DNA of 12,553 nt from a virus. Taxonomy: Duplodnaviria; Heunggongvirae; Uroviricota; Caudoviricetes. Each line of letters begins with the position of its first letter. Positions within the stretch are counted from its first letter, which is position 1. This document shows, one piece after another, positions 1-12,553 of the stretch. Location: the IMG/VR virus record IMGVR_UViG_2695420747_000002. The stretch is one strand, 5' to 3'. Below the pieces are notes generated by a model. The model made no database searches, was not told the origin of the DNA, and was given only the letters and a program-made list of their open reading frames with translations. Position numbers and translations under genes: made by a program.

Positions 1-1
1 T

Positions 2-160
2 CCGAAACTGAATGGAGTGGCTGGCCCGGCATTCCAGGTCATAAAAGACAGTCTGACACTGGGGCTGAATGCGCTGACGTTAACTGATATCACTAAAAAT
101 GCCGCGTACGGCGTCGATATCGGCAGCCTGGTGCTGGAAATCAATAATCCCGCAGTATAA
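2..160 (+). CDS. 3' end of an unidentified upstream phage gene (partial, start outside window)
   Basis: Open frame from the window edge to TAA at 158-160, 23 nt before the R start. Position matches the end of the lysis/late block in P2-like phages, but I do not recognise the peptide (..GVDIGSLVLEINNPAV*). Confidence 0.35.
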   Translation, partial: PKLNGVAGPAFQVIKDSLTLGLNALTLTDITKNAAYGVDIGSLVLEINNPAV

Positions 161-183
161 GGAAGAGCAGGAGAGCAAAACAG

Positions 184-651
184 ATGCTTAAGACAAACAG
201 TCTGCGAGAGTCCATGCTTCATGGATGTCGGTGGTGCCAGGCTAATCCCGAGAAATTCACCATTTTCGTGGAGAGCGGCAACATTGAAACGACCGGAGAA
301 ACGCCCTCGTTTGTTTACCGCTATCAGATGGTGATGTTTGTCATGGATTACGCCGGAGAGCTGGACGACCTCACGCTGCCGCTGCTGGCGTGGTTATCCG
401 AAAATCAGCCACAGTTGTTGCTCAATCCGGAGCGTAATCAGGACATCAAATTTTCCGCCGTTATCAATGACGATGACAGCGCCGATCTCCTGTTTACGCT
501 CCCCCTGCGGGAACGCGTTCGCATTACGCGCAACAGTCAGGGGACACCGCAGGCAGAACACCTGCAGGAGCCAAAACCCCGTCTGCCCTCTTCCGAAGGC
601 GACTGGTCGCATGTATTCCAGGATGTGACGTGGGGTGAAAGCGATGGATAA
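184..651 (+). CDS. R: tail completion protein, P2 gpR-like
   Basis: 155 aa ORF, the same length as P2 gpR, with recalled similarity (MLK..SLR.., LAWL.ENQP). GGAGAG RBS upstream; lies directly before S-V-W-J-I-H. Confidence 0.65.
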   Translation: MLKTNSLRESMLHGCRWCQANPEKFTIFVESGNIETTGETPSFVYRYQMVMFVMDYAGELDDLTLPLLAWLSENQPQLLLNPERNQDIKFSAVINDDDSADLLFTLPLRERVRITRNSQGTPQAEHLQEPKPRLPSSEGDWSHVFQDVTWGESDG

Positions 652-1279
652 GGCATTCACCCGCGTGGATGAAACCTTTGAGGCCATCCGCGACAGCCTG
701 AATCAGCAGGCCATCAATAACATCGCCAGAAAGCTGGCACAGGATTTACGCCGCGCCCAGCAGGCGCGTATCCGGTCACAGAAAGCGCCGGACGGGACCG
801 CATGGACACCACGCAGACGCCGCGTAACCCGGATACAGGAACGTATTCGCTTTATCTGGAATAACGAAGCACGCACGCTGAAAAACTGGCATCACGACAC
901 GGGGAAATACGGGCGAACCATTACCGGGTGGGATGAGGATAAAAACAATATCCGCACGTTTTACCGGGATGACATCGACCGTTTTCTGGAAATACGCACC
1001 CGGCGCATCAACCAGGACAGCACAAAGCGCGTCCCCATGTTCGTAAAACTGCGCACCGCCCGCTACCTGAAAGCCGGTGCAGATGCTTCCGGTGTGACGG
1101 TGGGTTACAGCGGCGTGGCCGCACGTATTGCACGCGTTCATCAGTTCGGTGAGCGCGATCAGGTTTCGCCGGGCATTTTCACCGATTACCCGGTACGTGA
1201 GCTGTTGGGTATCAGCCAGGCAGATGAACGCCTGATTTATAACACCGTGCTGGGCCGGATTGCGGAGGCTGTACGGTGA
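635..1279 (+). CDS. S: virion morphogenesis / tail completion protein, P2 gpS-like, longer than P2 S
   Basis: ORF-track start is GTG at 635; ATG at 644 overlaps the R stop (ATGGATAA) and is an equally plausible start. C-terminal region (..ARIARVHQFGERD..) resembles the gpS family; position between R and V. Confidence 0.55.
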   Translation: MKAMDKAFTRVDETFEAIRDSLNQQAINNIARKLAQDLRRAQQARIRSQKAPDGTAWTPRRRRVTRIQERIRFIWNNEARTLKNWHHDTGKYGRTITGWDEDKNNIRTFYRDDIDRFLEIRTRRINQDSTKRVPMFVKLRTARYLKAGADASGVTVGYSGVAARIARVHQFGERDQVSPGIFTDYPVRELLGISQADERLIYNTVLGRIAEAVR

Positions 1280-1857
1280 GCGCAGAACTCATGCGACTGC
1301 TGAGCAACATCATCCGCACCGGGATCATCTCTGAAGTTGATGAGAAGTCCTGGCTCGTGCGCGTTCGCAGCGGCGAACTGGAAACAGGCTGGCTGCGCTG
1401 GAACACCACGCGCGCGGGAGCCTTCAATGTGTGGCTGCCGCCATCACCAGGCGAACAGGTGGTAATTGCCTGCATTGGCGGCAACCCGGAAACCGCCATG
1501 ATAATCGGCAGCCTGTGGAGTGATGCCATTCCGGCACCCGGCAAAAGCCTGAAAGAAATCGTGGTCAGCGCGCCGGATGGCGCGGTGTTCCGCTACGACG
1601 CGGACGCAGGCGCACTGAGCGCCAGCGGCATGAAAACAGCCACCCTGCAGGCATCCGTCAGCGTGACACTGGACACGCCCGTCGTGGAATGCACAGACCT
1701 TCTGAGAACTGCGATGCTTGACGTCACAAAAGGAGGAAAGATGAGCGGCAATATCACGCACAGCGGCGGCAACTTCACCTCAAACGGCATTACCGTGCAT
1801 ACGCATAAACACGGTGGCGTGAAAGGTGGCAGCGATTCGACAGGAGGCCCGCAGTGA
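1276..1857 (+). CDS. V: baseplate assembly protein V (spike), P2 gpV-like
   Basis: 193 aa; GTG start overlaps the S stop (GTGA). Recalled gpV motifs (NIIRTGII.., ..HTHKHGG..); position in the V-W-J-I order. Confidence 0.8.
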   Translation: MSAELMRLLSNIIRTGIISEVDEKSWLVRVRSGELETGWLRWNTTRAGAFNVWLPPSPGEQVVIACIGGNPETAMIIGSLWSDAIPAPGKSLKEIVVSAPDGAVFRYDADAGALSASGMKTATLQASVSVTLDTPVVECTDLLRTAMLDVTKGGKMSGNITHSGGNFTSNGITVHTHKHGGVKGGSDSTGGPQ

Positions 1858-2204
1858 CAACCCGCTACACAGGAATGAATCCGGACGGGACGGGAAACCT
1901 GAACGATATGGAGCACCTGAAACAGTCAGTCAGGGATATCCTGACCACCCCGCTGGCAAGCCGGGTTATGCGACGGGAATATGGCAGCCTTGTGCCTGAT
2001 TTGATTGACGAACCCATGAATAACACCACGCGTCTGCAATGCATGAGTGCTGCCGTGATTGCGCTGACACGATGGGAACCCCGCATTGCCCTGGATGCCA
2101 TCGACGTTGTCTGGAAAGCGGGAGGCCGCGCCGGGGTGACGCTGTCGGGCACTGTCATGCAGACCATGCAGAATGTTGAATTAACCATCACGCTAAGGGA
2201 GTAA
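1854..2204 (+). CDS. W: baseplate wedge protein W (GPW/gp25 family)
   Basis: 116 aa against 115 aa for P2 gpW; GTG start overlaps the V stop (GTGA) and is preceded by AGGAGG; synteny. Confidence 0.75.
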   Translation: MTTRYTGMNPDGTGNLNDMEHLKQSVRDILTTPLASRVMRREYGSLVPDLIDEPMNNTTRLQCMSAAVIALTRWEPRIALDAIDVVWKAGGRAGVTLSGTVMQTMQNVELTITLRE

Positions 2205-2207
2205 ATC

Positions 2208-3104
2208 ATGCCCGCCGTTGACCTTTCACAGTTACCGGACCCCGCCATCATCGCGGAGCCTGACTTTGAGGCAATTCTGGCTGACACAAAGGCCATGATA
2301 ATTGCGGCTTATCCCGCCGAACAGCGTGAAGCCGTTTCCGCCGCGCTGGAGCTGGAATCGGAACCCCTTAACGTTATCGCTCAAACCATGTCTTTTCGTG
2401 AAATGCTGTTACGCCAGCGGGTTAACGAGGGGGCACGCGCCTGCATGTTAAGCCACAGCGCCGGGACAGACCTGGACAACCTAGCGGGCAATATGAACAC
2501 AAAGCGCCTGGTTATCACTCCGGCAACGGATACCACCGACGCGGTGATGGAGAGCGACACCTCGCTGAGACTGCGGGCGCAGCGGGCGTATGACGGCCTG
2601 AGTGTTGCTGGCCCGTCAGGTGCATACGAGTATTTTGCACGCAGCGCCAGCGGTCTGGTGCGTGATGCGCGGGCCATCAGCCCGTCTCCGGCCTGTGTGA
2701 CGGTTTCCATTCTGTCCACTGAAGGCGACGGCACAGCAACGGAGGCGTTGCTTAATACCGTTCGCGCCGTTCTGAATGCAGAGGATACCCGCCCGGTGGC
2801 CGACCGCCTGACGGTACAGAGCGCCAGCATCGTGACATGGCGGCTGAATGCAAAACTGTACTTTTATCCCGGCCCGGAATCCGAACCTATTCTGGCCGCG
2901 GCGGAATCGTCATTCAGGAAGTGGCTGGCTGAACAGGGGCTTATCGGTCAGGACGTGGCGTTGTCCGCCATTGCTGCCGCACTGCATGTGCACGGTGTGC
3001 AACGCGTGGAGATAACCGAACCCACACAGAATATGGCCATCAGCGACATACAGGCGGCGCGCTGTGAGTCATTCACCATCAGCGAAGGTGGGCGCAATGA
3101 GTAA
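2208..3104 (+). CDS. J: baseplate protein J, P2 gpJ-like
   Basis: 298 aa against about 302 aa for P2 gpJ; AGGGAG RBS before the ATG; synteny between W and I. Confidence 0.8.
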   Translation: MPAVDLSQLPDPAIIAEPDFEAILADTKAMIIAAYPAEQREAVSAALELESEPLNVIAQTMSFREMLLRQRVNEGARACMLSHSAGTDLDNLAGNMNTKRLVITPATDTTDAVMESDTSLRLRAQRAYDGLSVAGPSGAYEYFARSASGLVRDARAISPSPACVTVSILSTEGDGTATEALLNTVRAVLNAEDTRPVADRLTVQSASIVTWRLNAKLYFYPGPESEPILAAAESSFRKWLAEQGLIGQDVALSAIAAALHVHGVQRVEITEPTQNMAISDIQAARCESFTISEGGRNE

Positions 3105-3705
3105 TTCACTGTTACCACCATCAGCCAGCAATTTCATGCGTTGTGCCGAAGCCGTCGGAACACGCATTACAGACATTCCGGTAGACCTCAACACGCTGTG
3201 GTCGCCGGACACCTGCCCGGTGCATCTGCTGCCTTATCTCGCCTGGGCGTTTTCCGTTGACCGCTGGGATCGCAACTGGCCGGAAGAGACAAAGCGACAG
3301 GTGATTCGTGATGCATGGCTGACACACCGACACAAAGGGACCATCAGCGCACTGCGAAGAGCCGTGGAGCCTCTCGGCTACCTGATTGAAGTAAAGGAGT
3401 GGTGGCAACTCAACGAGGAGCCAGGAACATTTCGCATTGTTGTCGGAGTACTTGATCAGGGCATCACCGATGAAATGTATCAGGAACTTGAGCGCCTTAT
3501 TGCGGATGCAAAACCAGTAAGTCGCCATCTGACGGGGCTGGCGATCAGCCTGAGTGTGAACGGAAAGATTTTCGTTGGTACGGGATGCTATCACGGCGAT
3601 GCCCTGACGGTTTATCCCTACACCCCGGAGTCTATTATTGTCGAAGGGGATTATTTCCCTGCCCCGGCCATTCATTTAATTGATAATCTGAGAGTAAACG
3701 CATGA
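3097..3705 (+). CDS. I: baseplate / tail protein I, P2 gpI-like
   Basis: The ORF track gives 3064, but ATG at 3097 has an AGGTGG RBS and overlaps the J stop by 8 nt, so it is the likelier start (202 aa). Sits directly before the tail fibre gene. Confidence 0.7.
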
Positions 3706-5717
3706 CAGCGAAATACTACGCCATTCTGACTAATCAGGGCGCGGAACGACTGGCTAACGCGACGATGCTCGGCAGTAAGCTGAATTTGACGCAAATGGCC
3801 GTTGGTGATGCAAATGGTGTGTTACCAACACCAAACCCTGCACAAACAAAACTGATTAACCAGAAACGCATTGCACCGCTGAATCTTCTGAATGTTGACT
3901 CTAACAATCAGAGCCAGATTATTGCGGAGCAAATCATCCCTGAAGACGAGGGAGGATTCTGGATCCGTGAGATTGGTCTTTATGATGATAAAGGTGTACT
4001 CATTGCGGTGGCAAACTGCCCGGAAACGTACAAACCGCAGTTGCAGGAAGGCAGTGGACGCACCCAGACTATCCGCATGATTCTGGTTGTCACGAACACC
4101 AAAGCCATCACGCTGAAAATCGACCCGTCTGTGGTTCTGGCAACCCGCAAATATGTGGATGATAAAATCTCAAAGCACGAGCAGTCACGACGTCACCCGG
4201 ACGCCTCGCTGACCGCAAAAGGCTTTGTTCAACTCAGTAGCGCCACTAACAGCGATTCTGAAACGCTGGCTGCAACGCCGAAAGCGGTTAAGGCCGCGTA
4301 TGACCTTGCTAACGCAAAATATACCGCTCAGGACGCCACGACGGCACGAAAAGGCATTGTCCAGCTCAGTAGCGCCACCAACAGCGATTCAGAAACGCTG
4401 GCGGCAACACCAAAGGCGGTAAAGGCAGCCTATGACCTTGCTAACGGGAAATATACCGCACAGGACGCCACGACGGCACAAAAAGGAATTGTCCAGCTCA
4501 GTAGTGCAACCAACAGCACATCTGAAACGCTTGCTGCAACACCGAAAGCAGTGAAAGCAGCTAATGACAATGCGAATGGTCGGGTACCTTCTGCCCGTAA
4601 GGTGAATGGTAAGGCGCTTTCGGCGGATATAACACTGACGCCGAAAGATATTGGTACGCTTAACTCAACAACAATGTCATTCAGCGGTGGTGCTGGTTGG
4701 TTCAAATTAGCAACGGTAACCATGCCACAGGCGAGTTCTGTTGTTTCAATTACGTTGATTGGTGGCGCTGGATTTAACGTCGGTTCACCTCAACAGGCAG
4801 GTATATCTGAACTTGTTTTGCGTGCAGGTAATGGTAATCCGAAGGGGATTACTGGTGCTTTATGGCAGCGCACATCGACAGGGTTTACAAATTTTGCCTG
4901 GGTCAATACATCTGGTGATACTTACGATATTTACGTTGCAATCGGAAATTATGCGACTGGTGTAAATATTCAATGGGATTATACCAGTAATGCCAGCGTG
5001 ACGATTCATACGTCACCAGCATATTCTGCTAATAAGCCGGAAGGGTTAACGGACGGTACAGTTTATTCACTCTATACGCCATCAGAGCAGTTTTATCCGC
5101 CTGGCGCACCAATCCCGTGGCCATCGGATACCGTTCCGTCTGGTTATGCCCTGATGCAGGGGCAGACTTTTGACAAATCTGCATACCCAAAACTTGCAGC
5201 GGCTTATCCGTCAGGCGTGATCCCTGATATGCGTGGCTGGACGATTAAGGGCAAACCCGCCAGTGGCCGGGCCGTATTGTCTCAGGAACAGGACGGCATT
5301 AAATCGCACACCCACAGCGCCAGCGCATCCAGTACGGATTTGGGTACGAAAACCACATCGTCGTTTGATTACGGGACGAAAACAACCTCACTATTTGACT
5401 ATGGGACCAAAACTACCAGTAACGACGGGAGTCACACGCATTCAATACCAACATCAGATGGTGCAAACCAGGGGGGGAAAATTCCACTGACATCTGGGCG
5501 TCTGGCAACTCAATATACATCAGCAACAACAGGTTCCTCTGGCTCACATTCTCATACTGTAGGTATTGGTTCTCATCAGCACACTGTCGGTATTGGTGCA
5601 CACACGCACTCCGTTGCGATTGGCTCACATGGACACACCATCACCGTTAACGCTGCTGGTAACGCGGAAAACACCGTCAAAAACATCGCATTTAACTATA
5701 TTGTGAGGCTTGCATAA
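3702..5717 (+). CDS. H: tail fibre protein, P2 gpH-like N-terminus with lambda Stf-like C-terminus
   Basis: 671 aa. N-terminus has the P2 gpH motifs ([67 protein letters not shown]). C-terminus ..[16 protein letters not shown] is the conserved end of lambda-type side tail fibres. ATG overlaps the I stop (ATGA). Confidence 0.9.
4218..4570 (+). repeat. in-frame tandem repeat inside the tail fibre gene (135-bp unit, about 2.6 copies)
   Basis: Units at 4218-4352, 4353-4487 and a partial third from 4488 encode GF/[43 protein letters not shown]. Copies differ by scattered, mostly synonymous substitutions. Confidence 0.75.
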
Positions 5718-6295
5718 TGGCATTCAGAATGAGTGAACAATCACGGACCATAAAAATTTATAATCTACTGACCGGAACCAATGAGTTTATTGGTGAAGGT
5801 GATGCATACATTCCACCTCATACAGGTCTGCCAGCAAACAGTACCGATATTGCCCCGCCAGATATTCCGGCTGGCTTCGTGGCCGTTTTCAACAGTGATG
5901 AGGCATCGTGGCATCTCGTTGAAGACCATCGGGGTAAAACGGTTTATGACGTGGCATCAGGGGACTCGTTATTTATTTCTGAACTCGGTCCATTACCGGA
6001 AAATGTTACCTGGTTGTCGCCGTATGGAGAGTATCAGAAGTGGAACGGCACATCCTGGGGGAAAGATGCAGAAGCAGAAAAACTGTTTCGGATAAGGGAG
6101 GCGGAAGAAACAAAAAACAGCCTGATGCAGGTAGCCAGTGAGCATATTGCACCACTTCAGGATGCTATAGATTTAGATATTGCGACGGAGGAAGAGACAT
6201 CGTTACTGGCTGCATGGAAGACATATCGAGTATTGTTGCATCGTGTTGATACAACAGTAGCAGCAGATATTGAGTGGCCAGTCGCCCCACAATAA
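5717..6295 (+). CDS. tfa: tail fibre assembly chaperone (Tfa family; functional equivalent of P2 G)
   Basis: 192 aa; begins [52 protein letters not shown].., which I recall as near-identical to lambda/E. coli Tfa proteins. ATG overlaps the H stop (TAATG). Confidence 0.9.
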
Positions 6296-6332
6296 AAAGA
6301 AAAAGCCATCGATAGAAATATCGATGGCTTTA
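6296..6332. terminator. hairpin shared by the converging tfa and acetyltransferase genes; intrinsic terminator for the minus-strand gene, at most weak in the plus direction
   Basis: Perfect 13-bp inverted repeat AAAGCCATCGATA (6302-6314), loop GAAA, TATCGATGGCTTT (6319-6331). Minus-sense it is followed by TTTTTCTTTTTT; plus-sense it follows the tfa stop by 7 nt. Confidence 0.6.
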
Positions 6333-6338
6333 TGTACT

Positions 6339-6911
6339 CTATTTATACAATACAGCACCGCTCTTTTTAGTTATATATGTGCAGTTCGATGGTATATCTT
6401 TATTTATAAAAGACATTGCACCTATTTTTACATTATCCCCAATTTTACGGGATAATCCAATGATGCAACAATTAGCTCCGATATCAACGTTGCTACCAAT
6501 TTTTACTCTTGAACCAGGTATGTCACCATCTATCTGTCCAATGGTCGTATTCTGTCGTAACACCAGATTTTCACCAGCATCAACAGCAAAATGAACAACA
6601 ATTCCAGCATGATGGGGAATTGTTAACCCTTTTCCAATATTTGCGCCCAATCCAATTTCGCAACCAAATTTGTTAATTATTTTACTGTTTAACTTCTTGG
6701 CTGCTTTCTTATGTAATTTATTACCATTAATATACATTTCGTTAGCCAACCGCCACCAGAAAAGGAAATTCCTGTTACGCTGCTTTTTCTCTCTTAAAAG
6801 CCTCCAGATATCCATACGTTTCCGCCGAATTACTTCATGTTTCCAGAAGTTTTTTAAATTAGTAGAGTTCCCAAATAAAACAAAGTGAATTGCCATTAGG
6901 TAAGACAGCAC
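6339..6911 (-). CDS. hexapeptide-repeat acyltransferase, serine O-acetyltransferase (CysE/WbbJ/WcaB)-like; cargo (moron) gene
   Basis: Left-handed beta-helix repeats (GCEIGLGANIGKGLTIPHHAGIVVH..., ..KIGSNVDIGANCCIIGLSRKIGDNVKIGAMSFINKDIP) align by eye with the CysE catalytic domain, including a His in the position of the catalytic His. The ORF is open to GTG at 6944, but GTG at 6911 follows AAGGAG (6918-6923) by 6 nt and is the likelier start; ATG at 6896 is another option. Markedly AT-rich compared with flanking genes. Confidence 0.7.
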   Translation of the reverse strand: MLSYLMAIHFVLFGNSTNLKNFWKHEVIRRKRMDIWRLLREKKQRNRNFLFWWRLANEMYINGNKLHKKAAKKLNSKIINKFGCEIGLGANIGKGLTIPHHAGIVVHFAVDAGENLVLRQNTTIGQIDGDIPGSRVKIGSNVDIGANCCIIGLSRKIGDNVKIGAMSFINKDIPSNCTYITKKSGAVLYK

Positions 6912-6962
6912 GATAATCTCCTTAATTATTATTTCAGACCACACATGTTATAAGGTTAAGAG

Positions 6963-6991
6963 ATTATAAAATCCTGTTGTTTATTATTCAA
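6963..6991 (-). promoter_or_regulatory. candidate sigma70 promoter for the acetyltransferase gene
   Basis: Minus-sense TTGAAT (6991-6986), 17-bp spacer, perfect TATAAT (6968-6963), AT-rich upstream; about 45 nt upstream of the preferred start. Confidence 0.45.
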
Positions 6992-7067
6992 AAACAATTT
7001 TCTGAGAAGGACATACAACAGCAAGTCGCCAGTCACCTTCATCAGGAAATTGGCGACATACGTTAAA

Positions 7068-7562
7068 TCAGAGCAGCCCCTTAACTGAGCTGGCCGCGCT
7101 ATTAAGGGATGATGTCACCTTATCTTTGAAGCCGGACAACATATCGCTGAACGATGAGGATTGCAGGCGCTCCCGCAAATCCTCATCACAGCGTTCAAGA
7201 GTCAGTGAAAATTCTATCTTTTTCGCCTTACCGTAGCGATCAAACTCGGAACGGGTCGTATTCGTTTCAGTCAGTACATACATGCCGTAAATCTGCCCGA
7301 CACCATCAATCAGAGGCCAGGGCCGTCCTGTATATGCCTGCGTGGTCAGCAATGAAAGCGACACTTCGCCACCTGTAATTTCAGGATAAAGCACGCCGGA
7401 AAGCACAATGCGATCATCACCTGCACCGATATACTGCCAGCTTGCTGAACGGTTAACGCGTTCATTTTTCACATGCCGCCAGCTTTTGTTTTGCTGTAAC
7501 TGCTGATGCGGCAATGTGCGCAGCTCAAAAACAAACATGCCGTAGATCATCATCATGACCAT
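7068..7562 (-). CDS. U: tail protein U, P2 gpU-like
   Basis: 164 aa against 159 aa for P2 gpU. Recalled motifs (MMM..GMFVF...LPHQ, GVLYPE.TGG, PW.L.DG.G.IYGMYV, ..F.LTL.R.DE); GAGGAG before the ATG; directly downstream of T. Confidence 0.8.
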   Translation of the reverse strand: MVMMMIYGMFVFELRTLPHQQLQQNKSWRHVKNERVNRSASWQYIGAGDDRIVLSGVLYPEITGGEVSLSLLTTQAYTGRPWPLIDGVGQIYGMYVLTETNTTRSEFDRYGKAKKIEFSLTLERCDEDLRERLQSSSFSDMLSGFKDKVTSSLNSAASSVKGLL

Positions 7563-7568
7563 GACTCC

Positions 7569-10385
7569 TCAATCTTTATCGTAAAAACTGCCACGTCCGG
7601 CACGGGCGCGCCGTTCCATCTCTGCCCTGACCATTTCACCGACCAGTTTCGCCAGTTCGCGGGGATTCTGCGTAACAACGTTATGCAGATGAACATGAAT
7701 TTCACCGCAAAATCCGGAGACAGCAGGCTCCCGGTTACGGGAAGTTGCAGGAACTGATGCCACTGGCGATCGTATGGCCTCCGCCACCGGGCGGGAGCTG
7801 GCCGCAACAACAGGGACCAGCGCCGGAGGCAGCGGAGCCGAGACCACGGGTGTGATATTAATTGCGGGGGCAGGCTTACTGACCTGCGCAATCTTCTGCT
7901 CCTGCCACTCCCCACGAACAGCAAGTGCGCGGGGCAGGTTCTTAAAGACAATATCGCCGGGGCCAATGCGTTTTTTCGTCTCATCAACCAGCTTACCTGT
8001 GTTATCAGCAATTTTGCTGAGTCTGCGTAGCGTCCCGGTATTGCTGTCTGTGAGCGGTTTGTTGTCTTTGGGTTTATCACCTCCGGTGCCATTGCCATTT
8101 TCCACAGGCTTCGGCGGATTGATTTTCGCCAGGTCCCCCTGAAGCAAGGCAACCTTGTCCTGAAGAATGGCCGCACGCTGTGCGTCTTCGATTTTCTTGC
8201 GCGCCCTTTCCGCTTCATCCGGAAGGACACCAAGTTTTTCAAGTATCCACGCCAGCGTATCCAGTAGCATTTTTGCAGGTGTCAGAACAAGTTGTAACGC
8301 ACCGCCAAGAACGTTACCGAATACCTCGCCAGCACTGGTGCATTTATCCAGCGTTTCCTTGCTGGACTCCATCGGTGACAACAGCGATTTAAACCAGTTA
8401 AACACCAGGCTGATCCCGCTTCCGATTGCGTCAAAAACAGGGCCAAACCGTTCAAAGGTTTCACGCAACGGGGTCAGCCTTTCCATAATCCCGCTGAACA
8501 CCCCGGCAAAAAATGCCCTGATGGGATCCCAGTATTTCCAGATAAGAACGGCAGCTCCGGCAAGCGCAGCCACGATAAGACCAACCGGACTGAACAGCGC
8601 CCCGATAGCGCCACCCAGCAAAGAAACAGAACCCGTCACCATTCCCCACAGCGCAGGCAACACCCTGATGACATTCATTGACCGGGTAAGAATGTCGAAA
8701 CCAAGACGCAAGGTGGCCAGCTTCCCGTAAAGCACCCCAATAACCAGCGACAACGAGCCAATCGTTGCAGTCATTGCCAGCAACGCACCGCCTGCTATCA
8801 GTAGCTGGCGCGTCAGTACCGGATGGGCCTGCGCCAGCGAGGTGATTTTTTCAAGCACCCGCGTGAGCCACTGCGTGACAGAACGCAGCGGACCGTCAAC
8901 CAGATCACTGATGCGAATACGAAGACCTTCCCATGCGCTGTCGAGATTTTTCAGGTCTCCATCAAGATTATCGGCCATTACTTTTGCAACGCGATCGGCC
9001 TCTCCCCTTGCCCCCTGCAATTCTCTGGTCAGTTTTTGCAGTTCTCCTGAACCAGCCGCCGCAACAAGCGTCTGCAAACCAACGAACGCCTCTTCTCCGG
9101 CAATGTCCTTGAAGAAGGAGACCTGGTCCACCTGTCCGTATTTTTGTGTCGCCTTATAGAGATCAAGCAGCACATCCTCCATCGGGCGCATTTTGCCTCT
9201 GGCGTCAGCAACTGACACCCCCAGCTCTTTCAGTGCATCAGCCGCAGCTTTTGGCGGTGATGCAAGGCGGGACAGACTTGCGCGCATGGCCGTACCAGCA
9301 TCGCTTCCGCGAAGACCATTATTGGCAAGCATCCCGGCCATGGCCGCCGCTTCTTCAAGACTGATACCAAGTTTTGCGGCAACCGGACCGGTATACTTCA
9401 TGGTTTCGCCCAGCGCGCGTAAATCAGTATTGGTCCGGGTGAATGCTGCTGTCAGCGTATCGCCAACCCGGTCCATTTGATCGGCTGTCAGGTTGAACTG
9501 TGTGAGGATATTGGAGCCTATATCAGCCGTCTCGCCGAGTTCGACGCCACCTGCCAGCGCCATATTAAGAACACCGGGCAATGCGGCCTGAATGGCCTGC
9601 GGAGTAAAACCAGCCATTGCCAGAAAGCTCTGCCCACTGGCGGCATCACTCGCAGTAAACTGTGTTTCAGAACCAAGTTTTAACGCCTGCTCACGCAGCG
9701 CCTTAAACTGCGGGCTGTTTTTGTCGATTCGCGTCAGTGCCTGAACGCGGGACATCTCTTTGCCGAACCCGATCGCAGGCTGCAAAAAACGCCCGGCAGC
9801 ATAGCCGCCAGCCGCTGCAGCACCAATTGCCAGCGCACCACCTGTTTTCAGTTTTCCCGCGGTTTCCTGCGCGCGCGAATACCGCTCACGCGCCCGCGTT
9901 ACACGCGCAAGCGCCTGCCGTTCGCGTTCAAGCTGGTTGTTGTACTGTTCGGTGCGTCTGATGGCCTGCTGGATGGTGTTATCGCTGCCTGTCAGGGAAA
10001 TGCCGTGGCGTTTCAGCTCTCCGCCAAGCTCCCGCATTTTCTGAATTTCCCGTGTGCGCGATTCATTCAGGCGTTCAAGCCGGGTGCTTAACTGCTGCAT
10101 CAGCTTTTGTTGTTTTTCGCTGAGCACTGTACCCGTGCGTTGTAACTGATTAAGGGCGTTAAGCTGGCGTCGTGCTTTCACGATGCCAGCATCCGCTTTA
10201 CTGACAGCGTCACGGGCGCGCTCAAATGAACGCGCCTGACGCTCGAGATTTTTGATCGCCCCCTGCGTTCGCTGGATGGAGTCACCAAACTGCCCCATCA
10301 GGCGGCGGGCGTTTTCGGCAGGCCGGGTCAGCCTGTCAACGGCGCTGAAAGCGACCCGGATATCAAGAGTCTTCATTATCTGCAT
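7569..10385 (-). CDS. T: tail tape measure protein, P2 gpT-like
   Basis: 938 aa with a coiled-coil-rich N-terminal third, Gly/Ala-rich hydrophobic central segments and a position between E/E' and U, all typical of tape measure proteins. Confidence 0.85.
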   Translation of the reverse strand: MQIMKTLDIRVAFSAVDRLTRPAENARRLMGQFGDSIQRTQGAIKNLERQARSFERARDAVSKADAGIVKARRQLNALNQLQRTGTVLSEKQQKLMQQLSTRLERLNESRTREIQKMRELGGELKRHGISLTGSDNTIQQAIRRTEQYNNQLERERQALARVTRARERYSRAQETAGKLKTGGALAIGAAAAGGYAAGRFLQPAIGFGKEMSRVQALTRIDKNSPQFKALREQALKLGSETQFTASDAASGQSFLAMAGFTPQAIQAALPGVLNMALAGGVELGETADIGSNILTQFNLTADQMDRVGDTLTAAFTRTNTDLRALGETMKYTGPVAAKLGISLEEAAAMAGMLANNGLRGSDAGTAMRASLSRLASPPKAAADALKELGVSVADARGKMRPMEDVLLDLYKATQKYGQVDQVSFFKDIAGEEAFVGLQTLVAAAGSGELQKLTRELQGARGEADRVAKVMADNLDGDLKNLDSAWEGLRIRISDLVDGPLRSVTQWLTRVLEKITSLAQAHPVLTRQLLIAGGALLAMTATIGSLSLVIGVLYGKLATLRLGFDILTRSMNVIRVLPALWGMVTGSVSLLGGAIGALFSPVGLIVAALAGAAVLIWKYWDPIRAFFAGVFSGIMERLTPLRETFERFGPVFDAIGSGISLVFNWFKSLLSPMESSKETLDKCTSAGEVFGNVLGGALQLVLTPAKMLLDTLAWILEKLGVLPDEAERARKKIEDAQRAAILQDKVALLQGDLAKINPPKPVENGNGTGGDKPKDNKPLTDSNTGTLRRLSKIADNTGKLVDETKKRIGPGDIVFKNLPRALAVRGEWQEQKIAQVSKPAPAINITPVVSAPLPPALVPVVAASSRPVAEAIRSPVASVPATSRNREPAVSGFCGEIHVHLHNVVTQNPRELAKLVGEMVRAEMERRARAGRGSFYDKD

Positions 10386-10901
10386 TCCCGCTGCGAAGTG
10401 CCGCCCGCTCGCGCCAGCTAACCACTTCGCCGGGCGTCATCATGAAGATTTCGGCGGGCGACCAGTTAAAAATGGCGGCAATATCCGCCACCAGATCTTC
10501 GATGTGCTCAAAGCACACCAGGGTGATTACGCTGCCGTCTCCTGCACGCTCTTCGCGCCAGAGTCTGGCTCGCTCATAAAATTTACAGCCACTGCGCACA
10601 ACTGAATAAAATCGCGTGACGACATTTTTTTAATCATCACTTCATCCAGTCGTGGCGAGGTCACGCGAGGCAACAGCGTAAACATGGTATCCGCTTTCAG
10701 ATTCAGCACATCAGACAGCGACAGACCACGCAGGGATCCAGCCTGCTCAATAGCCCCGGTGATCTCCACATACGTGATTTTTTCGCCACCACGCTCAATT
10801 GGTCGGGTCAGTTTTACGCCACGTTCGACAGCCATATCCTCACCTGCCGTCACATCATCCGCCACGGTGTTATTCCGGGTTTCAGTATCGATGTCTTTCA
10901 T
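10363..10901 (-). CDS. tail assembly chaperone E+E' (predicted programmed -1 frameshift product)
   Basis: The -1 frame relative to E opens just after a TAA (10632-10630) at the A7 run and stays open for about 88 codons to TGA at 10363-10365, overlapping the T start. Same arrangement as P2 E/E+E' and lambda G/GT. Confidence 0.55.
10527..10901 (-). CDS. E: tail assembly chaperone E, P2 gpE-like
   Basis: 124 aa; AAGGAG 7 nt upstream of the ATG at 10901; lies between FII and T and contains the slippery A-run at about codon 91-92. Confidence 0.75.
   Translation of the reverse strand: MKDIDTETRNNTVADDVTAGEDMAVERGVKLTRPIERGGEKITYVEITGAIEQAGSLRGLSLSDVLNLKADTMFTLLPRVTSPRLDEVMIKKMSSRDFIQLCAVAVNFMSEPDSGAKSVQETAA
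10624..10632 (-). other. putative -1 ribosomal frameshift site (A7 run) for E+E'
   Basis: E-frame codons ATT AAA AAA ATG; the second tRNA-Lys can re-pair one nucleotide back on AAA. The -1 frame has a stop immediately 5' and is open 3' of this run. Confidence 0.5.
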
Positions 10902-10956
10902 CAGTTGTCTCCTTTTCAGTCAAAGGCGACGCACTGCGCCGCCTGCATATTACTTA

Positions 10957-11469
10957 TCAGCCAAGCCCAAGCGCGGAACGGATACGGTCAGGCACAATGT
11001 CCTTGCCGTCCTTCCGGTAGATGTGGTTCAACAGGTCGATTTCCCACAGCGGGCGATCGTTAACGCTCAGCTTGTAGTAGGTGTTTTTGACAGCGTAAGT
11101 GTGTGATGTGGCTTCGCCCTGTTTGGCTTCCCCCATATCAATTTCCGTCACACGCCCGCGCATCTCGATTTCATACAGATCGCTTTCTGCATCGGTGTAG
11201 TATTCACCCGCAAAACGCAGCAGCGTGCCGTCAATCGTGCCGCCATATTTAAGGAACAGCGCACGAACAGCTCCCCCCATGACAAAACTCGCATCAAGCG
11301 CGGAGTCGTCCAGACCGAGATCAATACTTACCGCCCCCATCATGCCACCACCACGATAGCTGTCGGTTTTGCGCGTCAGTTTGGGCGGCGTGACGGATGT
11401 CACTTTACCCACTTCGTTTTCACCATCCACAAACAACGTAAAAAAGCGAAGATGTTTTGGTACAGCCAT
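10957..11469 (-). CDS. FII: tail tube protein, P2 gpFII-like
   Basis: 170 aa against 172 aa for P2 FII; recalled motifs (..TPPKLTRK...YRGGGM.G...DLGLDD.AL, RGR..EID.GE.KQGE); ATG overlaps the FI stop (TGATG). Confidence 0.85.
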   Translation of the reverse strand: MAVPKHLRFFTLFVDGENEVGKVTSVTPPKLTRKTDSYRGGGMMGAVSIDLGLDDSALDASFVMGGAVRALFLKYGGTIDGTLLRFAGEYYTDAESDLYEIEMRGRVTEIDMGEAKQGEATSHTYAVKNTYYKLSVNDRPLWEIDLLNHIYRKDGKDIVPDRIRSALGLG

Positions 11470-12422
11470 CAGGCACCTCCCAGCACCGCAAATGCGGGAC
11501 CAAAGAATTCATCAGTAAACGTCTGGTAAAGCTCCATGTCTTCCAGCGGGGGAACAGGCGTATATTTGTAGCGAATACGCACACGTCCCTGACGTAAATT
11601 CGTGGTGCCGTTATCCACCACGTCATACCAGCACTCCGCACCAATCAGTTTCCCGGCAGTAACCAGCGAATCCAGTTTTGCCCTGATGGCGCTGATAACA
11701 TCCTTCACGTTCGCAGGTGTCAGTGGACTGTCGATGGTTTCAAACTGCGCTTCCGCAATTGAATCAGCCAGCACCTGTGCGGTTCGGGTATACACCTCAA
11801 AGATGTAGGCGTTCGTTTCCGGTGTGCGGTTGCCCCAGAAGCGGAACCCGTTGCGACGAATAATGGTCGTGATTTCTTTGTTGTTGAGGCTATTGGCATC
11901 GCTGTCTTCGGCCTGCAACGACCAGAACACATGCCTGGACATTCCCAGCACATTTTTAACCGGAACGTTGGACAGCGATTTGTGCCAGCCCTGCTCATGG
12001 TCAATGCACGCACGAAGGCCGCACGCATAAGCAGGCGCGGGGAACGTTTCGTTTTTGCCACTTTTCGGGTTGTAGGCGATGAAGTCCGGCCATAAGAGCA
12101 TCACCTCACGTTCGTTGAATTTCTGGCGGTAGGTAATCGCCTCAGCCATCGTGTTACAGCCGTGACATGAGGCATACACAAACGCGCGCAGTTTACCTGC
12201 AATCACGCACAGGGATTTTGTTACAGCCTCCGTGTCCAGCTCCGGCGCGGCCAGAATACGCGGACGGTATCCGATGCTTTCATCCTGCTCTGCAACAAGC
12301 AGCGCATACATCCCCGTATAGCTGCCGTCATCCTCAGAACCACCGATAACCAGTTGATCCTGCGTCTTTCCGTCTTCTTCTTTGTGTTCAGCCACGCGAA
12401 CGACGATCACCTTTGTGCTCAC
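11469..12422 (-). CDS. FI: tail sheath protein, P2 gpFI-like, N-terminally truncated and probably non-functional
   Basis: 317 aa with recalled sheath motifs (PRILA.P.LDT, KLRAF.Y, YRQ.F..RE.M..WPDF, EQGWHK.LSNV, IRR.GFRFWGNRT, YTPVPPLE). Similarity continues 5' of the GTG at 12422 up to an in-frame TGA at 12480-12482, with no ATG or RBS; about 60-90 N-terminal residues expected of a roughly 396-aa sheath are missing. Confidence 0.7.
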   Translation of the reverse strand: MSTKVIVVRVAEHKEEDGKTQDQLVIGGSEDDGSYTGMYALLVAEQDESIGYRPRILAAPELDTEAVTKSLCVIAGKLRAFVYASCHGCNTMAEAITYRQKFNEREVMLLWPDFIAYNPKSGKNETFPAPAYACGLRACIDHEQGWHKSLSNVPVKNVLGMSRHVFWSLQAEDSDANSLNNKEITTIIRRNGFRFWGNRTPETNAYIFEVYTRTAQVLADSIAEAQFETIDSPLTPANVKDVISAIRAKLDSLVTAGKLIGAECWYDVVDNGTTNLRQGRVRIRYKYTPVPPLEDMELYQTFTDEFFGPAFAVLGGA

Positions 12423-12519
12423 CTGGTCTGCGATGGCCTTAAGCGCACGATAAAGCGTCCCCGTTGTCCCTAATGCCGATCAGTTAAGGATCAGTTGACC
12501 GATCCAGTGGCTGTGTAAG

Positions 12520-12553
12520 AATCCGGAAACGCTCACTTGTTTCCGGATTTTTT
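12520..12553 (+). terminator. plus-strand intrinsic terminator-like hairpin at the window edge
   Basis: AATCCGGAAAC (12520-12530), loop GCTCACTT, GTTTCCGGATT (12539-12549), then TTTT running to the window end. No plus-strand gene precedes it in the window. Confidence 0.45.

What the first reader, a model, noticed from the sequence alone, without database searches (positions are those of the whole stretch)
6296..7067. AT-rich cargo island with a stand-alone acetyltransferase-like gene between the tail fibre and tail sheath operons
This roughly 770-bp segment is visibly far more AT-rich than the flanking phage genes. It holds one minus-strand gene for a short hexapeptide-repeat protein whose beta-helix region resembles the serine O-acetyltransferase catalytic domain behind a basic N-terminal region of about 80 aa. 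The gene has its own sigma70-like promoter (TTGAAT, 17 bp, TATAAT) and a hairpin terminator, so it should be expressed in the lysogen independently of late transcription. In P2 the comparable position after the tail fibre assembly gene holds the Z/fun exclusion locus. Short acetyltransferases of this family usually modify surface polysaccharide precursors, so receptor masking or lysogenic conversion is the simplest hypothesis, but a small-molecule or toxin-like role cannot be excluded.
Basis: partly seen in the sequence, partly recalled or inferred. Interest (0 to 1): 0.75.

Follow-up and report, generated by a model that had tools for sequence, protein, structure and literature searches.

The report
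Acetyltransferase gene riding a tail-fibre cassette
An AT-rich, single-gene island in an E. coli P88/P2-type prophage encodes an intact, selectively maintained acetyltransferase that resembles serine acetyltransferase but lacks its serine-binding residues; it travels next to a tail-fibre assembly gene through three unrelated phage types, and its target is still unknown.

Summary
Window 6296-7067 has GC 0.348 against 0.544 elsewhere (z -5.7). It holds one minus-strand gene (6339-6911, 190 aa, GTG start with an AAGGAG ribosome site), a TTGAAT-17-TATAAT promoter-like site and a strong hairpin terminator.

The protein is a CysE-clade left-handed beta-helix acetyltransferase. It keeps the catalytic Asp/Glu-His dyad (E85, H100), but the L-serine-binding residues of true serine acetyltransferases are not conserved. 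It scores far below every curated family cut-off. All 62 complete copies examined are intact, with dN/dS 0.05-0.19.

The main new result is context. The gene is tied to the adjacent tail fibre assembly gene rather than to the P2 backbone. The same fibre tip-tfa-acetyltransferase cassette occurs in P88-like prophages (510 of 5426 complete E. coli genomes), in lambdoid prophages, and inside the invertible fibre segment of P1-like phage-plasmids. In described P88-like phages the slot holds an invertase-driven fibre switch; in P2 it holds fun(Z).

The function is untested. The published literature found calls it unknown. O-acetylation of a conserved, probably anionic surface glycan (lysogenic conversion) is the best guess, at about 0.4. 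A true serine acetyltransferase role is unlikely. Independence from late transcription is not established.

The parts
5103..5717 (+). Distal (collar-to-C-terminus) part of tail fibre gene H; the left end of the shared cassette
   Evidence: Homology to the P1-like loci (L082, L047) and to L054 starts at 5103 (L083 from 4649), which is codon 468 of H and the first residue of the Pfam Collar domain (468-515). The lambdoid copy L084 shares 5089-5381 and 5580-6993. The tip type varies among carriers: five clusters.
5717..6295 (+). Tail fibre assembly gene (G/tfa), the constant partner of the acetyltransferase gene
   Evidence: Pfam Caudo_TAP 6e-40. It is convergent with the acetyltransferase gene, about 43-49 bp away, in the loci that extend that far. 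52 of 53 tfa copies fall in one >=85% identity cluster.
6302..6331 (.). Bidirectional intrinsic-terminator hairpin between the convergent tfa and acetyltransferase genes
   Evidence: 13-bp stem. Energy is -18.3 kcal/mol on the minus strand (followed by UUUUUCUUUUU) and -19.5 on the plus strand, with z -6.5 and -7.5. The stem core is conserved in all 19 distinct downstream variants.
6339..6911 (-). CysE-clade left-handed beta-helix acetyltransferase gene (190 aa; annotated 'serine acetyltransferase', WP_000954200.1)
   Evidence: E85 and H100 align with the CysE D143/H158 dyad. P99, S134 and R135 lie at CysE D157, R192 and H193. 62 of 62 full-length copies are intact, with dN/dS 0.05-0.19. PHROG 2154, function unknown.
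6918..6923 (-). Shine-Dalgarno AAGGAG, 6 nt upstream of the GTG start at 6911
   Evidence: Read directly from the sequence. Conserved in the P88-type and lambdoid copies.
6963..6991 (-). Sigma-70-like promoter TTGAAT-17-TATAAT; the right end of the cassette lies at about 6993
   Evidence: 10 of 12 matches. Homology with lambdoid and other copies ends at 6993-6995. The 85 nt upstream of the start are 94% identical in L064, where the coding region is only 70% identical. The hexamers are degraded in lambdoid copies and absent in P1-type copies.
7025..7057 (-). Hairpin just downstream of the U stop codon, in a junction segment (6995-7061) found in neither P88 nor the cassette; a possible weak terminator of the late FI-U operon
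   Evidence: Folding 6995-7070 on the minus strand gives -22 kcal/mol, z -3.7. P88-backbone homology resumes at 7062. The segment is poorly conserved in L064 (58%).
7068..7562 (-). Tail gene U, the last gene of the FI-FII-E-E'-T-U late operon, transcribed toward the acetyltransferase gene
   Evidence: Pfam Phage_P2_GpU 5.5e-39. Gene order in E. coli 55989. 46% identical to P2 U.

Best explanation
The gene encodes an active, presumably trimeric, acetyl-CoA-dependent O-acetyltransferase of the serine-acetyltransferase clade that has lost serine specificity.

It is a phage 'moron' with its own promoter and terminator. It is fixed to the 3' end of a tail fibre assembly gene and spreads with that highly recombinogenic fibre cassette among P88/P2-like, lambdoid and P1-like temperate phages.

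The most likely job is to O-acetylate, at the cytoplasmic face of the inner membrane, a conserved and probably anionic envelope glycan or its precursor (LPS core, enterobacterial common antigen, colanic acid or similar). This would change the lysogen's surface: lysogenic conversion, reduced adsorption of competing or sister phages, or altered immune recognition.

- **Shown:** fold, retained catalytic dyad, loss of serine-binding residues, purifying selection, cassette linkage, and transcription signals at the sequence level.
- **Inferred:** enzymatic activity, the acceptor class, expression in the lysogen, and the phenotype.
For: **Fold and catalysis**
- The profile aligns to CysE at 98.8% probability, with E85 at D143 and H100 at H158.
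- The His is nearly invariant, and the acidic residue is D or E in all 24 family members.
- The roles of these residues are given in PMC8786284.

**Functional constraint**
- 62 of 62 full-length copies are intact; 32 alleles; dN/dS 0.05-0.19.

**Moron anatomy**
- GC 0.35 against 0.54.
- Promoter-like site, Shine-Dalgarno sequence and conserved terminator.
- The promoter and 5' UTR are 94% conserved where the coding region is 70% identical.

**Cassette linkage across three phage types**
- IMG/VR loci.
- pO111_2, p15648-1 and a lambdoid prophage.
- Cassette boundaries at 5103-6993.
- The gene lies inside 602-nt inverted repeats next to a resolvase-type invertase.
- The convergent pairing with tfa recurs at 35-52% identity in Gilliamella, Buttiauxella, Salmonella and Hafnia elements and in vB_EcoM-613R2.

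**Glycan acceptor**
- The nearest curated families are EPS/colanic-acid acetyltransferases and CysE.
- A 43%-identical chromosomal homologue lies between hldE/msbA-type LPS genes and a NeuB/GNAT/GT28/CMP-transferase nonulosonic-acid cluster.
- The N-domain is strongly basic: 20 K+R against 4 D+E.
- Precedent: the prophage beta-helix O-acetyltransferase NeuO has a positively charged surface for an anionic polysaccharide (PMC3046976).
- Prophage acetyltransferases were among the predictors of capsule type in Klebsiella (PMC13123978).
- Mu-type Tfa stays on the fibre tip and contributes to receptor recognition (PMC9608196). A link between the tfa partner and surface chemistry is therefore conceivable.
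Against: - There is no experimental or expression evidence. One paper states the role is unknown (PMC9603915).
- The gene is in no polysaccharide cluster, and no partner gene (flippase, glycosyltransferase) accompanies it.
- Carriers span many O-serogroups (O104, O55, O157, O111, O78), so any acceptor must be serotype-independent.
- The acetyltransferase allele does not co-vary with the fibre-tip type: five tip clusters, and each of the four multi-member clusters has mixed alleles. The linkage could be simple hitch-hiking on a recombination-prone module.
- Most distant family members are not next to tail genes (13 of 91 loci). Many sit beside transporters or GGDEF genes, which fits small-molecule substrates equally well.
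- The beta-helix part of the model has modest confidence, pLDDT 54-72.
Confidence: 0.4

Rival explanations
1. It acetylates a small molecule rather than a glycan. Candidates are a sugar, an antibiotic, a toxic metabolite or a signalling compound, by analogy with galactoside/maltose acetyltransferases or xenobiotic acetyltransferases. This would give the lysogen a metabolic or detoxification benefit.
For: - Weak but significant similarity to maltose and galactoside O-acetyltransferases in NCBIfam and the PDB.
- It is a single stand-alone gene with no glycan-pathway partners.
- Many distant homologues lie beside MFS/POT transporters: 17 of 84 upstream neighbours, 8 of them matching the POT family (apparently one conserved Rahnella context).
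Against: - Similarity to CysE/EpsC/WcaB is much stronger than to Maa/LacA/XAT enzymes.
- The strongly basic helical domain and the LPS/nonulosonic-acid neighbourhood of one chromosomal clade point to anionic glycans.
- There is no obvious reason for such a gene to be fixed next to tfa in several lineages.
Confidence: 0.2
2. It is an intracellular exclusion or anti-phage gene. It would be the functional counterpart of P2 fun(Z) in the same slot, acting by acetylating a component or metabolite that an invading phage needs.
For: - It occupies the slot and orientation of fun(Z), which blocks T5.
- The Z/fun locus is cited as a defence locus of P2 (PMC13586616).
- The slot is variable: invertase switch, fun(Z) or acetyltransferase.
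- Divergent alleles are swapped between conserved flanks.
- One homologue lies next to an abortive-infection gene in ESSI2_ev040.
Against: - No match to any PADLOC defence model.
- No similarity to Fun(Z).
- 'Acetyltransferase' does not occur in the two P2 hotspot studies.
- To my knowledge, no beta-helix acetyltransferase is known as a defence effector.
Confidence: 0.15
3. It is a genuine serine O-acetyltransferase, as annotated. It would raise O-acetylserine and cysteine supply, or perturb the CysB regulon, in the lysogen or during phage growth.
For: - RefSeq and phage records name it serine acetyltransferase.
- The best solved-structure and fold matches are all serine acetyltransferases.
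- The catalytic dyad is retained.
- Its size matches truncated CysE isoforms (PMC13040420).
- About half of the family has Asp at the position spaced like CysE D92.
Against: - TIGR01172 gives 60.9 bits against a 210.65 cut-off; PRK11132 gives 36 against 397.
- The residues that coordinate L-serine are not conserved: D157 is replaced by P99 and is never Asp in the family; R192 by S134; H193 by R135 (a variable column); the D92-equivalent is K31 in this protein.
- The protein ends ...AVLYK, with no extended C-terminal tail of the kind that binds CysK (sequence; established knowledge of CysE).
Confidence: 0.07
4. It acts in virion morphogenesis or host-range control. It might modify the fibre or Tfa, or a producer-cell receptor late in infection so that progeny are not lost on debris. 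Expression would be coupled to late transcription.
For: - The linkage to tfa is invariant.
- In this prophage the late FI-U operon reads toward the gene, with only a modest hairpin in between.
- In p15648-1 the gene is co-directional with, and downstream of, S-tfa inside the invertible segment. In pO111_2 it is antisense. Its coupling to late fibre transcription could therefore flip with the segment.
Against: - Described, viable P88-like phages lack the gene, so it is not needed for assembly.
- In lambdoid copies no late operon reads into it.
- Beta-helix acetyltransferases are not known to modify proteins (my own knowledge).
Confidence: 0.08

Closest known systems
Serine O-acetyltransferase CysE (EC 2.3.1.30; E. 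coli 1T3D, N. gonorrhoeae 6WYE/7RA4)
   Same: - Two-domain architecture: an N-terminal helical domain followed by a left-handed beta-helix.
- The catalytic acid-His dyad aligns (E85/H100 with D143/H158).
- These are the closest solved structures by sequence and by fold.
   Different: - The L-serine-binding residues (D92, D157, R192, H193) are not conserved.
- Scores are far below the curated CysE cut-offs.
- There is no extended C-terminal tail.
- The gene is phage-borne and AT-rich, not part of the cys regulon.
Polysaccharide O-acetyltransferases of the CysE-like clade (WcaB of colanic acid, 'EpsC')
   Same: - Similar size (about 160-190 aa) and the best NCBIfam similarity: EpsC 7e-21, WcaB 4e-14.
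- One distant homologue lies in an LPS / nonulosonic-acid region.
   Different: - Below the family cut-offs (74.6 against 150 bits; 52 against 196).
- Not located in any polysaccharide gene cluster.
- Has family-specific invariant motifs: FWWRLA, RQNTTIG, GAMSF.
NeuO, the CUS-3 prophage polysialic-acid O-acetyltransferase
   Same: - A prophage-encoded beta-helix O-acetyltransferase acting as a lysogenic-conversion gene.
- A positively charged surface suited to an anionic acceptor (PMC3046976). This is the closest functional analogy.
   Different: - No detectable sequence relationship: NeuO is absent from the PDB hits at E <= 1e-3.
- No phase-variable heptanucleotide repeats.
- A different clade (NeuO belongs with the Maa/NodL-like enzymes), a different phage type and a different genomic position.
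P2 fun(Z) locus
   Same: The same slot immediately after tail fibre assembly gene G, the same convergent orientation, non-essential cargo with its own expression signals.
   Different: - No sequence similarity.
- fun(Z) is 528 aa and blocks T5. The neighbouring FI-U operon has the opposite orientation here.
Gin/Cin/Pin-type invertible tail-fibre switches (Mu G segment, P1 C segment, P88-like phages)
   Same: - They occupy the same place after tfa in the closest described phages P88, 500465-2 and P88_4B11.
- In P1-like p15648-1 the acetyltransferase gene lies inside such a segment, between 602-nt inverted repeats.
   Different: - In the window the second tfa', the second fibre tip and the invertase are absent; the acetyltransferase gene takes their place.
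- Canonical G and C segments carry no gene between the two convergent tfa genes (my own knowledge of Mu and P1).

Membership tests
Left-handed beta-helix (hexapeptide-repeat) acyltransferase superfamily | Hexapeptide repeats forming a left-handed beta-helix | tested here: met
   Pfam Hexapep E 3.9e-5 (23.6 bits, just under the 27-bit cut-off). hhalign to CysE gives 98.8% probability over the beta-helix. The AF2 model shows short strands at 110-163, and Foldseek matches beta-helix SATs in every hit listed.
Left-handed beta-helix (hexapeptide-repeat) acyltransferase superfamily | Catalytic histidine in a loop protruding from the helix | tested here: met
   H100 aligns with CysE H158 and is nearly invariant in 24 family members. 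Its role is given in PMC8786284 and PMC3046976.
Left-handed beta-helix (hexapeptide-repeat) acyltransferase superfamily | Homotrimer with active sites at subunit interfaces | not testable with these tools
   Only a monomer could be modelled. The low pLDDT of the helix (54-72) is what one would expect for a subunit modelled without its partners.
Serine O-acetyltransferase CysE | Score above the curated equivalog cut-off (TIGR01172 / PRK11132) | tested here: not met
   60.9 against 210.65 bits; 36 against 397 bits.
Serine O-acetyltransferase CysE | Catalytic dyad Asp143-His158 (E. coli numbering) | tested here: met
   E85 and H100 fall at these positions. The acidic residue is D or E in all 24 sequences.
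Serine O-acetyltransferase CysE | L-serine-coordinating residues Asp92, Asp157, Arg192, His193 | tested here: not met
   P99 at D157 (never Asp in the family), S134 at R192, R135 at H193 (a variable column), and K31 at the D92-equivalent spacing. Residue roles come from PMC8786284.
Serine O-acetyltransferase CysE | N-terminal SATase helical domain | tested here: inconclusive
   Five confident helices (residues 1-82, pLDDT 82-93) superpose with SAT structures at TM 0.5-0.68. However, Pfam SATase_N is not detected, and the profile alignment to CysE starts only at residue 113.
Serine O-acetyltransferase CysE | Flexible C-terminal tail ending in Ile that binds CysK | tested here: not met
   The protein ends ...KKSGAVLYK about 10 residues after the last helix coil. 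The role of the tail is established knowledge of CysE and was not tested here.
WcaB / EpsC-type exopolysaccharide acetyltransferases | Score above the curated cut-off | tested here: not met
   EpsC 74.6 against 150 bits; WcaB 52.3 against 196 bits.
WcaB / EpsC-type exopolysaccharide acetyltransferases | Encoded within a polysaccharide biosynthesis cluster | tested here: not met
   The window gene lies between phage tail genes. Only a distant (43%) chromosomal homologue lies in an LPS / nonulosonic-acid region.
Prophage lysogenic-conversion O-acetyltransferase (NeuO type) | Prophage-encoded beta-helix O-acetyltransferase | tested here: met
Prophage lysogenic-conversion O-acetyltransferase (NeuO type) | Sequence relationship to NeuO/OatWY, and phase-variable 5' repeats | tested here: not met
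   NeuO is not among the PDB sequence hits at E <= 1e-3. No tandem repeats are found in 6200-7150.
Prophage lysogenic-conversion O-acetyltransferase (NeuO type) | Demonstrated acetylation of a surface polysaccharide | not testable with these tools
   Needs biochemistry. No publication on this protein was found.
P2 Z/fun locus occupant | Located directly after tail fibre assembly gene G, convergent, non-structural | tested here: met
   P2 annotation compared with the window. Canonical placement between G and FI is seen in Buttiauxella L102.
P2 Z/fun locus occupant | Homology to Fun(Z) | tested here: not met
   tblastn with P2 Fun(Z) gives no hit in the 55989 prophage or in related loci at E 1e-5.
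Known anti-phage defence systems (PADLOC-DB 2.0) | Match to a defence-protein model | tested here: not met
   0 families at E <= 0.1.

The most novel reading that the evidence does not exclude
The acetyltransferase is a receptor-editing partner of the Tfa-capped tail fibre. It would O-acetylate the conserved LPS or envelope glycan that this fibre/Tfa module touches, so that one portable three-gene cassette carries both the key (fibre tip plus Tfa) and a way to change the lock (the enzyme). In P1-like phage-plasmids, where the gene sits inside the invertible segment, its sense or antisense relation to the late fibre operon flips with the fibre type. Surface editing would then be coupled to which fibre is being made.
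Probability: 0.12. Interest if true: 0.75.

Novelty: new variant of a known kind. Interest (0 to 1): 0.45.

Why it matters
The gene is present in about one in ten complete E. coli genomes, including O157:H7, O55:H7, O111 and O104:H4-lineage strains. It also occurs on P1-like phage-plasmids that spread resistance genes (PMC9603915). Databases label it serine acetyltransferase, and the residue analysis here indicates that label is probably wrong.

If it edits a conserved surface glycan, it would be a serotype-independent lysogenic-conversion factor. It could alter phage susceptibility, phage-therapy host range and possibly immune recognition, and it moves between three phage families together with host-range determinants.

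The work also identifies the tfa-proximal slot of P88/P2-like phages as a three-state variable site: invertible fibre switch, fun(Z) or acetyltransferase. The experiments needed to test this are simple: cysE complementation, LPS mass spectrometry and plating on a phage panel.

Tried and rejected
- **Known defence system:** PADLOC gave nothing.
- **Characterised phage family:** PHROG 2154 has no function assigned. BFVD viral structures gave no significant fold match.
- **Literature:** no paper characterises the protein. The accession WP_000954200 is not cited anywhere. The Citrobacter phiNP paper only lists a homologue as a 'fitness' gene. The P1-like plasmid paper says the role is unknown. The two P2 hotspot papers do not contain the word 'acetyltransferase'.
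- **Broken P2 prophage:** I first read the inverted FI-U block and the short RefSeq D gene as a sign of a defective prophage. I rejected this. D is full length by tblastn, the same order occurs in the viable phage P88 and its relatives, and no inverted repeats mark an inversion.
- **Co-variation of acetyltransferase allele with fibre-tip type** (expected for cognate receptor masking): not found.
- **Universal tail-fibre linkage of the whole protein family:** rejected. Only 13 of 91 diverse loci have a tfa-like gene within 6 kb.
- **Phase-variable repeats like neuO:** none.
- **Non-coding RNA in the island:** only sub-threshold chance-level hits (Qrr, ncr1575).
- **Antisense ORFs inside the gene** (6270-6455, 6379-6594, 6670-6888): treated as chance ORFs in AT-rich DNA and not pursued.
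Full report
**1. What is in the window**

The 12.5-kb window is the tail module of a temperate myovirus integrated in E. coli. It is 100% identical to E. coli 55989 (NC_011748.1) over the island.

Plus strand:
- R (184-651)
- S (635-1279)
- V, W, J, I
- tail fibre H (3702-5717)
- tail fibre assembly protein G/tfa (5717-6295; Caudo_TAP 6e-40)

Minus strand:
- the focal ORF (6339-6944)
- U (7068-7562; Phage_P2_GpU 5.5e-39)
- tape measure T (7569-10385)
- E/E', tube FII and sheath FI

**2.

- GC of 6296-7067 is 0.348. All other 772-nt windows average 0.544 +/- 0.034, and none falls below 0.462 (z = -5.7).
- The ORF most plausibly starts at the GTG at 6911, six nt after AAGGAG. This gives the 190-aa protein that RefSeq calls 'serine acetyltransferase', WP_000954200.1.
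- The promoter-like site TTGAAT-17-TATAAT (6991..6963) and the hairpin terminator (6331..6302) are both found by the scan.
- The hairpin is strong (-18.3 kcal/mol, z -6.5) and works in both directions.
- A promoter-like match is not surprising in such AT-rich DNA: 5 found, 3.9 expected.
- The first 82 residues are very basic (20 K+R, 4 D+E) and fold as five helices.

**3. What the protein is**

- The best NCBIfam matches are EpsC (7e-21), CysE (1.5e-16) and WcaB (4e-14).
- The best solved structures by sequence are serine acetyltransferases.
- An AlphaFold2 model (pLDDT 75, pTM 0.74) matches SAT structures in every hit listed, TM 0.5-0.68, including the helical domain.
- All curated family cut-offs are missed by a wide margin.

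A profile of 24 family members (43-70% identical) aligns to E. coli CysE at 98.8% probability. The CysE sequence was checked as identical to PDB 1T3D. The alignment places:
- E85 at D143 and H100 at H158, the catalytic dyad
- P99 at D157, S134 at R192 and R135 at H193

In the N. gonorrhoeae enzyme the equivalents of D92, D157, R192 and H193 coordinate L-serine, and the equivalents of D143/H158 catalyse the reaction (PMC8786284). In the family alignment:
- the dyad positions are conserved
- the D157 position is never Asp
- the R192/H193 columns are variable
- the D92-equivalent is Lys in this protein

The family has its own invariant motifs (FWWRLA, RQNTTIG, GAMSF). I conclude that this is very probably an active acetyltransferase but not a serine acetyltransferase.

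**4. It is a maintained gene**

- All 62 full-length copies in related loci are intact 190-codon ORFs.
- There are 32 nucleotide alleles.
- Pairwise dN/dS is 0.05-0.19.
- The specific family is small: 61 representative clusters at E <= 1e-30 among 1.84 billion proteins. It sits inside a superfamily of thousands.

**5. The context is the main finding**

In 77 IMG/VR loci the gene always lies about 49 bp from the stop of a convergent tfa gene that is 91-100% identical to G. This holds whether or not the P2-type genes U, T and FI are on the other side.

Annotated examples show three backbones:
- P88-like prophages such as the one in the window.
- P1-like phage-plasmids pO111_2 and p15648-1.
- A lambdoid prophage with the order J-lom-stf-tfa-acetyltransferase.

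The boundaries of the shared DNA are:
- Left end at 5103, which is exactly codon 468 of H, the start of the Collar domain.
- Right end at about 6993, just beyond the -35 hexamer, in the lambdoid and other copies.
- Right end at 6903, the start codon, in the P1-type copies.

In p15648-1 the gene lies between 602-nt, 99% complementary inverted repeats, next to a resolvase-type invertase. It is therefore inside a P1 C-segment-like invertible region, between the two convergent tfa genes. In pO111_2 the same region is fixed in the opposite orientation relative to the backbone.

The convergent pairing with tfa recurs in much more distant homologues (35-52% identity):
- phage vB_EcoM-613R2 and Hafnia phage yong2
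- Gilliamella, Buttiauxella, Salmonella and other elements

**6. The slot**

- A true P2-like Buttiauxella prophage (FI 82% identical to P2) carries a homologue exactly there.
- The window's phage is only about 45% identical to P2 in FI, U and D.
- It is 92-95% identical at the DNA level to P88-like phages (Xuanwuvirus, Gemsvirus).
- In those phages the FI-U operon is on the opposite strand to H-G, and D-ogr diverge from FI.
- D is intact in 55989, despite a short RefSeq call.
- In P88, 500465-2 and P88_4B11, the space between tfa and U holds a second tfa', a second fibre tip and a DNA invertase.
- Backbone homology stops inside H at about 4580 and resumes at 7062.

So in the window the distal fibre, tfa and acetyltransferase replace an invertible host-range switch.

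**7. Expression signals**

- The terminator is conserved in every context.
- The TTGAAT/TATAAT promoter is conserved in all P88-type copies. In the divergent L064 the 85 nt upstream of the start are 94% identical, while the coding region is 70% identical (52% at third positions) and the next 65 nt are 58% identical. This points either to constraint or to allele exchange between conserved flanks.
- In lambdoid copies the hexamers read TTAAAT and TACACT. In P1-type copies the upstream DNA is unrelated and the start codon is ATG.
- In the window the late FI-U operon is co-directional with the gene. It is separated only by a hairpin of -22 kcal/mol with a modest U-tract.

Expression in the lysogen from the gene's own promoter is plausible. 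Independence from late transcription is not shown.

**8. What it most likely does**

No experiment or paper addresses this protein.
- One study of a P1-like plasmid states that the reason for its presence is unknown (PMC9603915).
- The word 'acetyltransferase' does not occur in the two P2 hotspot studies.

The case for a surface-glycan acceptor rests on:
- clade membership
- a chromosomal homologue lying between LPS-core genes and a nonulosonic-acid cluster
- the strongly basic domain, compared with the positively charged acceptor surface of the prophage enzyme NeuO (PMC3046976)
- evidence that prophage acetyltransferases track capsule type in Klebsiella (PMC13123978)

Because carriers span many O-serogroups, the acceptor would have to be a conserved structure such as LPS core, ECA or colanic acid.

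Against a strict 'mask the cognate receptor' model:
- One nearly invariant tfa-acetyltransferase pair is combined with five fibre-tip types, and each of the four multi-member types carries mixed enzyme alleles.
- Most distant family members are not next to tail genes.

Mu-type Tfa proteins remain on the fibre tip and contribute to receptor recognition (PMC9608196). A functional tie to tfa rather than to the tip is therefore possible but speculative. Simple hitch-hiking on the most frequently exchanged phage module explains the linkage equally well.

**9. Verdict**

The gene is an already annotated but uncharacterised, and probably mis-named, accessory enzyme. What is new here:
- the residue-level argument against serine specificity
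- the demonstration that the gene is one end of a fibre cassette shared by three phage families
- its position inside invertible fibre segments
- the three alternative occupants of this slot

I rate it a new variant of a known kind (prophage-borne beta-helix O-acetyltransferase or moron). Interest is moderate, and the experiments that would settle it are straightforward.

Noticed in passing
window 6060-6258 (+): Full-length match above the gathering score to Rfam family IS009 (RF02111; 175.7 bits against 117). It lies entirely inside the coding region of the tail fibre assembly gene G. The 'RNA family' may simply model a conserved stretch of prophage tfa genes.
   Followed up: partly
window 7068-12553 and L001 20800-27900: The FI-FII-E-E'-T-U operon is inverted relative to P2, and D-ogr diverge from FI. 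This is the normal architecture of P88-like phages, not a rearranged P2. RefSeq annotates D as 266 aa in 55989, but P2 D residues 15-384 align in one uninterrupted stretch (L001 26616-27668), so the annotated start is probably too far downstream.
   Followed up: yes
L166 1761-4465, L167 2444-4465, L168 2005-4472: Described P88-like phages carry a tfa / tfa' / fibre-tip' / DNA-invertase host-range switch in the slot where the window has the acetyltransferase gene.
   Followed up: yes
L083 5902-6503 and 10765-11366: 602-nt, 99% complementary inverted repeats flank a 4.3-kb segment in the P1-like plasmid p15648-1. The segment contains a frameshifted tfa, the acetyltransferase gene and tfa'. A resolvase-type invertase lies just outside. 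pO111_2 has the region fixed in the opposite orientation, without the invertase.
   Followed up: partly
L064 7596-8340 compared with window 6250-6996: In a divergent relative the acetyltransferase coding region is only 70% identical (dS saturated), but the 85-nt promoter/5' UTR (94%) and the terminator/tfa end are almost unchanged. This suggests that divergent alleles are swapped between conserved flanks.
   Followed up: partly
L124 2023-11311 (Pseudomonas abyssi): A 43%-identical chromosomal homologue sits between hldE, an msbA-like ABC transporter and a small kinase-like gene on one side, and a NeuB/GNAT/GT28/CMP-transferase (pseudaminic-acid-type) cluster on the other. The same SAT-NeuB pairing, with similarly sized flanking ORFs, appears in four Halopseudomonas/Pseudomonas loci.
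   Followed up: partly
window 6873-6911 (-), protein residues 1-13: The N-terminus (MLSYLMAIHFVLF) is a short hydrophobic helix: mean Kyte-Doolittle 2.0, pLDDT about 85. It is present in the close subfamily but missing in more distant members. It is too short for a transmembrane span and could be a membrane-surface anchor.
   Followed up: no
window 4170-4600 and 5400-5700 (gene H): H contains three tandem 'Phage tail fibre repeat' units (Pfam Phage_fiber_2). Near its C-terminus it has a run of Gly-x-His-x-His motifs ([33 protein letters not shown]), of the kind that bind metal ions in T4-type fibre tips.
   Followed up: no
L001 1759-3037 and 28166-28306: The same 55989 prophage carries ParM-type partition genes at the cos-side hotspot and a Hok/Gef toxin gene next to ogr. 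These are further accessory cargo of this phage lineage.
   Followed up: no
window 6995-7061: A 67-bp junction segment is shared neither with P88-like backbones nor with the cassette in other phages. It forms a hairpin (7025-7057) directly after the U stop codon. Its role as a terminator of the late operon is untested.
   Followed up: partly

Follow-up and report, generated by a model that had tools for sequence, protein, structure and literature searches.

What cut short the tail sheath gene at the edge of this viral sequence, and does the break mark the end of the prophage? The window, by which we mean the entire 12,553-nt stretch analyzed (one strand of the Caudoviricetes record IMGVR_UViG_2695420747_000002), closes with a minus-strand sheath-like frame that lacks its beginning, followed by a hairpin and a short plus-strand frame. 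A sequence-only reading took these features together as a deletion or insertion junction marking the prophage boundary. The evidence assembled here points to another answer, to which we assign a probability of about 0.93: the insertion sequence IS4 (1426 bp) transposed into a P2-like (P88-like) E. coli prophage, within codons 62–65 of its tail sheath gene, and the window ends 83 nt into the left end of the element.

What survives of the P2-type sheath gene is its 3' part, recognized by DNA homology, protein alignment and Pfam at 11469..12470 on the minus strand: 1002 nt, comprising codons 62–394 and the stop codon. When aligned to the 394-aa sheath protein of E. coli 55989, whose gene is intact (1185 nt), the remnant is identical at 333/333 residues (62–394), and what is missing is the 61 N-terminal residues, 1–61 (183 nt), which puts a figure on the N-terminal loss that had been suspected from the sequence. 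As also noted earlier, the minus-strand frame extends up to an in-frame TGA at 12480..12482 (IS4 positions 10–12), running from there to its stop at 11469–11471. The earliest start codon available in this frame is the GTG at 12422, and the sole Shine-Dalgarno-like AAGG upstream of it lies at ~14 nt, too distant to serve, such that the absence of a start codon and ribosome binding site is borne out as well. Pfam matches the remnant to Phage_sheath_1 and Phage_sheath_1C, and Gp18_domIII_N, which covers residues 28–87 of the full sheath protein, is absent. The tail tube gene (10957..11469, minus strand; Pfam Phage_tube on an identical protein) lies directly downstream and adjoins the remnant, as in the P2 gpFI-type layout, where a sheath of ~394 aa is encoded directly upstream of the tube; the E, T and U genes follow at 7068–10901 on the minus strand, in the gene order of the 55989 annotation. 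Lacking residues 1–61, Gp18_domIII_N and the start codon of a contractile tail sheath protein of the P2 gpFI type, the remnant is a fragment of such a sheath and not an intact member.

Two other accounts of the shortened frame, both of them raised by the sequence-only reading itself, were tried and rejected. The loss is not a sequencing error near 12480 masking a full-length frame: across more than 1,300 genomes, the match to intact sheath genes breaks off sharply at 12470, and from 12471 onward the sequence is that of IS4. Nor is this a naturally short sheath: each of the tube-protein neighborhoods looked up carried a 394-aa sheath, including those of ten further assemblies with an identical tube protein, and a database look-up for a 317-aa, GTG-started sheath product found no gene on record. 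Compared with the sheath genes of the P88-like phages P88, 500465-2 and P884B11 (genus Xuanwuvirus), the remnant is 97–99% identical in DNA but is without residues 1–61, the start codon and the promoter. It is a start-less, promoterless pseudogene fragment, not a short functional variant.

The sequence beyond the break (12471..12553, plus strand) is the first 83 nt of IS4, that is, its left end upstream of the transposase gene. A megablast query with 12471–12553 retrieved 2,632 E. coli records at a coverage of at least 80%, all with at least 90% identity, and among the matches listed the annotation was IS4 transposase throughout. The match to the IS4 copy in the lambda-like phage record H109 is perfect (83/83); over the 83 nt inside the window there is no sequence difference from IS4 of Escherichia coli (InsG transposase), the type element of the IS4 family and a member of the IS4 subgroup. 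Positions 12471..12488 on the plus strand form the left terminal inverted repeat, TAATGCCGATCAGTTAAG, which is the imperfect 18-bp repeat starting with TAATGCC that characterizes IS4, and 16 of its 18 positions match the right repeat, TAATGCCAGTCAGTTAAG, which lies outside the window. In the full IS4 situated between ebgA and ebgR in FDAARGOS_1285, alignment shows identity to the window from TAATGCCGATCAG... to ...TTTCCGGATTTTTT; past the window end that copy reads one T and then ATGCACATTGGACAG, the start of the 442-aa transposase (...GGATTTTTTT-ATGCAC). By this alignment the transposase ATG would begin two bases past the window end (12555), and the window ends one T short of it. Full IS4 copies sharing this left end measure 1422–1426 bp, and the single DDE transposase that they encode contains the Pfam domains Nterm_IS4 and DDE_Tnp_1. 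The inverted repeat, the leader and the hairpin ahead of the transposase ATG are all shared with the reference element.

The puzzling features at the junction, i.e., the TGA, the short frame and the hairpin with its T-run, are all part of IS4, located in the inverted repeat, the leader and the element preceding the ATG, respectively. The plus-strand frame described earlier (VKDQLTDPVAV*) does exist: it has 14 open codons, ends at TAA 12516–12518 and is closed upstream by TAA 12471–12473, which are the first three bases of IS4. Its assignment to the tail of a disrupted host gene was mistaken, because the whole frame falls within the left end of IS4, where that initial TAA closes it; it is the non-coding leader of IS4. 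Similarly, the hairpin that had been called an orphan precedes the transposase ATG in every reference copy and is a constant part of the element.

The idea that the junction is the prophage boundary, in which the phage DNA gives way to the final codons of an interrupted host gene and to an orphan terminator of the host, can draw on the abrupt end of sheath homology at 12470 and the unrelated sequence after it. That sequence is, however, IS4 and not host DNA, and the candidate host frame is closed at 12471–12473 by the element itself. Moreover, prophages in E. coli 55989, JNE132847 and ET826 match window positions 1–12470 with 100% identity, each match stopping at 12470, and in 55989 the phage extends past the corresponding point: 183 nt of sheath, an intergenic region, a divergent gpD-like gene, ogr and hok/gef come next, and only ~2–3 kb beyond the sheath junction does the host region with tRNA-Leu/Cys/Gly, pgsA and uvrC begin. 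Other hosts show the same order of sheath, gpD, ogr and hok before varied host genes. Where a prophage–host junction (att site) would have to lie, phage sequence thus goes on in 55989. The boundary interpretation is highly improbable, and 12470/12471 is not the end of the prophage; of the original proposal, the insertion junction and the loss of the sheath 5' end stand, and the boundary does not.

The relatives used in these comparisons are P2-like (P88-like) prophages, and the closest phages belong to the genus Xuanwuvirus (97–99% DNA identity). Several features of this group are worth recording in their own right. The gpD-like gene of 55989 (L043 16667–17520), which lies ~0.4–1.3 kb beyond the equivalent of window position 12553, is short (266 aa vs. 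369 aa in most relatives) and has a small pseudogene fragment upstream; even ahead of the IS4 insertion, this prophage lineage may have been defective. Within the window, a gene annotated in 55989 as serine acetyltransferase (6339–6944, minus strand) sits between the tail fibre assembly gene and gpU, in the position of a phage cargo gene (moron); the same place is occupied in other relatives by a resolvase/invertase or by another tail fibre assembly gene. The gpE gene (10527–10901, minus strand) is accompanied by a 51-aa GpE-family open reading frame (~10363–10518) that overlaps the start of the tape-measure gene, and together (window 10363–10901) they are arranged like the E/E' tail chaperone pair that P2 produces by programmed frameshift; PGAP lists them as separate genes. 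In the ten assemblies with an identical tube protein (L044–L053), the tail module adjoins different host genes (serS, the pheT/ihfA region, the pgsA-tRNA cluster and others), and various cargo genes, namely PIN_4, DUF2971 and DUF3800, occupy the interval between gpD and ogr. These contexts suggest that phages of this group integrate at many sites and vary in what their cargo slot holds.

One finished genome provides a close counterpart to the junction in the window. E. coli CE0021a (NZ_CP119006.1) carries a complete 1426-bp IS4 at the identical sheath nucleotide in the opposite orientation, flanked on both sides by the 12-bp duplication CCCCGTTGTCCC, and the N-terminal sheath stub is present on the far side of the element. 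The broken gene is annotated there as two pseudogenes (PY722_RS20055 and PY722_RS20065); of its parts, PGAP labels the 195-nt 5' stub 'missing C-terminus' and the 1002-nt 3' part 'missing N-terminus'. The window holds one copy of this target sequence, at 12459..12470, and a second copy is expected at the far end of its IS4. Because both ends of IS4 share the inverted repeat, CE0021a matches the window up to 12488. The two cases thus have the gene, the nucleotide and the 12-bp target in common, whereas the orientation of IS4 is opposite and the prophage backbones are ~90% identical overall; given its opposite orientation, the CE0021a insertion is therefore an independent event.

A metagenome contig, OFMA01004469.1, has the same junction in the same orientation as the window and ends inside IS4. 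Its backbone is 97.6% identical to that of the window, with 129 mismatches in 5,464 nt, some of them less than 200 nt from the junction, and its insertion is probably a third event. Across 5,426 complete E. coli genomes, CE0021a was the only one with IS4 at this site among the matches listed, and the exact junction and orientation of the window occurred in none of these genomes, again among the matches listed. Exact-pattern scans of species-representative genomes for the junction and for the predicted reciprocal junction gave no match, and the corresponding scan of metagenomes for the junction returned a single contig. Taken as a whole, the sheath site looks like a recurrent IS4 target.

These parallels also bear on whether the junction could be an artefact of assembly, with 83 nt of IS4 misjoined to an intact sheath gene at a repeat. 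The window does end in a multi-copy repeat, as short-read contigs often do, and other viral contigs (e.g., L017, L021, L023 and L041) as well as the metagenome contig (L004) end inside the IS4 left end. But the join coincides exactly with the tip of the IS4 inverted repeat, an independent metagenome contig with a different backbone shows the same junction, and the same nucleotide is used in the finished CE0021a genome: mis-assembly would not give a perfect transposon-end junction at a known target, and we regard an artefact as extremely improbable.

To place the sheath site among other IS4 targets, flanks were gathered from IS4 copies in 38 viral contigs. The target duplications of these copies are 12–14 bp and are clean in most of the full copies examined. 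An A-run precedes the junction by 17–20 nt and is mirrored by a T-run on the opposite side, and G is frequent at −1 and −4; the sheath site, GATAAAGCGT-CCCCGTTGTCCC-GCATTTTCC, fits this pattern. A position-weight matrix of the target arms, built from 37 non-redundant flanks, ranks the sheath site 88th among 18,418 positions (top 0.5%), a placing that is consistent with the preference of IS4 without the matrix having predicted the site. Members of the IS4 subgroup generate target duplications of 10–13 bp and show marked conservation in the target arms (PMC2266710, Table 1), and the sheath insertion site fits both properties, with 12 bp measured in CE0021a. In the literature searched on IS4 target choice and end structures, the only statement found was a general one, in PMC2266710.

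Two further prophage sites contain IS4 in both orientations (L011, L013 and L015 vs. L026; L010 vs. L016 and L030), and several IS4 targets resemble bidirectional terminators, e.g., AAAAAAGGCACCATTTCTGGTGCC followed by a T-run. Among older work, Mayaux et al. in 1984 reportedly derived AAA-N20-TTT as the target consensus of IS4, and the sequence of the element is said to have been the subject of a paper by Klaer et al. in 1981.

One full IS4 copy in the viral collection, L039 (IMGVR_UViG_2874945390_000002), lacks a target duplication, and the sequences on its two sides are unrelated; its right flank is the same sequence as that on the right of the L038 copy, which suggests recombination between two IS4 copies. 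Such events need to be weighed for the window itself, where the far side of the element lies beyond the last base: in place of a simple insertion, there could have been an IS4-associated rearrangement, in the form of a deletion next to the element or of an inversion or recombination involving two copies. The 5' part of the sheath gene, gpD, ogr and perhaps host DNA would then have been lost or relocated, and what remains of the prophage would effectively stop at the junction. With up to 32 matches to the IS4 left end per E. coli genome there are copies that could recombine, and L039, with its non-matching flanks, shows that this occurs. The CE0021a insertion at the same site is nonetheless a simple one, with its 12-bp duplication and its stub in place; the breakpoint in the window lies exactly where a primary insertion is expected, at a site used independently elsewhere; and clean duplications of 12–14 bp are the rule in the full copies examined. 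We therefore consider a rearrangement unlikely.

The hairpin at the left end of IS4 occupies 12517..12553 on the plus strand (stem 12517–12531 / 12538–12552, loop 12532–12537, T-run 12548–12553). Folding confirmed the GC-rich, plus-strand hairpin and T-run described earlier: the stem has 15 pairs, the free energy is −18.8 kcal/mol (z = −5.6), and none of 200 shuffles was equally stable. The window contains six T of the run, and reference copies have a seventh; in full IS4 copies the hairpin is present directly before the ATG. The CE0021a copy carries a T-to-C change within it, which turns a G-U pair into G-C. A consensus terminator scan left the hairpin unlisted despite its terminator-like shape, probably since the scanned stem takes up most of the T-run. 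At the right end of a full copy outside the window (L002 4403–4428), an inward-facing, terminator-like hairpin with a T-run, GCCAGTCAGTT-AAGC-AACTGACTGGC followed by TCTTTTTC, forms a mirror image of the left one and overlaps part of the right inverted repeat and the transposase stop codon.

Consensus matching also places a sigma-70 promoter-like site at 12495..12522 on the plus strand (TTGACC, 16 nt, TG-n-AAGAAT, the last element reading TGtAAGAAT). It is the sole promoter-like match in 12200–12553, where shuffled sequences lead to an expectation of 0.1, and a full IS4 copy contains it too, making it a candidate promoter of the transposase gene. On the minus strand, the promoter scan found no promoter reading out of the left end of IS4 by which the sheath remnant might be expressed. 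From the candidate promoter, the mRNA of IS4 would start at ~12529, within the 5' arm of the hairpin, and would therefore be unable to form the left hairpin; for RNA beginning at ~12530, no significant folding is predicted (z +1.4). Toward transcription that arrives from outside the element, the left-end hairpin appears terminator-like, and, judging by consensus and folding, it may either stop read-in transcripts from neighboring DNA or mask the translation start on them. Together, the hairpins at the two ends would block transcription entering the element from either flank.

Protection from outside transcription has reportedly been described for IS10 by Davis, Simons and Kleckner in 1985 and for IS50 by Krebs and Reznikoff in 1986. 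In IS10 and IS50, the end structure forms only on read-in transcripts, the element's own promoter starting inside the structure, and it hides the ribosome binding site. The predicted layout of IS4 is similar in that its own promoter would also start inside the end structure; it differs from both in that the structure also resembles an intrinsic terminator and has a mirror-image counterpart at the other end. We found no description of such an insulation layout for IS4, with inward hairpins and a promoter that starts within the left one, in the literature searched.

The consequences for the phage would follow from the position and orientation of the element. The transposase gene of IS4 faces away from what is left of the sheath gene, and late transcripts initiated at the sheath promoter would enter IS4 through its right end and be stopped there. 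The sheath gene would be split into an N-terminal stub of 65 codons, ending at the TAA in the tip of IS4, and the start-less, promoterless 333-aa remnant, and the tube, E, tape-measure and U genes would be cut off from the late promoter, leaving the segment from the sheath remnant to U (7068–12470, minus strand) silent. Because the downstream tail genes would lose their promoter, the prophage should be unable to build a contractile tail, and it is predicted to be tail-defective.

In kind, this is an event that is already known: an ordinary IS4 insertion disrupting a structural gene of a prophage. For annotation, the sheath open reading frame is to be recorded as a pseudogene fragment interrupted by IS4, and the prophage is to be scored as tail-defective, without its end being set at 12470. 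More generally, when a window or contig ends in a multi-copy insertion sequence, its edge can pass for a deletion junction that has an orphan terminator beside it. Of minor biological note, IS4 has used one and the same sheath nucleotide in unrelated strains and in both orientations, and such repeated use of one site illustrates the narrow, dyad-symmetric target choice of the element. It is a tentative proposal, to which we give somewhat less than even odds, that sheath codons 62–65 are a recurrent natural target of IS4 in both orientations and that each end of IS4 has a terminator-like hairpin facing inward, the left one containing the point at which transcription from the element's own promoter starts. 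If both were true, IS4 would act as a sequence-directed and fully polar inactivator of a widespread family of E. coli prophages.
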